Virus record (IMG/VR): IMGVR_UViG_3300045391_000822
Coordinates: 32,001 to 96,000 of that record
Length of the DNA stretch: 64,000 bases
Reading direction: 5' to 3' (one strand)
From: a virus
In this document: positions 1-64,000 of the stretch, piece by piece
Position numbering within the stretch: position 1 is the stretch's first letter
How the letters are laid out: the number at the start of each line of letters is the position of its first letter
Position numbers and translations under genes: made by a program
The notes under the pieces: generated by a model
Database searches by the model: none
The model's input: the letters and a program-made list of their open reading frames with translations, nothing else
Told to the model about the DNA's origin: nothing

Positions 1-1086
1 CCAAAATGGGCAATTGCTTTCAAAGAAAACCTTAGTGAGGCAGACGCGCCTAAGACTAAGGTGGTTGATGTCATCTGGCAGACAAGTCATAACGGCCGCC
101 TAATACCTAAGGTGCAGGTAGAGCCTGTTCGACTTGACGGTGCCAAGATAACATATGCGACAGTCCATAACGCTGAGTGGATGACGGAACGAGGAATCGG
201 ACCTGGTGCAGTAATCCAAATCGTCCGTAGTGGAGGAGTGATCCCCAAGATCACCAACGTGATCAAGAAAGCGAGCAAGCTCAAGCTACCTGACGTAGCC
301 TATGAGAAGAAAGGTGTCCATTTCGTGGCAACTGAAGAATCGTTGGAGTCGGAAACGAAATCCATTTATCGATTCTTGCTGAAATGTGGTGTAGAATCCA
401 TCGCGTTGAAGACAGTTACGAAGCTGTACGAAGCAGGTACGATGGAGTCATACCTGGACTACGTGATCATGTCCCAGCGTGGTGCTGATGAAGACTTCAT
501 CTTCGAAATGAAGAAGGCAGGATTCACGTTGAACACTACCAAACGTATCTGTGCTGAACTGGCAGCAAAGCTCAGCGTTATCGATGTTAATGCAGCAATG
601 ATAGGTACAGGTTCGTTTGCTGAAGGTATTGGAGAGCGTCGACTGGACTTGATTAACAAGACTATCAGTACTGGACAGTTGTTGGATATGTCGAAGGAGT
701 TCTCGACTAAGCAATTTGCTGAGACACTATCACAGATCAACGGTATTGGTCCGGTGGTGGCAAAGCAGATTGTAGAAGGTATACGCTCATTCCGCCGCAT
801 ACATCTGCCTGAGCTTCAAAAGCGGGTAGAAGTAACGATACCCCGTTCTGTGAAAAGAGCACCTCGTGCAAAGAAAGGTATATGGGCAGGTAAGTTTGGT
901 ACCTGGACTGGATACCGTAATAAGGATGAAGAATCACAGTTCGTTGCAAAGGGCGGACAGATAGTGTCGTTCGGTAGCAAGACTAACGTCTTGTTCATGA
1001 AAGAAGGTGGCAAGGCCAGTAGCAAGATCACGACGGCCAAGGCCAAGGGCATTAACGTTACTACCTGGGAAGAATTCCGTGGATGA
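1..1086 (+). CDS. ligA: NAD-dependent DNA ligase, C-terminal part (5' truncated by the window edge)
   Basis: Frame open from base 1: PKWAIAFK, then GRLIP, ATVHN, IVRSGGVIPKI (OB fold), HhH motifs (GIGERR, INGIGPVVA) and a C-terminal BRCT-like domain (SKITTAKAKGI). Confidence 0.93.
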   Translation, partial: PKWAIAFKENLSEADAPKTKVVDVIWQTSHNGRLIPKVQVEPVRLDGAKITYATVHNAEWMTERGIGPGAVIQIVRSGGVIPKITNVIKKASKLKLPDVAYEKKGVHFVATEESLESETKSIYRFLLKCGVESIALKTVTKLYEAGTMESYLDYVIMSQRGADEDFIFEMKKAGFTLNTTKRICAELAAKLSVIDVNAAMIGTGSFAEGIGERRLDLINKTISTGQLLDMSKEFSTKQFAETLSQINGIGPVVAKQIVEGIRSFRRIHLPELQKRVEVTIPRSVKRAPRAKKGIWAGKFGTWTGYRNKDEESQFVAKGGQIVSFGSKTNVLFMKEGGKASSKITTAKAKGINVTTWEEFRG

Positions 1087-1346
1087 ACAAGAGAAAGAGG
1101 CTAAAAACGTAGTTGTTCTAGGCGGTAGACGCGGGAAGAATGGACTTGCTGCGTTGGCCATCGCCTCGATGGTAGCGGGTGGGCCATTAGCCCCAATCCT
1201 ACGGAGACAACAGTCAGCACCTGATGATGTAGAAACACGTATTGCACGCGCAGGTGTAGAAGCCCAGTTAGCGAAAGAAGCTATAGCGGCAGCTGACGCG
1301 AAACGAGAACGTAAGCGGTTGAAGCGATTGGAAATTTCCAAACGAA

Positions 1347-1607
1347 ATGAGTAATATCATATCCTTTCTAAGGGCATTCTGGTTTCGGTCTTCGATGCCT
1401 TATACCAAAGGTTGGTATGACCTATATGGTATCGACGCCCAGTTGAATTCCTCATACAGAGGTTCGTTTAGGGAACACGAATTATTCTTTGCCTTGATAA
1501 AGGCAAACGCCGTTATGTACGATGTACACAATAGGATTGTTGGCTTGAAAAATGGTTGGCGAATTGAACTTAACTACGCCTTATCCTTAAGACACCATAG
1601 GAACTGA
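1347..1607 (+). CDS. hypothetical protein
   Basis: 86-aa ORF tightly packed in the + strand operon. Confidence 0.55.
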   Translation: MSNIISFLRAFWFRSSMPYTKGWYDLYGIDAQLNSSYRGSFREHELFFALIKANAVMYDVHNRIVGLKNGWRIELNYALSLRHHRN

Positions 1608-1608
1608 A

Positions 1609-2544
1609 ATGAGCACTAGCCGTATCTTGATCAACGGAGCTGACCTTTTGGAAATTGCCACCTATCCTGGTGGCGAAGTTCGTATAGGCGCTATCCCTTC
1701 CGGGCGTATCAACTATATCAAGGCACATATATCTGATAGCGACGGAATCATCGCGCTCCAGCAATTGGCAGATCTTCTTCGCCGCCAGTCTGTTCGCAAA
1801 TGGGGCACCTATGATGGTATGGAATTACCTCGTGGACCAGCTGTGTTGCCACCCTTGATTTTACCGTACGTACCTTACGCACGCCAGGATCGTGTGAAGT
1901 TGGATACCGTGTACAACCAGAGTCATGCTCTTCGCGTATTTTGTGATACGTTGAATGCTATGGGATGGTCGAAGATTACGATCTGGGATCCTCATTCGGA
2001 TGTTGCGCCTGCGTTGATTAACAACGTGGAGGTGATTACTCGTACTCAGATGATTGAGACTACCATCAATCAAATCAAGGCTCGGTTTTATGAAAAACCG
2101 ATTGCTCTTGTAGTTCCGGATGCCGGTGCTTTGAAAGCCTCGTTGGAGCTAGCGGAAGCATTCCGAATAGAAACGGTCTGCCAAGGCGAGAAGGTTCGTA
2201 ATATGAGAACCGGAGAAATCACTGGATCGTTCGTACACAACGTCGCTCACCTGCGTAACAAGGTAGTGTTGATAGCAGACGACATCTGTGATGGTGGCAG
2301 AACGTTTACGGGGCTTGCTGAATTTGTTCGCGGACACATCGCGGTTGAAGCGATGGTCCTGTACGTGACCCATGGTATTTTCAGTAAAGGTATGCGGGTT
2401 ATGATGGACTATTTCAATATGGTGGCTACGCCGAATCAATTCATGCCGCCGCATACTGACATATCTGGGAAAACCCAATATCTGGCAGAAGCAACAGGCA
2501 TAGTAGTTAACACCTACGGACACACCGTCGTTTACAGCAACTGA
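1609..2544 (+). CDS. ribose-phosphate pyrophosphokinase-like protein (probable NARP1 Adps, ADPR-PP synthetase)
   Basis: YPGGE, PYVPYARQDR, DPHS, VVPDAGA, DDICDGGRTF and VTHGIFSKG are Prs-family motifs; directly upstream of a Nampt-like gene. Confidence 0.9.
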   Translation: MSTSRILINGADLLEIATYPGGEVRIGAIPSGRINYIKAHISDSDGIIALQQLADLLRRQSVRKWGTYDGMELPRGPAVLPPLILPYVPYARQDRVKLDTVYNQSHALRVFCDTLNAMGWSKITIWDPHSDVAPALINNVEVITRTQMIETTINQIKARFYEKPIALVVPDAGALKASLELAEAFRIETVCQGEKVRNMRTGEITGSFVHNVAHLRNKVVLIADDICDGGRTFTGLAEFVRGHIAVEAMVLYVTHGIFSKGMRVMMDYFNMVATPNQFMPPHTDISGKTQYLAEATGIVVNTYGHTVVYSN

Positions 2545-2568
2545 TTCGTACACAAGAGAACAATAGAT

Positions 2569-4371
2569 ATGAACCAAGAACGTAAGCAAGCCCTGATATC
2601 TCGTATCAATGCCGGAGATCATGATCTTACCATGATGTACTGCGCGCCTCTCTTGAAAGACGTGTACAAGGTAGGTCACATCTTTCAATATCCGGACAAC
2701 ACGCAGTTGGTCTACTCGAATATGACACCACGTTCAGACAAACATCTACGTGGTCGCGTAAACGAACGGGTATACGATCAGAAATCTGTTTTCTTCGGCC
2801 TGCAAGGCTTCATAATCGAAGTCTTGATGGATCATTGGAACAAGACTTTCTTTCATCGTTCGTGGTCTGAAGTAGGTGACGTGTACAAGCGTTATGTAGA
2901 TGCTGTCCTGAATACAGATTTTCCGGTCGATCATATCAAGGCGCTTCACAAGCTGGGGTACCTTCCGATTGAAATCCGAGCCTTACCGGAAGGTACGTTG
3001 GTGCCCTTTAAGATTCCTGTGTATACGGTGCACAATACGAATCCTAACTTCGGGTGGGTAACCAATATGTTGGAAACGGTCATGAGCTCCGATACATGGA
3101 AGCCTGCAACGGTGGCCACGTTGGCCTATAACTTCCGACGGACACTTGATTACTGGGCGGAAAAGACTGGTGGCATATCAGCCCTGCTTCAATGGCAAGG
3201 CCATGACTTCAGTTTCCGTGGTATGTCCAATCATCAGGATGCTGCGGCTTGTGGTGTTGGCCATCTTTGCTCGTTTTCTGGAACCGATACGTTGCCGAGT
3301 ATTGCGCGTGCAGAATTCTTGTATGGTGCGGACGTAAACAAACAGATTGTCGGTGGCTCCGTTAATGCTACGGAACATTCCGTCATGTGTATCAATGGTG
3401 GTGATGGCGAGTTGGAGACATACAAACGTCTCTTGCAAAAATACCCCACAGGTATTCTCAGTATCGTCAGCGATAGCTTCGATCTGTGGCAAGTTATCAA
3501 CGAATGGGCGCCGGGACCGCTTCGTAGCCTCATTGAAGGCCGTCAAGGTAAGGTGGTGTTCCGCCCGGATAGCGGCAATCCTGCTGATATCCTTTGCGGT
3601 ACGGTTCGTGGAATACCAAATCATTCTCAGCAAGAACTGTTCTTTGCCTATGGAGAAGCTCTGGGTACCGAAACCTTGGTTAAGGAAGTCCGTGAGGAAT
3701 ATTTCTACGTTTATTGCGTAGAAGACGATACCTATTATAAGGTCGTCGTTAAAGATGATGCCGTGGCAGAATTCGGTATGTATTTTCTTATACAAGGAGT
3801 TTTTGATGCAGACATTACGCCCGAAATGCGTGGCGTTGTAGACTGCCTGGGTTACCATTTTGGTACGGTCACCAATGAAAAGGGCTACAATGACCTTGCA
3901 GCTTGTGTTGGTACTATCTACGGTGACAGTATCAATCCTCGTCTCTTCGATGAAATCCTGAAGCGACTGGCTGACAAAGGATATAGCTCCAACTGCGTTG
4001 TCGTCGGTATCGGTAGCTACAGCTATCAGTACATGACCCGTGATACTTTGGGCTCGGCTGTTAAAGCCACCTTTGGTGTTGTTGGTGGTGTCGGTCGAGG
4101 GATCCTTAAAGATCCGAAGACAGGTGACGGTATAAAGAAAAGCGCCTATGGGCTCCTGACTGTGGCCGATATGGCAGGTGGAGGGCAAGAGCCTCTACTG
4201 GAATTGATGGACGGCGAAGTAGATATCCCTGCCGAAGCTGTCTTCGAAGGTAACTTCGACAGTGGAGAGTTGAAACCTGTCTTCCGCAATGGGCATCTAC
4301 TGAAGTTCCAGACCTTGTCCGAGATTCGTATGCGCCTGCATGGTTGGGATGATAGCATTCCTTCTCTGTAG
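2569..4371 (+). CDS. nicotinamide phosphoribosyltransferase-like protein (probable NARP1 Namat)
   Basis: DVYKVGH, HDFSFRG, GTDT, ATEHSVM, SIVSDSFD, RPDSG, IYGDSI and KDPKTGDGIKKSA are Nampt-family motifs. Confidence 0.92.
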   Translation: MNQERKQALISRINAGDHDLTMMYCAPLLKDVYKVGHIFQYPDNTQLVYSNMTPRSDKHLRGRVNERVYDQKSVFFGLQGFIIEVLMDHWNKTFFHRSWSEVGDVYKRYVDAVLNTDFPVDHIKALHKLGYLPIEIRALPEGTLVPFKIPVYTVHNTNPNFGWVTNMLETVMSSDTWKPATVATLAYNFRRTLDYWAEKTGGISALLQWQGHDFSFRGMSNHQDAAACGVGHLCSFSGTDTLPSIARAEFLYGADVNKQIVGGSVNATEHSVMCINGGDGELETYKRLLQKYPTGILSIVSDSFDLWQVINEWAPGPLRSLIEGRQGKVVFRPDSGNPADILCGTVRGIPNHSQQELFFAYGEALGTETLVKEVREEYFYVYCVEDDTYYKVVVKDDAVAEFGMYFLIQGVFDADITPEMRGVVDCLGYHFGTVTNEKGYNDLAACVGTIYGDSINPRLFDEILKRLADKGYSSNCVVVGIGSYSYQYMTRDTLGSAVKATFGVVGGVGRGILKDPKTGDGIKKSAYGLLTVADMAGGGQEPLLELMDGEVDIPAEAVFEGNFDSGELKPVFRNGHLLKFQTLSEIRMRLHGWDDSIPSL

Positions 4372-4378
4372 GTAACAT

Positions 4379-4392
4379 GGGGCTTCGGCCCC
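4379..4392 (+). terminator. GC hairpin with UUCG loop after the Nampt-like gene
   Basis: GGGGC-TTCG-GCCCC immediately after the stop codon; weak U tract. Confidence 0.5.
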
Positions 4393-4417
4393 TTCCTAAA
4401 ATATATAAGGATAGAAT

Positions 4418-4879
4418 ATGCTGTACGAACAAATTAAAGAAGACCTGATTTTTGCAATGAAGCAACCCATGAAAGCACTCGTTAATATCGAAAACGATGA
4501 CCGTGCTCTGCGTATCGGTACGCTTCGTATGACGAAGGCTGCGATTGATAGGGAAGCCAAGGATACCGGTGTAGAAATTACCGACGAGTTGGTTACCAAG
4601 GTCTTGGCGCGTGAAATGAAGAAACGCCAGGAGTCCATCGAGCAATATGCGAAAGCAGGTGCTGTCCAATTGGTTGCTGTCGAAACGGCCGAAGCTGCTG
4701 TACTCAAGCCTTATCTTCCACAACAAATGGACAAGGCCAAAGTTGAAGCCATGATCGATGAAGTCATCAAGATGCATGGCAAGAGCATTGGGCCTGTCAT
4801 GAAGGAAATGAAGCTTCGTGTAGGCGCTGCTTTTCCTGGTAAGGATCTCGCCGATCTGGTTAAAGCGAAACTCCAATGA
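4418..4879 (+). CDS. GatB/YqeY domain protein
   Basis: QIKEDL..AMK, LRM..AAI, REMKKRQESIEQY..AG, E..VLKPYLPQQM and GPVMK are the typical YqeY pattern. Confidence 0.9.
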   Translation: MLYEQIKEDLIFAMKQPMKALVNIENDDRALRIGTLRMTKAAIDREAKDTGVEITDELVTKVLAREMKKRQESIEQYAKAGAVQLVAVETAEAAVLKPYLPQQMDKAKVEAMIDEVIKMHGKSIGPVMKEMKLRVGAAFPGKDLADLVKAKLQ

Positions 4880-5157
4880 GTGTATCGTTACAGTCTATTG
4901 TAGAGACCTTAGAATGGTCTCGGCTTGAAATGATTCACGCAACTGATCCAAGTCGGAAGCGTAGGCTTGGTGCAGAACTTGGTAACGTCACTGTAGTTCT
5001 TCTAAGAAAATTGATAGATGATGGTTTGATAGAAGACACGTTGGACCAGGTACACCAACGCTTCTTAGAAGCACACCCTCAATATGCCGAAGACGTTGGC
5101 GATTAATCGATACTTGATCTTTCATCTCGGTAGGTAGTACCTACCATTGGAGCGCTT

Positions 5158-5682
5158 ATGACAACCGTATTTATCATGATTGGTCTTTCTGGAGCTGGTA
5201 AGACAACTTGGGTACGAGACCAAATTACCCAATACGAAGATGCTTCTGTTTGGTCTCTGAACAATCTTCGTCTGCAATATGCGTACAAAGAGCTGGGAAT
5301 CGGTCGCGATCTTGCCTTGTGGGAGGAGCCTACCGCGCAGGAATACGAAGCTGCGTGGGAAGCCACCAAGGATGATGATAATTTCCATCACGTGACCAAT
5401 TCAGCGTTGAGTCAGATGATTGGTCGTGCGATACGTGGTGCACCTTTGTTTATTGACAACATGAACCTGCGGCGTAAAGGACGGAGACAGTTGGTTAACC
5501 GTATGCGCAACAAGGGCTTTCATGTTGTTGGTGTTTATATCAAGGCTTCCTACGCAGAGTCTATGGCACGACAACAACGTGGCCTGCCTGAGGACGTTAT
5601 TCGGCAGCATGTTGATAACATGGATATTCCTTTGTCGGAAGAGTTCGACACGTTGCTAACTGTGGGGCCGTTATGGCGTTGA
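5158..5682 (+). CDS. P-loop kinase (AAA_33 / polynucleotide-kinase-like)
   Basis: N-terminal Walker A GLSGAGKTTW, plus IDNMNL...R and P..EEFD. Confidence 0.78.
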   Translation: MTTVFIMIGLSGAGKTTWVRDQITQYEDASVWSLNNLRLQYAYKELGIGRDLALWEEPTAQEYEAAWEATKDDDNFHHVTNSALSQMIGRAIRGAPLFIDNMNLRRKGRRQLVNRMRNKGFHVVGVYIKASYAESMARQQRGLPEDVIRQHVDNMDIPLSEEFDTLLTVGPLWR

Positions 5683-6110
5683 CAGACAAACAATTGTTTG
5701 GAGTAACACGGGTGTTGATCCATTCCATGGAAGTGGATATGGAAGAGAATGGTCGACCTCGGTTACCTAAGGTGTTGGCCAATCCTTTAGCATCTGAATC
5801 TTTGGTAGAGACCACTAGAAGAATCATGGCGGTTATGATCGAAGCACAAGCGTATCTTCTGTGTTCGCAGCAAACAGTGTTTCCTTATGACGTGGTAAGA
5901 GACACGAAGAAACTTTTGTTGAAGTTCAACGGATCTTTTGATCCTACCGAGCCTAAATCCAGACCTTTCCTCTTAGGGAAAGCCGCAGGGCTGGATATCA
6001 ACAAAACCACATCGAGGTGTCCGTGGGCTCGATATGTGGATTTTACACTCCACATGCAATGGATGAGAGGATTCAAAGTAGGTAGAGCCATAATTACCTA
6101 GGAGCGAGAC

Positions 6111-6350
6111 ATGAGAAGTTTTGCGTATCGTCAAATATCCAGCGTGCAAGGTGTTCATGATTACCTGGACACCTGGGATGTCCCTCGTCTCATTGAGGCT
6201 ACGCCAGGTATCATCAAGGTAAAAGTTCCTGCCTCTTCACTTCGCCAGGTTGGTGTTCTGGTTAAGTGTAATGCTTCGCCTGAATTCAGCCTAAGACTGG
6301 TTTTCGAGAAGATGACAATGAAAGAGCGCCTGCTCAGTATGTTCTCGTAA
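6111..6350 (+). CDS. hypothetical protein, paralog of 27109..27369
   Basis: RBS AGGAG; IEATPGIIKVKVP resembles VEHTPGLLLISVP in the paralog. Confidence 0.6.
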   Translation: MRSFAYRQISSVQGVHDYLDTWDVPRLIEATPGIIKVKVPASSLRQVGVLVKCNASPEFSLRLVFEKMTMKERLLSMFS

Positions 6351-7694
6351 ACATATAGTACATACCAGGAGCATCAATTGAAGTCATATTTGACCCCGGC
6401 GAAGGGGGAAGCAGTTGATTGGAACTATTCGGTACCAAAACACCCAGGCGCAAAAATGCAACTCCTTACCATAGGCAACGTTGCTGTTCATGGCACCTGG
6501 AAAGGAGAGCTTGGTCAATACTTTAAGGCGTGGGCACCGATGCCACGTCGAAACAAACAGCTCGAGAAACAACTCTTCGGAAGTCTTCAATGAAAACTTT
6601 GGCACAAGCTATTGCAGCGAACTCTTCGGAGTTCACAGCAGTTCTTCAGAATACTATTGCCGAGTGGTGTCGAGAGGCATCGGCAGATAAAATCAAGACC
6701 GCCTTTTTCCCGGAACGCGCTGGAGTTGAAATTCATCTTCCAGAAAAAGATGATGTTGACGAACCTCCCCTTCAAGGATGTGGTGAGATTTATTTCATTC
6801 GGGTCAATGCTGAGGAGCCGTACAGCATCCTGCAGGATGAATCTGTTGGAAAGAATGAGTACTTCACTGTACCCTTCCTTTTCCATAATAAAGAAACCGC
6901 ACGGGCTATGTGCGACGCTCACGGTATTCCTTACGGCAATATCTATCCGGTAGAGATGTGGAAGCTTGATCGATGAATACGTTTTTTGATAAGGTGACTT
7001 ACGATACTATCGTATACGGTGTTCTGGATTCTACACAAACCGAACTATGTCGTGGTGTTATTGCTCCGCACCTTTTTAGTTCCCGCGAACTAGCGGAAGC
7101 TTGGTGTGTAAATCAAGGACTACCAACCGGTAACGTTACCCCTATGACGGTTATGAGCTCTAATGAACAATAAGGCAGAAGTTCGATTCTTCCAGACCGA
7201 CCGCAAACAGTGGCCAACACGCCTTCTGAATATGGAACTTCACGCACGGCTGGCCGTTCCTACGAGAGCAGTGACGATCGTTACCCATCTAGCGAATGTA
7301 GATGAATGGGAACGTCAATTGAAGGATACACAGGTTAAGGTGTCCACTCCCTTCCGTGTTAAGGGTAAGCCGTTGGAAGGTCTGATTCTGGTAGATCATC
7401 TTGATGCCCAGGCTCTTGTAGAGATGCACAAGCTGGTTATCAAGGAAGGCGCAGAGTTCAGTGTTATCGATCTTCGCAGCCTCAGTGGGATCAAGCGATG
7501 ATCATGGCGCCACACCAACTCCTAGGTGTTATGATTATCATCCTGGTATGCGTTGTAGTAGTCACGCGTCTAGCGGTGCTAGGTACGATTGGGCGTGCCA
7601 CTGGCGCGTTCATGTTGGTGTTGTTATTGGCAATCTACCTGGCAGTGATATACCAATTAATAAAGGTTTTAACTGGGTAGCTACTGGAACAACT

Positions 7695-7943
7695 ATGTCG
7701 ATCATCGAAATCAGTGAAAACAAAGCCTACAAGATTGAGTCGGTCAAGATCAAGGGTAAGAAGTACGTGAACATCCGGCAGATGTATAAGACCAGAAAGA
7801 CGCCTGACGAATGGCAACATGGTCGTGCTGGTATGGCTATCGAAGTGGCAGATCTCGAGCAGGTTTTGAAGAAGATGAAGGTAGTAGGTGCTCGTCCTGA
7901 TTCCAAGTTCAAGGAGCTGAACTTGGAGAAAGGTAATGAGTAG
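7695..7943 (+). CDS. PC4/YdbC-like ssDNA-binding or transcription coactivator protein
   Basis: KGKKYVNIRQMY...W..G..GMAI is the PC4-fold pattern; likely start is the ATG at 7695. Confidence 0.7.
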   Translation: MSIIEISENKAYKIESVKIKGKKYVNIRQMYKTRKTPDEWQHGRAGMAIEVADLEQVLKKMKVVGARPDSKFKELNLEKGNE

Positions 7944-8589
7944 CAGGATAGAAGCAGTTGTCAAAGCTCTCCGGGACTTGGACTCAGATGAGAGACGGTA
8001 TCTGGCAGATGCCCTTCATAATGACGATGACGAGATTATTGGTGTTGAAGGGTTGATCAGTTGTTTCAAAAATTTGGATAGTAAGATCAATTCCTTAGGT
8101 CAATATGATAAGTTGGCCCAGAACTTAGAAGGTATTGGCCGTGCCATATCAGTGGTTGATGAAGGAGCTCGCCGTTTTTATATGGTGAAATCTATTCTCG
8201 ACAAGTTGCGTGAAACGGTCTCGGTACCTCCGACTTCCTTAACCCATGATAGGCTTCATTGGTCTATGGGTAATTTAGAACACCCTCTGGGCAGCTTCGA
8301 AATCTGTATCTCCTCTGCTAAGGGTGGGATACATGATCGCGACTCTACTGAGTACTCGGTAACTTGGAGAGCAGGTTACACGTTAAAAACCTTGCCTAAC
8401 TGCAGGATCCCGTTTCGTTCGACTCGGGTAAATTTGTCCGGTGATTTTTATTCGGACCTGAATGACTGGTTACTCAGAGTCCAGAGTTATTTGCAAAAAG
8501 CTAAATCTTTAAAGAAGACGCCTGCCTACAAGGCGAGTAGAGCTAAGGCTAAACCGAACAACGTAATTGATGAGGACGATGATGACTGA
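7936..8589 (+). CDS. hypothetical protein
   Basis: 217-aa ORF overlapping its neighbours in operon fashion. Confidence 0.65.
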   Translation: MSSRIEAVVKALRDLDSDERRYLADALHNDDDEIIGVEGLISCFKNLDSKINSLGQYDKLAQNLEGIGRAISVVDEGARRFYMVKSILDKLRETVSVPPTSLTHDRLHWSMGNLEHPLGSFEICISSAKGGIHDRDSTEYSVTWRAGYTLKTLPNCRIPFRSTRVNLSGDFYSDLNDWLLRVQSYLQKAKSLKKTPAYKASRAKAKPNNVIDEDDDD

Positions 8590-9127
8590 TGTGCAACCCT
8601 TTACCTTCGATGATCTGAAGAAACGAATTGCTGAAGACGTTCAATCGAAGTTCGGTTCCATGATTCCTCCTGAGGTATTCGAGGACATGATCGAACAATC
8701 GGTTCGAAAATTCTTCGAGTCTACAACGGAAACGTTCCGAGTTACAAGGGTGAACTACGCCTCTTCCGAGGTAGAAACAAGTCTCTCACCATTCCAAATC
8801 ATAGTATGGTCCAAGTTACGTGATATTGTTCGTCCAGCTCTAGATAAATGGTTTGGAGAAAAGCAAGAAGAAATTACGAAGATGATGGAAGAGGCTCTTC
8901 AAACGAATACCAACTATGGGGCTACTTTGAATAGTGCTGTAGGACCTATGGTTACCGGTATGGCACAAGTTCAGGCTTTAGCAGCCATGCGTCAGGCTAC
9001 CTATCCATACCAGCTACAAGTGGCACAGACGTTGAGCCATGCAGGTATAATGGTGCCGTGGCCTATAGCTCCTAACAATGACCCGAAGGAAATCCTCAAG
9101 GGGCTAATCGATGAAAAGAAGTATTGA
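8567..9127 (+). CDS. hypothetical protein
   Basis: 186-aa ORF in the operon. Confidence 0.65.
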   Translation: MMRTMMTDVQPFTFDDLKKRIAEDVQSKFGSMIPPEVFEDMIEQSVRKFFESTTETFRVTRVNYASSEVETSLSPFQIIVWSKLRDIVRPALDKWFGEKQEEITKMMEEALQTNTNYGATLNSAVGPMVTGMAQVQALAAMRQATYPYQLQVAQTLSHAGIMVPWPIAPNNDPKEILKGLIDEKKY

Positions 9128-9397
9128 AGAGTTGATAGCTATCAGAACGAAAGAGCTTCTTCTAGTCGATCCCCGCAATGGTGGCGGTGCTCGAATGTTT
9201 GAAATCAACAAGGACCTTGAAGTTTTGAAACGTGCTCAACGTGGTGACGTTTCAGCCCTGCCTTTAGTAGAACTAATCGAAGCACAGATCAAAGATACGG
9301 AACGTAAGAAGGGTCTTTTCCAGGAGACATTTCGTCCGGTGGATCCTTCGGAATTTCCAAAGCTTGGGTCATAACGCTCCCTATCCAAGGAAGTAAA

Positions 9398-9808
9398 ATG
9401 TTCCCATTAACCCCAGCTCAGCTGGAAGACCGTCGAATTTGTACAGCACGCCCTGTCCGAACCCGGTATCGGGTTGTTGGAGTAAGAATGACGCGGCATC
9501 TACTCATCACGCACAATGGTGTACGAGCACTGATGTGCTTTAAGAACGTAGAAGACGTACCGTATTGGCTTGCACAAGTCGCAGATGACGTTGTATTCCT
9601 GAACCCGGAACAAGTAGCAGAGTGTCCGTGTCCAACGGGAGAGTTTGTCTACGATGAGCTTCTCGAAGATGGCGAGCTGACAATGCGTGTCGTCTGCGGT
9701 ATAAGGGCCGAAAATGGTTTTGTTCTGCGACGACCTATGGTTCATGTGGACGCCGACATGACAGGACACGACATAGTTTGGAAGCCTGGACTCCCTTCAG
9801 ATGCCTAG
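9398..9808 (+). CDS. hypothetical protein
   Basis: RBS AAGGAAG and a 136-aa ORF. Confidence 0.6.
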   Translation: MFPLTPAQLEDRRICTARPVRTRYRVVGVRMTRHLLITHNGVRALMCFKNVEDVPYWLAQVADDVVFLNPEQVAECPCPTGEFVYDELLEDGELTMRVVCGIRAENGFVLRRPMVHVDADMTGHDIVWKPGLPSDA

Positions 9809-9848
9809 TTGCCAGCAATTTTATGGCATTCCCAACTAGGAGAACAAG

Positions 9849-11519
9849 ATGTTGATAACCGCTTCCATCCTCGCCAATCTGCTTGAAGTTCTGTACGTTC
9901 TTGTCATCGATTGGAAGGAGTCCGGTGAAGGTAAAGCTCAAAGCGATACAGCTTCCGAGCTTAAACAGTTGGCTCCACGTGCTCTACGTAATTGGAAGCG
10001 TGCCCTTCCTGCACTAGAGCCTGCGCTACAATCCGCGATCTCTGGACAGAACAAGGTTGAATCCTTGGTAAGCCTAGGGCAAGAACTGAAGGATCAGTTT
10101 CCGCTCTTCCGTAAGAATCACGACTTCACTGCACAAGAACTTGAAGTAATGAATGCGCTTGGTGCGTATATGCGTACCGATAGCGAAAATGCACTGAAGA
10201 AGTTGGTCAAGCTCGCTGGTATAACCCAATCGGTTTGGGTTGCCCAGAAACTTCGCCCGGATGTAGGATCACAAGGACAATCGGAAGGCGCACTCCGTAA
10301 GCTGGTCAAGAAAATGGCTGGTCGTGATGACGTGTGCCTTACCTTGGAGGAATCCAAGGTTGCTAGGGAAACATATCCTGACGAATACAAGGAATACCTG
10401 CAGTTGAGTCGCGCATTTAACCAAGTGTGGAAAGACTCCTTGGTTAACTTTGTTCGCCAATCAAAGAAACGCTTGGTGCCCTATCAAGACGTGTTGGACT
10501 TCATGAAGTCCAACGGTATTCATAACAAGCTTCCTTTGGGCTTCACTGGTCTTATTGACGATCAAGGCAAACTGTACACACGAGACGGCAAAGCTGTTGA
10601 TGGTGTACCAAATGCAATGACGTCGCCTACCGTCAAGATGAATACCAAGTATGGTCCTGAATCACCATGGGTGTTCATGGCGGTTAAGGCTGATGGTTCA
10701 GCTCCAACGTATTTCTACACTGCGGATTTCAAAAAGAGCCAAGCCAAATCGAAGTTCACCAAGGTAAAGGATTTGACTGCACGTATTCCTCAGATGCGTG
10801 CCAAGTGGTTCATGAATGTGAAGAAGTTCAACCAAGCCAGCGTTACCTGCGTGGCATCGGTAATCCTGGAGCTCCTTTACCAGTATAGTGCCCGTGTTGG
10901 AACCACTGGCAATTCAACCTACGGTTGTGGAACGTTGTTGGTTAAACATCTAAAGAAAGAACCAACTGGTGACTACACGATTCGTTATCTAGGAAAGGAT
11001 TCGGTGCCAACCAAACATGTGGTGCGTGCATCAGACCCTGAGCAACGTTTCATTGTTGCTGCCTTAGATCAGTTGGTGGCGAATAAAGGTCCGAAAGAAA
11101 AGGTGTTCACTTCGGTGTCCCAAACTGGACGCCCGAAGTTGGTTGGACCCGTGGCTGTGAACAAGTTGTTCAAGGAATTGGCAGGTACTGCGGAAATTAC
11201 GGTACACAAACTCCGTACGTACCGTGGTACAAAGTTGTTCCAAGAACTTTCTGAGGAAATCATTCCGCGCCTTCAACCAAAGGTTGAGAAATTGGCTGCA
11301 AAGAATCCACGTCTTGCAGAGAAGCTGGTGTTGGATGAATTTCGGTCTATTGCTGAGAAAGTTGGGAAGTTGCTGAATCACGTCCGTCGTGGAGCAGCAG
11401 GTTCAAAAGTTACTGGCGTAACGGCGATCGCCAATTACATCGATCCTCAATGTTCGATAACCTTTTTCCGCAACTTAGATACTCGCCCTCCCAAGATGTT
11501 GGAAAAGTTTGATGTGTGA
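9849..11519 (+). CDS. type IB DNA topoisomerase with a long N-terminal extension
   Basis: Catalytic pentad in order: SARVG (R), YLGKD (K), HKLRTY (R), LNH (H), ANYIDP (Y); TYGCGTL motif; RBS AGGAG. Confidence 0.88.
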   Translation: MLITASILANLLEVLYVLVIDWKESGEGKAQSDTASELKQLAPRALRNWKRALPALEPALQSAISGQNKVESLVSLGQELKDQFPLFRKNHDFTAQELEVMNALGAYMRTDSENALKKLVKLAGITQSVWVAQKLRPDVGSQGQSEGALRKLVKKMAGRDDVCLTLEESKVARETYPDEYKEYLQLSRAFNQVWKDSLVNFVRQSKKRLVPYQDVLDFMKSNGIHNKLPLGFTGLIDDQGKLYTRDGKAVDGVPNAMTSPTVKMNTKYGPESPWVFMAVKADGSAPTYFYTADFKKSQAKSKFTKVKDLTARIPQMRAKWFMNVKKFNQASVTCVASVILELLYQYSARVGTTGNSTYGCGTLLVKHLKKEPTGDYTIRYLGKDSVPTKHVVRASDPEQRFIVAALDQLVANKGPKEKVFTSVSQTGRPKLVGPVAVNKLFKELAGTAEITVHKLRTYRGTKLFQELSEEIIPRLQPKVEKLAAKNPRLAEKLVLDEFRSIAEKVGKLLNHVRRGAAGSKVTGVTAIANYIDPQCSITFFRNLDTRPPKMLEKFDV

Positions 11520-13012
11520 TACCAAGAAAGGAATGATTCCGGATGAATGCGAGCTATACACAATCATCCGGAGTTTTGGGTACGCTACCAGTGGCCAAAG
11601 CGAGGAAATTGCTGAAGCTATCCGAGAAGAGTTAGAAGCACGCGGATTTGAAGCTGGTAGCGTTTATCGAAAGGATCGGAACGAATGACAGTAGTCCTTG
11701 CAGGTAAATCTGCGGTAGCCGCATCAATTCTGGATAGACTGTATCCACACCAGAAAAAGATTTTGCTGAGCCTCCAGGATTTCGCCAAGGGTAGAGACAG
11801 ATTCTTAATCAGCTATCCTAGACTACCTGGTAGGAATACAATTCTCAATATCATTCGCAACGAGCTTCCTTACGATGAGCAAATCAGAGATACCTGGGCG
11901 TCCTACACCGACACCCAAGAAGGTGAACAGGTTAAAATTCCCGGGGCACGCAGAACTAGGCTTCGCAGGTCCCTGTTCGCAATGTGGTCGGAGTCCAGGT
12001 TACGACCAGGCCTTGGATGAATACGATCCAGATTTTATATATCCTGCCACCAGAACCGGACATTCGTTAGCGTTGAAACACGCAGTCTGTTCTGAAACGT
12101 GGGGTGGATGCGGGCACGTGGTAGTAGCACTCTCGTATCAATCATGTGTCGATCTGTGGAACAATCCTACACCAGATATGGCGTATACCTATCTACCTGG
12201 TATGGAAAAATTGATAGCAGACTATGTGGTTGCCAGTCGTAAATGGTGGGATGAGTTTCAGCGCACTGGTGATGCACTTCATGCACCTCAACCACGAGAC
12301 TGGTCGTACAACGTTGATATGTTTCTACAAGAAAGGTTACCAAGACGAGGTAGAAAATGAATGAATGGAAAGAAGCCGCTAATTACCGTCGTGATGTCCG
12401 ACACGGACTCCTGAATGCTCAGGACGAGACGTTGCGTCTGCCAAAAGGCAAGAAGCATGAGAAGGATTGCATTGAAGTTCATTATCGTCATGTGTTCTAT
12501 GACGGTAAGGGCTGGTTGCAGAAGACGAAATTTCCTTCTCGTAAGAAAGCGGTAGAGTTTATGAATCGGATGAACCAGTTGGAAGCCAACAAGCAAATCC
12601 TGCGTGGTGCTCATCCTGCTGATGTGGTAAAGCCTTATTTCATTGCAGACGATGCCGCCAATGATGAGCAATCCCGAAAAGCCGCGTAATCGCATATTTC
12701 TCCATCCCGGACCTGTTACCAGTAAGGTAGATGGAGACCGCCACTACGTGGATGCCGCAGCACTCAGTTATCTCTACAGCGTACCGCTCAAAGCGTGCAA
12801 TGTTGTGCTATCTGATCTGCCTGCTTGGTGGATCCAGAGGATGCGTCGTCAGGATTCAGGCTTTGAACATTTTCTGCCTGTTGGTGTATTCCCCCAAGAG
12901 GGTGATGTTCATCTGTACCCTAGATATGATGGTAAGTATTTTCCGATTGTAGAAAATTTACCAGCATAGCGCGGTTAGTAAATAAAGAATAAGATCAACA
13001 AGGAGTATCATT

Positions 13013-13510
13013 GTGGCTACTGGTTTTCTTCGCGCTTTCAGCACCCCTTACCGAGAACGCACTTTTGCCAATCGTGCTCTTGCTCAAATCCGATCAAGCC
13101 GGTCTACAGGACAAGGTGCAGGCATCCTATTCTACGCTACCGATACGGAAAGGTTCCTCTTAGGTAAGAGAGCTCCTGGATGTGAGCAGCCTGGTACTTG
13201 GGCAAATTTCGGTGGTGGCGTGGAGTATGGGGAATCATTGGAGGAGGGTGCAAAGCGTGAAGTTTGGGAAGAAGCAGGTTTCCGGGGCCCAGTTGAATTG
13301 TGTACCTTGTATGTGAGTAAGCAACCAGGCTTCACCTATACCAACTTCCTAGGAACAGTAGCCAAGGAATTTACGCCTGTATTGAATGACGAGCACACGG
13401 AATTTCGTTGGATTGAACTTGGGGAATTTCCTGAGGAGTTACATCCAAAGTTTGCTGACGCTCTTCAATCGCCGGAAGCACGGAAGATTTTCCAGTCGCT
13501 TGGTATGTAA
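13013..13510 (+). CDS. Nudix hydrolase
   Basis: Nudix box GGGVEYGESLEEGAKREVWEEAG; LNDEH..FRW; RBS AAGGAG. Confidence 0.92.
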   Translation: MATGFLRAFSTPYRERTFANRALAQIRSSRSTGQGAGILFYATDTERFLLGKRAPGCEQPGTWANFGGGVEYGESLEEGAKREVWEEAGFRGPVELCTLYVSKQPGFTYTNFLGTVAKEFTPVLNDEHTEFRWIELGEFPEELHPKFADALQSPEARKIFQSLGM

Positions 13511-13584
13511 ACCAGATTCTGTAAATATCAACGTAAGTTCAACAGGCACAATTTTAAAACCTGTAGGAATGCAAATTCCGATTT

Positions 13585-13661
13585 CGGAGTGTAGCGCAGC
13601 CTGGTAGCGCATCTGCTTTGGGAGCAGAGGGTCCAAGGTTCGAATCCTTGTACTCCGACCA
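13585..13661 (+). tRNA. tRNA-Pro(UGG)
   Basis: Full cloverleaf, anticodon loop TTTGGGA, 3' CCA. Confidence 0.95.
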
Positions 13662-13684
13662 TCATTTTCCTTTTCGAGAACATC

Positions 13685-13930
13685 ATGTCCAATAATCTGT
13701 CCAATCAAGAAATTCAGGATCGCGTAGTTGAAACGATCGAGAATTATTGTGGTATCAAACCTGAGTTGAGCCATAGTCTGGAAGACCTAGGGTTGGATTC
13801 ACTTGACGAGCTCGAACTTGTTATGGAACTCGAAGACGAATTCGAGTTTGAGATTCCTGATGAAGACGCGTCGAATTTCAAGACCGTTGATCAGGTGGTG
13901 ATTTATATCACCGAGAAGCTTTCCGCCTAG
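13685..13930 (+). CDS. acpP: acyl carrier protein
   Basis: [33 protein letters not shown] contains the phosphopantetheine Ser motif. Confidence 0.9.
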
Positions 13931-13963
13931 CGGAGCTACTGGAACGTAGTTTCGCTAAGGTAA

Positions 13964-14040
13964 GGGTGAGTATTTCAATTGGCAGAATGTCGGTCTCCAA
14001 AACCGTACGGTTGTAGGTTCGAATCCTACCTTGCCCGCCA
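13964..14040 (+). tRNA. tRNA-Trp(CCA)
   Basis: Cloverleaf, loop CTCCAAA, CCA end. Confidence 0.93.
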
Positions 14041-14050
14041 ATACCTTATA

Positions 14051-14137
14051 TAGCGAATACGTTCCGATTCGTAAGAGTCGGTTTGGTGCACCGCACCCGT
14101 ATACCCGATACAAATGATTCCAAGAATGTATTCGCTA
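14051..14137 (+). ncRNA. orphan structured RNA closed by a 14-bp stem
   Basis: TAGCGAATACGTTC pairs with GAATGTATTCGCTA; internal CCGATTC-GTAA-GAGTCGG hairpin. Confidence 0.55.
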
Positions 14138-14151
14138 GTTTCGATTTCAAG

Positions 14152-14235
14152 AGTTGTGCTGTAGCTCAGAGGCCGAGTAGCCTTACCATCAAATCGACGT
14201 AAGGCCGACGTGGGTTCGATTCCCACCAGCACTCC
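14152..14235 (+). tRNA. atypical tRNA-like RNA (7-bp anticodon stem, 12-nt loop, no CCA)
   Basis: Canonical T arm GTGGG-TTCGATT-CCCAC, a D arm and a GTGCTG/CAGCAC acceptor, but anticodon arm GCCTTAC-CATCAAATCGAC-GTAAGGC. Confidence 0.7.
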
Positions 14236-14237
14236 CT

Positions 14238-14313
14238 AGCACCTTAGCTCAGTCGGTAGAGCAGCGGCTCGATAAGCCGTAGGTCGTAGGTTCGAACCCT
14301 ACAGGTACTACCA
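14238..14313 (+). tRNA. tRNA-Ile(GAU)
   Basis: Cloverleaf, loop TCGATAA (C33), CCA. Confidence 0.9.
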
Positions 14314-14560
14314 TCATCTTCAAGGTTACTCATGACAATGGTTACCACAGGATGTTTCGTTGCCGTTATCATAGTTTGCTTAACGTGTACGTTCATCCTA
14401 TACCAGTTAGTTGGAATTTTTACCAAACCCAATAATCCTATTGATTCGTTTACCGCGTTGATAGCGAGACTTGGTATGGCACTGTGTTTAATCGCTGCTG
14501 CGATTTCAGCCATCGCTTTGATTTCACAGTTCACAGTTTGAGCTGGTAGTTGTTTCATGT

Positions 14561-14636
14561 TGGCTAGTAGCTCAGTTGGTAGAGCGGCGCACTGTTAATG
14601 CGTTGGTCGCTGGTTCGATCCCAGCCTAGCCAGCCA
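14561..14636 (+). tRNA. tRNA-Asn(GUU)
   Basis: Cloverleaf, loop CTGTTAA, CCA. Confidence 0.95.
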
Positions 14637-14671
14637 AGATTAACCCACTCCGCGTCAGCGGGAAGGGCTTT

Positions 14672-15007
14672 ATGAGTTCCGTAGTTTTGTACATCTCGGC
14701 AATCATTGCAGCGTTTCTGTCTGCGTTTCTAGCTGGATTCCAAGGCGTTAATCTCGCCTGGGGCAACCGTAAGTTGGCAATAGTCACCGGTGGCCTAATG
14801 ACTCTAGCAGAAGGATCAATAATTTGGTTCATAGGTAAAGGCGGACTAGGCGTTGTGCTTGTTGCTGCTCTTGGGGCAGCAGCCGGTTATGGTGTAGCTA
14901 TGTATGCTCATGATTGGTTGATTGAAAAACCCGAGGAACTCTCCAAGTCAAAAGTGAAGGCGATGATTAAACGCCAGATCGAGAAACACTTAGAGAAAGA
15001 TAAGTAA
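14672..15007 (+). CDS. membrane protein, hypothetical
   Basis: Three hydrophobic segments and a basic C-terminal tail. Confidence 0.6.
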   Translation: MSSVVLYISAIIAAFLSAFLAGFQGVNLAWGNRKLAIVTGGLMTLAEGSIIWFIGKGGLGVVLVAALGAAAGYGVAMYAHDWLIEKPEELSKSKVKAMIKRQIEKHLEKDK

Positions 15008-15012
15008 GTCCT

Positions 15013-15090
15013 GGACATGTAACTCAGTCTGGTAAGAGTGCTGGCCTGAAAGCCCAGATGTCGTTCGTTCAAATCGAACCGTGTCCACCA
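15013..15090 (+). tRNA. tRNA-Phe(GAA)
   Basis: Cloverleaf, loop CTGAAAG, C:C mismatch at 31:39, CCA. Confidence 0.88.
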
Positions 15091-15113
15091 GTTTTAAACA
15101 GAGTACGTTCTGT

Positions 15114-15195
15114 GGATCCATCGCATAATGGTATTGCAGTGGATTGTAAATCCGCCACCCTTTGGGTATTGTTGGTTCGAGTCCAGCTGGATCCA
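15114..15195 (+). tRNA. tRNA-Tyr(GUA), no encoded CCA
   Basis: Loop TTGTAAA, long variable arm; acceptor stem continued by a 16-bp flanking inverted repeat. Confidence 0.9.
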
Positions 15196-15220
15196 CAGAA
15201 CGTATTCTGTAAATGTTTGA

Positions 15221-15296
15221 TGCGGGGTAGCTCAGTTGGTAGAGCGGAGGTTTCATACGCCTCTTGTCGTGGGTTCGAGTCCCACTCCCGCTACCA
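15221..15296 (+). tRNA. tRNA-Met(CAU), initiator-like 1:72 mismatch
   Basis: Loop TTCATAC, U1:U72 mismatch, CCA. Confidence 0.88.
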
Positions 15297-15311
15297 GTTA
15301 ATCGAGTTTGA

Positions 15312-15388
15312 TGGGGTGTAGCGCAGCCTGGTAGCGAAACGGATTTTGATTCCGTTGGTCGTTGGTTCAAATCCAACCACCCTAGCCA
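15312..15388 (+). tRNA. tRNA-Gln(UUG)
   Basis: Loop TTTTGAT, U1-A72, CCA. Confidence 0.93.
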
Positions 15389-15480
15389 ACTTCTAGTCAT
15401 TGTTTCCTATCCTGTACGTTTGTTCCATGGTGTATCCGTGAGAACTTCTTAAACAGTGTTTTAATCCTTAGGAGAAAGAA

Positions 15481-15618
15481 ATGAATGACATAGAAGAGCA
15501 AGACGATCCTTTCGGCTTTGGAAAGGCCATTAAAGAAATGATCGAGCGAGGTGAAGTTGATGAGCTTCTAATTCCGGATGTTCTTCCGGAAGACGAGGAG
15601 AATATCGACAAGACCTAA
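15481..15618 (+). CDS. small acidic hypothetical protein (45 aa)
   Basis: RBS AGGAG, MNDIEEQDDPFGFGKAIKEMIERGEVD...; below the length cutoff of the ORF track. Confidence 0.55.
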   Translation: MNDIEEQDDPFGFGKAIKEMIERGEVDELLIPDVLPEDEENIDKT

Positions 15619-15626
15619 TTAAGGTA

Positions 15627-15700
15627 GCGAGCTTGGTATAGTGACTGTGCCTCGGCCTTCCAAGCCGGTGAGACGGGTTTGATCCCCGTAGCTCGCTCCA
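15627..15700 (+). tRNA. tRNA-Gly(UCC)
   Basis: GCGAGCT/AGCTCGC acceptor, loop CTTCCAA, U73, CCA. Confidence 0.9.
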
Positions 15701-15750
15701 GCAACCTAGACAAGGAGAATGTCATGTTATCTTGAATTTAACAGGAGATC

Positions 15751-15927
15751 ATGATGTTTCACAAGAAACGCTTTTTCGCGAAGTATGCTGGTTTCGACGT
15801 TGGCCTTGGTGGCATAAGGTGCCCTTGCTGCGCTCCACCTCCTAAGAAAAGGAAGAAGCTGTTCAGGAGTGGGCGTAAACAATTGAACCGAGCGGTCTTT
15901 AAGATTGAGCGTGAACAAGAAGAGTAA
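15751..15927 (+). CDS. small basic Cys-containing protein (58 aa)
   Basis: RBS AGGAG; MMFHKKRFFAKYAGFDVGLGGIRCPCCAPPPKKRKKLFRSGRK... Confidence 0.6.
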   Translation: MMFHKKRFFAKYAGFDVGLGGIRCPCCAPPPKKRKKLFRSGRKQLNRAVFKIEREQEE

Positions 15928-15934
15928 ATGGTTT

Positions 15935-16018
15935 GCAGACGTGGCGTAATTGGTAGCCGCGCAAGCCCGAGGAGCTTGTGACTCAGTCGTGTGGGTTCGA
16001 GTCCCACCGTCTGCACCA
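15935..16018 (+). tRNA. tRNA-Leu(GAG)
   Basis: Loop CCGAGGA (C33), variable arm, CCA. Confidence 0.9.
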
Positions 16019-16041
16019 ACCCAATGTATCAAAGAAGTACC

Positions 16042-16118
16042 AGGAGTATAGCTCAACTGGTTAGAGCAATCCCCTTTTAAGGGATAGGTTCTGGATTCGA
16101 GTTCCAGTACTCCTACCA
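16042..16118 (+). tRNA. tRNA-Lys(UUU)
   Basis: Loop CTTTTAA, CCA. Confidence 0.93.
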
Positions 16119-16125
16119 AACATAC

Positions 16126-16210
16126 GCGGGCATGGCGAAATTGGTAACCGCACCAGGTTTAGGTCCTGACGCCTTTAGGCTTTCCGGTTCGAGTCCGGAT
16201 GCCCGTACCA
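16126..16210 (+). tRNA. tRNA-Leu(UAG)
   Basis: Loop TTTAGGT, variable arm, CCA. Confidence 0.93.
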
Positions 16211-16227
16211 ACACTATTAGTTCAAGA

Positions 16228-17015
16228 CCCCGGGTGATGAAATGGGTAGACGTAGGAGACTTTAACTTATTGAGCACCACCGAAAAATGATTGGTAGTCA
16301 GTCTGCGACACAGAGATAGTGCTTAACGGCATAAAGCGAAAGCTTCAGATAATCTGACTCCGATGGTAAGACGTACGCGCAGAGGCGTAACATTCAATCG
16401 AAAGACGGTAAAACAGTTGTTGGCTTCTTTGCTTGGAATAACACCCACCTACGAACAACGAACGCCGGAATGATTAAGTTAAATCTTAATTGGGACGGAA
16501 CTAAGCGTAGGCCGGTGCCAGGTTAACAGCAATGATTGGGTGAATGGAATCAAAGTCGGCGAATGCTTTATGGTAATGAGACAAGCGAAGGCCAGCATCT
16601 TAAGATGCAAGAGTGCAGACCTTGTAAATTCCTGCTAACGCCGAGCCAAGCCTGAGAAAGTCGGGTTCAAAGTCCGAGGCCCTGTAAGAGGGATATAGCA
16701 TAGATGGAAATGCGCTCAGGAAGGTGTAGAGACTAAACGGTTCCCTCCTAAGATAGGCGACTAGCTCCATGTGTTACGGAGCTACCGCGGTAATTCCGGT
16801 AGGCCTAATTAAATCCTGCCTTATTACGGAGAAGACATAGTCCAGACCATCAAACTTTTATGGCGCCATAGGTCGAAAGCGGCAAATTTGTCGCCTGTTA
16901 AAACGGCGTCTTAGCGTTGGTTTATCTAGACCAACGGAGAAGGTAGCGAAAGCTATAGTGGTACGAAAATCTCCCGCCTTAGGGCGTACCGGTTCGAGTC
17001 CGGTCCCGGGGACCA
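16228..17015 (+). tRNA. trnL: tRNA-Leu(UAA) interrupted by a group I intron (exon 1 16228-16262, exon 2 16966-17015)
   Basis: Joining the exons gives acceptor CCCCGGG/CCCGGGG, anticodon arm GGAGA-CTT|AAAA-TCTCC, a variable arm, a T arm and ACCA. Confidence 0.92.
16263..16965 (+). mobile_element. group I intron (IC3/trnL-like), 703 nt, no ORF
   Basis: U before the 5' splice site and terminal G; Q-like AACGCCGAGCCAAG, R GTAGAGACTA and S GAAGACATAGTCC (P7 GACTA/TAGTC); starts TAACTTATTGAGC, like trnL introns. Confidence 0.9.
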
Positions 17016-17294
17016 TTCATTAAGACGAAGCGTAGATGAAAAACATAGCAGGCAATATCTTGTCGATGTTAATTTCGTTGTTTGCGACCATTAATGCATT
17101 CAGTCAAGGTAACTTGATAGGGATAATTCTTGGTGCGGCTGCGTCGGCATGGAACATCCGTATGATGTTCACACTGCATAATATTCGAGGAATAAATATG
17201 AAGTTTGCACGAATCAATAAAGGTGGCATCCCTATGATGCCGCATTGGATAATGGTCGGCACCCGCTCGACACCAATGCGGCGGGGAGCTACCG

Positions 17295-17561
17295 ATGCGA
17301 AAAACCAATCGCAGTATACGCCGCAAGGAAAGAGCGCGCCTCAAGAAGGTTCGCAAACACTACTGGTGGGGAGCCAGCGTTGACGGACCTTTGACTGGTA
17401 AGTACCTAGGTATGGCAGTGAACACCTCTACACCGTGTTCCTGCTGGATGTGTTGTAACCCTCGGAAGAGCTGGGTGGACGATACACCTAAAGGTATGAC
17501 CGTAAAAGAAGTATCCGATAATGAACTGGCGGACCTCATGGAAACGGAGTACGTTAAGTGA
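17295..17561 (+). CDS. small basic protein with a CxCxxCCNPR motif
   Basis: RBS GGGGAG, Arg/Lys-rich N-terminus, TPCSCWMCCNPRK. Confidence 0.7.
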   Translation: MRKTNRSIRRKERARLKKVRKHYWWGASVDGPLTGKYLGMAVNTSTPCSCWMCCNPRKSWVDDTPKGMTVKEVSDNELADLMETEYVK

Positions 17562-17893
17562 CTCAACCTATTCAGTTGACTAGTGCCAATTTCGTAGAAA
17601 CGGTAGATCAGAACACCAAATTGATTGTTCGATTTACTGCACCGTGGTGTGGTCCGTGCAAGACGTTTGCTCCTGTATTTGATAAGGCTGCAGAAGAAAC
17701 GTCTGGTATGACATTTGCTGTATTGGACGTAGACGACAACCAGGATATCGCTACCGAATTCGGTATTCGTGGTGTTCCGTCCGTAGTGTTTTTCAAGGAT
17801 GGTGAGGTAGCTTACCGAATGATGGGTGCTATGACACCAACGCAGTTTCAAACAGGTATCGAAAAAGCCTTTGCTCCGAAATCGGTTTCGTAA
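17558..17893 (+). CDS. trxA: thioredoxin
   Basis: WCGPC active site, GIRGVP cis-Pro, FKDG. Confidence 0.95.
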   Translation: MTQPIQLTSANFVETVDQNTKLIVRFTAPWCGPCKTFAPVFDKAAEETSGMTFAVLDVDDNQDIATEFGIRGVPSVVFFKDGEVAYRMMGAMTPTQFQTGIEKAFAPKSVS

Positions 17894-18195
17894 ATACTGG
17901 TTGCAAGCAAAGGAGATGATAATGCGTAAGAACCTGATACGTGCTTTCTATCGAAACTTGACTGGACTGTCCGATCAAGAGTTGGATCAAGCTTTTACAG
18001 TGGAATATTTCCTGACTCGCAGCAAGTTCCGTGCTATGTGGAACATGCTGAAATGGAATAAGGAAGTGATCCAAGGAATGGCCGCTACCTTTAAATTCTG
18101 AGGTAGTGTTTGTAAGTGAATGCGAGGCACCAGAAGCCACTGGTAGCAGTAGGTGGACGGAAGTGCGTTAGTGCTGGTGGGTAAGCCACCACAAT

Positions 18196-18283
18196 GGGTG
18201 AATGGCTGAGAGGTCTAAGGCGGCAGTCTTGAAAACTGATGAGTGTAAAAGCTCCGTGGGTTCGAATCCTACTTCACCCGCCA
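18196..18283 (+). tRNA. tRNA-Ser(UGA)
   Basis: Loop CTTGAAA, long variable arm, G73, CCA. Confidence 0.93.
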
Positions 18284-18297
18284 TTGCAAATGATTAC

Positions 18298-18376
18298 GTC
18301 GAGGTCCAGTTGGGGACAGGATGCCGCTGATCACGGCCGATCAACCTGGTGGGTTCGAACCCCACACTCGACTCCA
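18298..18376 (+). tRNA. atypical tRNA with GAU anticodon (pseudo-tRNA-like)
   Basis: GTCGAG/CTCGAC acceptor, GCCG-CTGATCA-CGGC, good T arm and CCA; irregular D and variable regions. Confidence 0.65.
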
Positions 18377-18587
18377 ACATTCAAACGTTTTCGTTGGTGT
18401 TTATCTCCTTGGTACGAGCTGCGATACCAACGAAATTGTACCGAGCAGGTGTAGGTTTAACGACCGCTTCTACTTGGGCTACTACGTTGCCTATGAGCTT
18501 CCATAGTGCGCCTGTCTGCTGGAATGACGACAACGTAGCAGTTAGGGACAGGACCAAAGCGGACTTCGGGTCCGGAGAATGCTTTGG

Positions 18588-18662
18588 GGTGATAGTAGCT
18601 CAATGGTAGAGCCGTGGATTGTGGATCCACTGACGAGAGTTCGATCCTCTTCTATCACCCCA
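18588..18662 (+). tRNA. tRNA-His(GUG) with G-1
   Basis: G-1:C73, loop TTGTGGA, CCA; the flanks extend the acceptor helix. Confidence 0.93.
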
Positions 18663-18694
18663 AAGCGTTTTCAAGTTCCGTAAATAGTTGATAC

Positions 18695-18870
18695 GAGATG
18701 TCTTAGGGGTAACGGGAAGGACTAAGGTTGAGAATAAGAGTTAGTTCGGTGCACCGATTAACTTGATTTCGACTAAGGTGGCTTCAGCAGATAGTACCCA
18801 TCATAAGGTTGCGCGCCTTGGATACTGTAGTTTCAGGATCGTTCCCTGGTCGGTGCCCCTAAGACATTTC
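18695..18870 (+). ncRNA. orphan ~176-nt structured RNA
   Basis: 17-bp closing stem GAGATGTCTTAGGGGTA/TGCCCCTAAGACATTTC, two internal hairpins, CGTAAATA motif just upstream. Confidence 0.65.
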
Positions 18871-18875
18871 AAAGT

Positions 18876-19074
18876 ATTCTCAGAGCAGCAATGCAAAGCG
18901 AAATCAGTAAATGCCTGGTGAGTGCGCACAATCCAGAACATCGAAACAAAGTAGCTGGTGCAAGATACTAACCCGCGTAGTTGTTTGACGCGAGTACGGC
19001 ATTCTTATTGGATGTGACAGTACCGGTCTACGTTGGAGGCTCCTGGATCGTCCCCAGGTTGCTGCTCTGAGAAT
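18876..19074 (+). ncRNA. orphan ~199-nt structured RNA
   Basis: Perfect 16-bp closing stem ATTCTCAGAGCAGCAA/TTGCTGCTCTGAGAAT; inner helix TCAGTAAATGCC/GGCATTCTTATTGG. Confidence 0.65.
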
Positions 19075-19079
19075 TGCTT

Positions 19080-19165
19080 CCATAGTTGGTAGCGTTGGAC
19101 GTCGATATCCAAATAATCCTGTTGGATCCGGATCACAGGTTGGATACCAGCGTTACCAACTATGG
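19080..19165 (+). ncRNA. rod-like hairpin RNA upstream of tmRNA
   Basis: 19-bp CCATAGTTGGTAGCGTTGG/CCAGCGTTACCAACTATGG stem with inner TATCCAA/TTGGATA and CCTGT/ACAGG. Confidence 0.55.
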
Positions 19166-19467
19166 TAGTAGGTGACCTAAAGGTTACGAGAGTGAGAAAT
19201 GAATGGCGGTAAGACGCGGGTTCGATTCCCGCCGGCTCCACCATACACGCCTTGTCTTCATGAAGCACGCCTTAACAGGACGTGTATGATGGGGCTGACA
19301 TGGATTCGATTATCGTGCTGAAGTGGACGCAACTACCCGGGCAAGCGGAGCCCGCTGACCTAGGTCAGGAATACCAAGCAAAGAAGATAAATGCTAACGA
19401 CAGCATCTTTGAGCAGCGCCTCGCGGCCTGATCACATAGTCCCTAGTAAACTGGATAGTTGATAACG
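19166..19467 (+). ncRNA. ssrA: circularly permuted (two-piece) tmRNA; tag (A)ANDSIFEQRLAA*
   Basis: The acceptor piece ends GACGCGGGTTCGATTCCCGCCGGCTCCACCA (19243). An intervening hairpin follows, then the 5' piece GGGGCTGACATGGATTCGA (19291) with G3-U70. Resume context ATAAAT|GCT; tag at 19393-19431. Outer boundaries are approximate. Confidence 0.92.
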
Positions 19468-19574
19468 ATACGATTCCAGGGAGCTAGGTGGGGCCACCGT
19501 GTACCTAGTACACCTGTGTCAGAAACCTACCTTGTCAGATAGGAAGAGTGGCCCACCTCCAGGTTAAGATAATC

Positions 19575-20192
19575 ATGGCTCTAAGAACGATAACGTTTGA
19601 TGATGAAGACCTAGATTCTGTCTCTAGGACAATTAATATATTGAACAGTTTCCGTGGAACGTTAAGGGCCAGGTCCGGTACGGCTACCGTGACGAGCAGG
19701 TGTAACGCTCAATACAACGCCGCAAAAGCTATCATAGAAACCAGAACTGCGTACCTGTATGGTAATTATGTACAGCGCAGATCCAGGGGTTGCTATGTGT
19801 ACATGCACTGCGAGGCCGATAGGAAACTTCATCGTGGCAAAAGTGGCGTAATCAATTTCCTTTTGGATTGCGGTGTTGAGTACATGCCCTTCTATGTAGG
19901 CAAGGGAGTAGGCTCGAGAGATATCTGCCTAGACAGAAACGAAACACACCGCAAAGTACGTCAACGACTCCAGACGTTTGGCAAAGATGTTGTAGTCAAA
20001 CGAGTTGCAGAAGATCTTTCCGAGAAAGATGCGTTAGCACTGGAATCACGATGGCTAGATGTGTTAGGACTCCGAGTGAACGGAGGAATGTTGGTAAATC
20101 TTGATGAAGGTGTGGAAACAGCTAGACGACGTGTTCTGTACAAGGAGCACCTGGTCGTTTTATCAGAATTTTACCAACATTCGGTAAAATAA
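19575..20192 (+). CDS. free-standing GIY-YIG-superfamily (Seg-like) homing endonuclease
   Basis: CYVYMH...PFYVGKGVGSR, E..ALALE and GMLVNLDEG pattern; located in a tRNA cluster like T4 segB. Confidence 0.72.
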   Translation: MALRTITFDDEDLDSVSRTINILNSFRGTLRARSGTATVTSRCNAQYNAAKAIIETRTAYLYGNYVQRRSRGCYVYMHCEADRKLHRGKSGVINFLLDCGVEYMPFYVGKGVGSRDICLDRNETHRKVRQRLQTFGKDVVVKRVAEDLSEKDALALESRWLDVLGLRVNGGMLVNLDEGVETARRRVLYKEHLVVLSEFYQHSVK

Positions 20193-20196
20193 TTCA

Positions 20197-20363
20197 AGAA
20201 TCCAGCGCCGAGGATGCTCCACTCTAGTGGTAGCCATAGAGACAGCTACTTAGGTAGGTTCTGAAGCGCGGAAACCGTATAGTCAACAAGGTGACCTGGG
20301 TAGAAACTGCCCGGCATATATCCGTTGAGAGCCAAGGACGTAGTGTTCTCGGCACTGGGTTCT
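20197..20363 (+). ncRNA. orphan ~167-nt structured RNA
   Basis: ~21-bp closing stem AGAATCCAG-C-GCCGAGGATGCT / AGTGTTCTCGGC-A-CTGGGTTCT with several internal hairpins. Confidence 0.6.
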
Positions 20364-20371
20364 AAATTGAC

Positions 20372-20444
20372 CTCGCGTGGTCAGGTAGGTTATGTGATGG
20401 ATTGCAATCCATCTAGACTGGTTCGATTCCAGTACGCGAGTCCA
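20372..20444 (+). tRNA. tRNA-Cys(GCA), non-canonical anticodon loop size
   Basis: CTCGCGT/ACGCGAG, U73, CCA; GATGGA-TTGCAA-TCCATC. Confidence 0.82.
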
Positions 20445-20446
20445 AA

Positions 20447-20534
20447 GGATACATGGCTGAGTGGTCGAAAGCAGCACGGTGCTAACGTGTCGAGTCGAAA
20501 GGCTCCGTAGGTTCGAATCCTACTGTATCCGCCA
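20447..20534 (+). tRNA. tRNA-Ser(GCU)
   Basis: Loop GTGCTAA, long variable arm, GCCA end. Confidence 0.92.
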
Positions 20535-20766
20535 ACCGTAATTTAACTTCGGACAATACGATGTACTATGTTGAATACTTCACACGTCGTGATGGCGTGT
20601 TGGTATCTTCTGGTGGTATTAAATCAGTACGTGGTAATAATATTGAAGAAGCACATTTAGGTGCTGTGCAGAAAGCCACAACAGTAGATTTTGGTTATCG
20701 GCTTTATGAGGGTCCTATGATGTCTCTAATTCGTCCGGTAACTGGCGTTGTTGAGCGTTAAAGATA

Positions 20767-20994
20767 ATGGGTAAACTGTCCAGGCATAAGAAAACGAAGA
20801 TGGGTGCATTACCTGGTGACATACCTTTGCAGTCCAAGGTAGAAATGCTAGAAAAAGGTAAGGCCGCAATTCGATTTTCAAAAGGCTATTCCCAGGAAAT
20901 GGGAAAGAAGGCGAGTAAGGCATTCAAGAAAATACTACGTGGACCTGAGAGAGCGCGTCTTAAAGAACGCTGTAGAACAGAGTTTGAAGAATAA
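20767..20994 (+). CDS. small basic hypothetical protein
   Basis: 75-aa Lys/Arg-rich ORF. Confidence 0.55.
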   Translation: MGKLSRHKKTKMGALPGDIPLQSKVEMLEKGKAAIRFSKGYSQEMGKKASKAFKKILRGPERARLKERCRTEFEE

Positions 20995-21011
20995 GTGATT
21001 CCGTAAATAAT

Positions 21012-21125
21012 ATGGAGTCGCTTTTCAACTACTTGGTGGCGAGGGCTATCGGTTACTTCCAGACTTTGAATCTGACCAAAACACCGTTGCTAATTATTCC
21101 CCAAGTAGCTGAAAAGCGATTCCGT
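21012..21125 (+). ncRNA. Y-RNA-like unit 1 (minimal; Gln-UUG anticodon stem-loop)
   Basis: ~24-bp closing stem, GGTGGCGAGG...GGTTACTTC-[CAGA-CTTTGAA-TCTG]...ATTCCCC. Confidence 0.78.
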
Positions 21126-21140
21126 AAATAACTGTGAAGA

Positions 21141-21313
21141 AGTTATCTTTGATTCTAGCAGTGGCGTAGCTGTGCAGTTACTTCGACTGTTAATCGAGTG
21201 GTCGCAGGTTCGAGTCCTGTCACTGCGTAAGTGGTGTAGCTCAGTTGGATAGAGCACTTGGCCGAAAGGCCGTTCCTGCAGGCGAGGGTTCCCTGCTAGA
21301 ATCAAAGATAATT
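21141..21313 (+). ncRNA. Y-RNA-like unit 2 (YrlA-like permuted tRNA module, Asn-GUU loop)
   Basis: 21-bp closing stem; AGTGGCGTAG...GTTACTTC, loop CTGTTAA, T arm, acceptor capped by GTAA, D arm, GTTCCCT. Confidence 0.88.
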
Positions 21314-21314
21314 T

Positions 21315-21473
21315 AGACTGTTATGATGTGTGCGGTGGTGAAGTATACGATTCCATCTCAACCAGTGGGTCGCGGGTTCGAGTCCCGTCTATCCGTCAGG
21401 ATAGTAGATCAGTTGGTAGATCAACCGGCAATTAATCGTACACGATTGTTCCCCGCACACATCATAGCAGTCT
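21315..21473 (+). ncRNA. Y-RNA-like unit 3 (YrlA-like)
   Basis: 21-bp closing stem; GGTGGTGAAG; T arm GCGGG-TTCGAGT-CCCGT, CTATCC-GTCA-GGATAG, D arm TAGATCAGTTGGTAGATC; TTGTTCCCC. Confidence 0.86.
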
Positions 21474-21487
21474 CAGAGTTTTAGTTT

Positions 21488-21633
21488 AGCAGTGGCGTAG
21501 ATAACAGTTACTTCGCATGGAAAGCCGGTACCGTAAGGTTGCGCTAGTTCGAATCTAGCCCCTCCCAAATCTGTGGGAGGGTAGGGAAGTGGATAAACCC
21601 GCCGTAACGTTCTGTTGTCGTTTGTTCCCTGCT
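21488..21633 (+). ncRNA. Y-RNA-like unit 4 (permuted tRNA-Ser mimic, GGA loop, long variable arm)
   Basis: AGCAGTGGCGTAG...GTTACTTC-GC-ATGGAAA-GC, variable arm ACC-GTAA-GGT, T arm, capped acceptor, Ser-type D loop, TTGTTCCCTGCT. Confidence 0.86.
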
Positions 21634-21635
21634 TT

Positions 21636-21711
21636 ACATCCATCGTCTAGAGGCCTAGGACACTGCCCTTTCACGGCAGGTACGCGGGTTCGAATCCCGC
21701 TGGGTGTGCCA
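21636..21711 (+). tRNA. tRNA-Glu(UUC)
   Basis: Loop CTTTCAC, Glu-type D arm, GCCA. Confidence 0.93.
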
Positions 21712-21781
21712 GTTTAGGCTCCTTGTTTCACGGACATGCTAGTCCGAGGTTTTGAAACTGGAACAAGGAGTCCTTCTTAGT

Positions 21782-21891
21782 TTTGCAGTGGCGTAATTAA
21801 TCGAGTTCATCGCTAATTGGATAAGCACTGGGGCTTGGTCCCAGTTTAGTGGTTCGATTCCACGCTCTCGATAATGTCTGTTCCCTGCAAA
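21782..21891 (+). ncRNA. Y-RNA-like unit 5 (non-permuted D-anticodon-T module)
   Basis: TTTGCAGTGGCGTAA...GTTCCCTGCAAA enclosing GCT-AATTGGATA-AGC, ACTGGG-GCTTGGT-CCCAGT and GTGG-TTCGATT-CCAC. Confidence 0.8.
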
Positions 21892-21902
21892 TTGATTTAT
21901 GT

Positions 21903-21978
21903 GGTGCGTTAGCTCAGTTGGTAGAGCGCTGGATTGTCTATCCAGAAGTCAGGAGTTCGAGCCTCCTACGCATCGCCA
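21903..21978 (+). tRNA. tRNA-Asp(GUC)
   Basis: Loop TTGTCTA, GCCA end. Confidence 0.93.
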
Positions 21979-22073
21979 AGTTTGGACCACCAGCTTGTTA
22001 ACTGAATCTGATTCATATGGCTCAGCGCGCTAGTGACCAGCTTTTTTGTAGAAGCTGGTGGTCCTACTAGTTT

Positions 22074-22189
22074 GGTAGTGGCGTAGTTAGTCGGTTACTT
22101 CTTTGCAAGAGAATGCTAGGTTCGATTCCTGGTGCGGCCGGAAGGCTGTAGGCATGGCGCCAACTACCCGACAACGTTTGTTCCCTACC
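22074..22189 (+). ncRNA. Y-RNA-like unit 6 (permuted module, Cys-GCA loop)
   Basis: GGTAGTGGCGTAG...GGTTACTTC, TTCT-TTGCAAG-AGAA, T arm, GCGGCC-GGAA-GGCTGT, short D arm, TTGTTCCCTACC. Confidence 0.84.
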
Positions 22190-22372
22190 TACCCTGTCTC
22201 TGTTTCTGCCTGACGCAGAGATACGCGCTGTCAAGTTCTTGTAGACCCGGTGGGGCCGGCACCTATGAGGATTTGACAGCGCATCTTTTTGGGGTTGGTG
22301 AGGAAGTTGAACGTCTACGAACTACCGAAGTTCGTTCTTTCATCTGTCACTCTTCACTACAAAGGAGCCAAA

Positions 22373-23845
22373 ATGGCCCACCTCAACCGTAAAGCTGATC
22401 CGCATCGTAAAGCGGTAACCAAAGAATCTGTCCTTAACAATGCTCCGTTCGAGCAACTTTCCCGTGCAGTGATGACCTGCCTGCTGTGGGAAGGTACTGA
22501 AGACGAACGCATATCCAAGCTCGTTCCCAGCGTTCCGCTGGAAGATGTAGCGTACCTGGCACGGACGGCACATGAAGATATGAAGCTGCGCCATGTGCCG
22601 CTACTCCTGGCTCGGGAAATGGCGCGCCATCCAGGTCGTGTGGAAAATCCTTCCGTCATCGCGAACACGATTGAAGCGGTTATCAACCGTCCTGATTCAT
22701 TGACGGAATTCCTGGCTATCTATTGGAAGGATGGACGTCAGCCATTGTCAGGCCAGGTAAAGAAAGGTCTGGCTCGCGCATTTGCAAAATTCAGCGAGTA
22801 TCAACTAGCGAAGTACAATCGTGATCACGAAGTGAAGTTGCGCGACGTGCTCTTCCTTTCACATGCAAAGCCGAAAGACGTTGAACCTGGTTCTGCTTTG
22901 TGGAATAAGGATGCGCGTACCAACTACAAACCAAACAAGGGGTTTGTACGCGAGTTCACGAAAGGCGAACTCCTGTATGGTCGAGTAGTTCACGATCAGT
23001 TGGTTTCCCCAGAAACGTGGGAAAACAAGCTGTCACGCGGCAAAGACAAGAAAGAAACGTTTGCTGATTTGATGAAGAGTGGTAAGTTGGGAGGCCTGGC
23101 TTTCCTGCGTAACCTGCGCAATATCAAAGAAGCCGGCATATCTAAGGATGTGGTCAATAGCTATGCAGATGTAGCCAAGGTTGATGGAATCCTGCCTTTC
23201 CAGTTCATGTCTGCGCAACGTGCAGTTCCTGAATGGGAAGATGCCATCGAGAAGATGATGCTCCGCGCAGTGGAGAACATTCCCAAACTACCAGGACGCA
23301 CGGTGTTGGTTGTGGACTTGTCGGGTTCCATGAGAGCGCAGATGGCAGATAAGTCGGGATTGGAACGTACTGATGTAGCGGCAGCATTCAGTGTTCTGTG
23401 CCGTGAACTGTGCGAGAACATTGCAGTGTTTGCTACGGCAGGTAACGACCATAGCCGGAAGCACGCTACGATAACTGTTCCGCCGCGTCGTGGATTTGCT
23501 TTGGCAGAAAAGCTGCGTGTTGGTGGAGATCAAGAAATCTATCGTCGCATTGGCCAAGGCGGTATTTTCCTTAAGCAGGTTACGGAGTTCGTTTCTGGCA
23601 CCCTTGGTGATCAAGATGTCGAACGTTGTATCGTCATCACTGACGAACAGGATACGGATATCGACGGAACTTCTGCGAAAGCAAAGTTGATCGGTAAACA
23701 CAACTACATCGTCAACATCGCGACGAACGCTCGAGGTATCGGTTACGGACGTTTCACCCATATCAATGGATGGTCCGAAGCTGTACTGAAGTTCATCGCA
23801 GCCTATGAAGCGAACGAAGAAACGATGCACAAAGGTGCAGCTTAA
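22373..23845 (+). CDS. rsr: Ro60/Rsr TROVE-vWA RNA-binding protein
   Basis: LRHVPLLL, KYNR, LRDVLFLSH, TWE..LS and LGGLAFLRNLRNI (TROVE); VVDLSGSM MIDAS and ITDEQ (vWA); RBS AAGGAG before the ATG at 22373. Confidence 0.93.
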   Translation: MAHLNRKADPHRKAVTKESVLNNAPFEQLSRAVMTCLLWEGTEDERISKLVPSVPLEDVAYLARTAHEDMKLRHVPLLLAREMARHPGRVENPSVIANTIEAVINRPDSLTEFLAIYWKDGRQPLSGQVKKGLARAFAKFSEYQLAKYNRDHEVKLRDVLFLSHAKPKDVEPGSALWNKDARTNYKPNKGFVREFTKGELLYGRVVHDQLVSPETWENKLSRGKDKKETFADLMKSGKLGGLAFLRNLRNIKEAGISKDVVNSYADVAKVDGILPFQFMSAQRAVPEWEDAIEKMMLRAVENIPKLPGRTVLVVDLSGSMRAQMADKSGLERTDVAAAFSVLCRELCENIAVFATAGNDHSRKHATITVPPRRGFALAEKLRVGGDQEIYRRIGQGGIFLKQVTEFVSGTLGDQDVERCIVITDEQDTDIDGTSAKAKLIGKHNYIVNIATNARGIGYGRFTHINGWSEAVLKFIAAYEANEETMHKGAA

Positions 23846-23863
23846 CTAGTTCGTAAATAGGAT

Positions 23864-23891
23864 AGCGGGAGGCAAGAACATGCCTCCCGCT
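23864..23891 (+). terminator. stem-loop after rsr
   Basis: AGCGGGAGGCA-AGAACA-TGCCTCCCGCT; no clear U tract. Confidence 0.45.
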
Positions 23892-23937
23892 CGTATGCGG
23901 CTCACGACCTGTAAAGAGCCAAGAATTCAAAACCCCT

Positions 23938-24387
23938 ATGAAAGATCCTAATGTAGTGGCAGTCCTAGGACTGTTGTTGGGACTCGGTGTGAAGCATCTC
24001 ATTGTGGACTTCGCATTGCAGCCACCGTACATGTACTTGAACAAAGGAAAATTTGGCCATCCTGGTGGCATCATACACTCGCTCCTACACGCTGCCTCTA
24101 CAATTGTTGTCATTGGTATTTGGTCCGTCGTTACCAAATACGGAATTGCAGGTGCTCATGCGTTGGTTAACATCGTGGTGCTTGAATTCTGGTGGCACTA
24201 CATGACAGACCTGACTAAGGTACGTCTGTGTCAACATTTCGGATGGAGAGCACTTCCTCCCAAGGGGAAGGAGCACGACGTACAAGAATTGGCTAAGTGT
24301 AATTGTTTCTGGATCGCACTAGGTGTTGATCAATTCTCCCATTTTACCAATTACCTGGTCATTGCTTTTGTGATGATGGCTATCTAA
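23938..24387 (+). CDS. DUF3307-like membrane protein
   Basis: KHLIVDFALQ, HSLLH, WHYMTD..K and LGVDQFSH His/Asp motifs in TM helices. Confidence 0.75.
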   Translation: MKDPNVVAVLGLLLGLGVKHLIVDFALQPPYMYLNKGKFGHPGGIIHSLLHAASTIVVIGIWSVVTKYGIAGAHALVNIVVLEFWWHYMTDLTKVRLCQHFGWRALPPKGKEHDVQELAKCNCFWIALGVDQFSHFTNYLVIAFVMMAI

Positions 24388-24771
24388 GGAACATCAATGA
24401 AAGGTGCTGAACATATTGAATTCGAGTCCTATGCGGCTGCAAAGGAACGAACTGCTCATTCATTTGTAGATATGGAAACATTCCACGATGACCTACGCAG
24501 TCACACGCTGAATCACCATTTCAGTGGTATCAAGATTTTCATTCCTGAAGACGTATACGACACGCTGTACCGTACTCTCGTGGAGTCAGGAGAGGAAGAA
24601 GATTCTCGCGTGTCGTTGGATGAGCAGCAACAGGAAGATAATGAAGGGTATGTGTTCACTTATCGCAAGATGGCGGTGATCACGGATACTATTCTTGATA
24701 AATCACGGCGCTTCCTTCCTCCAGGAACCTATGTCGTGGCCTACTACCCCACCTCTAACTAGGAGACAACT

Positions 24772-25128
24772 ATGTCGAACTTAAGCACTGGTAGCGTTAA
24801 GAAAGCAGCAAGTATTGGTGAAGAAGATATTCAGTCCTTTGTAGCACGATCCATGGACTGTGTAGGGCCTATAAGCGGTACGATGCAGCAGATTCGGAAC
24901 ATGCAGGATCAAGTGGACATCTTTAATAACCTCTTGTTGAGTCTGAAGAACCGACTACACCCGGTAACTATACCGCCTATTACGGCAGAAGCTGGGATAG
25001 ATTCTACGGATAAGCAACTTCCCTATACGTCTTCGAGCCCTGTAGCCCGAGAGATCGAATCAACTGTTCGTGCTCAGAAGTTGCTTAATTCTGAGTTGCG
25101 GGATCTGCTCTCTATGCTGGAGATCTAA
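24772..25128 (+). CDS. coiled-coil hypothetical protein (tandem paralog of the next gene)
   Basis: Helix-LxPV-linker-helix architecture shared with 25130..25438. Confidence 0.6.
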   Translation: MSNLSTGSVKKAASIGEEDIQSFVARSMDCVGPISGTMQQIRNMQDQVDIFNNLLLSLKNRLHPVTIPPITAEAGIDSTDKQLPYTSSSPVAREIESTVRAQKLLNSELRDLLSMLEI

Positions 25129-25129
25129 A

Positions 25130-25438
25130 ATGGTACAGGTAGCTAGACGAGTTGATTTATCAGATTCCCAACAAGCTACAGAACAGAAAGTAGTAGGTTA
25201 TCTGGAGCGTGAACTCAACGAGGTTGATAGCCTAATCACCAAGTTGGTAGCTGCGGTCGATCATCATGAACAGGTATTGAATCCTGTTCTAGGATCGTTG
25301 GAAGAGGAGAAAGATACACCTCCGGAGCCAGAGATAGATCCAGACACATTGATAGGACAGAAACTGCTATCCGTTCGAGAAAGTCTAAGGTACGTAACGC
25401 AACGATTGTATAGCCTGACTGGTCGTACACGGGTTTAA
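25130..25438 (+). CDS. coiled-coil hypothetical protein
   Basis: Likely start MVQVARR; LNPVL motif like the preceding gene. Confidence 0.55.
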   Translation: MVQVARRVDLSDSQQATEQKVVGYLERELNEVDSLITKLVAAVDHHEQVLNPVLGSLEEEKDTPPEPEIDPDTLIGQKLLSVRESLRYVTQRLYSLTGRTRV

Positions 25439-25473
25439 AAATTATTTGGTTTCCTGCAGCAAGGAGTAAGATT

Positions 25474-26190
25474 ATGGCTTTGAAAGAGTTATCCATTTCG
25501 GAATTATTGGAACTTCCAGATCATGAACCCCTGTGGGTTCTGAATAATTCCATGAATGCAGTTGGTCGATATACGAGGATTACTCGTCCTTCAGATGTCC
25601 TGATAGATATCCGCAAGCCTATAACAGGGAAGCTTTTCCAGTCCCATGTTATGGATATTGTGAACGCCGTTTCAGACGCAATGGTTTTAGACGATACGGC
25701 AGCTATGAGTCACCGCGATAAGTTTCTTGAACCGATGAAACATGAACTTAGCGTTCAGCTAACGCGGGAGTTGAGACTTGAGAGCACACGGGCTACTACC
25801 ATTGTGGTACCTCATGACTACAGGGGATTCCCTTTTGACTGTGCGGTAGCTCTTCCTCGGCAAGACATCCTTGCTAACGGAAATTTCCGTGCAGCTCTTG
25901 AGAAGAAGCTGGTAATAGGTATTACGACTGAAGACGCAGAATGGTTAATCGCCTATCTGGAAACCTTTTACGAAGGGTTCGAGGAACCAGACCGCCACCG
26001 TGCATTTCAACATCTGTGCATGGGTGTAGAAAAGGACGAAACGAATTTGTCGAATACGTTGACCGTATGTCCTGTTGATCGTATTCGAGACATATTCGAC
26101 AACCGTGATCGAGAACTTGCGCGTCGGCGTGCATTGGCAGCACGTCCCTGGTACGTTAAGTTGTACTCATGGATCCGTGGAGGTGAGTAA
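25474..26190 (+). CDS. hypothetical protein, tandem paralog A
   Basis: LS..E...PLWVLNN...DVLIDIR...F..ALE...VIGI shared with the next ORF. Confidence 0.7.
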   Translation: MALKELSISELLELPDHEPLWVLNNSMNAVGRYTRITRPSDVLIDIRKPITGKLFQSHVMDIVNAVSDAMVLDDTAAMSHRDKFLEPMKHELSVQLTRELRLESTRATTIVVPHDYRGFPFDCAVALPRQDILANGNFRAALEKKLVIGITTEDAEWLIAYLETFYEGFEEPDRHRAFQHLCMGVEKDETNLSNTLTVCPVDRIRDIFDNRDRELARRRALAARPWYVKLYSWIRGGE

Positions 26191-26987
26191 TGTACGAGAA
26201 CTCACTTTCTCTTGAAGAGATCAAGAATGGTAAAGGACCTCTGTGGGTGCTGAATAATACTAAGGCTGGAGGCGTAACCAGCCTTGGTGAAGTATTGGTA
26301 GAGATACGTACCAAGATTGCCAAGGTCAAGAGCAGCAAGCAACACGAAATTCATGATCTAGAAAATTGGATGAGATCACGTACCATAGGTGCGCCATTGA
26401 AATCGGCACAACCGATTGAAGAATTCTCTGTAGAGCATCTTCAATTACCAGCGACGTGGCTACCTATGTGCGTTACCAATGAATTTTCTCGCAAAGTTCT
26501 TCTGGAGTCAGAAGGATTTATTCACGCGCTAGAAGAAGGTATCTTGGTAGCTATCTCAGAAAAACTAGCATTGCGCTTGCTAGAAAATGAAGCAGCTCCT
26601 GAAGAGTTAGCACGGTTAGATAAGCAACGCGATGCACGAAGGTTTGTGGAAACAACGCAATTGGAGCTGGTACCATCAGGTTACGATATAGATCCAATGC
26701 TCAGTATCTGGCAGGAGCAGCTGATACAGTTTGTAGAGCCTAGCGTAGAAGGTGAAGGATATTTTCCACCTCCAATATTTGGAGAAAGCAAACCTCTGTC
26801 CAGTAATCCTGCCCGGATTGTGAGTAATAGTGACCTTGATACGTGTTGGGATATGTACGAAGGATGTTCTCGGGCAATCATTGATCCAGATATCTACCCA
26901 GATCAAAAACCTGAAATAGTTCCGACAGCAAAACCAAAAGAAAAATGGTTTTCATGGATCATAAGTGTACTCTTTGGACGTAAATAA
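26190..26987 (+). CDS. hypothetical protein, tandem paralog B
   Basis: PLWVLNN...EVLVEIR...F..ALE.GILVAI. Confidence 0.7.
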   Translation: MYENSLSLEEIKNGKGPLWVLNNTKAGGVTSLGEVLVEIRTKIAKVKSSKQHEIHDLENWMRSRTIGAPLKSAQPIEEFSVEHLQLPATWLPMCVTNEFSRKVLLESEGFIHALEEGILVAISEKLALRLLENEAAPEELARLDKQRDARRFVETTQLELVPSGYDIDPMLSIWQEQLIQFVEPSVEGEGYFPPPIFGESKPLSSNPARIVSNSDLDTCWDMYEGCSRAIIDPDIYPDQKPEIVPTAKPKEKWFSWIISVLFGRK

Positions 26988-27010
26988 GTAAGAGTGCAAT
27001 TTGATAGGAC

Positions 27011-27086
27011 GCTAGAGTGGCTCAGCGGCAACAGCACTCGCCTTGTAAGCGAGCAATCGTGGGTTCGAGTCCCACCTCTAGCACCA
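27011..27086 (+). tRNA. tRNA-Thr(UGU)
   Basis: Loop CTTGTAA, ACCA end, CGTAAATA motif upstream. Confidence 0.94.
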
Positions 27087-27108
27087 GCCCTAGCAATAAG
27101 GAAGATCC

Positions 27109-27369
27109 ATGGGAAGTATCATAGTCACTATCAAGGACTTGAAGATTGCGCTAAAGAATACAGCGAAGCGTGGTCGTGTTGTTGAACATACGCCAGGCCT
27201 ATTACTAATCAGCGTACCAAAAAGTAAGTTGGTAGAAGTAGAAGAGTATCTTAGGATGCATCTGCCTTACAGCGTCAGATTCGACCTCAAGCCTCTGAAG
27301 ATTTGGGATACGTTTTTCCTGTGGACAGTTAAGCATCGCAACATATCCACTTTCGGAGAAACGTTTTGA
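27109..27369 (+). CDS. hypothetical protein, paralog of 6111..6350
   Basis: Shared E.TPG...VP motif. Confidence 0.6.
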   Translation: MGSIIVTIKDLKIALKNTAKRGRVVEHTPGLLLISVPKSKLVEVEEYLRMHLPYSVRFDLKPLKIWDTFFLWTVKHRNISTFGETF

Positions 27370-27815
27370 ATCCTAAAACAAAGTTAACGCCTGAGTTAAT
27401 TGAGGACATGGTGGAGTCATTCACCTGGACGCTATTACCTAGTGGTAAGTCTATGGTGTGTGAAGCCATATTGAATAATGGTCACGCTGTTCATGGCATC
27501 GCAAGTGTTACCGATCCAGAAAACTTCAATGAAGAAATAGGAAAGGTAATCAGTAAGAAACGGTGTTTAGACGCTGTAGGTAATTTTGCTGCATATGAAA
27601 TGCACTCCAAGATTCGTCGAATTAAGATTGGCTTCGAGCCCAACACACTCGGTCTAAAACTAGAAAAATTACCATGCCAAAATGGATCTGTAGATTGTTT
27701 GGTCACAAATGGTACGGAGTCCCTTCGTGGGAGACCTGGCCTACCTACCGATATAGATGTGAACGCTGCTATTGTAGTAGAGTCGACGTCAACTAGTTCC
27801 AAGGATGTAGAATGA
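27366..27815 (+). CDS. N4 gp49/Sf6 gp66-family protein (possible Acb4-like nucleotide sponge)
   Basis: LTPELIE...VC...LNNG..V.G.A...DPENFNEEIGK.I pattern. Confidence 0.7.
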   Translation: MNPKTKLTPELIEDMVESFTWTLLPSGKSMVCEAILNNGHAVHGIASVTDPENFNEEIGKVISKKRCLDAVGNFAAYEMHSKIRRIKIGFEPNTLGLKLEKLPCQNGSVDCLVTNGTESLRGRPGLPTDIDVNAAIVVESTSTSSKDVE

Positions 27816-28151
27816 GCATGAACATGGGTTACCTACGTAGCATCCGATCGATGCGTGCGGAAGTAGGAAACAAGTTGCTCCAAGGTTTAGTTCAGACAGC
27901 TCTAGAGCAGGTAGTTATTCCTGAAGGCTGGGTCATGCAACGTAACCCGTCATCAGTAATGTATGCAAATCGACAACATCGATTACCCCATATAAAGGCA
28001 TACTACGATAAATATCGCGTTGATGTTGATGTAGGCAGAGGCTGTGATGTGAAGAGTACGCGGCAAGAGTTTGATTCCGCAGAAGAGATGGCGAAATACG
28101 TACAATCGCAAATCTGGTCTTTTGCTCAGTAATGAATTCCTTTAGTCCAAG

Positions 28152-28190
28152 AAGAAGGCCCTGTAGACTCAACATCTACAGGGCCTTCTT
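28152..28190. terminator. bidirectional terminator between convergent transcription units
   Basis: AAGAAGGCCCTGTAGA-loop-TCTACAGGGCCTTCTT at the +/- strand junction. Confidence 0.8.
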
Positions 28191-28205
28191 GCGTTTTCGC
28201 CAGAA

Positions 28206-28970
28206 TTACATCGAGGCTGATTCGTTCGTGTATTTCACAAATGCGTCAGCGTAGGGCTTGTCATAGGAATACAGAGTGCGCCAGTATTCTGCGGCCTGCG
28301 CTACTTCACCAGAAGTTTGAACACGAGCCATCACCGCCTTGTGAATTTCCTTGTCGATGCTGACAGGAGTAAGGCTAGCGATTAGTTGGTTCGGAACAAC
28401 CACTGGACGTTGAGTAGCCATCGACATGATTTCGCACTTGGTATTGGAAGTGCGAGTCACGAAGCCGTAGTCCATGTTGCCATCAAGTCCGCAGTAGGCT
28501 GCGAATTCACCACGACCTGCCTTGGCAATAGTGATACGCGACAGCTTCGGAACGTCGGTACGCTGAAAGTTAGTGGTCGCCTCAATCAGCTCAGCGAGAT
28601 TCTCGTTTCCATGACGTGCCAGGTATTTTCCGCCAGGGCCGTCTTTAACTTCCCAGAGCGTACGGTCTTTGTTGTCCATCAAGATGTTGTTGGACATAAC
28701 CTTGTACTGGACACGAGCCATAACTTGGCCAGTCTTAGGATCCTTGGCTTCATTCAGTTCGCGGATTTCACGGTTCGCGCGAACGAAACCAACAGCGGTA
28801 TCCTTGGTGAGGCTGCGGAATGAATTCTCCACAGGCGTAGCCAGATACTTCATCTGTTCCGTCAACATGCCGGCCATGGTTTCGGTGCTCATTTCACCAG
28901 TCCATGCGACAATAACGCGAGCCAACGTGGGGGTAACAAGCTTGTGATCGGTAATGGTAATAGTTTGCAT
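28206..28970 (-). CDS. putative virion structural protein
   Basis: 254-aa ORF with RBS, downstream of the tail tube gene. Confidence 0.6.
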   Translation of the reverse strand: MQTITITDHKLVTPTLARVIVAWTGEMSTETMAGMLTEQMKYLATPVENSFRSLTKDTAVGFVRANREIRELNEAKDPKTGQVMARVQYKVMSNNILMDNKDRTLWEVKDGPGGKYLARHGNENLAELIEATTNFQRTDVPKLSRITIAKAGRGEFAAYCGLDGNMDYGFVTRTSNTKCEIMSMATQRPVVVPNQLIASLTPVSIDKEIHKAVMARVQTSGEVAQAAEYWRTLYSYDKPYADAFVKYTNESASM

Positions 28971-29078
28971 GATATCCTCGATTCGATTGGGAACCTCAAA
29001 CGGTAGCGAATCTCTTTTAGAGAAAGGCCCTGCTAAGAAGCAGGTGCCGTGTACGCCATTAAATTAACGGGCGTGGAC

Positions 29079-29402
29079 TTATCCTTGTGCTGGACTGACT
29101 ACAATGGTTCCTTCAGGGCGACTAACAAAAACCTGAATCCCTTCTCCTACAAAGTACGCGCCACCTCCATTACTCTTTTTGTCAAAAGAAATATTCATCT
29201 TCTTGAGACAGTCACCCAAGGCGGATAGTTTGGCATCAAAAGTTTTACCTGGTACCCGTGAAAGATAGATAGAAGCTGCATAATCAGGGGAACTACTGGA
29301 AAACTGAGTACCAAAAGCGTCCTTTATTGCACGGGCTACGGAGCGGACATCTGTAGATGCTCGGATGGCAGTTGAAGATAGGATACGTTCTGCAAAATTC
29401 AT
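29079..29402 (-). CDS. hypothetical (possible internal virion) protein
   Basis: RBS AGGAG; in the structural operon. Confidence 0.55.
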   Translation of the reverse strand: MNFAERILSSTAIRASTDVRSVARAIKDAFGTQFSSSSPDYAASIYLSRVPGKTFDAKLSALGDCLKKMNISFDKKSNGGGAYFVGEGIQVFVSRPEGTIVVSPAQG

Positions 29403-29417
29403 AATTGTCTACTCCTT

Positions 29418-29924
29418 TTATACGGTTTGCCAATCGGTATATCGGAAACTAACTTGAAGATGAACCGCACCGTTCTGTGAACCGTCCAGCTGAACTTCTT
29501 GCATGTTTTCTGGCCACATGTTGTTGATCTGCGTGGTCGCGACAACAGTTGGAATATCATCATAGGTAACAGCTTGTGCGGTAACCCAATATCCAGTGCT
29601 GAACGAACCAGAATTATTACGCCAGGAACGAGCTGACTCAATCCAGCGACGAAACTTCTCTCGTGTACTCCAGTCATGCGTTTCCAAGAACGTTACGTTC
29701 AAGGTCTGCGTGAACATACGACGACCAGCATACGGGATCTGTACACCGTGTAATGCAACGTCGACAGGTTCAAGTTGCGTACCAGGAAGGTCCATGGACT
29801 GGCATTTGAACGTCAGGTCGCGAGTATCAGACGATCCAGGAATCACAGGAAGGAACAGGTCGAAGTTCCAAATGTGCGCTGGGTCGCCAACACTCAGGGT
29901 ATCTTGAAGGCTTGAACGAGCCAT
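29418..29924 (-). CDS. tail tube protein (T4 gp19-like)
   Basis: 168 aa; S.DLPG, YAGRR.F..LNVTF.E, W, WP..M..V.LD and F.Y motifs; downstream of the sheath gene. Confidence 0.85.
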   Translation of the reverse strand: MARSSLQDTLSVGDPAHIWNFDLFLPVIPGSSDTRDLTFKCQSMDLPGTQLEPVDVALHGVQIPYAGRRMFTQTLNVTFLETHDWSTREKFRRWIESARSWRNNSGSFSTGYWVTAQAVTYDDIPTVVATTQINNMWPENMQEVQLDGSQNGAVHLQVSFRYTDWQTV

Positions 29925-29943
29925 GATGTGCTCCTGTGTTGAA

Positions 29944-31155
29944 CTAGAACATGCTGTCTATAAGCTTGAGCTTTCTACCGGCAGGTATTATGTACAAGCC
30001 GAATTTCTTACTCAGGTATTGACCGTTTGGGGTTTTCACGAAGCTGAGCTTTTCCAGTTCTTCACACACATCGTCGACACCCTTATCGAGTTCGCATGTT
30101 AAGCAAAGGCTGAGCGTACCAGGAACTAGAGATTCTAGGCCTACGTCTGCTCCGTGAGCAATGAAATGTTCCATTTGGTTAAGCACTTGAAATTTCTGTA
30201 AGCTCTTACCCAGGAACGTAATTACTGTACCGAATCCGGAAGTGGGTTCGCGCACCACTATCGGGAACTCGCCGTTGATCGACATAAAAGCAGCATCGCG
30301 TAGAGTACGTGATAGCCGCCATCCATTTCGCATGATATCGAATTGCCGGTAACCAATTCGAGAAACATCGGACACTACATCACGAACATCGCCAGAACAG
30401 GAAACAGCGTTATCGATATCATTGCGTTTGTAGTCGAACTGTGAAGATCGGTTAAGCTTATCGACGAGCGTATCACTCATCTCACGTGCTTCGTGCCTGT
30501 CTGCGAATGTTTTTGCACTCACCGCACCTGCCATCTCAGGCATCTTCATTTTTGCTTCCTTCTTGAATTTCTCTGTAGACCATCCGCTACCTAGAAGAAC
30601 CAATCGATAACTGGAAAGTCCCTGTTCACGCGGACTTACGTCTTGACCGAGATAGGTAGTATCATAGTCGGTATATTCAATCCAGAACCAATCCCAACGA
30701 TGAGTTAACTTCCACCAAAGTGCGTTAGCAGATGAGCTCTGTTCACCCCCAGACACCAAGCAAACTCCATTACGCAATACCATATCGTACATGGAATAGG
30801 CATAGCCCTGGCCACGGTAAACATTACGAAACATCGTATGGGGCTCTAGCACCTTCTTACCTAAACCAGATGGTTGAAGATCTAGCTTACCTGCTATGAT
30901 TTCCTCGTCAACGTCGTAAAGATATGCAGTAGCCCCATAGCCGTCTTGAGAGGTTAAGATGACTAGGTTAGATTCATCGGTATGTATCGCATGACGTAAT
31001 AGGTCATTGAACATCTGATGAGAGTGCATCCTGGTAAGGTCCTCGTCAAGACGTTTGTTAACCTGTGAATCAGAAATCTTCACAGATAACTTTATTGCCT
31101 CCAGAGGACCTTCCTTGTGGTCTGCTAGACGTCGTTTCTTATCGATGTCTCGCAT
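29944..31155 (-). CDS. hypothetical protein with a GNAT-like acetyl-CoA motif
   Basis: YRGQGYAYSMY...QS..ANALW resembles GNAT motifs A and B. Confidence 0.55.
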   Translation of the reverse strand: MRDIDKKRRLADHKEGPLEAIKLSVKISDSQVNKRLDEDLTRMHSHQMFNDLLRHAIHTDESNLVILTSQDGYGATAYLYDVDEEIIAGKLDLQPSGLGKKVLEPHTMFRNVYRGQGYAYSMYDMVLRNGVCLVSGGEQSSSANALWWKLTHRWDWFWIEYTDYDTTYLGQDVSPREQGLSSYRLVLLGSGWSTEKFKKEAKMKMPEMAGAVSAKTFADRHEAREMSDTLVDKLNRSSQFDYKRNDIDNAVSCSGDVRDVVSDVSRIGYRQFDIMRNGWRLSRTLRDAAFMSINGEFPIVVREPTSGFGTVITFLGKSLQKFQVLNQMEHFIAHGADVGLESLVPGTLSLCLTCELDKGVDDVCEELEKLSFVKTPNGQYLSKKFGLYIIPAGRKLKLIDSMF

Positions 31156-31187
31156 AATCAGCCTCGCTAGATTTTGTCTCTTCTACC

Positions 31188-31216
31188 AAGTGGGTGGAGG
31201 ATTCCTCCACCCACTT
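31188..31216 (-). terminator. stem-loop after the tail sheath gene
   Basis: AAGTGGGTGGAGG-ATT-CCTCCACCCACTT. Confidence 0.6.
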
Positions 31217-31219
31217 AGG

Positions 31220-33181
31220 TTAACCGCCGTAGAGCTGAGTGACCGTTTCTTGGAACGACACACCTTGCTTGCTGATTACGACGTCGATTTGCAGTTCATG
31301 AACAGGAATCACAGGAATCAGGATAACCGTGCAACGCAGAACGCCGCTGTTTGCATCAGCAGCACTGTTGTTACTAGCATCCGCGATCACGCTGTAGCTG
31401 TTCAGGGCACGTGCATTCTGGAGGGTGTCCAGATAATCGCTGAACGATCGAACCATCTGACGACGCGTGAAGTCATCATTCGGTTCCTGTAGAACGTAGA
31501 GACCGAATTGGTACAGGGATACCTTGATGACGTTCACGATACGGCGAACAGACAACCACGATAATGCGCTGGCTTTCGCCTGCATCGTCTGTTGTTCCCA
31601 CAGTGCAATGCCTTGGCCAACGAACGTACGGGTGTAGTTCACCTGGGCCTTGAACATAGCACTCGCTTCGCCGTCATCGTAGGAGAAGCGTGTCTTCAAC
31701 ACGTTCACTAGACCACGATTCAGGCCAGCGATAGAGAACGACGGGTTCGCTACACGATCAGTACGAGCACACAATGCAGCAGCCCATCCGGAGAATGGGA
31801 CATACTGTTGCTTGCCGTTGATGTTGTCCGATTCCAACATGTCCGGGCAGAACAATGCAGAATACGAGCTGTTCAGGTTCAACGTCAGATTGCGATAGTT
31901 AATCGCTTGCTGGAATTGTTGGCTGTTCGAAGGAACGTCCAACAGTGCTACCGCGTCACCACGGGACTGTGCAAGCGAATCCATAGCTTGCTGAACCGTA
32001 GGATCAGAATGGCCACCGTTGATTAGAACGTTAACACCATACAGTTCTTTGTTAGAGAACACCGACCAGGCATTAGCGATGTCGAATGACGTAGGTGCAG
32101 TACCGGAATCACCGCCGTCCATAGCCTTCTGCGCAACTGAGTCGATAGTGATAGTATCAGGCGCAGGCAACGCAGGTACGTTCGATTTAACCTGGATGTA
32201 ATTTGAGAACGGGTTAATACGTTCTTCCAACTCGGTGGCAACACCGTTGTCGTCGGTAGCATCTTGCAGCGTGCAGGTGAATTGCTCCACCGGGAAATTC
32301 GCGCTCTGCGTCAGATCAAAAACGTTAACGATGAAGTCCAGAACCGGTGCTGGCAAATCAGCAGGATCGGTGATTGGCAGACGCGTAGCGTTAGGTACAA
32401 CACCGCCAGTATCAACAAACGTTACCGTCGATTGATTGGTCTGACCAACTTGCGTGATGAAGCCATAACCGGAACCTGTTATTCGACCGTAGACAGCGTA
32501 GCCAATGGCTTGCGGATCTTGAGGCCACGTTAAGGTGATCGTGTTAGGCGTACCCGTGCCAGAGGCAATCACGATGGTCGACGTAGGCGACGGCATAGTT
32601 TCGCCATTCGGCCCGATCGAGGCGACTTGATAGTTGTAGGTACCAGCAGCGAGAGTACCAGTATTGGTAACTGATGAAGCAGTACTCAACGAAGCAGGTG
32701 CCAACAGGTTTTGACTAGTGATCGAAATAGCCAAGTTGTCTGCGTAACTACCAGGACCCTTGTTTCCGTAGAATAGCGCAATCGGAACATCAGTACCACC
32801 AGGAACCAACGAATCAAAATCAGGTTGGGTTGGATCCGCAACACCAGCCGACGTAGGATTCAGGTGCGTAACGCCATTAACGTCTGCGTAGAGGCAAACG
32901 CCAGAATAAAGAGCACCAGGGCCGACCACTCGGAGGGCCCACATATCATTGCCTTCTCGGAAGAAATCGAGACCGCAATAAACATCGAAAGACACAGCAG
33001 CATTAGGTATGCCGTAGTGCCCCATGTAGTCCTGCGCGTTTGTCCAACGACGTGGGTCAGTACTACCTTGAGTACTGACAATAACCTGTGCAGCAGTTGA
33101 CGAACTGTTGGAGGTTACTACCTGAGACAGATCAATTTCGTTGATGCGAACGTCGGAGGCGCGTGGGGTGTAGATAGCCAT
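31220..33181 (-). CDS. contractile tail sheath protein
   Basis: 653 aa; V.INEIDLS, GGDSG, RGDAVALLDVP, SSYSALF.P, VPFSG, AGLNRG, WEQQT, LSVRR, EPND..TR. Confidence 0.93.
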   Translation of the reverse strand: MAIYTPRASDVRINEIDLSQVVTSNSSSTAAQVIVSTQGSTDPRRWTNAQDYMGHYGIPNAAVSFDVYCGLDFFREGNDMWALRVVGPGALYSGVCLYADVNGVTHLNPTSAGVADPTQPDFDSLVPGGTDVPIALFYGNKGPGSYADNLAISITSQNLLAPASLSTASSVTNTGTLAAGTYNYQVASIGPNGETMPSPTSTIVIASGTGTPNTITLTWPQDPQAIGYAVYGRITGSGYGFITQVGQTNQSTVTFVDTGGVVPNATRLPITDPADLPAPVLDFIVNVFDLTQSANFPVEQFTCTLQDATDDNGVATELEERINPFSNYIQVKSNVPALPAPDTITIDSVAQKAMDGGDSGTAPTSFDIANAWSVFSNKELYGVNVLINGGHSDPTVQQAMDSLAQSRGDAVALLDVPSNSQQFQQAINYRNLTLNLNSSYSALFCPDMLESDNINGKQQYVPFSGWAAALCARTDRVANPSFSIAGLNRGLVNVLKTRFSYDDGEASAMFKAQVNYTRTFVGQGIALWEQQTMQAKASALSWLSVRRIVNVIKVSLYQFGLYVLQEPNDDFTRRQMVRSFSDYLDTLQNARALNSYSVIADASNNSAADANSGVLRCTVILIPVIPVHELQIDVVISKQGVSFQETVTQLYGG

Positions 33182-33183
33182 GC

Positions 33184-33465
33184 TTATTCTCCTTGCTTGC
33201 CGGCGTCAGCGTCCTTAACCTGAACTGCAACCTCAGGATTAGCTGGGGCTGCTTCAGGTACAGGCGCAGGATTTTGCTTGGCAGGAGGCGGGTTATCGAA
33301 GATCTTGAGAACGCGGGGGTTCAGCGCAATCCAATTGGGGCACACCACTTGGCCTTGAGCCAAATCGATACGCGACCGAGGCATAATGCGTACTGAAGTT
33401 TTGCGCCCGTCAGGAAGATTAACCGCGACCTGCTGCGCAATGGTAGACAGGTTCACTACTTTCAT
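33184..33465 (-). CDS. small structural-operon protein
   Basis: 93 aa, directly upstream of the sheath gene. Confidence 0.65.
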   Translation of the reverse strand: MKVVNLSTIAQQVAVNLPDGRKTSVRIMPRSRIDLAQGQVVCPNWIALNPRVLKIFDNPPPAKQNPAPVPEAAPANPEVAVQVKDADAGKQGE

Positions 33466-34145
33466 TTTGAGCTCCTTGGGAATTGCCAGAACTGGGGTGT
33501 AGGCGCCGGCTTCTTATCACTTGGTGGTGGACTATCGACCTGAGTGTTGGTATGTATTTCATTCACTATACCTTGCGTACCTAGCATAGGCTCACTAACA
33601 TAACCATGAAAGGTACATACTCCAGGGATCACATAGTGTGATTGAGACTCTACCAGGTTATTGCGATCTGGTAAGGTAACACTCTCGTCCATCGTGACAC
33701 CAACGCTAAGAGCCAGCCGTCCGTAGTCTACATTAAATTTGAGCATCCCGAGCCGACGGGCGAACAACCAGCGACGTGCAAAAGCAACCGCGGACTTCTC
33801 GTGATGCAGATCAAACTGATCTGTGTAGTATTCAACATCCACAGTCAAGTTTGCAGGCAGGACACGTACTGTATACGCCTGTTGTTGATCATCAGCGATG
33901 ATTGCTTGAAGACCACGACGTCCCATCATGTTAGTTGAATAGCTATCCGTATTCGGTGAAAGACTAGCTATACGAAGAAACATGTAGGGATACTTCAAAC
34001 TCCTACCACCCAATATCGTTTCTAGTGCGCGTGCCTTCTCGTAAGCGTTCACTATCTTGGTCAGGCAACCAAACGTCTCGTAGAAGCGTTGTTCGATTCC
34101 CTCGAGTACATGGTCCTCGATAGGACGTATTGCATTGACGGCCAT
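33462..34145 (-). CDS. putative tail completion/terminator or neck protein
   Basis: Position between capsid and sheath genes; YPYMFL beta-rich pattern. Confidence 0.55.
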   Translation of the reverse strand: MAVNAIRPIEDHVLEGIEQRFYETFGCLTKIVNAYEKARALETILGGRSLKYPYMFLRIASLSPNTDSYSTNMMGRRGLQAIIADDQQQAYTVRVLPANLTVDVEYYTDQFDLHHEKSAVAFARRWLFARRLGMLKFNVDYGRLALSVGVTMDESVTLPDRNNLVESQSHYVIPGVCTFHGYVSEPMLGTQGIVNEIHTNTQVDSPPPSDKKPAPTPQFWQFPRSSK

Positions 34146-34166
34146 GATGAAATCCTACGGGAAATG

Positions 34167-34216
34167 AAAAAGGCCCGAGCGGCACCAAGTGTTCCTGGTA
34201 ACCAGCTCGGGCCTTT
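34167..34216 (-). terminator. rho-independent terminator
   Basis: AAAGGCCCGAGC...GCTCGGGCCTTT with a T tract on the minus strand. Confidence 0.65.
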
Positions 34217-34235
34217 GGGGCACTGCACGGGGCGC

Positions 34236-34748
34236 TTACTTCTTGGCAGGAGCGGCCTTCTTGGCGTTGCTCGAGAACTTCGCCAGCACCGCTGCAAACG
34301 CAGCAGCTTGGGTACGAGCATTAACCGGTTTGGCTGAAGCTTCTTCAACTTCATCCTCGGCGTCTTCTACCTCGTCTTCAGCATCTTCAACGTCGTCTTC
34401 CGCGTCGTCGATGTCCTCGTCAGCATCTTCTGCAAACGGGTTGCCGTCTTCTGAAGCAGCAAGCTTCTTCAGAACAGCCAGCGTAGCGTCGTCGGTCTTC
34501 TCAAAAGATTCCGATGCCTTCACCTTAGCTTTAGAAGCTTGGGTTTTAGCAGGAGCTTTCTTCGTAGTCGTCTTCGACGCTTCGGTCTTGAGGGCGTGTT
34601 CGTTGGTCGCCTGGATCATGCGCATTGCCTTGTCCGCAGAGCTGTCTTTAACAGCACCCATGAACAGGACACCGGCGTTGACCAGGTTACCCTTTTTGGA
34701 TTCCTGAATCGCGAGAGCGACCAGATCCAGCGAGAGATTGTAGGCCAT
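34236..34748 (-). CDS. acidic/Ala-rich head-associated protein
   Basis: Repeated DAEDDVE heptads; directly downstream of the capsid gene. Confidence 0.65.
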   Translation of the reverse strand: MAYNLSLDLVALAIQESKKGNLVNAGVLFMGAVKDSSADKAMRMIQATNEHALKTEASKTTTKKAPAKTQASKAKVKASESFEKTDDATLAVLKKLAASEDGNPFAEDADEDIDDAEDDVEDAEDEVEDAEDEVEEASAKPVNARTQAAAFAAVLAKFSSNAKKAAPAKK

Positions 34749-34776
34749 ATCGATTCCTTTGTGGTTAGTTGCAAGG

Positions 34777-34803
34777 TTGGGGCTAGTTGCTACTAGCCCC
34801 CAA
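34777..34803 (-). terminator. stem-loop after the major capsid gene
   Basis: TTGGGGCTAGT-TGCT-ACTAGCCCC. Confidence 0.55.
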
Positions 34804-34811
34804 GCGCCTTA

Positions 34812-35894
34812 TTAGGTACGCAGACCCTTGGCAACAGCACGCGAGTTAGCGATCGCCAGCGCGAACGTTTCGTACACAACCCAGCCACGACCTGGGATCT
34901 TCTCGACGCTGATATCGATAGGTTGCGATTGCAGACCACCACGATCCGAGTAAGCACCGAAGTTCAGCGCGTCGGCCATGACGAAGAATTCGCCTTGGTT
35001 CAGCACCTTGTGTTCTGGGTGACGATAAGCGTCCGACACAACGGTCATACCGTACAGCACGCCGATTTCACCGGTCAACAGTAGTTCATGACGAGCGACA
35101 GGATCCATCGCGGTGTAGAACTCTTGGTTACCGATAACGTCCTGCATCAGGTCCGACGCGATCAGCACGTAAGGGGTCTTCAGGCCCCAACGGTTGACGT
35201 TGGTCATCACTTGAGCCAGCGTGTAAGGCGTCAGCTGGCCGCTGATGATCTGGAGGTTGTTGTCAAGACCAACCACCTGGTTCATCAGGTTGTACATCAG
35301 ACGGTCTTCTGAAACCATAACGGCTTCAGTCGCTTCGACGAACTTTTCTTCCAGAATGTCACCAGCGGACTGGTTGATTTCATTCTGGGTGATGAAAGGA
35401 CGTGCAACGATCTGCAGTTCCGGAGGAGTCAGCCACTTGTCGCGGGTGATCTGCGAATCGATCTTGGTGGGGCTAGTGCTCCACACCGCAGTCACGTTCT
35501 TCAGGCGAACTGGGAAGCGAGGAATGCTGCCTTGCTCCACAGTGTTCTTCGCCAGGAACTTACGCGTGAAACCTTGACGGTTGCAGGTAATATACAGCGA
35601 CTCAGCAATCTTTTCACCCAGCACGCGGTGTGCTTTGGGATCGTTGAAAGCAGCCTTGACCAGTTCCTTGTGAGTCTTTTGGAGATTCTCACGTTCATTG
35701 GCCTGGGAAGCGGTCAGGATAGTACCAGCTGACGAAGCAGCGGTAAACGCCATCACGCGATTGAACAAATCCTTGCGACTATTGGCGTTCAGTTCGCCAT
35801 TGGCGCCGACGGCACGCTCGCTGGAGCCGTGAAACTTGAATTCACTAGCAACGACAGGCTGCTTCGAGCCGTGAACTTTGATTTTGGTAGCCAT
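34812..35894 (-). CDS. major capsid protein (HK97 fold)
   Basis: 360 aa, strongly biased codons, order protease-scaffold-decoration-MCP; GEIGVLYGMTVV P-domain-like motif. Confidence 0.8.
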   Translation of the reverse strand: MATKIKVHGSKQPVVASEFKFHGSSERAVGANGELNANSRKDLFNRVMAFTAASSAGTILTASQANERENLQKTHKELVKAAFNDPKAHRVLGEKIAESLYITCNRQGFTRKFLAKNTVEQGSIPRFPVRLKNVTAVWSTSPTKIDSQITRDKWLTPPELQIVARPFITQNEINQSAGDILEEKFVEATEAVMVSEDRLMYNLMNQVVGLDNNLQIISGQLTPYTLAQVMTNVNRWGLKTPYVLIASDLMQDVIGNQEFYTAMDPVARHELLLTGEIGVLYGMTVVSDAYRHPEHKVLNQGEFFVMADALNFGAYSDRGGLQSQPIDISVEKIPGRGWVVYETFALAIANSRAVAKGLRT

Positions 35895-35940
35895 TTAAGC
35901 TCTCCTGTTGATCTCAGTTGGGTTATGGAGTGGCTACGCT

Positions 35941-36624
35941 TTAGGGCGCGCTGAACTCGATGCCCAGGAAGGGGTATTCGACCGACGGGATCGCAACGAT
36001 CACGGCACTCGTAAGCTGAGTGCCAGCAGTCAGCGATTGGTCGGACAATTGACCATTAGCGCCCAGACGGATTTGGGTGGCAGCACGCCAGTTCTTCGAA
36101 GCATCGAATTGGCTGGTGTAGATAACGCCGCGCTTAGCAACGCCGATCTGGCCAACGTAAGCACCTGAGTAACCACCAGGTTGCACGTTACCTTGACGGC
36201 TAACCTGATCGATAAACGTTTCAGCGTACTTGTACGTAACGGTAACAGTGTTACCAGCAGTCAGGCCGCTGATTTGGTTGCCAGCAACAGTAGGGCTAGC
36301 AACAATCGCGCCGGCGGTGTCGTCGAACACGCTAACTTGACCAGCCATCGGGGTACGGCCCAGCGTAATGGTGCCAGTACCAGGCACCAGGAACGTTTCG
36401 ACCTTGTTGCTGAAAGCTTCGGGGAACGGAGCAGCCGACGTACCAGCAACGCTGAAACCGACGAACAATTCGTTGGTAGCAGAGCCAGTCGAAGGTTGAA
36501 CACCAGCAGCTTGGGCCGAAGGAACACGGATCAGAGCCATGCCTTCAGCATTGATAACAGCACCTGGCGCAACGACAGCTTCGGCGCTGTCGGTGAATTT
36601 GCTCAGAGGGAACGAGATAGACAT
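35941..36624 (-). CDS. putative capsid decoration/cement protein
   Basis: 227 aa, Ala/Gly/Thr beta-rich, immediately upstream of the MCP gene. Confidence 0.65.
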   Translation of the reverse strand: MSISFPLSKFTDSAEAVVAPGAVINAEGMALIRVPSAQAAGVQPSTGSATNELFVGFSVAGTSAAPFPEAFSNKVETFLVPGTGTITLGRTPMAGQVSVFDDTAGAIVASPTVAGNQISGLTAGNTVTVTYKYAETFIDQVSRQGNVQPGGYSGAYVGQIGVAKRGVIYTSQFDASKNWRAATQIRLGANGQLSDQSLTAGTQLTSAVIVAIPSVEYPFLGIEFSAP

Positions 36625-36703
36625 GAGTTTCTCCTGATTGTAGAGGAGGTAGGATTGGAAACCTCCCCTACCTATCTAAATTAAAATTGTAGACTGCGAA
36701 CTT

Positions 36704-38284
36704 TTACAGGCCGAAACTGAGCGGTGCGTCACCGTTCAGAACAGCGCGAGCCGTAACCGAAGTACCGGTTTGTTTCGGCGTAAGCAGGGCGCCCTTGTAT
36801 TGGCGACCAGCAGATGCCAGCGCAGCAGTCACAGAAGTGGAATCAATTTCTTCCGCTTCGAATTCCGCGTCGTCAGCACCGAGGCTATCAAAACCCTCGT
36901 CAGTGGCATCAACGAAATCGGCATCACCTTCGCCAAGATCTTCGACGTCAGCTTCTTCCGGACCTTCCGGGTTGGTCATATCCAACATCGAAGCGACAGC
37001 ATTACGAGCCGCTTCAGGTTGCACCGCAAGACGTTGCGCCAACGTAACCACTTGCTGAGCGTATTCCACACCATGCTTAGCGAACACGGAACGAACGATC
37101 TTAGGAGCACCCGAAACACCCAGGGCCGTCAGCGCGTTTTCCATGCCTGCACGCAGAGCGTTAGGAGTATCGGACCACAGATTACGGTTGTGACCGACAG
37201 CAGCCAGCGCCATGCAGTGTTCCATCGAGTTGTCCTTCTGCGAGAAGGTACGACGAACAGCAGCAGTAGCAGCCTTAACCTTGGCTTCAACGCGCTTGTT
37301 GGTAACGCTTGCCTTAGCGAAGTTCACGGTTTCGAGTTTGAAACCCATGTTCTTCAGGCCAGCACGCAGACCATAGCGTTTGCATTCGGCTTCGACGGTA
37401 TCCTGGAATTCGTCGGAGTGCATTTCGTCTTCCACGCCTGCTTTCACTGCGCTCTTACGAGTCAGTTTGGCAATAACGCGGTCGTTCTTCAGCACAAGCA
37501 CCTTAGCTTTCAACGAAGCGAAAGCCATGTCTTCGACGTCATCGTCAGCAACTTCGTCAACATCAACGAGGTTCATCGTATCGACGTCGTCAGCTTCGCC
37601 AAGATCTTCACCAACGGCGTCTTCTTCGCCTAGGTCTTCCATCGAATCCGTCAGGTCGTCGCCTTCTTCGACTGGCGGTTCCGCATCCCACTGTTCTTCC
37701 ATTTCGTCAGCTTCCAGCATGTTGGCAGGAGCGTTCGGAACGTCTAAATCAGCGTCAGAAGCTTCAACGTCTTCTTCGTCGCCGTCTTCCCATTCAGCTT
37801 CGTCGTCTTCGTCGATGTCTTCGGCACCTGAATTGACTTCGTCCAGGACGTCGTCAGCTTCTTTGGCGGTGTCTTCGTCAGCGTCATCTTCTTCCGAAGC
37901 TTCTAGGTCGTAACCCTCAGTCGGATCAATGTCGTTGTCCAGCGTGGAGATGTTGTGGCTGTCATTCGGCAGGCAATCATCTTCAGCAGCCTTCACCTTG
38001 GCCTTCTTGGCGGAAGCTTGTTGCTTCGCGCCAGCGGGCTGATTGGTAGTAGGCTTAATGCCATCAGGAGATTTCTGTGCCTTGCCGCCTTCGATTTCCG
38101 AATGCAGGTTCACAGGATCGATGTCGTCTGGATCGATCAAACGCTCTGACGAAAAGTTGTTGTTGATACCCGCGTCACTCTTCAGTTCGGGTTTGGTGGT
38201 TTCATTCGGAAAATGCAAAGAACTGCCAGGGCCCTCGGCCGCGACGACCTTGGTACCGGCGGAGGTTGGTTTGCGGATGGCCAT
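36704..38284 (-). CDS. putative scaffold/prohead core protein
   Basis: 526 aa, very acidic and low complexity, between the protease and MCP genes. Confidence 0.65.
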   Translation of the reverse strand: MAIRKPTSAGTKVVAAEGPGSSLHFPNETTKPELKSDAGINNNFSSERLIDPDDIDPVNLHSEIEGGKAQKSPDGIKPTTNQPAGAKQQASAKKAKVKAAEDDCLPNDSHNISTLDNDIDPTEGYDLEASEEDDADEDTAKEADDVLDEVNSGAEDIDEDDEAEWEDGDEEDVEASDADLDVPNAPANMLEADEMEEQWDAEPPVEEGDDLTDSMEDLGEEDAVGEDLGEADDVDTMNLVDVDEVADDDVEDMAFASLKAKVLVLKNDRVIAKLTRKSAVKAGVEDEMHSDEFQDTVEAECKRYGLRAGLKNMGFKLETVNFAKASVTNKRVEAKVKAATAAVRRTFSQKDNSMEHCMALAAVGHNRNLWSDTPNALRAGMENALTALGVSGAPKIVRSVFAKHGVEYAQQVVTLAQRLAVQPEAARNAVASMLDMTNPEGPEEADVEDLGEGDADFVDATDEGFDSLGADDAEFEAEEIDSTSVTAALASAGRQYKGALLTPKQTGTSVTARAVLNGDAPLSFGL

Positions 38285-38352
38285 TTGGTACGCTCCTAAA
38301 GATTTTTGTTGGGCCAGGCCCTACGTTGTAAAATTGCGGTATGCGCGCCGTA

Positions 38353-39132
38353 TCATTCCAGCGATGGTAGGAAATGATCCGACAATGCAGGTGCCCACGC
38401 AGGGTCTTTGACGATCGATACTTCGATCGGGCTTAAATCATGAGCGTTACGGAAAACCAAATGACGTTGACCGTCCCAATCACCAGTTTCGTAGAAATCG
38501 ATACTGTTGCCAGGATTAAGGTGATGACAATGGTTGTACCGATCCATCTTCGATCCACAGAAACTGCAGGTAAAGTAATCGGCCATCGCGCCCATGGAAT
38601 AGGTATTGATTTCCTTTCGGATAACCTGTTGAGCGATTTCAGGATACTTGTTCTTGTCGATAGCGAAGAGACCCATAACCTTCCACATCTTGCCACCGCC
38701 GTAACCGACGATTTTATGGAGGGAGGCATCAAGGACAACACCGTAAGCTTTGGTACAATCTTCGTTATCGTGTTCCAGGTGCATCGGACAACCCGACCAG
38801 CACTTGTAAACCATACGATTTGCAGGAGGCGGAGGGAATTTCTTCAACTCAGCTAACGGGAAGGCAACACCGTTGCGGTTAGGCAAATCTGCCGGGCAGA
38901 TAGGACTAACCACTAAGGCGTAGTCTTCGATATTGGGACTGATCTCGTATGTCTTGGCTGCAAAAGGCAACCACGTCTCATAATCGAGACGTGATGGTGT
39001 AGGATCTACGAAATCAGGATCTTGGTTGTAGTGAGGACGAAATTCGCGTACCGCTTCACGACCTTCCGGAGTGTCTGCATCAAAAGCGTATTCTGCTTTC
39101 GTATCAGCAAGCGCGGTTATTTTGTAGGACAT
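38353..39132 (-). CDS. prohead maturation protease
   Basis: NRNG..F, LEH.N, GVVLDA, YSMG, CxxC and EVSIVKDPA: herpes/HK97-type protease His/Ser pattern. Confidence 0.75.
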   Translation of the reverse strand: MSYKITALADTKAEYAFDADTPEGREAVREFRPHYNQDPDFVDPTPSRLDYETWLPFAAKTYEISPNIEDYALVVSPICPADLPNRNGVAFPLAELKKFPPPPANRMVYKCWSGCPMHLEHDNEDCTKAYGVVLDASLHKIVGYGGGKMWKVMGLFAIDKNKYPEIAQQVIRKEINTYSMGAMADYFTCSFCGSKMDRYNHCHHLNPGNSIDFYETGDWDGQRHLVFRNAHDLSPIEVSIVKDPAWAPALSDHFLPSLE

Positions 39133-39141
39133 AGCAACTCC

Positions 39142-39531
39142 TTAACGCGCCATAATACAGATCACCGTATCAGCGGTAAACGTGATTTTCATACCAGTGA
39201 AAGGCAGATTGCCGTTCAACGCTGTAATGGTGTCAGCCGGAAGAGATTGTGAACTTCCCCAGGTTGCCGATTCTGCTACAGCAGGATCACCATTGGTTAC
39301 CAAATTTTCCTCGCTCAAGGTATACTCTATGGTAACTGCGGCATTGGATTGGGCAACGACTGCAATCTGGTAGGTGTTGGATACCAATTGTGAAATGCCT
39401 ACGTAACCCACTTCACCAGAAGCACCAGTAAGGGTAATCCACGAACCGAACTGAGACCCACGACTAGAAATACCGACGCCTTGCGTTTGCGCTCCTTTCC
39501 ATCCAGGACCGCGATTGCCAAAAATCTTCAT
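39142..39531 (-). CDS. putative virion protein (beta-rich)
   Basis: 129 aa in the head operon. Confidence 0.55.
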   Translation of the reverse strand: MKIFGNRGPGWKGAQTQGVGISSRGSQFGSWITLTGASGEVGYVGISQLVSNTYQIAVVAQSNAAVTIEYTLSEENLVTNGDPAVAESATWGSSQSLPADTITALNGNLPFTGMKITFTADTVICIMAR

Positions 39532-39546
39532 ATCATTCTCCTGGCT

Positions 39547-40062
39547 TCAGCAAAGGCTATCGCCGTAGATACATGGTTGGTAACAGATGCTGAAATCTAC
39601 CAGCGATACCAATTTATTGGATCGTGCAATGAAGTCGTTGACCTCAGTGGTAGATGGAGTTCCAGTAAAGCAACCCAGAGTAGCGTGAGGCTTATACTCA
39701 GGGAAAGAGTGGGAGAGTCCATAGGACTTCAACTCCTCATGAAGTTGTTGAAGACCAGGGCTTTCGATACAGGCTACTACGATGGTCCGATCTTTGTGAT
39801 CTACCCAGGCCTCCAGTCCACAGACTTCGCCAACAATCTCTCGATCGATTAGGTTGAAGTTTGCAGGCATGGGTCCTGTATGGTAGAGCACAGTTGTGTG
39901 GAGTTCTGTTGAGTTATCCCACTTGAAGTTATGAGGTTTGCGCAATACCTTACGCATCGCCGAAAACTTCAGAAGGCTCAACTCATCAAAATCCACCCAA
40001 ACATAAAGGCCACTATCGAAAGACTTGATCACGTTATAAGATACCTTGGCAGTGATCTTCAT
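39547..40062 (-). CDS. acb1: 2H phosphoesterase, T4 gp57B/Acb1-like anti-CBASS nuclease
   Basis: SGLYV..F.E..L, LHTTVLY, LEAW and H.F.EY.PHATL parallel T4 gp57B (GLYV..FSE, HSTI, HDFDDYTPHITL). Confidence 0.8.
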   Translation of the reverse strand: MKITAKVSYNVIKSFDSGLYVWVDFDELSLLKFSAMRKVLRKPHNFKWDNSTELHTTVLYHTGPMPANFNLIDREIVGEVCGLEAWVDHKDRTIVVACIESPGLQQLHEELKSYGLSHSFPEYKPHATLGCFTGTPSTTEVNDFIARSNKLVSLVDFSICYQPCIYGDSLC

Positions 40063-40102
40063 AGTATCTCGCTCAGCTTAATGCTATAAAAATGCGACAA
40101 AC

Positions 40103-40130
40103 GGAGACTGGCCCTTATGAACCAGTCTCC
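40103..40130 (-). terminator. stem-loop after the helicase gene
   Basis: GGAGACTGG...CCAGTCTCC followed by a T-rich stretch on the minus strand. Confidence 0.55.
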
Positions 40131-40136
40131 AATTTA

Positions 40137-43100
40137 TCACTCATCAATATCTTGTTCGAAGGGATTCTCGCGTTCGCGTTGCTTTTGGAACTTACCAAAA
40201 TCTTTCCGCAATTGCTCGATGTTGCTGATCTGGATGCCGTTCTTCACCATTCGTTGAAGCATAGCTTTGGACGCTTGGGGCGTCAGACCAAACCACGAAA
40301 GTGACGGCACACTTTCTTCCCACACCACACCAGAAGCACGTTTTTGGATAGCCCGTTTGGTCGCAGCCTGACCACGTGTTGGTAAAGCCAAATATGCTTT
40401 ACCGTCCTCCACTACAGGATAGAACTTCAATCCTTTTGGATCGGTAGATGGTTTCTGTTCCATACGATAGAAGTTACGCAGCGCGTTACGGTTAGCGTAT
40501 TTCCAGGTAGAGATACGTTTCTGTACCTTACCTTCTTGAAGCAACAGATACATCTCGCCAATCGAATTCAGTGCTTCAGGAACCGATTTATCAGGGTAGA
40601 AACCTGATTCGGCCCACAGGCGCATCTGCTTATCCAAAATTCGATGGTTCTTAATCCATGCACGGTGATAAGGAGGATCAGGACGGAAGCCCAAGGCCTG
40701 TAGAGCATCCGTGACGTCCTTCGAGTGACCTTCCTCTTTAACCGTCAATCCTAGGTAGCCGTTGGTGACAATGAAATTAACAACGGCACGTAGATTGTTC
40801 TGGAGTTCGACCTCTTTCTCTTCCAGTTCCTTCTGCCTCTTCTCCTTTGCAGCCTTACGACCTTGAGGAGTTAACAGCATGGTAGTCGCAGGTTCTGCAA
40901 CGTGTGGTGCTAAAGGAAGTTCAACCAATTCAGCCATAGCTTCTTTGGTCGTTGTCTTCAAAGGCTTCTTAAACAAGAAGACCGAAGCAAATGGAGCGCG
41001 AACACCATGGCCAGAATCTAGGTCAACGGTAACCACCCGTACGCCAGTAGCTAGAGTACGAATATAGCCGTCACCGTATTCCGTGTGGGCACGAGCACCA
41101 CGTAGCTGAGCGTTTACCTGCTCAGCATACGCCTTTGCCTGGGCGTCATCCTTGTCCGTTTCGTCGTCAACGTCAGGCGCTTCATAATCGAAATCGTTCC
41201 GAAGGAATTCATCTAGACGGACGAGACCAAGTTCCTTCTGACCAGCAATTTCCAGACCAGGTGTGTAAGGTGCACTAACCATTAGTTGTGCATCTTTAGG
41301 AGTAGGAGCAGCACCAGGATAGCTACGGAAGTTCTCGCCGTATTGAGCAATGAATTTATCCTTGTACTCTGCGTACTCCTCAATAAGCGTCAACTGATAG
41401 TCACGGTAGGCATGGGCATACTTCTCCAGGTCACCTGTCCACGAATTGTGATAACGAATATTGTCGAGTGACATCTTAATCACTGGCAGATCAGGGATCT
41501 TCTGGTAAGCAGGGGAATCAGCATTCTCAAACTTAGCCACCGCAACGATCTTCGATGTGAGTCGACTGATCTTCGTAACGTCGATGGTTCGATCGCAAAC
41601 AATCCAGCGGAAGTAAACCTTATCACGTTGTTCCTTCACCTTCATGTTTGGTCGGTTCAGACGCGAGTTACCTTGCTCTAAGGTACCAGGGTTCCATACC
41701 GTTTCTACACGAATAAGCAAGGATACGAATTGAAGGTTCAATCCAGTGTTCATCGAGTTCTCGACACCCACCATGATCTTGAAGCGAGGATCTTTCTCAA
41801 ACGCCGCACCTGTTTCGATCTTCTCAGAAGCAACATACAACAGACATTGCTTCTGTAAGTCAGGAGCCATGTATTCGTAGATTGCCTCAGCTGACTCCAC
41901 ATAGTTCGTGAAGATCAGGATCTTACCAGGACGCCCTTCATTCAGGTGCTCACGGATGTAATGGTTGATGCGCTCGACCTTCGGGGAGATACGATCAGCA
42001 CCACGCAGCATTAGCTTGCCTTCGGGGTCACGGTCAGGAGCAGTAATAAACTTCTCCATACGCGCGATATAAGGCTTCAACATTGCAGCAAGGTCTGAAC
42101 CGTCGTCCTCATCCTTCAACGCCTCTTCTTCGCCTTCCTTGGTAGCACTACGCTCGTCCTGTTCCTGGAATTTCTTCAGGAGTGCCTTGTTTGCTTGAAT
42201 CTCAGCAAGAGTCTTGGCCAAGATAAGGTTGTAGACAGCTTGTTGTTGCTCAGTCAACACAACCTTAGACATACGCTCATCAACGGTAGGTAGCAGAGCA
42301 GCCCATTCCTTACGCATCGCACCAGCAACAACCACCCGACTTTTAATCAGGTTCATGATGTCCTGTTGCGCATTTGGCTTCCACTTTATGACCTTACCGC
42401 CAGATACGGTATCACCAAAGCGTTCATTGAATTCGTCACGCGTACCAAATAGCGTAGGATCCAATTGAGCAATTTGGATAGCCAGGTCGGATGGTGAATC
42501 ATGGGCCATCGTACCAGAAGCCAGACGTTTCTTTGGAATATCCACTACAAGGTTCATCACAGCGCGTGAACGAGAAGTATCGTTCTTCACGTAATGAGAT
42601 TCGTCCATCGCAACGTAGCCAAAACTGAACTGACGCAGGATTTCGGCAATCGGGAAAACGTTAATCGACATCGTGCCGTAGCACAGGTTCTGTCCTCGTA
42701 GCTTCAATGCATCGTAGTCACAAACAACTACGGTATTACGTGGAGCAGACTCGATGACCTTGGATAAACGCTCCGGCCCTGAACGCTTCAACACCTGCGA
42801 GTTAACAGGAATAACGTTCAGCTTACCTTTGGTGAAGAAGTTGATTTCCTTCACGTACTGAGCCACCAAGTGCGAAGGGCACATGATGAGGTAAGGTGCG
42901 CTACGGTTATTTGCTAATTCAGCTAAGATGTCAGTAATGATGATAACGGTCTTACCGCCGCCGGCCTGCACAGGCAGAATAGCGAAGTCAGGTGATCCGC
43001 GAAGCTGGTTAGCAATACGATCTTGGTGAGGAAGACGTCCGAGTTCTGGATCCCACAACGGAAGTGCAGGGTTGGTATAGTTGGGGTCTACGTTCTGGTT

Positions 43101-44792
43101 GCGCGCTGGCCCCGTCAACGTCATAGCTTCGGAATTGATCTGGCCGGCTTTCGGAGCATACTTCGAAACCACAATAGCCCAAGGCAGAGTAGCGGTCGTG
43201 AAGGAGACGCTATACCGTGCGTACAGGTTATCCAGGGAAGCAAGGCAGGTATCAGCAACTTGGCGAAGATAGCGGCCAACAGGGCGCAGGTACGGATACT
43301 CGCTGTTGAAGGCTATATCAGCCCAACGAATGGACTCATGGCCCGATACGCGCAGATGAAATTTCTGAAGTTCAGAAAGGTAGGCACCAACGAGCTTACC
43401 ACGGTACGTGTCAAACAGAGCTTCGCTAGCAGATTGGGATATAGATCCGCCGTCTTCGTCAGTTCCTGCGAGACTGAAACCTTGGAAATCCTTAAGCGTA
43501 GGCTGAAACTCTTGGCGTGCAACACCCACCGCTTCGCCCATACGAGCTAGGGATTCAATAATTTCTGCTTCAACAGGTTGGTGCAGCCAGGTGTTCACGT
43601 GAACCTGTGTTGCTACTCGGCAGTTACTGAGGTTCTGAACTTGCAGCATCCCTGTAGTGGACGTGTAGGAGAATCGACAGTTCACCCAGTCGACCAGTAC
43701 CGGTATATTCGTCGGTAGCTTAGTCTTGGTAGTGTTCGAGATATTCTTTATCTCGTCCATACTCAATAGTGTGAACAGACCTCCAGGTTGCTGACCGGCT
43801 TGAGAGAAAGCGTCTTCATAACGTTCCGTGTTGTCACACGAAAGAGGTATGTACATCGGACGACCACGGTGGTCGCAGGTAATCTGGTCATCGTTGACCT
43901 TAGGAGTGACCTTCGTCAAGTCCTTAGGCAGCGTAGCTGCGATACTTGATATAGCAAAACCTGACCGAGGAGCAGGATCTAAGAATCCATAGCCTCCGTG
44001 ATGCCACGCTTGCATCAACGGGTATAGATCGATAGGGCGAACTGTAACCCAAGGTTTGGAGGCCAGGTGCTGTGCTTGCGCAGGCGGAATTAAGAAGTAG
44101 GCAAATACAACAACGCGGGTCGGCGTGATGTCCAACTGCATGTTGATAAGGCTCTTCTCAAGACAGTCACGTAGATGGGCGTCTTTACCCGCGGCTACTT
44201 GAATGGCTTGTTGCAGATTCAGAGGTTTGCGAATTACGATTTCACCAGAGCCGGTATCACGAACATTCATTTCGTTGATGCCAGATGTTTTGGCTTCTTC
44301 ACGTGCCATGCGTTGAAAGCGTGTAGCGTCATCCACCAAGGCGTCGATAGCGGCTTGATCGCTTAGGTCTGATGCTTCGCGGAGACCTTCAGCAAGCAGT
44401 TCGATAGCACCTGCACCTACCGATAGGATCGGCATACCAACAAGGTAACCGTCTTCTCGCTTCAGCAGGCGGATCAGGCCGGATGGAGTGTTAGATTGCG
44501 CCTTCATGAACTTAATGAATTCGCGTCGGACCTTGAACATGCCAGGATTTTCGGCAACCGAAGGAAATACCTGTGACATCCAAAGACGAGTGATAACTTG
44601 TCCAGGACTATCCGCGTAGGCTTTGTTGTAGAAGCCCAGGAATCCAGTCTTCTGTTCTTTGTCAGAAAGAACCAATGCAGTATCCACCACCAGATTCGAT
44701 TTTGCCTTCATTGCATTTGCAGCACGAAGACGAATACGTTCATGGGTAGACACGACCTTGGCGCTAGGTTCAACATGTCGATTGTTCTTCAT
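40137..44792 (-). CDS. large SNF2-like (SF2) helicase/translocase
   Basis: AGGGKT (I), MDESH (II), ASGT (III), KILIFT (IV), TGLNLQ (V), WNPGTLEQGNSRLNR (VI); ~590-aa N-terminal extension. Confidence 0.85.
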   Translation of the reverse strand: MKNNRHVEPSAKVVSTHERIRLRAANAMKAKSNLVVDTALVLSDKEQKTGFLGFYNKAYADSPGQVITRLWMSQVFPSVAENPGMFKVRREFIKFMKAQSNTPSGLIRLLKREDGYLVGMPILSVGAGAIELLAEGLREASDLSDQAAIDALVDDATRFQRMAREEAKTSGINEMNVRDTGSGEIVIRKPLNLQQAIQVAAGKDAHLRDCLEKSLINMQLDITPTRVVVFAYFLIPPAQAQHLASKPWVTVRPIDLYPLMQAWHHGGYGFLDPAPRSGFAISSIAATLPKDLTKVTPKVNDDQITCDHRGRPMYIPLSCDNTERYEDAFSQAGQQPGGLFTLLSMDEIKNISNTTKTKLPTNIPVLVDWVNCRFSYTSTTGMLQVQNLSNCRVATQVHVNTWLHQPVEAEIIESLARMGEAVGVARQEFQPTLKDFQGFSLAGTDEDGGSISQSASEALFDTYRGKLVGAYLSELQKFHLRVSGHESIRWADIAFNSEYPYLRPVGRYLRQVADTCLASLDNLYARYSVSFTTATLPWAIVVSKYAPKAGQINSEAMTLTGPARNQNVDPNYTNPALPLWDPELGRLPHQDRIANQLRGSPDFAILPVQAGGGKTVIIITDILAELANNRSAPYLIMCPSHLVAQYVKEINFFTKGKLNVIPVNSQVLKRSGPERLSKVIESAPRNTVVVCDYDALKLRGQNLCYGTMSINVFPIAEILRQFSFGYVAMDESHYVKNDTSRSRAVMNLVVDIPKKRLASGTMAHDSPSDLAIQIAQLDPTLFGTRDEFNERFGDTVSGGKVIKWKPNAQQDIMNLIKSRVVVAGAMRKEWAALLPTVDERMSKVVLTEQQQAVYNLILAKTLAEIQANKALLKKFQEQDERSATKEGEEEALKDEDDGSDLAAMLKPYIARMEKFITAPDRDPEGKLMLRGADRISPKVERINHYIREHLNEGRPGKILIFTNYVESAEAIYEYMAPDLQKQCLLYVASEKIETGAAFEKDPRFKIMVGVENSMNTGLNLQFVSLLIRVETVWNPGTLEQGNSRLNRPNMKVKEQRDKVYFRWIVCDRTIDVTKISRLTSKIVAVAKFENADSPAYQKIPDLPVIKMSLDNIRYHNSWTGDLEKYAHAYRDYQLTLIEEYAEYKDKFIAQYGENFRSYPGAAPTPKDAQLMVSAPYTPGLEIAGQKELGLVRLDEFLRNDFDYEAPDVDDETDKDDAQAKAYAEQVNAQLRGARAHTEYGDGYIRTLATGVRVVTVDLDSGHGVRAPFASVFLFKKPLKTTTKEAMAELVELPLAPHVAEPATTMLLTPQGRKAAKEKRQKELEEKEVELQNNLRAVVNFIVTNGYLGLTVKEEGHSKDVTDALQALGFRPDPPYHRAWIKNHRILDKQMRLWAESGFYPDKSVPEALNSIGEMYLLLQEGKVQKRISTWKYANRNALRNFYRMEQKPSTDPKGLKFYPVVEDGKAYLALPTRGQAATKRAIQKRASGVVWEESVPSLSWFGLTPQASKAMLQRMVKNGIQISNIEQLRKDFGKFQKQRERENPFEQDIDE

Positions 44793-44803
44793 TGTTAATC
44801 CCG

Positions 44804-45502
44804 TTAGACGAGTCGGTGATGCATACCTTGTGGACGGTACGCTCGCAGGATTGGTAGATATAGAGTCTTGAGAACAAATTCTTCAAGCTCTTTTGTAGAA
44901 GCTAGTGGCTTACCAGGGACCGACGGAAAGACGTCAACTGCAATCTCGTAGCCGTATGACCAACGCCCTGAAAGGTTTGCGCCTTTGTTAGCTACGAAGA
45001 AAGTTAGTCCATTGTCGATATCTAGTTGCCATATCGCAGCGTAGTCCACGGATGTACGGCGCAGACCGAGATTTTCCAAAATAGGAAGTGGTTCGTTGAT
45101 GTAGTCACAAAGGCCTTCACACCGGAGTATGAAACCAGTGGACGTCATACGCACCAAACGTTTGGTTTGGCGAGTCTTCATCTGTTTATGGAGATTATTT
45201 TTCTCCATCCAGCGTACCACTGTACGGCGTGCAGCAATCAAGATGCTGTAGATACGATCGTTCTGACTATCATGAGAACCAAAAGGATACGTACTCCGTT
45301 GTGAACAGATATTCACATAGTTCTCGACAGCCCTGGCCCAAGCACGGTCAGCCTGCGTAGCACTTACGGTACTTATAGCTTCTCGCCATATGGGCAAAGT
45401 ATCCTGGCTGAAACGAATAGGCATCGTTTCAATAGTGGGTGGCGATTGTTGGTCTTTCAGCGGCACGCCCAGCGCACTGAGATTCACGGAAGTGTAGTCC
45501 AT
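44804..45502 (-). CDS. hypothetical protein
   Basis: 232-aa ORF in the minus-strand operon. Confidence 0.65.
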   Translation of the reverse strand: MDYTSVNLSALGVPLKDQQSPPTIETMPIRFSQDTLPIWREAISTVSATQADRAWARAVENYVNICSQRSTYPFGSHDSQNDRIYSILIAARRTVVRWMEKNNLHKQMKTRQTKRLVRMTSTGFILRCEGLCDYINEPLPILENLGLRRTSVDYAAIWQLDIDNGLTFFVANKGANLSGRWSYGYEIAVDVFPSVPGKPLASTKELEEFVLKTLYLPILRAYRPQGMHHRLV

Positions 45503-45504
45503 GA

Positions 45505-46047
45505 TTACACCGCGGGTGCACCATCGTTGATGATAGCGGAGTCATCAGAGTCATATTGCTCTATGGCAGGCACCTGCGAGTCGTCTACCAAAAGACCGTC
45601 TTCAGTTGTTGCATCCTGCGTCTTCTCAATGTCTTCAACGTCAGGACCATCATCGTTCAACGCGATGTCCTGAGGAGGAACTTGGTCAGAACTATAGTCG
45701 TCTTGAAGAACTTGCTCTTCGTCAGTCAGAGCTAATATGCCGTGCGCCTGCATCATGGCGTTGTCAGCCATGGCAGTTGCCTCGATACTGGTACGCTCCT
45801 GGCGTGCAGCCCATACACGAAGAGAGGCAGCAACACCAGTCCAGTTATCATCCTGTGTAGGAGATGCGTGAGTGTCCAACCGTTCAGACAACATTGCGTA
45901 GAAGACAGATTCCAGTTCTTCCTTATCAACGCCGAGTGAATAGGCGAAGTGATGAACTTGATCGTCAGACGGGTCAGGATTGAGCGACAGGAAGCATTCG
46001 ATAATTTGCGTATATTTGCTTTCCGGTGCTTCGACGTTATGGGTCAT
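45505..46047 (-). CDS. acidic hypothetical protein, first gene of the structural operon
   Basis: RBS GGAGG; CAATTTTA motif upstream. Confidence 0.65.
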   Translation of the reverse strand: MTHNVEAPESKYTQIIECFLSLNPDPSDDQVHHFAYSLGVDKEELESVFYAMLSERLDTHASPTQDDNWTGVAASLRVWAARQERTSIEATAMADNAMMQAHGILALTDEEQVLQDDYSSDQVPPQDIALNDDGPDVEDIEKTQDATTEDGLLVDDSQVPAIEQYDSDDSAIINDGAPAV

Positions 46048-46112
46048 TTGAACCTCCGTGGAATGTCGAAGACGCCTCTAAACTGTCTAGCAGGAAGCGT
46101 CGTATCTATTCG

Positions 46113-46150
46113 TAAAATTGTGACCAAGTGGAATTCGTAGGGCGTAAATA
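46113..46150. promoter_or_regulatory. divergent promoter pair: CAATTTTA (-) and CGTAAATA (+)
   Basis: Both recurring intergenic motifs sit back to back at the strand switch. Confidence 0.55.
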
Positions 46151-47733
46151 TATAACGAGTACCGACCAACAAGGAAAAATGATGACTGGTGAAGAAGCGT
46201 TGGAGGAATGGCGTAAGGAAGAATTGAAGAAGCAGCGTAGTGGTTTTATGAAGCAGGTGGATGAATCGTTTGAGATTCAAGCGAAGTCGTCTATAACCTG
46301 GCATCCATGGTCACCGTTGGTTACCTGGAATGGTTTTAAGGTAGTAGCTCATCTTTATGAAGGAGAACATTATGGAAGTGATTAAGAAAGGAACGCCGAC
46401 AACTTTGCCTATTACGAAGACGTGCGATTGCTGCAACTCCGTGCTGAGGTTCTTTGAGTCTGATGGTCGTATTGAAATGAAATGGGGCAGCAAGCTACTC
46501 CATGTCAATTGTCCCGAATGTGGTCATGAAATCACCGTTACGTTGAGTAAGCCACCTGTGCAGTCTCCGTATTCACTCCAGGTGCCTGCATGAACTCCCC
46601 TCAATGGAAAGATCCGTCAAAAGGAAGACGTCCTACACCGGGACCAATCACCGAACGTTTGGATGAAGAGTTACCATCGTTAAATGAAGTTGTAGACGTT
46701 CTAGAATACCGACATCCTGGACTGAAGCAAGAAATAATGCAGGCTCAGGGTTACAAGGTATCAGCGTCGGTACATAAACCGAAGTAGGGGAAATTCATGT
46801 TAGTTGTTTGTCGTGGTCAGGGTGAGTCAGTTGAGTTTTACAAGGGAGTAGATGTATCGCGTGATCGGGTAATGTGGACAAAGATAGAAAGTGAAGCATT
46901 GCAATTTCGTACCGAAACAACTGCGGCCTACATCTGTGATAAGTATCTTATCAGAGACGCAGAGTTTGTGGAGGTAGGTGATGTCCGTCATTCCTCCTGA
47001 CGATGTTTCTGGAGACCTGACACCAAATAATAGGGATGTAAGACCTGTGAAGTATACGATCTTACGTTCGTGCGTTGAAGAGGTATGGGTTAAGAATTTT
47101 GCACACGACGAACTTCAGTTATACAGGAACTGTATCCTGTGCTACGACACGGTGTACGCATCAGTAGAACGACATGAATTTGTAATTCGTCACGATGCTT
47201 ATGACGAAGCAGGATGTCGGCTTAGCGAAGAAGTATTTGCTTTGCATGTAAGGAAGAACATCGATTCAGCGATAGGACTAATGGCGTTCTATTCAGTGTA
47301 TGAGTTATGTTGTGATTCAGTAGAGCGGAACATTCCAGTGTGGACATACGTACCTACTATAGTGCAGTATCTACATTGGAAAAACTATTTCCTAAAGGGG
47401 TTGAATGATGATGGATCCACAAAAGCTGGATAGCCTGGACATTACTAAAGCTGCTGAACGACTCATGGAAGCTACTGCCAGTATGGCGGTATGGTGGACT
47501 ATGGTGGAGGCAGAGAAGGAATTGGTAGATGGAGATGTTCATCCAGATGACACTGTGGTTCTTTCCTATATGGGTTGCGGGGCATCAACACAAGTTACGG
47601 CAAAGGAGTTACGGCAACTACGAGATGCCCGTAATGATCTCTACACCGTTGCAGAAAATATTAAGGCGTTGATGAGCGGCCTTACTATGAATGTCGAAGG
47701 TATTCTATCAACAAATAAAAATCAGGATGCGCT

Positions 47734-48012
47734 ATGAAATGGATTGTTCTTATAGTCGCGGTACTGGCAGTCACCGGTTGCGATCAAAAGGGTGTGCCAG
47801 AAACTTCGGCTACCGTAGGAGTAGGTGCAAGTTATACGATTGACAAGTTGTTCAAGTATGATGGCTGTACTGTGTATCGTTTCCGTGATGCAGGGTACAA
47901 TAGGTACTTCACAAATTGCTCAGGAAGTACGATTGGTACAGATAGTGAATCCTGCGGGAAGAACTGTACCAACACGTGGGACACAGGTATTTCCGGAGGA
48001 GCTCGACGGTGA
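47734..48012 (+). CDS. lipoprotein (DUF4884-like)
   Basis: Lipobox AVTG-C; KLFKYDGCTVYRF.D. Confidence 0.7.
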   Translation: MKWIVLIVAVLAVTGCDQKGVPETSATVGVGASYTIDKLFKYDGCTVYRFRDAGYNRYFTNCSGSTIGTDSESCGKNCTNTWDTGISGGARR

Positions 48013-48197
48013 CCAGCCTAGATAGTCCTTGTGTAGCCATATGCTCCACACTTTATGATGACGTGTGCAGAGGTTGTGGGCGGACTGTTATGGAAGTAGC
48101 GAATTGGGTGTTCATGTCTCAAGAGGAAAAGGATGAAGTCTGGGTCAGGATCAAAGCAGAGGGGTTCCCTAAAAGGGACCTCACGAAGAAATATTGA
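48009..48197 (+). CDS. DUF1289 Fe-S/Cys protein
   Basis: DSPCVAICST..DDVCRGCGRT..EV.NW. Confidence 0.8.
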   Translation: MTSLDSPCVAICSTLYDDVCRGCGRTVMEVANWVFMSQEEKDEVWVRIKAEGFPKRDLTKKY

Positions 48198-49087
48198 AGC
48201 TGTTCCTAAATACGGTTACCGGGTAGATTTTGATGGCATGGTATGCCGACTTAAGGTAACCAGATTTGAGATAGTTGGTACCTCAGCTAAATCAGTTATG
48301 TACCGAGATGGACTATACGAGAAAGAAATGCGTAGTAAGGTGGCTGCTCTTGATCATCAATGGTTCTTCTCCTTTGAAGAAGCTAAGGTGTTCGCCCTTG
48401 AACGAATAAAAGAATACAAGAGGCGAATAAAGGAACGGAAGAGTTTACTCGATAAAGAAGCGGACAACCTGAAGAACGGGATTGTTTGGTGGTCAGATAC
48501 GATAAAATGGAAACCAGGAACTAAGGTGATTGTATGAGTTATTCATTGCTACCTGCTCTCAATTCGTATCATCGGTTGACCGTGAGTGAAAGGCTACCCA
48601 GTGTAGGTTACAGATTTTTCTTATCACCTAACGGTAGCTACGGCCATCATATGTTGATTCATAAGGAAGGTCGATTCCTATCTGCTATCAGGCAAAATGG
48701 AGCAAACAATCTAGAATCAGCTCTTGCGTATCATGGAGGGTATAGCGCATTCGATGTAGTAAGCAGTGCGTCGGATGTGACCAACGGCGCAGCACGAGCA
48801 TTTCATAAAGCCTTGCAGGACCCTAGTGTTCAATTTCTTGTCCAAGCAGTAGTGATTGATATTGCTACGGCGGCTAAAGAACATGATCAGGATGTCTTGA
48901 AGTACGTAGTGAAGTTTATTAATCAAGCTAGTCTACCAGTGGTGTGTAAGGAGTCTTCTACTGGTTTGGATTTGATAATGGGACACTCTAAGGTGTTGTC
49001 CATAACCGCTCCGAAGAGTTCCGAGTTGATTGCGTTGCTTGGACCTGGTAGCCCTGCAGTAGCTGATAAAAGCAAGAAGCAGATAGA

Positions 49088-49567
49088 ATGAAAATCTATG
49101 CGGCTACAGGACACCGTCCTGACAAGCTAGGTGGCTACTCCAGAGGAATTGAACTGAAGCTCGAGAAACTAGCCCTACGTTACCTGATAAAGAAAAAGCC
49201 AGATAAGATAATTTCTGGTATGGCCCAAGGTTGGGATCTAGCATGGGCAACAGCCGGATTAGAATTAGGTATTCCAGTAATTGCAGCTATCCCGTTTGTC
49301 GAACAATCCACGCGCTGGCCAGAAGAATCTAGGGAACGGTATTCCGATATACTCCAAAGATGTACCGAGGTGAAGTACGTTTGCATTTCAGGTTACGCTC
49401 CCTGGAAGATGCAGGTAAGGAATAGATGGATGGTGGATAATTGTACCAAGTTGGTAGCCTTATGGAACGGGTCTTCAGGAGGTACAGCGAATTGTATCGA
49501 GTATGCCAAATCGGTTAATAGGAGGATCTTTAATCTATGGCCACGCTGGGAGAAGCTTGCAGCGTAG
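49088..49567 (+). CDS. SLOG/YspA-like (DUF1273) protein
   Basis: TGHRP, ISGMAQG.D, AAIPF, RNRWMVD and WNG..GGTANC. Confidence 0.85.
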   Translation: MKIYAATGHRPDKLGGYSRGIELKLEKLALRYLIKKKPDKIISGMAQGWDLAWATAGLELGIPVIAAIPFVEQSTRWPEESRERYSDILQRCTEVKYVCISGYAPWKMQVRNRWMVDNCTKLVALWNGSSGGTANCIEYAKSVNRRIFNLWPRWEKLAA

Positions 49568-50052
49568 AGGAAATTTTATGATCTACCTCATAGGAGAAGA
49601 TCATGTTGATAGACTCTATTACCATGCAGCCGGACGGACCTCGTTTAATAGTTACGCTCATGGGACAACCTCCCGTCACGTTAGAAGGTGACGATATGCT
49701 TTTCCAACAGGCTGCGATGTTCAATACCTTTTTAGGTGCGTACCCAAGTTCTGACTATTCGGTACTAGCCACAGTAGTATCGCAAGACCAGTACACCATA
49801 GAAGTAAATACGTTGAGTTAAGGCGCGTGTACAGGTAGGAGGTGCAAGGCCTCCTACAGACGCGCTGGTCTCCAGTATTTGGGGATCTTAAGTGTTGCAA
49901 AAATGCAACACTCGAATTTACAGACGTGTTACAATAGTGTGCGCGTAGTGGGCGCAAGGTAAGGGTAGAAGTGAGCCTAATGTAGAAGGTGACAAAAGGA
50001 ACAACATGCAGGTCGAAGAACAAGCAACACCCTTAGAACGAGGAGAGGGGGC

Positions 50053-50676
50053 ATGACCAGTGATACATTTCGAGGTCTGGTGACAGGACTGTTGGTTGGT
50101 GCTGTAGCATGGACAGGTTGGATTGGACCCTATGTGGTAGACGAGGTGTCGGCAGTAGCAGCACAAAAGGCACAACCTAAGATAGTTGTTCAACAGTTCG
50201 AGTTGAACTTGATTGTTGAGCCGGTAAGACCACCTTTGGATTTGATGACAAGAGTCCTGGTCGAGCCAATTCGTGTTTCGAAGAAAGAGTTTGATTGTCT
50301 CGCCAAGAATATTTTCTTCGAGGCAGGAGTTGAAGACCGCGATGGTAAGATAGCGGTAGGTCAGTTGGTTATCCAACGTATGGAAAACAAACGTTGGTCG
50401 CAATCAATTTGCGATGTGGTGTACTCGAAGTACCAATTCTCGTGGACTTCGGATTCAGAGAAAAAGAAAGAGACACCGTCAGGTGTTCTTTGGGACGCCA
50501 GCAGACGTGCAGCAAGAGATGTATTGGCAGGAGAACGCATACCAGAGTTGATGGATGCCCTTTTCTACCATGCAAACTATATCAGTCCTCCTGACTGGGC
50601 ATCAGAGCAGTACAAGGTAGCTCAGATAGGTACGCATGTGTTCTATAACAATGATCTAAAGAAGGATAGTAAATGA
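50053..50676 (+). CDS. SleB-like cell wall hydrolase (Hydrolase_2)
   Basis: CLAKNIFFEA, G.IAV..., SICDVVY..YQFSW, ALFYHA.Y..P.WA, IGTHVFY. Confidence 0.88.
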   Translation: MTSDTFRGLVTGLLVGAVAWTGWIGPYVVDEVSAVAAQKAQPKIVVQQFELNLIVEPVRPPLDLMTRVLVEPIRVSKKEFDCLAKNIFFEAGVEDRDGKIAVGQLVIQRMENKRWSQSICDVVYSKYQFSWTSDSEKKKETPSGVLWDASRRAARDVLAGERIPELMDALFYHANYISPPDWASEQYKVAQIGTHVFYNNDLKKDSK

Positions 50677-51712
50677 TCGAGTGTCAAGGAATTATGGGCT
50701 GGCTTCTGGGTCACGACTACGAAGCAATCTTCGACGAAGCTCCACCAGATAATGCCGGAGAGCAGATGGCGAGGATGGGTCACGTCCCGTCATGGGACAT
50801 GGCAGGGGTCATCGAGTCGATGAAGAAGACGGTGTACCAAGGTCACGTTTGCGTCCGTTGTGGTAATCGTGTTCGTCGAGTAGAGAGGATTTAATGATCG
50901 AAGAAATCCTGGCCAAGAGATATAAAGAAACAAAGAAGTTCAAACTAGGCGATGTTACTCCTGGTGAACTTGTTATTGTCAGACTCCCCAACGATGGACG
51001 TCTTGGAGAAGACGATGATGGATGGGATGAATATGTTCATCGGGTTGCCATGGTCATGCGACATGAGAAGTCCACAACGGAATCGTGGGCCTTTTATGTT
51101 TCTGTACACGCTGTAGGGCCAGATGATGTAGAGTCCCCTGGCACGGTAAGGCTTTTGGCAGACGACCTATTAGTGGTCTGGTTAACAGAAGCTGTTTATC
51201 CTATTCGTAGGCTTGAGGATTAATCGAATGAACTTGAAAGAAATCTTGGGACGTGAACGAGTCCTGAACACCAATCTGGCCGAGGCCAAGCTCCGTTTCT
51301 ATAAGGACAAGATAGGAGACATGTCCTACGACGAGGTCTTGAAGCTCGCAGTAGAAGCGGAAGACATCTATAAGTATCTGCCGCCAGGTGATCCGGCACA
51401 AGAATTCATGTACCGGCAGATGTACAATATGTATCAGTACGCTAATTATCTCAACGTGATCGAGAAGCTGAATCGCAAAGATCATCAAGTGGAGATAACG
51501 GCACTGGTTTCATACGGCCCCGAAGTTGCTGAACATAACTTCTTGGTCAACAAGCACGATATGATAGTTTCGTACAACAAGAAGTCGAAAGTGGTCGAAG
51601 CGGAAGTGGTATCTGCATTACGATCGGCAGATGTTTGGATCAAATACCCGATCGAAGTTGTTGTTTATTAATATCAGTCTCGTATATCCATTCCAATCGT
51701 AAAGGAATAACC

Positions 51713-52513
51713 ATGGCTCACAAGAATCGTTCTATCCGTTTTTCCGACCTGCGTGCAGGCGTTACCATTTATAGCGCTGATGGTGGCAAGGAAGTTTGCG
51801 CAATTCAGGTTTTGAACAAACCTCGCATGACCCGGATTACGGAAGGTATATCAGAATACGCATTTTCGTTCCGACGAGCCAGTTCGTTGCGTGAACATGA
51901 AATGTTTTCCGATAGTACCTACCTTTCCAGTGCAGGTATGCAAGGGTTCGATACACAAGGACGGCCGCCTATATTCTATATGTCGAGACGAGCTGCGGAA
52001 CGAGCTCTACCTAAGGTGGCTGCATGGTACGAGTATCTTCGTAGCACTCGTGATCCGGCAGACGATTTCTTCGATAGTCTCGATCATCATGGAGGTGATG
52101 ATCGAGATCTTTCGGAAGAAGCAGAAGAGAAGCATCTGCGCTTCGAAGGTAAGGGAGTAATACATCTGTATGTAAGCCAGCAAACCACAGAACACCATTT
52201 CCAGCAAGTAGATTTTCGTATCTGGGTTCCTGAAGACCAGGCTTGGTATTACGGTTACCGAGCAAGTAACGGTGACATCCGTATCGACTATATGTTGGAT
52301 GATCATGGTTCGTTCCTGGATGAACCACGAATGTTCTTTGTTCGTCGGAATGAAGAATGGAAAAACGTGAGCAACGATGTAGGCCTGTACGGCAGTCACG
52401 TGAAGTATGAACGCCGCCATGAAGCAAAGAAGTTGCCGGCTGATGAAAAATGGACTCCCATTCTTAATGGGAAACTTGAATTTCTCAAACACGAGAGTTT
52501 GATCAAATACTGA
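51713..52513 (+). CDS. hypothetical protein
   Basis: RBS AAGGA before ATG (MAHKNRS...). Confidence 0.6.
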   Translation: MAHKNRSIRFSDLRAGVTIYSADGGKEVCAIQVLNKPRMTRITEGISEYAFSFRRASSLREHEMFSDSTYLSSAGMQGFDTQGRPPIFYMSRRAAERALPKVAAWYEYLRSTRDPADDFFDSLDHHGGDDRDLSEEAEEKHLRFEGKGVIHLYVSQQTTEHHFQQVDFRIWVPEDQAWYYGYRASNGDIRIDYMLDDHGSFLDEPRMFFVRRNEEWKNVSNDVGLYGSHVKYERRHEAKKLPADEKWTPILNGKLEFLKHESLIKY

Positions 52514-52611
52514 AAAGACACCCTGGTGGTGAAAGCTTTCGAGAAAAATAGGAACGTGGAGCAGAAATGGCTTGCCTCGTTCCTATCTAATATATTCTTA
52601 GGAGATTAGTC

Positions 52612-53145
52612 ATGCACGGTTACAATGAGTTCCTTCGCACGCGGAAATTGCGTACACCTTATCTGATCCAACGAGGACAGATAAAAGCAGATCTAAAACC
52701 TGAGCATGGTTTTACAGCTACCGTGAAGTTGGATTACATGGGAGCTGCCGAGTTTGAATTCGGGGCGCCAAGGCGTAGTTTCCAAGCCATGGACGAACTG
52801 AGTAAGGAAGGAGACCGCGATCTGTCTCTAAGGGTAGTCAAAAGTATCAAAGGCATGGGGAGTCATTGGCTCCGTACAGTGAGCGCGCTGACCGAAGCCG
52901 AGCACCGAGAGTATGAAGGCTATCTTCAACAGCTTTGGGCAGACAGTCTTCGTACCAAGGAATGGACCAACTTCAACGACAAGCAGTTGATAACCAGACG
53001 CGGTTCATTTGGATACACCAACATCTGGTGGGATATCGATAACAACGTTATCTTTTCATTCGATAGCGTGTACATGCGCGATGTTGTTCGTACTGCTCTA
53101 CAGGTGACCTTCGATAATATTCGAGATCCAAAGGAATCGAAATGA
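52612..53145 (+). CDS. conserved hypothetical phage protein (DYMGAAEFEFG motif)
   Basis: RBS AGGAG; LDYMGAAEFEFGA and WWDIDN motifs. Confidence 0.7.
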   Translation: MHGYNEFLRTRKLRTPYLIQRGQIKADLKPEHGFTATVKLDYMGAAEFEFGAPRRSFQAMDELSKEGDRDLSLRVVKSIKGMGSHWLRTVSALTEAEHREYEGYLQQLWADSLRTKEWTNFNDKQLITRRGSFGYTNIWWDIDNNVIFSFDSVYMRDVVRTALQVTFDNIRDPKESK

Positions 53146-55493
53146 GCGCGTACAGAGGTTATGCAGGTATCGAGTGCATAGGGGCAGTCCTTCATGCACT
53201 CGAGGAAGCAAGGGTCCCATTACGTATAGTTGAAATGGTTACCGTTAGTCTCGATAAGGTACATTATCGCAATCATCTGGTTGCTCATTTCAAATGGTTT
53301 TCTTTAGACCCGCTCAAGCCATCGTTCAGAACGGCATTGTTGAAGTTTGATTCGGTTCAGTATCCGCAATACGAATATTCTCAACTGTACACCGATGGAA
53401 GTGTAGAACCGAAGTTGGTTCTCAGCGGCGAGGATAATCCGGCTTTCATCTTACCGGAGGTAACTCCAGAAGTCCTGGAATTTGCAAATAAATTCTTTTA
53501 TCCTCAACCTATTGAAAGAGAATTGATGGAGGAAGCAGGTGCAGTTCTCGCTATAGGTCCTTCCGATAGGCTAGTGGTAACCTTTACAAAGGAAGAAGGC
53601 ATTGAAAAATTCCTGGCCTACACAAGAGAACATCTACGTTGGAAGCAAGCACCCGAAGATTGAATTCGGGACGCTTAGACTTCAACAGGTGCTGGGATGG
53701 TTAGCATTCCAATCCCACCACGGGTTTAGAAAGGTTCCGTTGGAAGCGATGGCCAAGGCACTATGGGGCAAATCCATATCAGGATATACCAGACCTCTTG
53801 AATGGAGGGAGCCCATACTCCACTGTATGGCCATGGTAAATAGGATGGTCAAACTTAATCTCGTTACCTTGAAAAGGGAGTCCTTCCGGGTAGGTTATGT
53901 AGAACTTACTGAGCGTGGAATTCTTATCTACGCCTCACATACCTTTGAAAGAGAGCACCGTTATGAACAAGAAAGACAGTTCCAAAAAGATCAAGAACGA
54001 GCAAGATACCAAGTACGCAGGAATCGAAAAAGAAAGGCTCGAAGAAGTGAGGCAACAAATTCCGCCTGAATATGTGCAGCGGCGTGCAGCGCAGATATGG
54101 CGCCGATTGCTTGGCGATCCCAAATTCCAAATCGAAGCGCCCGGAGAAGAAACTTACCGAGGTAGCTTTGCAACTGCGCTGGCTTCGATGGCAGCGAAAA
54201 ATGCTGAGCCTGACAATGATGCGTATCAGATCTTCGAAGATCGGCTAACAGAAAGCTTGTGCGAGCCATTCGTTCTTGAAGCGGCTGCATCTTCTGGTAA
54301 AGAAAGAAAATGGGTGCGCGCCCTCACCAGTATGGAAGTGGATTATCATCCGGACGAAGCATTGTCGGCAGCCGCGGCATATGCCAATATTTCCAAAATG
54401 CGGTTCCCTTATAAGACGAGGATGTATACCCATACGTCTTACAGTGGGAGCCGTCCATATGTTTCTGCGATGATTGGTTATCAATCGGATGCTGTACATC
54501 ACTATCCAGCGTTCATGCTGGACGGAAAGCCGCAAGGTTGGTTATTGACTAAGTTGCAGGGGCCTGACATTGAAGGACTCCTTGTTCATATTGAAACGAT
54601 CTACAAGATCGGACACGAAGGCCGTGTACTAGGTGTTGGAGAAATCGAATGGGTTGGTTGAATTTCTGGCAAAGAATTAAGGCTGGCTGGGCACGAAGAA
54701 TACTCGCTCAGGCAATGGTAGAGCTCAATAAGCCGTATGGGTATTTTCTTTGCGAGGTGCTCAACTGGTCTATGTATCACGGATTCTCTCCATCGGAACG
54801 ATGCACGTACCTGAGTTCGTTCGACCGTGTACGCCGACAATTGAAGGCTTCCATTATGGAACAGCTCAACGGAGAACTTACCGTTGATAGCTATGTCTGT
54901 CGTCACGTAGATAAGGGCATCGATAGTCTTAACTTTCGAATGATGAAACAGATAAGGCTGATGTGGTGCTTGAATTCGATGGCGCATATCAGGATCACCA
55001 GTAGAATTGAGATGTCGTCGCTATCAGATACGGTTACCGAGATGTTGGAAGGAGTGAAGCGTAAATAGGTATTACTATCTGTATTTGAAGGTTCATTAAA
55101 TGAGAACATCTGTAGATGCAGGCGCTTTACAACTAGCTCTCAATGTCTTGGAAAGAGGCACTCCTGTTCAGCGTGAAGTTGCGCAAGAACTACGGGCAAC
55201 AGCAGACACTTACGAATACCAATGGTACAAGCAGGTCGACATACCAACCCATAGTGGTGTTTACTGGGCAGAATTTGTAAACGTCGAGGGCGGAGAAGAC
55301 AAGGTTGAAGGCTTTCTCCGCATGGATATAGTGTCACGTCAAGGTATACGCCAGATAGATGTCCCTCCAAAGGGAATTCGTCATGAGCAATATTGCTGGG
55401 AAGCAATGCGTAGGTACCATAGGATCCCTCATCAACTTTATGAAGAGCCAACTGTCCTAGGTGAAGGACAGTCCTCTATCAATTGGGATTGAC

Positions 55494-55694
55494 ATGGCTG
55501 AAACATACAAGAAACATGAATACAAAATTTTGGCGGAGATGAGTACCAGCAAGCTTGAACACGAGGTTGAAACTCACCTCTTCCAAGGGTGGCTTCCCCA
55601 AGGTGGACTGGTCATAGAGCCAGTACAAGGATACTATTGCCAGGCTATGATTAAGCTCGTAGAGCCGAAGTGGCCGTACAGGTCTAAGGTGTAA
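55494..55694 (+). CDS. DUF1737-like protein
   Basis: YKIL...LE..V...L..GW.PQGG...Y.QAM; paralog at 60417. Confidence 0.6.
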   Translation: MAETYKKHEYKILAEMSTSKLEHEVETHLFQGWLPQGGLVIEPVQGYYCQAMIKLVEPKWPYRSKV

Positions 55695-55696
55695 TA

Positions 55697-56101
55697 ATGG
55701 ATTGTCCGGAATGTGGCAAGCCCAGTCGCGTACTGGACAGTCGCAAAGTAGATGCAAAGGTATACCGAAGGCGCGTATGTAAAGCGTGTGCCTTCGGTTT
55801 TACCACGTATGAGGTGTACGACAAGAATGCCTCAAGACCAAACCTTCCCAGAGTAAAGAGAAAGAAAATGGCTATCAGTCCTCAGCAAATTCTCACACAA
55901 CAAGCCCAGGCAGTGGTGTCGCGTATCGCCCTTCCGGAACCTCCTTCTTCTACGTTGAAGATCACCAAGGTAGAGATCCCGACACACTCAGGTCTTACTG
56001 TTCCTGGTTCGACGATGGCTAACTTGTCTCAAGAGCAATTGGAACGTAAGAAGCGTTTGCGCGATCTCCTTAATCGTCAGGTGGAGGAGGATGATGAGTG
56101 A
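55697..56101 (+). CDS. NrdR-like zinc-ribbon protein
   Basis: MDCPECG..SRVLDSR...RRRVCKAC..FTTYE; no ATP-cone domain. Confidence 0.8.
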   Translation: MDCPECGKPSRVLDSRKVDAKVYRRRVCKACAFGFTTYEVYDKNASRPNLPRVKRKKMAISPQQILTQQAQAVVSRIALPEPPSSTLKITKVEIPTHSGLTVPGSTMANLSQEQLERKKRLRDLLNRQVEEDDE

Positions 56102-56579
56102 TATCCAACGTGTGAACATCCACCATCTTACAATGTGGGACTTGGAATATTGGGCGGCCAAGGCCATTGGGTTTGATGTGTACCATTCCCAAAATGGGAA
56201 TTGCCCGGTGGTAGCCGTACCAGGTAAGATATGGAGCACTCCTATGGTGGAGATGCACTACGACTTATCAAGTAGCATGTATTCCCTTAGTCATTTTCTC
56301 CATCACTTCAAGGTGGAGTTCAAGTGGGTCGACTACCTAGGCCACCAAAGTCTTGCGTCTAGTGCAATGTCGAAGTCTGGGCAGAGATTGGAAGTAGCCT
56401 CAGGAGTTGATGAGAGTAGAATCAATATCTATCCGCGTACAGCCTGTAAGGCCTTGGTAGTTGCCTATCATCAGGACTTCTGGATTCCTATTCCAGAAAA
56501 AGAACATCGACCTAGCCCTAAGGGGCTGTGCTTTGATAACGAAGAAGCATACAAACAATGGTATAAGGAGCAGTCATGA
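56091..56579 (+). CDS. NinX/DUF2591-like protein
   Basis: L...LEYWAAKA.G ... ACKALV pattern; paralogous to 60637. Confidence 0.5.
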   Translation: MMSDIQRVNIHHLTMWDLEYWAAKAIGFDVYHSQNGNCPVVAVPGKIWSTPMVEMHYDLSSSMYSLSHFLHHFKVEFKWVDYLGHQSLASSAMSKSGQRLEVASGVDESRINIYPRTACKALVVAYHQDFWIPIPEKEHRPSPKGLCFDNEEAYKQWYKEQS

Positions 56580-58553
56580 GTTTTTCAGAAGCTATGAAAC
56601 CTATGAGATTCATAGGCGAGCATCAGGGAGTGAAATATTTCTGGGCAGAACCTGGTAACTTTGTTCAGGGTGGAGTCCATGCGTGGGATGAAAGCAGCGT
56701 GCTAGGCGTTCATTTGGAGCTGCCTAAGCCGTTGACGGAAGTGTCAATGGTAGACGACGCTACTATCAATAGCATCACGTTGGACTACGTAGGCAAATGG
56801 CCTTCCTTTGAAGCCCAGTCCTGGGCATGCAAAGTTGTTCATGCGGTTGTGAGGAAGTTATACATGGAGAGACCTCTTAGTCGCGCTTCTCAAGACAGAG
56901 GTCCTTGGACTGCAGGGCAAACTGAAGAGCGTCGTGTCTATCTAGATAGTGATGATTTCGAACATGATGTACGTTTATACATCGACGGTGACTTTGCTTC
57001 TACTGAAGATCGGTTGAAGTACGCTAAAGGACTTGCAAAGCAACTTAATGGTGATCTGGACAACGCACTAGAAACGTTCCTAGTAGAACTTACCCAGTAC
57101 CGACCGCAGCCCGGAAAAATAGTTGCGCCTACTACCCTTATGGGTATTGCTATGAATGCACAACGGTTGCTATCCAGAATGAAAGATTCCTGATGAACAA
57201 ATACATCATAGCGTTCGTACTATCGCCGCTGCTACTCGTATTCAGCCTTTCACAGCTGGCTAACCCGAAACAATGGATACTGGACATAGCTGGTGATCAT
57301 TGGATTGCCTATACCGTAGGTGCTTACTATCTGTTGATGTTTGCAATTTTCTGGCTCGCGTACCTGACCAAAAAGAAAGTTCTATGAAATCAATCCTCAT
57401 GATTATCATGATGGCAATACCGATGGTGTCCAATGCTTCCATACCGGCACCGTTCGATTATGCACGAGGTATGACCGAAGAAGGTGTGGTGCTGAACGAT
57501 GATGCACCAGGATCATATTTCTACGGGGATGATGGTCAAGCTGGTAGTAGCACGAATACTTGGGGTAGTTCTAAATACAAGGTTCAACATGAGCAAGAAG
57601 AGCAGAAAAACTCCGTGGACGCTCGACGAGAAGAGGGAGTTCTTCACATGGCACCAACGACTCCTAAGTGAACGGGGCTATACACAAGAGATCAAGCGTG
57701 AACTGCAACGTAATTGCAAACGTTGGCTTGATTCAATTCCATTGAAGAAATCAGAAGATCAACAATGAGCGTAAAAATTCTTGCAAGTCATGCCCTAGTT
57801 ATAATTTCCATTATGGTCCTGGTAGTAGGGTTAACAGGAATATTCACAATCATAGGTTACACGTTTAATAAACGTACTCCAACTTCCACTTTTGCGGATG
57901 AATTGTCCATCAGTGCTATAGCGGTGTTGGTTAGTATCTGTATGCTCCTGGGTTTTGCCATGTGGGGGTCGTAATGGAATACCTACCATTAGTGAAGTAC
58001 TTCTTTATAACGTGTGCATTCTTTCTTTTTATCGTTGGCCTTATATTTATGGGTGTGGCCTACGGATCCTCGTTTCAACGTAATGAAGATACAGATCTTC
58101 CGATAGGTATTAAACACGTCAAAGGTCAATTATTGATGTCCATAGGTATTATAATCGTGGGCATGCTACTCGCAGTCTTGACCTTGGCATAGGAGGTAGC
58201 ATGAAGAAGATTGAAGAGTATAGTGACGCAGAATTGACAGTTCTGTCTGCCGCGTCAATAGACCGAGTGGTAGTGTACGATCTAGGGTCTGGACTTCATT
58301 GGTTAGATGACAAGTTTAGTGGCATGTGGTGGGATCCCTTATCTCGCAAGGCAGATGCGTTTGACCTTATAGTAGGCTTGGGTATAAAGTTGAAGTTCAA
58401 CGGTAATTCGGTTCTGGCGTCATTAGAACAATCACCTTCGGTGTACATAAGTATCCAAGTTAACATCAAGGATGATAAAGAGAAGGCAGCTATGGCGGCG
58501 GTCACACAGGTGGCAGCGGCGTTTGCCCTTTACGTCATAGGGGTCACACTGTC

Positions 58554-59348
58554 ATGAGACCTTGGTACGTACAGTCCAACTTCATGCATCATGGGCAGGC
58601 AGCAAAGCTAGCCAAAGGTTTGGTAGATGCTGGCATCCAAATTATTGATGCACCGGTTATGCCAGGTGAGACTTTACAGGAATGGCCTGTAGGCGAATAC
58701 ATCGTCTACGGGTCTACCCGTTTGGTAGAAGACGCGTTCGATCAAGGTAGACCAGGTACGTTCTACAGTCCACGGCAATTCAATGTTAAGACGTGGATCC
58801 AGAATAGGCAGGACATGTTTAACTCCGATGTCGTGTTCATGTCTACAGGTAACCTACGTGAATATTGTCAGGAGCTGCACCGTAATATTTTGGAGGAAGG
58901 CCAAGATAGGCACATGTTCTTCCGACCAGTTCATGATCTTAAACCCTTCAATGCCAAGGTCCTGTCACCAGAAGACATTGCAGATGTAGATAAGTACCTA
59001 TTTGGCAACTACCAGGTAGAGGACGACGTAGAGATAGCTATATCTGAGGCACATCAGATTGATGCAGAAGTCCGATTGTTCATAGTCGGTGGTGAATACG
59101 TTTCAGGCTCCTATTACCGCCGCTATGGTGAACCGTTTCTGGAAAACTGTGATGACACCAGTCTACGTGAAGAAATGATTTGGTTGAATAAAGGACAATG
59201 GCTACCACACCAGAATTGTGTACTAGATATGGCATGGTCAGGAGGTAGTTGGTATGCTCTGGAATTCAATTGCATCAATGCCAGTGGATTCTATGATCAT
59301 GATGTAGCAAAGGTGGCTAAAGCCTTGTCTTCACAGGAATGGGTATGA
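58554..59348 (+). CDS. ATP-grasp domain protein (DUF4343-like)
   Basis: YGS, FFRP..DLKPF, EVRLFIVGG, VLDMA and EFNCINASGFY. Confidence 0.8.
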   Translation: MRPWYVQSNFMHHGQAAKLAKGLVDAGIQIIDAPVMPGETLQEWPVGEYIVYGSTRLVEDAFDQGRPGTFYSPRQFNVKTWIQNRQDMFNSDVVFMSTGNLREYCQELHRNILEEGQDRHMFFRPVHDLKPFNAKVLSPEDIADVDKYLFGNYQVEDDVEIAISEAHQIDAEVRLFIVGGEYVSGSYYRRYGEPFLENCDDTSLREEMIWLNKGQWLPHQNCVLDMAWSGGSWYALEFNCINASGFYDHDVAKVAKALSSQEWV

Positions 59349-60416
59349 ACACCGACGGCATAGGTATTATGCCTTATAGGTTGTACGGCAAGAAGGTTGT
59401 ACTGAATGAGAATCTTGTGGTGCCGGTCAACGTGGAAATCAAGAGGACATGGAAGGAACGTTTCTTTTCCAGACCGTGGCGTCCACTCAAGGCAACCAAG
59501 ATAATGATCAAGTATAAACCGTCTCCCGACATCATGGTCGTAGGCAACGATACTTGGATAATGCACCCGGATACGATGGCAAAAATTGCTGAACAAATAG
59601 GAACGTTGGTCAAATGAAAATCGAAAACGTCAAGAGCCTCATCGAGCACGCAGAAAAGGGTAAAGATGTTCGGGTCCTGTTGACGGACACCGATCAAACT
59701 AAATTCACCATGTGTATGCTTGCAGCTATGTCAGGGCATTCGCTTGAATCGATATACGAACAGAGCCTTACTCAGCATCAAAAAGATCACACCATGCAAC
59801 TCTATGAAAGCTGGTGTGATCGGATCCAGGAGTCAGGTGGGGTTCTTCAGATCATGACCACGCTCCAAATTCCTGATCTGGAGAGTATGTTCCACGAGAT
59901 GAAAGAGGCGATGGCAGTGTCAGGTGACATGATGGTGTTCGTTGTAGAGCGGTATGAACCTCGACCGAAGTGGTTCGATTTGATTCCTCAACAAGCGTTG
60001 ATACTGGAGTAGGTCATGACTGTACTCATTAACGTCGCTGATATGAAACCGGAAGGTTCAGATAAAACGTATCGTCAGTTGAATATGGAGAAGACATGGA
60101 ACATTCCGTTGAATTCCTTAGTCAAGGAACTGAAATATAATCTGAGTACTGGTGAATACGTAGATCATCCACACGGTATGGTTTTACGGGTAGTCCGTCA
60201 GGGAAGAGATTGCGATGGGACTCCCTTGTATTACCTAGGGTCGATGACCGCAGAGCGTTATGAGGAACAGATGGCCCTGATGAGAAGGGCCGTGGTAAAA
60301 GTAGAAGGAGAACCTGCTATCAGTGGTCGGTATTTTGGACCACTAGTTGAAGGTGGTTACGCAGAAGAATCTTTGAAGGTGATAGCACTTCCTCACGAGA
60401 TAGAGGAGGACGACTA

Positions 60417-60650
60417 ATGGATGTGCCTCAATTTAGCTACCAAATTATTCAGGACTACAATCCAGGGCGGTTGGCTATCGCAGTTAGCGAGATGCTAGCC
60501 AAAGGGTATATGCTGCACGGACCTCTTATAGTTAGTGAGAAGACTACGGAGCGGACATATATCCAAGCAGTTGTCTTACCGGCGTTGAAGCCACAACCAA
60601 AGCCCAAAGCTAAGAAAGAAAAGAAAGAGGAACCAAATGAATACAGCTGA
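60417..60650 (+). CDS. DUF1737-like protein
   Basis: YQII...L...V...LAKGYMLHG...YIQAVV. Confidence 0.6.
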   Translation: MDVPQFSYQIIQDYNPGRLAIAVSEMLAKGYMLHGPLIVSEKTTERTYIQAVVLPALKPQPKPKAKKEKKEEPNEYS

Positions 60651-61053
60651 GCTCGAAGGAGCGGTACTCAACTACTGGGTTGCACAAGTAGAACAGCTTC
60701 TGTGTAAGGTACACGTGAATCAATTTGGTGTATCGGTGGCCAGGACTAACAGAGGAGTCTACAATCCTGCAGGTATTCCGTCGGAAGGCCATCCCTTGAT
60801 GGAGCTCTACCTAATTGGAGTAGATACGTGGCAACGAGATATGTTCAGTGACAATATCTGGGCAGCTTCGTTCTCTCACCCGGTACCACACCCAGATACA
60901 AAACGTAGTCCCAGTCATCATCGTATGCGCGGTCCACGACCGCTTGTAGCGGCGATGCGTACCTTGGTGTCTTCAAAGTATGGCGACCAGGTACCAGAAA
61001 TTCCAAAAGAAGATCTTGTTATTGAAGAGCTGGATATTTTTAGGAGTAGATAA
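60637..61053 (+). CDS. NinX/DUF2591-like protein
   Basis: ELEGAVLNYWVA...YNP...G.PL...G..PLVAAMR.LV.SKYG..V. Confidence 0.7.
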   Translation: MNTAELEGAVLNYWVAQVEQLLCKVHVNQFGVSVARTNRGVYNPAGIPSEGHPLMELYLIGVDTWQRDMFSDNIWAASFSHPVPHPDTKRSPSHHRMRGPRPLVAAMRTLVSSKYGDQVPEIPKEDLVIEELDIFRSR

Positions 61054-61898
61054 TGCTAGGTTGGATGAGTAAGTTTCAACAACGTGTTCAGCGATGGATG
61101 TTCAGGGTCTTTGATGAAGAAATTGTCCTAAGTGCTGAAGAGCGTAATGAACGCTTTCTGGAAGAAGCCGTAGAGCTTGTCCAGGCGTTGAACATGACGG
61201 AAGAACAGGCCATTCAAGTTGTGAAGTATGTATTCGGTCGTCCGAAAGGTGAGGTTCGCCAAGAAGTGGGCGGTGTCATGGTTACGCTTGCTACGCTATG
61301 TTCCGTTCAGGGTATAAATCCCTTTACGTGCGCAGATGTAGAGATGACTCGAGTTGAAGACCCAGCGATCATGGCCAAGGTTAAGGCGAAACAAGCACTG
61401 AAGCCGAAGTTTCGCGCAGACCGACCTGATCTTAGCTTCGAGATGACACGTGAAGAATTCATCCATCGCTTTCCGTGGGTTGACCCGACCGTTGGTAAGG
61501 AAGGTGCTGATCCGATGCGTCGCAATAGCGATCTCGATTTGAAGCCATGCGTGGTGGAGAAGCAGGGTCACGTCGCGGTCTGCACAGGATCGGTTCATAA
61601 GGGGTTAGGTTACATTCGTCCTAGTCCTTCTGCTCACCTTGATCGTGTTGCCAATCTAGATTGGGAGCTGTTCTCGGTTTCGTCGATAGGGGTTATCGAT
61701 GGCCAGACATATCTATGGGGTATGTATGTTGAGGGCATTGGTGCGTTCAACGTTATGGTTCCCAAGGAGTTCACCCGAGAGCTTCTACCGCATGAACGCG
61801 AAGCTTGGTCCAAACAACGTATGGGAATGTATGGATCCCATTCCGATAAATTCAGCTATACAACAGGATCTGGTGTAGCACCTGTGGAAGAAGCATGA
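61053..61898 (+). CDS. MazG-like nucleotide pyrophosphohydrolase domain fused to an unknown C-terminal domain
   Basis: ER..RFLEEAVELVQA...EV.QEVGGVMVTL all-alpha NTP-PPase pattern. Confidence 0.65.
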   Translation: MLGWMSKFQQRVQRWMFRVFDEEIVLSAEERNERFLEEAVELVQALNMTEEQAIQVVKYVFGRPKGEVRQEVGGVMVTLATLCSVQGINPFTCADVEMTRVEDPAIMAKVKAKQALKPKFRADRPDLSFEMTREEFIHRFPWVDPTVGKEGADPMRRNSDLDLKPCVVEKQGHVAVCTGSVHKGLGYIRPSPSAHLDRVANLDWELFSVSSIGVIDGQTYLWGMYVEGIGAFNVMVPKEFTRELLPHEREAWSKQRMGMYGSHSDKFSYTTGSGVAPVEEA

Positions 61899-64000
61899 AG
61901 TACTATCTGTTCTCTCTAGTCCTGATAGGTATAGGATATGCCCTGCAACGACGTGAGCACATAAGCCTAGGTGGCGTGTGTATTGCAATCGGATCAGGTA
62001 TCCTCTTAGGTGCAGTAGCAGGTGACGTTATCATCTATTTCGTAACTTCAGTTTAGGAACTGACCATGATCTTCAGTGTAGGTTTGATACTACTCCTCGC
62101 AGGATTCATTCTGGTGTACACAGAAGTTAATTCCCCAACTCCGAAAAGACAGAGGGTGCTGGTACCTCCTATAAAGTATCTTACCGAAGAGCCGGAACCG
62201 GTTCCGGCTGTAGTAGGCGTGGTAGCATTTGCGCTAGGTATCCTGCTGATGTCCATATCATTGATAATAGTGGCACTGCACTATCTTCCATAGGAGAACA
62301 CGATGTACGTTATGTCAGATAAGGAGTTCGCAGCGCGTATCAAAGAGGTAGCGTCTGACCTCGAGCTAGGTACGTTAACTCGAAACGAGTTCTGCATTCT
62401 CCTACGAGACACCTTAGTAAAATCCTACGAAACTGTTGATAGTGGTGCTGAAGTCCTTCTTAAGGACATCGAGAACATGAGCCAGGTTGAAGCAGTGAAA
62501 TTCATACGAGGAAAGACGAGTTTGAGTCTTCGGGAATCACTTGATTACTTCAATCGGCTGACCAATAGCCAGAAATGGAACGTTGTTCGATAAGGGGTTA
62601 CTTGTGGTAGATCAAGTTGCTGAAACTGTTGTACTTGTTGAAGTACGGTCGTTGATGTGGAAAGATCAAGTTATAGTTCCTGCCGGATATCGATTCGTGA
62701 ATTGCCGATTCGATGGTTGTACCTTTGTAGGTAAAGGTGGTGAGTTCATCAACTGCGAGATTAATACTCACCTACTGCCTGAGTTCAATGGACAGCTCTA
62801 CAGAGCCATGCTTTCCTGGCGAGAAATTGATCTCGGTGATGTTGACTACGCGTCTGCGGTAGCTGAAGTTCGACAGATGCAAGGAATATACGAAGCGATA
62901 AGGCGAGTCTTCGTCAGCAAGGTAAAGCAAGCACAGGTTCTTTCGTTTCATGAGCAGATTACGTTGAAGATGAAACGTGCTGAATTCGAAGCCTGGTTCT
63001 TTCCTCCGATGGTCACCGAGCAGATGATTGCGTTTGAAGATGGCCATTACCTGAACCCAGTGACTGAAGGTGCCTGGCGAGAATGGCTAAACAACAACGC
63101 CTACAAGGCGATACATTGATCAACGGTGGTTAAATGGGGCTCGGAAAGCTTATGGGGACATTCGACTACGTGAATTTTGGTAAGGTCATGCCTGATGGAT
63201 TCACTATCCGTGATGCGCAAACTAAGGACCTAGATTGTGATTTTCGTACCTATAGGTTGGTACCTCGCACAGACATAATAGATCACCCGTACCTACAGTT
63301 GGTAGTAGACACTCTTGATTTTGGGAAAGAAGGTCTTCCTAAGACAACGAAAGACCAGGACTATACGGGAAGTCTTTACTTCTACGGTGATGGCTTCAAG
63401 GAGAACGAGAAAGAATTTCTTTCTTGCTATGCTCTGTTCCATCGAGGCCACCTGCTGAAAATCTTTGTGCATCGCTTCGGAACAGCACCAGAATATCTGC
63501 TGATGGGTGAGCTTTCCGAATTCAATTCGTTGGAAGCCTCGTTAGAGGATGGTAGTATGCTCTTGGCAACCAAAATGGAACTCGAGAAAAAGAGCTACGA
63601 ATTTTATAGTCCAGGTCTTATACCAGGACCGTAGTTCGTAGGATTTGGTTATGACGCAGCGCCTTACCCTGATACTCATGTCAGTAGTTGTACTCTGCGG
63701 AGTATTTCTTAAACCCCAATCGATAGATACGGCTCTCTTCTTCTGGGTAGTCACTCTATTGATGTTCAAACATAGCGATAGACTCGACAAGGAATCAACT
63801 CCTTTGGACAAGGTGCTATTGGTTGCGCTCATCATGGCAACCCTTAAGAGTCTGTTGGCCTAGGCAAGGATACCAGTGTACGTAATTCGGAAAGCTTCAT
63901 CGAAGCCCAAGGTTAAAACCTTTGCAAAGATGTATGGTACAGGTAATCCGTACCAGCAGGAACAGATAAAGAAACCTGAGCCACCTAAAGTGGACTTCGC

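Follow-up and report, generated by a model that had tools for sequence, protein, structure and literature searches.

The DNA analysed here (the window) is a 64,000-nt stretch taken from an IMG/VR virus contig of 155.6 kb (bases 32001-96000), the completeness of which is put at 66%. The tail sheath shares 55-60% identity with the sheaths of jumbo myoviruses of Betaproteobacteria (Burkholderia phages BcepSaruman and BcepSauron, Ralstonia phiRSL1, and Achromobacter Motura). Some 20 tRNA genes lie between 13.5 and 27 kb of the window, together with a two-piece tmRNA (83.5 bits), a TROVE/Ro60 gene, and an array of Y-RNA-like units. The array lies on the + strand at 21012-22190, where two segments match the Rfam YrlA family RF02553 (21336-21458 and 21197-21258; 50.3 and 44.8 bits) and several units carry a module running from T arm through capped hairpin to D arm; in all, the phage has six Y RNAs of its own with tRNA-like modules. 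The Ro60/Rsr orthologue, at 22289-23845 on the same strand, possesses a TROVE domain (Pfam PF05731, E 5e-15).

Upstream of this array, again on the + strand, a tRNA-Leu(UAA) gene is interrupted between U34 and A35. Its 5′ exon (16228-16262) ends in ...GGAGACUU, with U-1 at 16262, and its 3′ exon (16966-17015) comprises AAAAUCUCC, a long variable arm, the T arm, and CCCGGGG, followed by ACCA. When 16262 is joined to 16966, ARAGORN reports an 85-nt tRNA-Leu(taa); i.e., intron removal restores the host gene. The junction, CUU/...g/AAAA, is the classical insertion site in tRNA-Leu(UAA) (10.1101/2020.01.27.920355).

The intervening 703 nt (16263-16965, + strand, with a terminal G at 16965) constitute a group I intron in tRNA-Leu(UAA), predicted to be self-splicing and identified by a match to the Rfam Intron_gpI model (RF00028) and by a homologous core. 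Modelling with Intron_gpI, as proposed in the original prediction, did place an insertion in P6, at a score of just 21.3 bits (E 0.007; full model aligned over 16470-16863). This lies below the RF00028 gathering threshold (50 bits), which we attribute to the large insertions in P2, P5, P6, and P8. No + strand open reading frame of at least 40 aa was found inside the intron, and a 52-aa frame (16132-16290) overlaps just its first 28 nt. A second Intron_gpI match, at window positions 60964-61147 (18.8 bits), lies in coding sequence, was not reproduced, and was rejected.

Core helices can be read as P3 GGAAUC/GGUUCC, P4 UCGGCG/CGCCGA, P6 GCC/GGU, and P7 GACUA/UAGUC. The core resembles those of IC3 introns, with P2, P5, P6, P8, and P9 enlarged; we take the related bacterial tRNA introns, such as that of Azoarcus tRNA-Ile, to be of the IC3 type. 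It is identical or near-identical to the core of the tRNA-Leu intron in Agrobacterium phage Atu_ph07 and to those of more than 100 viral introns. The Atu_ph07 intron is unannotated.

With the classical tRNA-Leu(UAA) introns of cyanobacteria and plastids, the window intron shares its insertion site, U-1, the terminal G, the lack of an open reading frame, and the core around P4′, P6, and P7 (CGCCGAGCCAAG...AAGGUGUAGAGACUARACGG). It differs from them in (i) length, being approximately three times larger (703 vs. ~250 nt), (ii) a score below the Rfam gathering threshold, (iii) extra domains, the CACCACCGAAAAAUG and AAUCGAAAGACGGUAAA blocks, common only to a small phage subfamily, and (iv) a tRNA-shaped four-way junction in place of the P6a tetraloop. 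This large-intron subfamily comprises the window intron together with L124, L249, L250, L252, L255, L259, and L260, and shares the additional 5′ blocks CACCACCGAAAAATG and AATCGAAAGACGGTAAA. Within it, L249 interrupts tRNA-Leu(UAA) at the same site as the window intron, and L260 interrupts a tRNA with the anticodon CAU.

Anatomy of a permuted tRNA-like module

In the Rfam alignment, an insertion of 65 nt falls within the P6 stem-loop, and homologues display a short hairpin at the same spot; from these two observations, the module is assigned to the P6 hairpin, in the P4′-P7 interval. Together with the joining of the exons, this bears out the earlier view of the segment as a P6 extension of a tRNA-Leu group I intron. 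The 5′ strand of P6 (GCC, 16645-16647, + strand, as are all elements that follow) pairs with GGU at 16723-16725 across an internal loop, AAG/AA. P6a then closes the module: its 5′ strand, CCUGAG (16651-16656), replaces the 3′ strand of an anticodon stem, and its 3′ strand, CUCAGG (16715-16720), replaces the 5′ strand.

Between the strands of P6a lies a linker, AAAG (16657-16660), with the 4 nt equivalent to a variable loop (44-46 plus 48), followed by a T arm, UCGGG-UUCAAAG-UCCGA (16661-16677), with a 5-bp stem, a 7-nt loop, and G-U at 53-61. A GG spacer (16678-16679) leads into a capped acceptor-like hairpin of 4 bp, CCCU-GUAAG-AGGG (16680-16692), the layout of which matches the AS stem-loop of YrlA; via GG 16678-16679 and AU 16693-16694, this hairpin can be extended to six pairs, of which one is G-U and one G-A. 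Next come ATATA (16693-16697), including the U8 and A9 equivalents at 16696-16697 directly 5′ of the D stem, the D arm GCAT-AGATGGAA-ATGC (16698-16713; 4-bp stem GCAU/AUGC, 8-nt loop AGAUGGAA), and a G26 equivalent (16714) between D stem and closing helix.

Every arm that had been described for 16651-16720 is thus in place, and the minimum-free-energy (MFE) fold of 16645-16726 consists of P6, the internal loop, P6a, and a four-way junction with three hairpins, just as first described. All 19 of the 19 pairs in the four module helices are Watson-Crick or G-U. The four-way junction is retained in the MFE fold of the whole 703-nt intron; the centroid does not keep all arms. To judge from these predicted folds, the module is in all probability a 58-nt independently folding four-way junction that takes the place of the usual P6a tetraloop cap.

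The layout is that of a circularly permuted tRNA, with P6a standing where the anticodon stem would be and the acceptor stem turned into a capped hairpin. In tRNA numbering, the linker reads A44 A45 A46 G48 and the T stem 49-53/61-65, around a T loop of U54 U55 C56 A57 A58 A59 G60; on the D side, U8 A9 precede the D stem, G10-U13/A22-C25, which encloses a D loop of A14 G15 A16 U17 G18 G19 A20 A21 and is followed by G26. Fifteen positions are in register with tRNA (U8, A9, G10, A14, G15, G18, G19, A21, G26, G53, U54, U55, C56, A57, and A58), such that nucleotides are present for the G18G19-U55C56 elbow, the U54-A58 pair, the U8-A14-A21 triple, and the 26-44 pair. The Levitt pair 15-48 is absent (G15/G48), and the linkers measure 2 and 5 nt where tRNA has 0 and 2. 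The suggestion that the intron presents a tRNA elbow is upheld in part: the layout and the G18G19/U55C56 nucleotides make an elbow plausible.

The same order of T arm, acceptor-like hairpin, and D arm had been noted in the Y units 5 kb downstream, and the Rfam YrlA matches together with the permuted modules at 21204-21255, 21372-21422, and 21543-21600 substantiate this parallel. An RNA adjoining the Ro60 gene of another viral contig (G002) also has the permuted layout. The YrlA consensus proceeds from a helix through 4 nt, a T arm, a capped stem-loop, UA, and a D arm back to the helix. YrlA RNAs (RF02553; PMC4201824; 6CU1, 10.1101/312249) and the intron module have in common the permutation, the short variable linker, the lack of a CCA end, and the same elbow and triple nucleotides (G18G19-U55C56, U54-A58, and U8-A14-A21), and the crystal structure of a YrlA tRNA-like domain shows the elbow and triple interactions (Wang et al. 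2018, 6CU1, 10.1101/312249). The host phage, moreover, itself encodes Ro60 and YrlA-type RNAs. Unlike YrlA, the module resides inside an intron helix, P6a, rather than under the scaffold that the Y units have in common, and is without a Ro60-binding stem; is not next to rsr, the TROVE gene being 5.6 kb downstream; and has no Rfam match, no Levitt pair, and a G-U at 53-61.

At the sequence level, the resemblance ends early. Rfam YrlA and tRNA models returned only noise, and no match, on 16640-16730 at E up to 10. A custom model (R1) made from the three Y-unit modules aligns with the intron module at full length (16652-16719) at a marginal 13.2 bits (E 0.022), a score below those of many tRNA-tRNA junctions. 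At up to 3 mismatches, the window yielded no near-copy of either arm, T or D, and blastn returned no similarity to the module in GenBank phages. As judged from these comparisons, the module resembles a YrlA effector domain in design and is not a sequence-level member of the family, and no donor can be named. The 4-6 bp of its compact, capped acceptor-like stem accord with how YrlA is built; had two tRNA genes simply been joined, 7-bp stems and an intervening spacer would be expected.

Could an ordinary branched P6 extension have come to resemble tRNA arms by chance? A descriptor was built in which a closing helix (6 bp or longer) encloses a 5-bp stem topped by the loop TTCRANN, then a capped hairpin, and then a D arm with a loop that begins with A and includes GG; it was devised after the module had been seen, which renders the chance figure derived from it optimistic. 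Over 19.2 Mb of sequence from 150 dinucleotide shuffles, the descriptor matched twice, roughly one match per 10 Mb; applied to the real window, it picked out the module site and one Y RNA unit only. In 3.6 Mb of other loci, there were 11 weaker matches with closing helices of just 4-5 bp, and at least some of these are junctions of adjacent real tRNA genes, a source of false positives for the permuted layout against which Chen et al. 2014 caution (PMC4201824). A fold z-score of just -1.8 against shuffles, the failure of Rfam models to recognise the module, and the post hoc construction of the descriptor leave chance some room. Against it stand the rarity of comparable motifs in the shuffles, the 15 canonical positions matched in register, and the lack of a T-arm hairpin in any of those listed among the more than 100 long P6 extensions of metagenomes, or in those from the viral and genome collections. 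The tRNA likeness exceeds chance, given the post hoc design of the test, and chance is in our view a very improbable account.

The permuted order invites a further explanation, namely that the module is a permuted tRNA gene or RNase P substrate, from which a small functional tRNA-like RNA would be excised. Permuted tRNA genes, in which the 3′ half likewise precedes the 5′ half, occur in Cyanidioschyzon. The YrlA of M. smegmatis offers a precedent, being cleaved by RNase P and supplied with CCA (PMC4201824). The module, for its part, has an acceptor-like stem of 4 bp (6 at most) capped by 5 nt, with neither discriminator nor CCA, and the place of an anticodon loop is occupied by the intron; ARAGORN and the Rfam tRNA model make no call on it. 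RNase P cleaves only YrlA with a 7-bp stem, leaving those without one uncleaved (Chen et al. 2014, PMC4201824). Processing into a small RNA is thus extremely unlikely, and recruitment of RNase P, as had originally been considered, is likewise improbable for so short and capped a stem, even when lengthened to 6 bp with G-U and G-A.

Variability of P6 among related introns

Approximately 119 viral introns with the same core (i.e., more than 100) mostly carry a plain P6 hairpin of 20-35 nt; measured from GCCAAG to AAGGTG, the interval is usually 22-35 nt. This GCCAAG...AAGGTG frame is kept in all homologues, and a typical P6a has 4-8 bp beneath a GAAA-type loop cap. P6a itself covaries, as seen in CCUGAG/CUCAGG, CCUAG/CUAGG, ACAAA/UUUGU, CAUCC/GGAUG, and CUUAAC/GUUAAG. 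Among the eight closest introns, L249 included, the P6 extensions vary in length, from approximately 20 to 220 nt, and have no sequence relationship to one another.

The module is absent from L249, the other tRNA-Leu intron of the subfamily, and no other intron with both a T-arm hairpin and a D arm in P6 was found in IMG/VR, in 185,579 genomes, or among the extensions listed from metagenomes. In IMG/VR, a search for a T loop lying 35-65 nt before the P7 core gave two chance matches, and three introns with P6 inserts of 55-85 nt (L036, L054, and L124) are all non-tRNA-like. In metagenomes, P6 inserts of 55-85 nt yielded more than 100 distinct long extensions, mostly long hairpins, with no T-arm hairpin among the matches listed; in the 185,579 genomes, a two-gap pattern gave four matches, in which TTCRA is buried in long stems. 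When a T loop was sought in IMG/VR 10-40 nt before P7, or after CCGAGCCAAG, the subfamily member L255 was the only intron recovered, all other matches being without the intron core. Closer relatives of the phage were not found either, whether via the Rsr protein against viral contigs or via exact-protein matches for two genes downstream of the tRNA, and the adjacent 115-aa open reading frame has no homologue other than itself.

No homologue carries the module, and there is hence no covariation or conservation signal for selection on it. By these sequence comparisons, the module is lineage-specific, being found in one phage. Related introns lack it, from which it follows that the module would be dispensable for catalysis and that a general role in splicing is unlikely. 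The original prediction had tied its fate to two points, on which the outcome is divided: the segment does fold as described, and the homologous introns do not conserve it, P6 being hypervariable even in L249.

L255, from IMG/VR contig 3300002026_000001 (record G003; 27 bits against Rfam Intron_gpI), provides a looser parallel. Like the window intron, with which it shares its subfamily, it has a four-way junction bearing T-arm hairpins at the same P6a tip; here, there are two canonical T arms, CGUGG-UUCAACU-CCACG and GCGGG-UUCGAUU-CCCGC. Unlike the module, the L255 junction combines two T arms with a GAAA-capped hairpin and has no D arm. It follows the topology of a cloverleaf in normal order: one T arm directly adjoins the 3′ strand of the closing helix. 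No recognisable tRNA exons flank L255. In a kinship comparison of G003 with the window phage, a helicase query gave just a distant match, in record G001. No Ro60 gene was found in G003, a 50%-complete fragment, and among the records of five relatives only G002 has a TROVE gene, its P6 not being tRNA-like; T arms in P6 and the presence of Ro60 do not correlate.

Across the eight related introns (~5 kb in total), T-arm hairpins occur only in P6 extensions, the expectation from shuffles being approximately 2 per 100 kb. A D-loop-like motif, AUGGAWA, recurs in loops of the P6 extensions of the window intron, L124, and L249, any significance of this being post hoc. Such recurrence would suit an intramolecular scaffold, in which the elbow or T loop docks on an extension of P2, P5, P8, or P9, or on the tRNA body of the exons, to stabilise an unusually large ribozyme; the size of the intron, roughly three times the classical one, and its many extra domains speak for this. 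T loops are common motifs for long-range tertiary contacts (10.1101/2022.12.26.521914). No receptor was found, though, and T loops are missing from the P6 extensions of relatives that share the extra domains, implying no conserved partner; furthermore, the natural partner of the T loop, the GG of the D loop, is already inside the module. We regard scaffolding as unlikely.

As to origin, capture of a tRNA or Y-RNA-type module in an insertion-tolerant loop is most likely. Whether function followed is less easily decided. A recent tRNA- or Y-RNA-derived sequence may have recombined into the P6a loop and persisted there as a neutral passenger, its tRNA likeness owed to its young age, an explanation that we hold to be a tentative but serious one, almost as likely as the reading preferred below. 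P6 loops of phage T4 introns host insertions of open reading frames, no part of the introns studied here varies more than the P6 tip, and the dense surrounding cluster of tRNAs and Y RNAs could donate sequence; absence from L249 and the deviations from tRNA (G15/G48, G53-U61, and extra linker nucleotides) point the same way. A raw fragment should nonetheless have kept a 7-bp acceptor or show broken pairs, whereas the acceptor here is neatly trimmed and capped, with the 19 pairs and 15 key nucleotides intact. Neither the window nor GenBank phages yielded a donor, and a T-arm junction of different construction occupies the same site in L255.

Proposed function of the module

The reading that we favour, with a probability of roughly 0.4 for structure and function taken together, is that of a lineage-specific, noncatalytic mimic of the tRNA elbow that would act as a handle, tether, or competitor. 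Homology to other group I introns places P6a at the end of the P5-P4-P6 stack, from where the module would project away from the catalytic core; its position at the far end of that stack, away from the active site, is one we presume by analogy with solved group I structures. The GG of the D loop and the UC of the T loop would form an elbow, in what may be an L-shaped fold. The pre-tRNA, and particularly the intron once excised, could then become a ligand for proteins that recognise elbows or T arms, candidates being TruB, TrmA, and Dus-type enzymes, or a factor that reads the modules of the six Y RNAs. The intron would in this way be one more tRNA mimic of the phage, rather than having gained an element for splicing. 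Recruitment of a splicing factor and a decoy role, both raised in the original prediction, are hypothetical.

TruB and DusA both act on YrlA modules (PMC4201824), which makes modification of the intron module plausible. For a phage with six tRNA-like Y RNAs already among its products, a role in trans confined to this lineage fits better than one in splicing. In a more specific version, the excised intron itself would serve as a Y-RNA-type mimic, with an effector module read by a Y-RNA factor or by host elbow-binding, defence, or repair proteins; we consider this unlikely. We know of no binding partner of YrlA modules.

There is a precedent for group I introns using tRNA-like features of P4-P6 to engage a tRNA-binding protein, in that Caprara and colleagues reportedly found in 1996 that the mitochondrial tyrosyl-tRNA synthetase CYT-18 recognises the P4-P6 stack as tRNA-like. 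In that system, mimicry resides in the overall shape of the stacked core helices; in the window intron, the putative mimicry is confined to a separate module that bears T and D loops, and the partner of this module is only hypothetical. The case of tmRNA is the inverse, with an intron inside a tRNA-like domain where here a tRNA-like domain is inside an intron; in both, group I introns are closely tied to tRNA-like domains, in bacteria and in phages. In full-text literature searches, no group I intron turned up that had been described as containing a tRNA-like module, in keeping with the remark made at the outset that no such domain was known from described introns, and a review (PMC3984707) is silent on tRNA-like P6 domains. 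Besides CYT-18 and the tmRNA introns, the concepts that come closest are YrlA and the tRNA mimics of viruses.

Ultimately, a discrete, near-canonical tRNA mimic on P6 would represent a peripheral domain of a new kind. The phage around it also carries approximately 20 tRNAs, a two-piece tmRNA, Ro60, and six tRNA-like Y RNAs. The case for such a domain rests on one instance and one looser parallel, and would be of interest to RNA specialists. Should the module be neutral, it would be a record of tRNA-shaped modules moving into structured RNAs, with the P6 tip as a site of uptake. Were the excised intron a Y-RNA-type mimic, the maturation of a phage tRNA by splicing would set free an RNA with a regulatory or decoy role, and L255 would be a second, independently evolved intron displaying tRNA parts. 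If functional, the module would link self-splicing to tRNA-recognising proteins or to Y-RNA biology, and would thereby provide a compact natural bait for the partner of YrlA-type domains.

Conserved blocks and a recurring loop motif

The large phage group I introns related to the ORF-less intron of the window's tRNA-Leu(UAA) gene share two subfamily-specific sequence blocks, CACCACCGAAAAATG..GGTAGT and AATCGAAAGACGGTAAA (window 16276-16300 and 16403-16419, respectively), which are located in the enlarged 5' part of the introns and are common to the window copy and to those at the loci L124, L249, L250, L252, L255, L259, and L260. Three of these related introns also have the loop motif ATGGAWA in common, each within its P6 extension (window 16703-16709; L124 ~10577-10586; and the P6 extension of L249); only in the window does it lie in a D-arm-like hairpin.

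Subfamily introns and their flanking genes

A group I ribozyme of this subfamily was detected on the minus strand of IMGVR_UViG_3300002026_000001 (L255:1020-1660; Rfam, 27 bits). No tRNA exons could be recognised for this ribozyme, which has a terminator-like hairpin on one side and a response-regulator gene on the other. Likewise, tRNA exons were looked for, and not found, for the introns at L124:10190-10840 and L252:9240-9914; downstream of these lies an intact tRNA gene (tRNA-Met and tRNA-Arg, respectively), at a distance of a few to tens of nucleotides.

In the window itself, a thioredoxin gene (17558-17893) follows the split tRNA-Leu at a distance of ~0.5 kb, and a nicotinamide phosphoribosyltransferase gene is found at 2569-4371 (PHROG 448, E 3e-167). 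A weak Intron_gpI match from the whole-genome search (60964-61147; 18.8 bits) is probably spurious, as cmscan failed to recover it and it falls within coding sequence.

Interrupted tRNA genes in other phages

Agrobacterium phage Atu_ph07 (MF403008.1) carries an unannotated tRNA-Leu(UAA) gene interrupted by a group I intron (L001:2714-3073, i.e., ~112890-113250 of MF403008.1; minus strand). This intron is ~275 nt long, with a short P6, and the 3' exon is covered by AUZ94936.1, annotated as a hypothetical protein.

The layout of phage contig G002, from a relative encoding a TROVE/Ro60 protein, resembles that of the window (L260:1340-1890; L293:500-555; L293/L294). There, a tRNA(CAU) gene is interrupted by an intron of the same subfamily, the P6 extension of which is without tRNA likeness; the TROVE/Ro60 gene lies ~6 kb downstream and is preceded by a permuted tRNA-like Y module.

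Y-RNA units and probable tRNA-like RNAs

ARAGORN called a tRNA-Asn inside a Y-RNA unit (window 21157-21228) and a tRNA with a 2-nt anticodon immediately upstream of tRNA-Ser (window 20372-20444); both are probably tRNA-like RNAs and not working tRNAs. In the Y-RNA unit at window 21782-21897, the tRNA-like part runs from a D arm through a hairpin to a T arm, which is the normal order, and has an acceptor-like closing helix. Its normal-order topology is similar to that of the P6 module of the L255 ribozyme, in which two canonical T arms are part of a four-way junction at the P6 tip.

What the first reader, a model, noticed from the sequence alone, without database searches (positions are those of the whole stretch)
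21012..23845. Array of six Y-RNA-like RNAs with a constant scaffold and swappable tRNA-mimic modules, upstream of a phage Ro60/Rsr gene
Seen: six units (21012, 21141, 21315, 21488, 21782, 22074) share one scaffold: closing stem-RGTGGCGTAG-upper stem-GTTACTTC-[module]-upper stem'-TTGTTCCCY. Stem sequences differ between copies but pairing is kept. The module differs in each: a Gln-UUG stem-loop only; a permuted tRNA with an Asn-GUU loop; a YrlA-like module with no clear anticodon; a permuted Ser mimic with a GGA loop and long variable arm; a non-permuted D-anticodon-T module; and a permuted module with a Cys-GCA loop. The array lies just upstream of an intact TROVE-vWA gene. Known: bacterial Rsr genes usually have one or two adjacent Y RNAs, and YrlA has a GNCGAAN(0-1)G-type motif and a permuted T-acceptor-D domain. 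Inference: a modular Ro60 RNP system in which one protein is loaded with a panel of non-chargeable tRNA mimics. These could be decoys or baits for anticodon nucleases and tRNA-targeting toxins, or tethers recruiting different tRNA-binding partners.
Basis: partly seen in the sequence, partly recalled or inferred. Interest (0 to 1): 0.93.

Follow-up and report, generated by a model that had tools for sequence, protein, structure and literature searches.

The report
Six-gene Y RNA array beside Ro60
A large phage carries six small RNA genes in a row, all with the handle that the ring protein Ro60 (gene next door) is expected to grip, and each with a different tRNA-like head. Such multi-RNA arrays prove common beside Ro60 genes of phages and bacteria, though papers describe mostly one or two such RNAs (four beside the Deinococcus gene).

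Summary
Six units (21011-22191, + strand) share one scaffold just upstream of an intact Ro60/Rsr gene (22373-23845). Stems differ between units but pairing is kept: 90.7% paired against 40-50% when partners are slid, and 14 of 18 pairs show compensatory change.

My long-form covariance model finds all six (37-111 bits) and nothing else in the 155.6-kb record except tandem-tRNA artefacts. Rfam YrlA matches unit 3 end to end, but below its cut-off (50.3 against 69 bits).

The units are Y RNAs of the YrlA/YrlB kind, interleaved with real tRNA-Glu and tRNA-Asp. This recalls the Deinococcus Yrn2-tRNAAsp-Yrn1 transcript.

In 61 phage loci I counted 1-8 units, most often 2-3. Caulobacter phage CcrPW has eight, unannotated. 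Arrays of 3-5 also occur in Acidobacteriota and Planctomycetota genomes.

The "anticodon" loops sit in the hairpin that Chen et al. 2014 called V. 38 of 150 such loops are identical to real tRNA anticodon loops, against 1.2 expected by chance.

The decoy idea remains untested. This scan has noted similar Ro60-linked RNA arrays on other DNA. I class this as a new variant of a known kind.

The parts
21000..21009 (+). Promoter-like motif TCCGTAAATA in front of U1
   Evidence: TYCGTAAATA occurs exactly 5 times in the window, all on the + strand: 17887, 18677, 21000, 21121 and 23850. My estimate for exact matches by chance is about 0.2. The sigma-70 scan also flags 20984-21011. The promoter role is inferred.
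21011..21126 (+). U1: short-form Y RNA. About 30-bp bulged closing helix, GGCGAGG motif, and a single hairpin CAGA[CUUUGAA]UCUG (21060-21074)
   Evidence: Fold -50.6 kcal/mol. R1 36.2 bits. R2 37.0 bits.
21121..21130 (+). Second copy of the promoter-like motif TCCGTAAATA, overlapping the 3' end of U1
21140..21314 (+). U2: long-form Y RNA with a 22-bp closing stem. Contains an anticodon-arm-like hairpin UUCGA[CUGUUAA]UCGAG (21182-21198), UGGUC, T arm, closed acceptor-like stem, UA, D arm and an extra GGCC-GAAA-GGCC hairpin
   Evidence: R2 97.4 bits. Rfam YrlA 44.8 bits over model positions 24-84. ARAGORN misreads 21157-21228 as tRNA-Asn. Rfam tRNA 28.3 bits, below its cut-off of 29.
21315..21473 (+). 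U3: near-canonical YrlA, directly abutting U2. GGUGAAG motif, T arm, CUAUCC/GGAUAG closed stem, UA, D arm
   Evidence: Rfam YrlA 50.3 bits, E 6e-10, model 1-114, cut-off 69. R2 110.8 bits. R1 41.1 bits.
21487..21635 (+). U4: long-form Y RNA with a class-II-tRNA-like head. Loop AUGGAAA (21517-21523), ACC-GUAA-GGU variable-arm hairpin, T arm, 7-bp closed stem, D arm. Its 3' end abuts tRNA-Glu
   Evidence: R2 87.7 bits. Similar long-armed units in CcrPW (L092:596-759) and in L104:3107-3272.
21636..21711 (+). Genuine tRNA-Glu(UUC)
   Evidence: Rfam tRNA 57.2 bits. ARAGORN.
21717..21773 (+). Long hairpin after tRNA-Glu (terminator or processing site, inferred)
   Evidence: Fold -26.7 kcal/mol, z -3.6.
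21782..21892 (+). U5: Y RNA whose head is in native tRNA order. D-like hairpin GCU-AAUUGGAUA-AGC, a plain 8-bp hairpin, and T arm GUGG-UUCGAUU-CCAC. The upper stem takes the place of the acceptor stem
   Evidence: R2 37.9 bits. Folds. Similar D-hairpin-T units in L055:3501-3589 and L083:8861-8954.
21903..21978 (+). Genuine tRNA-Asp(GUC)
   Evidence: Rfam tRNA 64.2 bits. ARAGORN.
21984..22064 (+). Long hairpin after tRNA-Asp
   Evidence: Fold -36.5 kcal/mol, z -4.25.
22073..22191 (+). U6: long-form Y RNA. UUCU[UUGCAAG]AGAA (22099-22113), T arm, GCGGCC-GGAA-GGCUGU closed stem, UA, reduced D arm
   Evidence: R1 48.3 bits. R2 73.1 bits.
22192..22295 (+). Two hairpins. The second (22225-22283) has about 25 pairs and is followed by AUCUUUUU, so it looks like a terminator between the array and rsr
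   Evidence: Fold -55.3 kcal/mol, z -4.1.
22373..23845 (+). rsr: Ro60 homologue of 490 aa (TROVE plus vWA with a DLSGS MIDAS motif)
   Evidence: Pfam TROVE 56.2 bits, cut-off 23. Matches Thermus phage phiLo Ro60 (9L5Y, 9KOP) at E 3e-18 over residues 41-485. Translation without stops.

Best explanation
The stretch is a cluster of six genes for Ro60 (Rsr)-binding Y RNAs of the bacterial YrlA/YrlB kind. They are co-transcribed with tRNA-Glu and tRNA-Asp upstream of the phage's own rsr gene.

Shown:
- One covarying scaffold is shared by the six units and by about 200 units in other rsr loci. It has an invariant bulged helix (G, bulged U, GG opposite CCC) and a 5' strand GG(C/U)G(U/A)AG. This is a one-base variant of the GNCGAAN0-1G Rsr motif.
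- The heads are tRNA-like. Four are of the YrlA type (T arm, closed acceptor-like stem, D arm), one is in native tRNA order, and one is a bare anticodon-arm-like hairpin.

Inferred:
- Transcription starts at the TYCGTAAATA motifs at 21000 and 21121.
- RNase P and 3' trimming at the embedded tRNAs, plus cleavage at the long closing stems and inter-unit hairpins, release discrete RNAs.
- The Rsr ring binds the scaffold helix of each RNA.
- The differing heads dock the particle on different host tRNA-binding proteins or nucleases, by analogy with the Rsr-Y RNA-PNPase complexes of Deinococcus, Salmonella and Thermus phage phiLo. This would redirect host RNA decay or tRNA metabolism during infection.
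For: - Scaffold covariation within the six units, in 14 short units from 13 other loci (92.9% paired against about 50% slid), and in 27 long units (92.6% against 40-49%; 218 double changes against 70.8 in shuffles).
- Rfam YrlA matches U3 end to end at E 6e-10 and the U2 core at 2.4e-08.
- All six are found by R2, and nothing else in the record except tandem tRNAs.
- Linkage to rsr: about 196 hits in 63 sources, same strand as rsr in every rsr-oriented locus and mostly within 1 kb upstream. The same holds in 60 cellular loci and in three named isolates.
- The protein is a full-length Ro60 homologue.
- Precedents: the Yrn2-tRNAAsp-Yrn1 polycistron and the YrlA tRNA-like domain (PMC4201824); phiLo Ro60 binds two upstream Yrl RNAs and host PNPase (PMC12135203).
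Against: - No unit reaches Rfam's curated YrlA cut-off (best 50.3 against 69 bits).
- Every unit departs by one base from GNCGAAN0-1G.
- There are no expression or binding data. Promoter, processing and partner steps rest on motifs and analogy.
- A terminator-like hairpin lies between U6 and rsr, so co-expression with rsr is not assured.
- The record is only about 66% complete, so absences (RtcB, RNA ligase, CCA enzyme) are weak evidence.
Confidence: 0.82

Rival explanations
1. Decoy or bait panel. The Ro60-bound RNAs display real anticodon loops so that host anticodon nucleases or tRNA-targeting toxins bind or cut them instead of the tRNAs needed for phage translation, or so that cleavage is sensed.
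For: - The first hairpin has a 7-nt loop more often than any other length, with a C32-U33-NNN-A37-A38 signature.
- 38 of 150 loops are identical to a real anticodon loop in a 127-tRNA reference. The null with shuffled letters gives 1.2 (max 5). The null with triplets permuted gives 23 (max 31).
- Loop identity is kept while stems change. CUGUUAA sits on at least five different stems, and the GCU-type loop is kept in related units of five loci.
- Short units carry nothing but this hairpin.
- Triplets within an array are nearly always different.
Against: - There is no functional evidence.
- Stems are often only 3-4 bp.
- U3 and U5 have no such loop.
- The same arrays occur in chromosomes of free-living bacteria, where a phage counter-defence role does not apply directly.
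- A tRNA-dimer origin of Y RNAs (Sim and Wolin 2018, as cited in bioRxiv 10.1101/312249) could leave anticodon arms as relics.
- No RNA-repair partner genes were found.
Confidence: 0.18
2. Processed, possibly chargeable tRNA-like RNAs. As in M. smegmatis YrlA, RNase P cuts in the loop of the closed acceptor-like stem and CCA is added. The heads would then act as nicked tRNAs in translation-linked processes rather than as inert mimics.
For: [quoted passage not shown]
- U4 has a full 7-bp acceptor-like stem.
- The UA linker, T loop and D-loop GG are conserved.
- ARAGORN reads the 5' part of 12 long units, including U2, as tRNAs.
Against: - Cleavage was not seen for Salmonella YrlA or Deinococcus Yrn1 (PMC4201824).
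- Complementarity between the scaffold 5' end and the acceptor-like strand is not enriched (3.67 against 3.61 pairs of 7).
- U2 scores below the Rfam tRNA cut-off and has no D arm in that reading.
- No CCA-adding enzyme gene is present in the record.
Confidence: 0.08
3. Cis-acting leader of the rsr mRNA. The structured array would be a 5' untranslated region that controls rsr expression, for example by sensing tRNAs, and would not be a set of trans-acting RNAs.
For: - The array lies on the same strand directly upstream of rsr in most loci.
- There is a terminator-like hairpin between U6 and rsr.
Against: - In several phage loci the units lie downstream of rsr (L047, L032, L051) or more than 2 kb away (L012, L003).
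- Units are separated by genuine tRNAs and strong hairpins.
- Characterised homologues are discrete, Rsr-bound RNAs (PMC4201824, PMC12135203).
Confidence: 0.04
4. Decaying tRNA genes or tandem-tRNA debris in a phage tRNA cluster, without function.
For: - The region lies at the edge of a cluster of about 20 tRNA genes plus a tmRNA.
- Tandem tRNAs give weak hits to the long-form model.
Against: - Compensatory changes maintain the scaffold in about 200 units from more than 100 loci.
- The G-U-GG/CCC helix is invariant.
- Linkage to rsr and to its strand is strict.
- No such units occur elsewhere in the record.
Confidence: 0.02

Closest known systems
YrlA and YrlB Y RNAs with Rsr in Salmonella Typhimurium and Mycobacterium smegmatis, also mycobacteriophages (Chen et al. 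2014, PMC4201824; Rfam RF02553; structure in bioRxiv 10.1101/312249)
   Same: - Same-strand linkage to a Ro60 gene.
- A 5' GNCGAA-type motif, the YUAY hinge and a V hairpin.
- A permuted T arm, closed acceptor-like stem, UA linker and D arm in U2, U3, U4 and U6.
- A short hairpin-only partner (U1, like YrlB).
   Different: - Six RNAs where mostly one or two are described.
- Both strands of the Rsr helix are conserved, whereas only the 5' strand is recognisable in Salmonella and M. smegmatis.
- The motif is GGCGUAG or GGUGAAG.
- The V hairpin carries true anticodon-type 7-nt loops, whereas YrlA is described as lacking an anticodon loop.
- One head (U4) has a class II-like long variable arm.
- No unit reaches the Rfam cut-off.
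Deinococcus radiodurans Yrn1/Yrn2 locus (PMC4201824)
   Same: - Several small RNAs upstream of rsr (four were noted).
- Y RNAs are made as a polycistron with tRNA-Asp.
- Both strands of the Ro-binding helix are retained.
- The Yrn1 head has D-like, anticodon-arm-like and T elements in native order, as in U5.
   Different: - No sequence model of Yrn1 was available to test U5.
- The middle hairpin of U5 is a plain 8-bp stem.
- Here native-order and permuted heads sit on one and the same scaffold in one array, whereas the paper treats them as independent lineages.
Thermus phage phiLo Ro60 with Yrl1 and Yrl2 (PMC12135203; PDB 9KOP, 9L5Y)
   Same: - A phage-encoded Ro60 with Y-like RNAs directly upstream.
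- The protein is the only solved-structure match to this Rsr (E 3e-18).
- It forms complexes with host PNPase.
   Different: - Two RNAs without described tRNA-like heads, against six.
- RNA homology with Yrl1 and Yrl2 was not tested here, because I held no sequences for them.
Unannotated arrays in isolated phages: Caulobacter phage CcrPW (8 units), Xanthomonas phage Tenjo (5), Brevundimonas phage Papperlapapp (5)
   Same: - Same scaffold model, same position upstream of the Ro60 homologue, and the same mix of short and long heads.
- One CcrPW unit carries the same 17-nt hairpin UUCGACUGUUAAUCGAG as U2.
   Different: - The Rsr proteins are only about 39-40% identical.
- The records annotate none of these RNAs, and I found no paper describing them.

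Membership tests
YrlA (Rfam RF02553) | Covariance-model score at or above the curated gathering score (69 bits) | tested here: not met
   U3 50.3 bits (E 6e-10, full model). U2 44.8 bits (partial). U4 17.8 bits. U1, U5 and U6 gave no hit. This is homology below the curated cut-off.
YrlA (criteria of Chen et al. 2014) | Encoded within 4 kb of a Ro60 orthologue, on the same strand | tested here: met
   All six lie 180-1360 nt upstream of rsr on the + strand.
YrlA (criteria of Chen et al. 2014) | GNCGAAN0-1G motif near the 5' end | tested here: inconclusive
   Every unit departs by one base: GGCGUAG (U2, U4, U6), GGCGUAA (U5), GGUGAAG (U3), GGCGAGG (U1). Across the family the position is A or U, and exact GGCGAAG is common in other loci.
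YrlA (criteria of Chen et al. 2014) | T arm, closed acceptor-like stem-loop, UA linker and D arm, in that order | tested here: met
   Met for U2, U3 and U4, and for U6 with a reduced D arm. Not met for U1 (no tRNA-like core) or U5 (native order). The T, acceptor-like and D helices are 91-100% paired with compensatory changes in 27 long units.
Y RNA (functional definition) | Bound and stabilised by Ro60/Rsr | not testable with these tools
   Needs binding assays or immunoprecipitation. Only genomic linkage and the conserved helix are shown.
Y RNA (structural hallmark) | 5' and 3' ends pair into a conserved bulged helix | tested here: met
   G6-C68, G8-C67 and G9-C66 are invariant or nearly so, with a bulged U. 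The flanking closing stem covaries.
Yrn1-type head (D. radiodurans) | D-like, anticodon-arm-like and T elements in native tRNA order | tested here: inconclusive
   The predicted fold of U5 has this order. No Yrn1 sequence or model was at hand for a homology test.
Genuine tRNA | Rfam tRNA model at or above 29 bits, with four arms and a free acceptor end | tested here: not met
   U2 28.3 bits, with no D arm in that reading. U5 scores 20.9 bits on tRNA-Sec at E 0.36. The acceptor-like stems are closed by loops.
Ro60/Rsr protein | TROVE domain plus vWA domain with a MIDAS motif, full length | tested here: met
   Pfam TROVE 56.2 bits against a cut-off of 23. Alignment to phiLo Ro60 over residues 41-485. 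DLSGS motif present and the frame is open.

The most novel reading that the evidence does not exclude
Ro60 particles of phages and bacteria are display platforms. Each Y RNA in an array presents a genuine anticodon stem-loop of a particular identity (GUU and GCU types are the most widespread, and are kept while their stems drift). Presented this way, the loops would serve as decoys or sensors for anticodon-directed nucleases and toxins, or as guides that bring Ro60 and its exonuclease to particular tRNA-binding enzymes. Array size and composition would then reflect the set of tRNA-directed threats or partners that a lineage meets.
Probability: 0.15. Interest if true: 0.9.

Novelty: new variant of a known kind. 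Interest (0 to 1): 0.6.

Why it matters
What the tRNA-like heads of bacterial Y RNAs bind has been open since 2014.

This locus, and the family it belongs to, show three things:
- One Ro60-binding handle carries many kinds of head: permuted, native-order, class II-like and bare anticodon arm.
- The loops copy real anticodon loops.
- Arrays of up to eight such RNAs sit unannotated in culturable phages such as CcrPW (Caulobacter) and Tenjo (Xanthomonas).

That gives concrete, genetically tractable systems for asking what the heads recruit. It also gives intermediate forms that bear on the proposed tRNA-dimer origin of Y RNAs.

There is a practical point as well. tRNA finders mis-call the 5' part of these RNAs as tRNA genes.

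Tried and rejected
- Megablast of 20900-23900 against phage records found nothing.
- Scanning IMG/VR for GTGGCGTAN{5,14}TTACTTC gave mostly chance hits. I kept only loci that passed a full descriptor.
- My first loose descriptor gave about 13 chance hits per genome and missed U1.
- R1 with filters off cannot span long units, so it lost U3 and U6, which the default search finds. R1 missed U2, U4 and U5, so I built R2.
- MFE-based calling of the first hairpin was noisy. I replaced it by enumeration of hairpins.
- I tested whether long units keep an alternative tRNA fold, with the scaffold 5' end pairing with the acceptor-like strand as ARAGORN implies. There was no enrichment in a fixed register. 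Offset registers were not tested.
- RtcB, Rnl2-type ligase and CCA-adding enzyme were not found in the record.
- The nearest capsid relatives (phiRSL1, BcepSauron, Motura) gave no match to this Rsr protein, so they offered no comparison.
- The supplements of Chen 2014 and the 2020 Annual Review were not held, so I could not read published per-genome Y RNA counts.
- I rejected readings as pseudo-tRNAs, as an rsr leader, or as a repeat element. The reasons are given under the rival explanations.


Full report
**Observation**

The sequence shows six units on the + strand between 21011 and 22191. A 490-codon open frame follows at 22373-23845.

Each unit has the same parts in the same order:
- a closing stem
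- G-U-GG(C/U)G(U/A)A(G)
- an upper stem of 8-9 bp with a bulge
- (U)UACUUC
- a variable interior
- the return strand of the upper stem
- (G)UUUG-UUCCC
- the return strand of the closing stem

Otherwise the description holds.

On an alignment of the six units, my hand-drawn scaffold is 90.7% paired. With partners slid by 1-3 columns it is 40-50% paired. 14 of 18 pairs change on both sides, and 0 of 500 shuffles reach this. So stem sequences differ while pairing is kept.

Two genuine tRNAs lie inside the array. tRNA-Glu (21636-21711) abuts the 3' end of U4. tRNA-Asp (21903-21978) follows U5.

**What the units are**

Rfam's YrlA model (RF02553) aligns to U3 over its whole length: 50.3 bits, E 6e-10, against a curated cut-off of 69. 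It aligns to the T, acceptor-like and D core of U2 at 44.8 bits, and weakly to U4.

The downstream protein has a TROVE domain. It aligns over residues 41-485 to the Ro60 of Thermus phage phiLo, the only solved-structure match. It carries a DLSGS MIDAS motif.

Chen et al. 2014 (PMC4201824) define YrlA by four features:
- linkage to Ro60 on the same strand
- a 5' GNCGAAN0-1G motif
- a YUAY that starts a 'V' region
- nearly invariant T and D arms separated by a closed acceptor-like stem

The scaffold here is that Rsr-binding module. GG(C/U)G(U/A)AG is a one-base variant of the motif, and UUAC is the YUAY.

**The family beyond this window**

Using the Rsr protein I fetched 56 IMG/VR loci at 38-57% identity. 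A simple descriptor already showed the same scaffold just upstream of rsr in most of them.

I built two covariance models:
- R1, from 14 short units of 13 loci. 92.9% paired against about 50% slid; 56 double-change cells against 19.5 in shuffles.
- R2, from 27 long units. 28 pairs, 92.6% paired against 40-49% slid; 218 double changes against 70.8. The T, acceptor-like and D helices all covary.

R2 finds all six window units: U3 110.8, U2 97.4, U4 87.7, U6 73.1, U5 37.9 and U1 37.0 bits. In the whole 155.6-kb record it finds nothing else except weak hits on tandem tRNAs. Chen et al. warn about that artefact.

Across 63 sources there are about 196 hits, on the rsr strand in every rsr-oriented locus. 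Most lie within 1 kb upstream of rsr, and a few lie just downstream.

Units per phage locus, as lower bounds:

| Units in locus | Number of loci |
|---|---|
| 1 | 5 |
| 2 | 19 |
| 3 | 18 |
| 4 | 9 |
| 5 | 3 |
| 6 | 5 |
| 8 | 2 |

The script that made this table counted five units for the window, because U5 fell outside the stored alignments. The window truly has six.

Named isolates carry such arrays without any annotation:
- Caulobacter phage CcrPW: 8 units, in a 1.37-kb 'empty' gap
- Xanthomonas phage Tenjo: 5 units
- Brevundimonas phage Papperlapapp: 5 units

Sixty cellular loci also gave 144 hits, with arrays of 3-5 frequent. These are Acidobacteriota, Planctomycetota, Desulfobacterales and others.

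So six is in the upper tail of a common architecture and is not a singular case. The nearest relatives by capsid (phiRSL1, BcepSauron, Motura; 64-70% identity) gave no match to this Rsr protein. The cassette is therefore accessory in this lineage.

**The heads**

Interior lengths fall into three groups:
- 18-34 nt: one hairpin
- 36-60 nt: a hairpin plus a second hairpin, or a T arm
- 63-94 nt: a tRNA-like core

In the window:
- U1 is a short form.
- U2, U3, U4 and U6 are YrlA-type long forms.
- U4 has an extra ACC-GUAA-GGU hairpin where class II tRNAs carry their long variable arm. Counterparts exist in CcrPW and in L104.
- U5 has D-like, hairpin and T elements in native tRNA order, with the upper stem in place of the acceptor stem. 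This is the topology that Chen et al. describe for Deinococcus Yrn1. Similar units occur in other arrays.

That is the position of the V stem-loop of Chen et al.

Across the family this hairpin most often has a 7-nt loop (47 of 123 with stems of at least 4 bp). Those loops show C32, U33, A37 and A38.

38 of 150 candidate loops are letter-for-letter identical to a real anticodon loop in a reference set of 127 tRNAs from the same loci. After shuffling letters the count is 1.2 (maximum 5). After permuting only the triplets it is 23 (maximum 31).

In long units the hairpin is followed by 4-5 nt, often AGGUC or UGGUC, and then the T arm, as in a tRNA.

Loop identity is retained while stems change:
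- CUGUUAA sits on at least five different stems.
- U2 and a CcrPW unit share an identical 17-nt hairpin.
- A GCU-type loop is kept in related units of five loci.

Triplets within one array are almost always different.

Published descriptions say that YrlA lacks an anticodon loop (bioRxiv 10.1101/312249). This is therefore the main new feature. Whether the hairpin is presented like an anticodon arm or like a variable arm cannot be told from sequence.

**Origin**

These forms fit the proposal that YrlA arose from a tRNA dimer (Sim and Wolin 2018, as cited in the same preprint). In U2:
- the scaffold 5' end plus the hairpin, variable loop, T arm and one acceptor-like strand read as a near-tRNA (ARAGORN; Rfam tRNA 28.3 bits)
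- the second half starts with AGUGGUGUAGCU, a near copy of the scaffold's AGUGGCGUAGCU

ARAGORN makes the same call on 12 long units. However, complementarity that would support a conserved alternative tRNA fold is not enriched. I therefore treat this as ancestry and an annotation pitfall, not as a switch.

**Expression signals (inferred)**

TYCGTAAATA occurs exactly five times in the window, all on the + strand and at intergenic sites. Two of them are at 21000 (before U1) and 21121 (before U2).

U1, U2 and U3 have closing helices of roughly 20-30 bp, and U2 abuts U3.

Strong long hairpins follow tRNA-Glu, tRNA-Asp and U6. The last has a U run (z from -3.6 to -4.3).

Processing by RNase P at the tRNAs has a precedent in the Deinococcus Yrn2-tRNAAsp-Yrn1 precursor (PMC4201824).

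**Mechanism**

Most likely, each RNA is bound by the Rsr ring at the invariant G-U-GG/CCC helix, and the heads tether the particle to tRNA-binding host factors. The precedents are Rsr-Y RNA-PNPase in Deinococcus and Salmonella, and phiLo Ro60-Yrl-host PNPase (PMC12135203).

The decoy or bait idea is compatible with the loop data but has no direct support. The same arrays exist in free-living bacteria. No RNA-repair genes were found in the record, which is only about 66% complete.

**Literature and earlier notes**

Searches for YrlA, Y RNA, TROVE and phage found no description of multi-unit arrays or of anticodon-type loops.

Earlier notes of this scan report similar Ro60-linked arrays of four to eight RNAs on other DNA. 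I did not test those loci. My own census agrees in kind.

**Verdict**

This is a real six-gene Y RNA array beside a phage Ro60 gene. It is a new variant of a known kind. Its interest lies in the diversity of heads on one handle and in the true anticodon-type loops. The count of six is not what makes it interesting.

Noticed in passing
window 17887, 18677, 21000, 21121, 23850 (+): The motif TYCGTAAATA occurs exactly five times, all on the + strand and in front of RNA genes or after a gene end. It is probably a phage promoter element.
   Followed up: partly
window 20372-20441 (+): A tRNA-like sequence just below the Rfam tRNA cut-off (27.9 against 29 bits). ARAGORN reports a two-base 'anticodon' for it. 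It directly abuts tRNA-Ser(GCU) and may be an aberrant or decaying tRNA.
   Followed up: partly
L176 (Caulobacter phage CcrPW, NC_048046.1) 2182-3373: Eight Y-RNA-like units fill an unannotated 1.37-kb gap upstream of the 'RNA-binding protein' gp440. The small hypothetical ORF gp439 on the opposite strand lies inside the array and is probably spurious.
   Followed up: partly
12 long units in other loci, e.g. L052:3338-3411, L047:4702-4773, L127:3728-3801: ARAGORN calls a tRNA starting at the 5' end of long Y units, as it does for U2. This is a likely source of false tRNA genes in phage annotations.
   Followed up: yes
window 14170-14301 and 15171-15246: Tandem genuine tRNAs give weak hits to the long-form Y RNA model (35.4 and 24.2 bits), through the T arm of one tRNA plus the D arm of the next. 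Chen et al. warn about this artefact, and it fits a tRNA-dimer origin.
   Followed up: partly
family-wide (loops of about 74 canonical hairpins): About half of the anticodon-like triplets end in U followed by AA (GUU 12, GCU 11, UGU 4, UUU 2, UCU 2 and others). In real tRNAs this is the context of t6A37 modification (my own knowledge, untested here).
   Followed up: no
L181-L240 (cellular genomes): The same scaffold and arrays of 3-5 units lie upstream of rsr in Acidobacteriota, Planctomycetota, Desulfobacterales and some archaeal MAG contigs. I did not check whether these sit in prophages.
   Followed up: partly
window 1609-4371 (+): Adjacent genes for ribose-phosphate pyrophosphokinase and nicotinamide phosphoribosyltransferase, an NAD salvage pair.
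   Followed up: no
window 21314/21315: U2 and U3 abut with no spacer. The 22-bp closing stem of U2 ends one base before the 20-bp closing stem of U3 begins, which suggests release by a double-strand-specific nuclease.
   Followed up: no

What the first reader, a model, noticed from the sequence alone, without database searches (positions are those of the whole stretch)
21180..21605. Y units 2 and 4 can rebuild a complete anticodon arm from a split stem
Seen: right after TACTTC both units have a 2-bp hairpin closing a 7-nt anticodon-type loop (GA-CTGTTAA-TC; GC-ATGGAAA-GC). The next 3 nt (GAG; CGG) can pair with the 3 nt after the downstream D arm (CTT; CCG). That gives 2+3 = 5 bp, a full anticodon stem with the Ro scaffold attached at a break in its 5' strand. 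In unit 4 the GGA anticodon, long variable arm and Ser-type D loop all agree on Ser identity. Acceptor stems are capped by loops, so they cannot be aminoacylated. Known: canonical YrlA lacks an anticodon loop. Inference: these are whole-tRNA mimics that display a specific anticodon.
Basis: partly seen in the sequence, partly recalled or inferred. Interest (0 to 1): 0.8.

Follow-up and report, generated by a model that had tools for sequence, protein, structure and literature searches.

The report
Y RNAs carrying full anticodon arms
Two of the six small RNAs encoded beside this phage's Ro60-type gene are rearranged copies of a whole tRNA, including an anticodon loop held on a stem built from two separate strands. 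The same design recurs in dozens of phages and bacteria with a fast-changing "anticodon", which points to a bait for proteins that read tRNA anticodons.

Summary
Units 2 (21140-21314) and 4 (21483-21635) belong to a six-unit Y-RNA array directly upstream of a phage rsr/Ro60 gene (22373-23845). Each is a YrlA-type permuted tRNA mimic: T arm, loop-capped acceptor stem, D arm. Each also carries a hairpin with a 7-nt anticodon-type loop right after the conserved UUACUUC.

I collected 46 distinct homologous units from phage Rsr loci and 36 from bacterial loci.
- **Loop signature:** in the phage units, U33, A38 and a purine at 37 are invariant.
- **36/37 coupling:** positions 36 and 37 change together (U-A or G-G).
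- **Split stem:** covariation shows the two nucleotides after the hairpin (42-43) pair with the two nucleotides after the D arm (27-28).
- **Break position:** it is usually 28/29, giving 2+3 bp.
- **Rearranged in silico:** 68 of 69 units are called tRNAs. Unit 2 comes out as Asn(GUU) and unit 4 as Ser(GGA).
- **Anticodon turnover:** the triplet changes about five times faster than the rest of the RNA.

The function (bait or sensor for anticodon-reading proteins) is inferred and untested. This scan has already noted bare anticodon hairpins on Y-like handles in other phages. The whole-tRNA, split-stem class is what this report adds.

The parts
22373..23845 (+). rsr / Ro60-like gene (490 aa), directly downstream of the Y-RNA array
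   Evidence: Pfam TROVE PF05731 at 56.2 bits against a cut-off of 23. Also found by the search of the window's own genome. 38-57% identical to Rsr of 386 IMG/VR contigs. The DxSxS MIDAS-type residues are invariant in A1.
21140..21314 (+). Y unit 2, whole: long closing stem, GGCGTAG handle, UUACUUC, complete permuted tRNA-Asn-like module, extra GGCC-GAAA-GGCC hairpin, UUCCCUGC 3' handle
   Evidence: Fold energy -71.8 kcal/mol, z = -4.6. The hairpin with the 7-nt loop appears in both the MFE and the centroid structure. R1 model 75.2 bits. Rfam YrlA matches the core locally at 44.8 bits.
21184..21198 (+). Unit 2 anticodon-arm mimic: C29-G30-A31 / loop CUGUUAA (21187-21193, anticodon GUU) / U39-C40-G41, then A42-G43
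   Evidence: Sequence. The 17-mer TTCGACTGTTAATCGAG is identical in Caulobacter phage CcrColossus and Xanthomonas phage Tabio.
21256..21259 (+). Unit 2 post-D strand: A26, then C27-U28 pairing with G43-A42. U at 21259 could pair with G41 as G.U, in competition with C29.
   Evidence: Covariation of the homologous columns 20:113 and 21:112 in A4. Independent-pair test.
21199..21255 (+). Unit 2 tRNA body: variable loop UGGUC, T arm (21204-21220), acceptor stem CACUGC-GUAA-GUGGUG (21221-21236, GNRA-capped), UA, D arm (21239-21255)
   Evidence: T and D helices are 98.6-100% paired with compensatory changes. After in-silico de-permutation ARAGORN calls tRNA-Asn(gtt).
21483..21635 (+). Y unit 4, whole: same handle, permuted tRNA-Ser-like module with a long variable arm
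   Evidence: Rfam YrlA scores only 17.8 bits. Fold z = -1.66, and the MFE structure does not draw the 2-bp hairpin. No homologue was found.
21515..21528 (+). Unit 4 anticodon-arm mimic: G30-C31 / loop AUGGAAA (21517-21523, anticodon GGA) / G39-C40, then C41-G42-G43
   Evidence: Sequence. C29 of UUC cannot pair with C41, so the 3+2 variant applies. The same variant is seen in L076:3539, L269, L298, L275:1868 and L309:2096.
21601..21604 (+). Unit 4 post-D strand: G26, then C27-C28-G29 pairing with G43-G42-C41 (three Watson-Crick pairs)
   Evidence: After de-permutation with these pairs ARAGORN draws a full tRNA-Ser(gga) cloverleaf.
21529..21600 (+). Unit 4 tRNA body: 14-nt variable arm (ACC-GUAA-GGU), T arm 21543-21559, acceptor stem CCCUCCC / 8-nt cap / GGGAGGG 21560-21581, UA, 3-bp D stem with 11-nt loop 21584-21600
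21315..21478 (+). Y unit 3: canonical YrlA-type unit with no anticodon hairpin. Its anticodon stem is formed entirely between the 5' strand and the post-D strand.
   Evidence: Rfam YrlA 50.3 bits, E = 6e-10, full model length. R1 42.2 bits.
21012..21125 (+). Y unit 1: short unit carrying only a hairpin CAGA-CUUUGAA-UCUG (21060-21074), a Gln(UUG)-type loop
   Evidence: Short units carrying such hairpins recur in other loci.
21782..21892 (+). Y unit 5: same handle, but the tRNA-like module is in native (non-permuted) order
   Evidence: Weak Rfam tRNA-Sec match, 20.9 bits.
22066..22190 (+). Y unit 6: handle, UUC-UUUGCAA-GAG hairpin (22099-22111), T arm, GGAA-capped acceptor stem, no recognisable D arm

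Best explanation
Units 2 and 4 are Ro60/Rsr-partner Y RNAs of the YrlA type whose effector module is a complete, circularly permuted tRNA mimic.

Beyond the known T arm, loop-capped acceptor stem and D arm, they carry an anticodon arm. Its stem is assembled around a three-way junction. The two pairs nearest the D stem (27-28 with 42-43) use the strand that leaves the D arm, as in canonical YrlA. The distal pairs (29-31 with 39-41; 30-31 only in unit 4) and the 7-nt loop come from a hairpin placed right after the conserved UUACUUC of the 5' handle strand. The Ro-binding stem branches off at that nick.

Shown here: the architecture, its conservation, and the anticodon-loop signature (U33, R37, A38, coupled 36/37).

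Inferred: the RNA tethers Rsr to, or competes for, a protein that reads a whole tRNA including its anticodon loop. The most likely candidates are tRNA-targeting nucleases (bait or decoy, or damage sensor) or position-34/37 modification enzymes. Each unit of the array would present a different 'anticodon'.
For: **Context**
- The array lies directly upstream of a TROVE/Ro60 gene.
- Rfam YrlA matches units 3, 2 and 4 below threshold.

**Recurrence**
- An R1 model built without either competing pairing finds 46 distinct such units in 100 phage sources and 36 in 80 bacterial Rsr loci.
- Cultured phages carry them too: Tabio, CcrColossus, RHph_TM30.

**Loop signature**
- T33 46/46, A38 46/46, R37 46/46, no G32.
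- Positions 36/37 are U-A in 35 and G-G in 9.
- G36 and G37 change together in about 9.4 of 10 phylogenetically independent pairs and never in opposite directions, p about 0.004.

**Split stem**
- In the structure-blind alignment A4, 42:28 is paired in 43/43 (AU 21, GC 12, CG 6, UA 3, GU 1).
- 43:27 is paired in 41/43, and 29:41 (5' strand) in 40/43.
- The whole structure has 98.7% of cells paired, against 25-43% when partners are slid.
- Independent pairs: G42/C28 9 same, 0 opposite (p about 0.004); A42/U28 6 same, 0 opposite.

**Whole-tRNA geometry**
- After in-silico de-permutation 68/69 units are called tRNA by ARAGORN, each with its anticodon equal to loop positions 34-36.
- Unit 2 comes out as Asn(gtt) and unit 4 as Ser(gga), the latter with a long variable arm and a 3-bp D stem.

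**Anticodon as the variable business end**
- At least 53 anticodon changes on a 76-leaf Rsr tree.
- Of 41 unit pairs at least 85% identical outside positions 34-37, 35 differ in anticodon.
- Per-site differences are 0.62 / 0.53 / 0.44 at 34-36 against 0.10 in the body.

**Closed acceptor**
- Caps are mostly GNRA or UUCG tetraloops on 6-8 bp, i.e. selected to stay closed.

**Literature**
- YrlA is modified by tRNA enzymes, and its tRNA-like module has no known partner (PMC4201824).
- A phage Ro60-like protein has been reported to counter a defence system (PMC11482910).
Against: - No experimental datum exists for any of these units: no transcript ends, probing, Rsr binding or modification data.
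- Unit 4 has no homologue in about 190 loci, so its own pairs rest on analogy. Its MFE fold does not draw the 2-bp hairpin, and its z-score is only -1.66.
- A contiguous stem using UUC remains compatible in 34/43 (28:42) and 30/43 (27:43) sequences. It is what RNAfold draws for unit 2, so the two forms may alternate.
- The two loop-closing pairs (30:40, 31:39) and the 7-nt loop length were selection criteria for the set, so their 100% is by construction. The R1 profile also mildly favours T33 and A38.
- Function: no conserved protein neighbour other than Rsr in phage loci, and no RtcB in this record.
- The class is also common in bacterial contigs (41/80 loci), so a purely phage counter-defence role does not cover all cases.
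Confidence: 0.72

Rival explanations
1. The anticodon-like hairpin is an ordinary contiguous stem-loop. UUC of the handle pairs with nucleotides 41-43 (TTCGA/TCGAG in unit 2), and the nucleotides after the D arm stay unpaired. The tRNA mimic is then nicked at 26/27 rather than inside the anticodon stem. Alternatively, the RNA switches between this form and the split form.
For: - RNAfold draws a 4-bp UCGA/UCGA hairpin in unit 2.
- ARAGORN and the Rfam tRNA model use TTCGA/TCGAG.
- Nucleotides 41-43 are GRG, complementary to UUC, in most units; 28c:42 is paired in 34/43 and 27c:43 in 30/43.
- Short units without a tRNA body form UUC(N)-loop-(N)GAA hairpins.
Against: - Column 42 is C or U in 9 of 43 sequences, where it cannot pair with U of UUC, yet it pairs by Watson-Crick with the post-D nucleotide. 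All changes against UUC are one-sided because UUC never varies.
- Post-D pairing shows two-sided changes in independent lineages.
- It fails for unit 4, where C29 faces C41.
Confidence: 0.12
2. The hairpin is a leftover or a spacer. It could be the 'less-conserved V stem-loop' already drawn in YrlA models, or a relic of the tRNA genes from which the module arose. In that case it has no anticodon-specific role, and the module acts only as a stable, nuclease-resistant tRNA-shaped fold.
For: - Chen et al. [quoted passage not shown]
- Tandem tRNA junctions score with the R1 model, so an origin from tRNA dimers is plausible.
- Many units in the same arrays lack the hairpin (31 of the 77 best hits).
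Against: - A true 5-nt RGGUC variable loop lies between position 43 and the T stem, so the hairpin is not at the variable-arm position.
- U33, R37 and A38 are invariant across deep divergence while 34-36 turn over at least 53 times.
- Positions 36 and 37 change together.
- The triplet evolves about five times faster than the body in near-identical units. That pattern fits a maintained loop frame with a selected variable triplet, not decay.
Confidence: 0.1
3. After RNase P (and 3' trimming) opens the capped acceptor stem, the unit becomes a two-piece RNA with a free CCA end. It could then be aminoacylated and act in or on translation while tethered to Ro.
For: - M. smegmatis YrlA with a 7-bp acceptor stem is cleaved by RNase P and gains CCA in vivo (PMC4201824).
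- Unit 4 has a 7-bp stem, an 8-nt non-tetraloop cap, a long variable arm and a GGA anticodon.
Against: - Most class members, including unit 2, have 6-8 bp stems closed by GNRA or UUCG tetraloops.
- No CCA is encoded after the 3' strand in units 2 or 4.
- S. Typhimurium YrlA is not cleaved (PMC4201824).
Confidence: 0.04
4. Unit 2 contains a genuine tRNA-Asn gene (ARAGORN call at 21157-21228).
For: - ARAGORN calls tRNA-Asn(gtt).
- The Rfam tRNA model scores 28.3 bits, just under its 29-bit threshold.
- GCAGTG of the handle is complementary to CACTGC.
Against: - The 'D arm' is 3 bp with no GG.
- The handle/acceptor complementarity is absent in the Tabio homologue, which shares the identical anticodon arm.
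- CACTGC pairs locally into a GNRA-capped stem followed by a perfect D arm.
- The phage already has a high-scoring tRNA-Asn at 14561 (70.6 bits).
- 19 of 83 such units draw spurious ARAGORN calls.
Confidence: 0.02

Closest known systems
YrlA (Y RNA-like A; Rfam RF02553; Chen et al. 2014 PMC4201824; structure in Wang et al. 2018, 10.1101/312249, PDB 6CU1)
   Same: - Encoded next to rsr.
- A 5' G-rich Ro60-binding motif followed by YUAY.
- A circularly permuted tRNA-like module: variable loop, T arm, loop-capped acceptor stem, D arm.
- The strand leaving the D arm pairs with the strand entering the variable loop.
- Unit 3 of this array is of this canonical type.
   Different: - Described YrlA 'lacks the anticodon loop': its anticodon stem simply continues into the Ro-binding stem.
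- In units 2 and 4 only 2-3 bp of that stem remain. A hairpin with a 7-nt U33/R37/A38 loop is inserted in the 5' strand, making a three-way junction and a complete anticodon arm.
- No unit reaches the Rfam gathering score.
- The handle reads GGCGUAG rather than GNCGAAN0-1G.
Deinococcus radiodurans Yrn1
   Same: A Ro-bound Y RNA with tRNA-like features. Chen et al. note a potential 'anticodon arm' with a 5-bp stem.
   Different: - Its loop has 6 nt, it has no variable arm and only a partial D arm, and the module is oriented differently.
- The authors consider it to have evolved independently.
- No anticodon-loop signature or variable triplet has been described.
Short Y-like units that carry only an anticodon-type hairpin
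   Same: The same handle (GGYGWAG ... UUACUUC ... UUCC), the same 7-nt U33/R37/A38 loops, and an anticodon that varies between relatives.
   Different: - They have no tRNA body, and the stem is contiguous, using UUC and GAA.
- These are AI notes of this scan, not published work.
- Units 2 and 4 combine the arm with the full L-shaped body through a split stem.
Other tRNA mimics with anticodon-domain mimicry (TYMV tRNA-like structure; tmRNA-SmpB)
   Same: An L-shaped tRNA fold used outside decoding, with the anticodon domain imitated.
   Different: Those have free CCA ends and are aminoacylated. Here the acceptor end is closed and the RNA sits on a Ro60-binding handle.

Membership tests
YrlA (Rfam RF02553) | Reaches the Rfam gathering score (69 bits) | tested here: not met
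   Unit 3 scores 50.3 bits, the unit 2 core 44.8 bits (local, model positions 24-84) and unit 4 17.8 bits. There are no matches at gathering threshold.
YrlA (Rfam RF02553) | Encoded adjacent to an rsr/Ro60 gene | tested here: met
   The array at 21012-22190 ends 183 nt upstream of the TROVE gene at 22373-23845, on the same strand.
YrlA (Rfam RF02553) | Permuted tRNA-like module: T arm, loop-closed acceptor stem, D arm, in that order | tested here: met
   T and D helices are 98.6-100% paired with compensatory changes in 43 homologues.
YrlA (Rfam RF02553) | 5' Ro60-binding motif GNCGAAN0-1G followed by conserved YUAY | tested here: inconclusive
   Units 2 and 4 read GGCGUAG (U in place of the first A), then UUAC eight to nine nucleotides later. 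Relatives read GGYG(A/U)AG. Binding was not tested.
YrlA (Rfam RF02553) | Physically bound by Rsr | not testable with these tools
   Needs immunoprecipitation from infected cells.
YrlA as structurally described (6CU1) | No anticodon loop; the anticodon stem continues into the Ro-binding stem | tested here: not met
   Units 2 and 4 and 80 homologues carry a 7-nt loop hairpin in the 5' strand. Unit 3 does meet this feature.
tRNA (Rfam RF00005) | Contiguous cloverleaf with a free acceptor end; reaches 29 bits | tested here: not met
   The best native match is 28.3 bits, with a degenerate D arm. Acceptor stems are loop-capped.
tRNA (fold only) | All four arms with canonical lengths once the order is restored | tested here: met
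   ARAGORN de-permuted units, each with the expected anticodon. Unit 2 gives Asn(gtt) and unit 4 gives Ser(gga).
Anticodon stem-loop | 5-bp stem, 7-nt loop, U33, purine 37 | tested here: met
   The five stem pairs are drawn from two strands, each paired in 40-43 of 43 sequences.

The most novel reading that the evidence does not exclude
The Y-RNA arrays next to rsr are a diversifying panel of anticodon baits. Each unit presents one tRNA anticodon arm, here on a complete tRNA body, to a specific anticodon-directed enzyme such as a defence or toxin nuclease. The Ro60 RNP then sequesters that enzyme, senses its cut, or channels the cut RNA to decay or repair. Under this reading, the rapid, coupled turnover of positions 34-37 records an arms race over which tRNA is under attack.
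Probability: 0.3. Interest if true: 0.9.

Novelty: new variant of a known kind. Interest (0 to 1): 0.75.

Why it matters
The partner and purpose of the tRNA-like module of bacterial Y RNAs have been open since 2014. The published description states that the module has no anticodon loop.

A widespread subclass that keeps a complete anticodon arm changes the search. The frame of the loop is invariant, positions 36 and 37 are coupled, and the triplet is hypervariable. Together these point to proteins that read anticodon loops: anticodon nucleases, the t6A/m1G37/queuosine modification enzymes, and synthetases.

Testing is practical because cultured phages carry such units: CcrColossus, the Xanthomonas phages of the Tabio group, and Rhizobium phage RHph_TM30.

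The three-way-junction solution is also a new way of wiring a tRNA mimic onto a protein-binding handle. In addition, it explains spurious 'tRNA' annotations in phage genomes.

Tried and rejected
- **Handle pattern scan of IMG/VR.** Scanning for GGCGTAG-N8-9-GTTACTTC returned almost only chance or unrelated matches. Only one locus, L076, was kept.
- **Homologues of unit 4.** None appeared in INPHARED, in about 106 phage Rsr loci, or in 80 bacterial loci. Other long-variable-arm units (e.g. L003:3184) lack the hairpin.
- **MFE folding.** It supports the unit 2 hairpin but not the unit 4 hairpin. I treat this as uninformative for a 2-bp helix that would need coaxial stacking.
- **RNA-repair link.** There is no RtcB in the 155.6-kb record, which is only about 66% complete.
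- **Conserved protein partner.** Clustering ORFs from the phage loci found nothing conserved besides Rsr and its out-of-frame shadows.
- **Literature.** The 2020 Annual Review on bacterial Ro60 is not held, and the supplements of Chen et al. 2014 are not held. I therefore could not check whether their drawn 'V' stem-loops include such loops. The M. smegmatis YrlA primer sequence in that paper shows only 8 nt between CUUC and the variable loop, so it has no hairpin.
- **Real tRNA-Asn reading for unit 2.** Considered and rejected; see the rival explanations.
Full report
**Where this is.** The window is part of a 155.6-kb IMG/VR virus record, about 66% complete. It carries about 20 tRNA genes and a permuted tmRNA. 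At 22373-23845 (+) lies a 490-aa TROVE/Ro60-like gene, PF05731 at 56 bits. The 1.2 kb upstream (21012-22190) holds six units sharing one handle: closing stem, GGYGWAG, upper stem, (G)UUACUUC, a variable module, upper-stem 3' strand, UUCC. These are interleaved with tRNA-Glu and tRNA-Asp. The Rfam YrlA model matches unit 3 end to end at 50.3 bits. It matches the T/acceptor/D core of unit 2 at 44.8 bits and unit 4 at 17.8 bits. All are below the 69-bit gathering score.

**Checking the observation.** In both units the order after UUACUUC is:
- a short hairpin with a 7-nt loop (CUGUUAA in unit 2, AUGGAAA in unit 4);
- three nucleotides;
- a variable region (UGGUC in unit 2, a 14-nt arm in unit 4);
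- the T arm;
- a loop-capped acceptor stem;
- UA and the D arm;
- one nucleotide;
- three nucleotides complementary to those after the hairpin.

There the UUC of the handle can also pair with GAG, giving a contiguous 5-bp stem. ARAGORN (tRNA-Asn at 21157-21228) and the Rfam tRNA model (28.3 bits) use that stem.

**Relatives.** BLAST against cultured phages showed that the 17-mer TTCGACTGTTAATCGAG is identical in two other places. One is a unit upstream of the TROVE gene of Caulobacter phage CcrColossus. The other is in Xanthomonas phage Tabio and its relatives. CcrColossus also has a Gln-type unit that its record annotates as 'tRNA-Gln'.

I fetched about 106 IMG/VR loci encoding Rsr homologues at 38-57% identity; 386 such loci exist. 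A regex and anchor parse already showed a sharp class. In it the T stem starts 17-19 nt after UUC, and the interval reads as 2-3 bp, a 7-nt loop, 2-3 bp, 2 nt, and RGGUC.

I then built a covariance model (R1) from 32 such units. I gave it only the T arm, the D arm and the two loop-closing pairs, so it favours neither competing pairing. It found 122 matches in 100 sources. Of the 77 best, 46 distinct units have the 7-nt-loop hairpin; I call these 'class II'. The others are canonical YrlA-like units without it, such as window unit 3. Low-scoring hits include junctions of tandem tRNA genes, and I excluded them.

**Is the loop anticodon-like?** In the 46 phage units:
- position 33 is T in 46, position 38 is A in 46, position 37 is a purine in 46, and position 32 is never G;
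- positions 36/37 are U-A in 35 and G-G in 9.

The same holds in 36 distinct units from 41 of 80 Rsr loci on bacterial contigs, mostly Acidobacteriota MAGs, some of them prophages. The loop length and the two closing pairs were my selection criteria, so they prove nothing. The other positions were not selected.

On an Rsr protein tree of 76 loci, G36 and G37 change together in about 9.4 of 10 phylogenetically independent pairs and never in opposite directions, p about 0.004. From general knowledge of tRNA biology, U36-A37 and G36-G37 are the contexts of t6A37 and m1G37. That link is a lead and was not tested here.

**Split or contiguous stem?** I used a MAFFT alignment of 43 units made without structural information (A4).

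| Pair | Paired | Detail |
|---|---|---|
| 42 with second nt after position 26 (post-D 28) | 43/43 | AU 21, GC 12, CG 6, UA 3, GU 1 |
| 43 with first nt after position 26 (post-D 27) | 41/43 | |
| C (or U) preceding the hairpin (29) with 41 | 40/43 | |
| UUC with 42 (contiguous model) | 34/43 | one-sided changes only |
| UUC with 43 (contiguous model) | 30/43 | one-sided changes only |

The whole structure has 98.7% of cells paired, against 25-43% when partners are slid. The contiguous alternative fails exactly where 42 is C or U. Independent-pair tests give G42/C28 9 same and 0 opposite (p about 0.004), and A42/U28 6 same and 0 opposite.

The consensus is therefore a split anticodon stem. Pairs 27-28 come from the strand leaving the D arm. 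Pairs 29-31 come from the 5' strand. The Ro-binding stem leaves at the nick.

Wherever 41 is C, and so cannot pair with C29, the post-D nucleotide 29 is G. This holds in L076:3539, L269, L298, L275:1868, Rhizobium phage RHph_TM30 (L309:2096) and window unit 4. There are too few independent events for a formal test. Unit 2 can do either (C29-G41 or U-G41), and the contiguous form may be an alternative conformer.

**Whole-tRNA mimicry.** I restored tRNA order in silico: acceptor 5' strand, D arm, 26, 27-28 from the post-D strand, 29-43 from the hairpin, variable loop, T arm, acceptor 3' strand. ARAGORN then called 68 of 69 units as tRNAs, each with its anticodon equal to loop positions 34-36.
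- Unit 2 becomes tRNA-Asn(gtt).
- Unit 4, joined 3+2, becomes tRNA-Ser(gga) with a 7-bp acceptor stem, a 3-bp D stem, a 5-bp anticodon stem and a long variable arm.

In native order, 19 of 83 units still draw an ARAGORN tRNA call. That explains the 'tRNA-Gln' and 'tRNA-Thr' annotations in phage records.

Acceptor stems are 6-8 bp and mostly closed by GNRA or UUCG tetraloops, so closure looks selected. M. smegmatis YrlA, with a 7-bp stem, is nevertheless cut by RNase P and gains CCA (PMC4201824). Unit 4, with 7 bp and an 8-nt cap, cannot be declared uncleavable.

**The triplet is the variable part.**
- The anticodon changes at least 53 times on the 76-leaf Rsr tree.
- Of 41 unit pairs at least 85% identical outside positions 34-37, 35 carry different anticodons. 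L044 and L047 are 98% identical with GUU-A against GUG-G. L287 and L288 are 97% identical with UGU-A against CAG-G.
- In 34 pairs at least 85% identical outside the whole 7-nt loop, per-site differences are 0.62, 0.53 and 0.44 at 34-36, 0.32 at 37 and 0.12 at 33, against 0.10 in the body.
- Bodies do not follow the anticodon, so the triplets change in place rather than by capture of new tRNAs.
- Position 36 is U or G in 76 of 82 units. In phages GCU, GUU and UGU dominate. In the bacterial set CAG and GAU dominate.

**How it most likely works.** Three things are shown here: a conserved architecture, a conserved anticodon-loop frame, and a fast-evolving triplet.

One step follows from established knowledge. 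Y RNAs are modular. One end binds Ro60/Rsr and the other tethers or regulates an effector. The YrlA tRNA-like module is recognised by tRNA enzymes, but its partner is unknown (PMC4201824; 10.1101/312249).

The rest is inference. A complete anticodon arm on a closed, non-chargeable tRNA body is best explained as a recognition surface for a protein that reads the anticodon loop in the context of the whole tRNA. Candidates are tRNA-targeting nucleases (bait, decoy or damage sensor), position-34/37 modification enzymes, or synthetases. The rapid turnover of the triplet fits a conflict scenario. So do the phage setting next to a tRNA array, and a report that a phage Ro60-like protein counters a defence system (PMC11482910).

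Against a purely phage-centred story:
- the class is common on bacterial contigs;
- there is no conserved protein neighbour in phage loci;
- there is no RtcB in this record.

I put the structural claim at about 0.85 and the bait/sensor function at about 0.3-0.35.

**Comparison with the known.** These are YrlA-like by context and by the permuted T/acceptor/D module. They fail the Rfam threshold, and they contradict the published description that YrlA lacks an anticodon loop. Chen et al. mention a 'less-conserved V stem-loop' upstream of the T arm, interpreted as the variable arm. I could not see their figures or supplements. In the class described here a genuine 5-nt variable loop follows position 43, so the hairpin sits at the anticodon-arm position and not the variable-arm position.

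I found no paper describing anticodon loops on Y RNAs. What is added here:
- the whole-tRNA class with a split stem;
- its covariation support;
- the 36/37 coupling;
- its presence in bacteria.

**Verdict.** This is a new variant of a known kind (YrlA-type Y RNAs).

Noticed in passing
window 19151-19522: A circularly permuted (two-piece) tmRNA inside a phage tRNA array. Rfam tmRNA_permuted scores 83.5 bits at 19182-19431, and ARAGORN calls a permuted tmRNA with tag ANDSIFEQRLAA.
   Followed up: no
window 21012-21125: Y unit 1 carries only a Gln(UUG)-type anticodon hairpin (CAGA-CUUUGAA-UCUG, 21060-21074) and no tRNA body. In other loci, 18 of 106 short units have a 7-nt hairpin with U33/R37/A38.
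   Followed up: partly
window 21782-21892: Y unit 5 has the same handle, but its tRNA-like module is in native order (D arm, 5-6-bp hairpin with 7-nt loop GCUUGGU, T arm). The Ro stem therefore extends the acceptor stem. Weak Rfam tRNA-Sec match, 20.9 bits.
   Followed up: no
window 22066-22190: Y unit 6 has a UUC-UUUGCAA-GAG hairpin (or UUCU-UUGCAAG-AGAA), a T arm and a GGAA-capped 7-bp acceptor stem, but no recognisable D arm.
   Followed up: no
L003:2673-2740 (Caulobacter phage CcrColossus) and Xanthomonas phage 10KY502B (hit H15): Public records annotate 'tRNA-Gln' and 'tRNA-Thr' over units of this Y-RNA class. ARAGORN makes such calls on 19 of 83 native units, so phage tRNA counts near TROVE genes are probably inflated.
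   Followed up: partly
L307:4400-5030 (Bacteroides phage crAss001, downstream of TROVE gene gp96): The 900-nt gap after the crAss001 TROVE gene contains four copies of the ACTTACTTC / GTTACTTC handle motif, two followed by T-arm-like GGTTCAAGTCC / GGTTCGAGTCC. These are probably unannotated Y RNAs in a model gut phage.
   Followed up: no
L227-L306 (bacterial Rsr loci), e.g. L263:3791-5353, L260:48-1562: 29 of 80 bacterial rsr loci have an AAA+ ATPase neighbour on the same strand; one representative is BCS1-like. No such neighbour is conserved in the phage loci.
   Followed up: partly
window 14184-14272, 15150-15255, 15973-16161, 27033-27159: Junctions between tandem tRNA genes (the 3' half of one plus the 5' half of the next) score 30-40 bits with the permuted-unit model R1. 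This is a caution for searches and a hint at how such modules could arise.
   Followed up: no
window 20372-20444: ARAGORN reports a tRNA of undetermined identity with a two-base 'anticodon' (a 6-nt loop) just upstream of tRNA-Ser(gct).
   Followed up: no
class II units in L002-L306: Loop position 36 is U or G in 76 of 82 units. So almost only 'anticodons' for codons starting with A or C are displayed, always with A37 or G37 respectively.
   Followed up: partly
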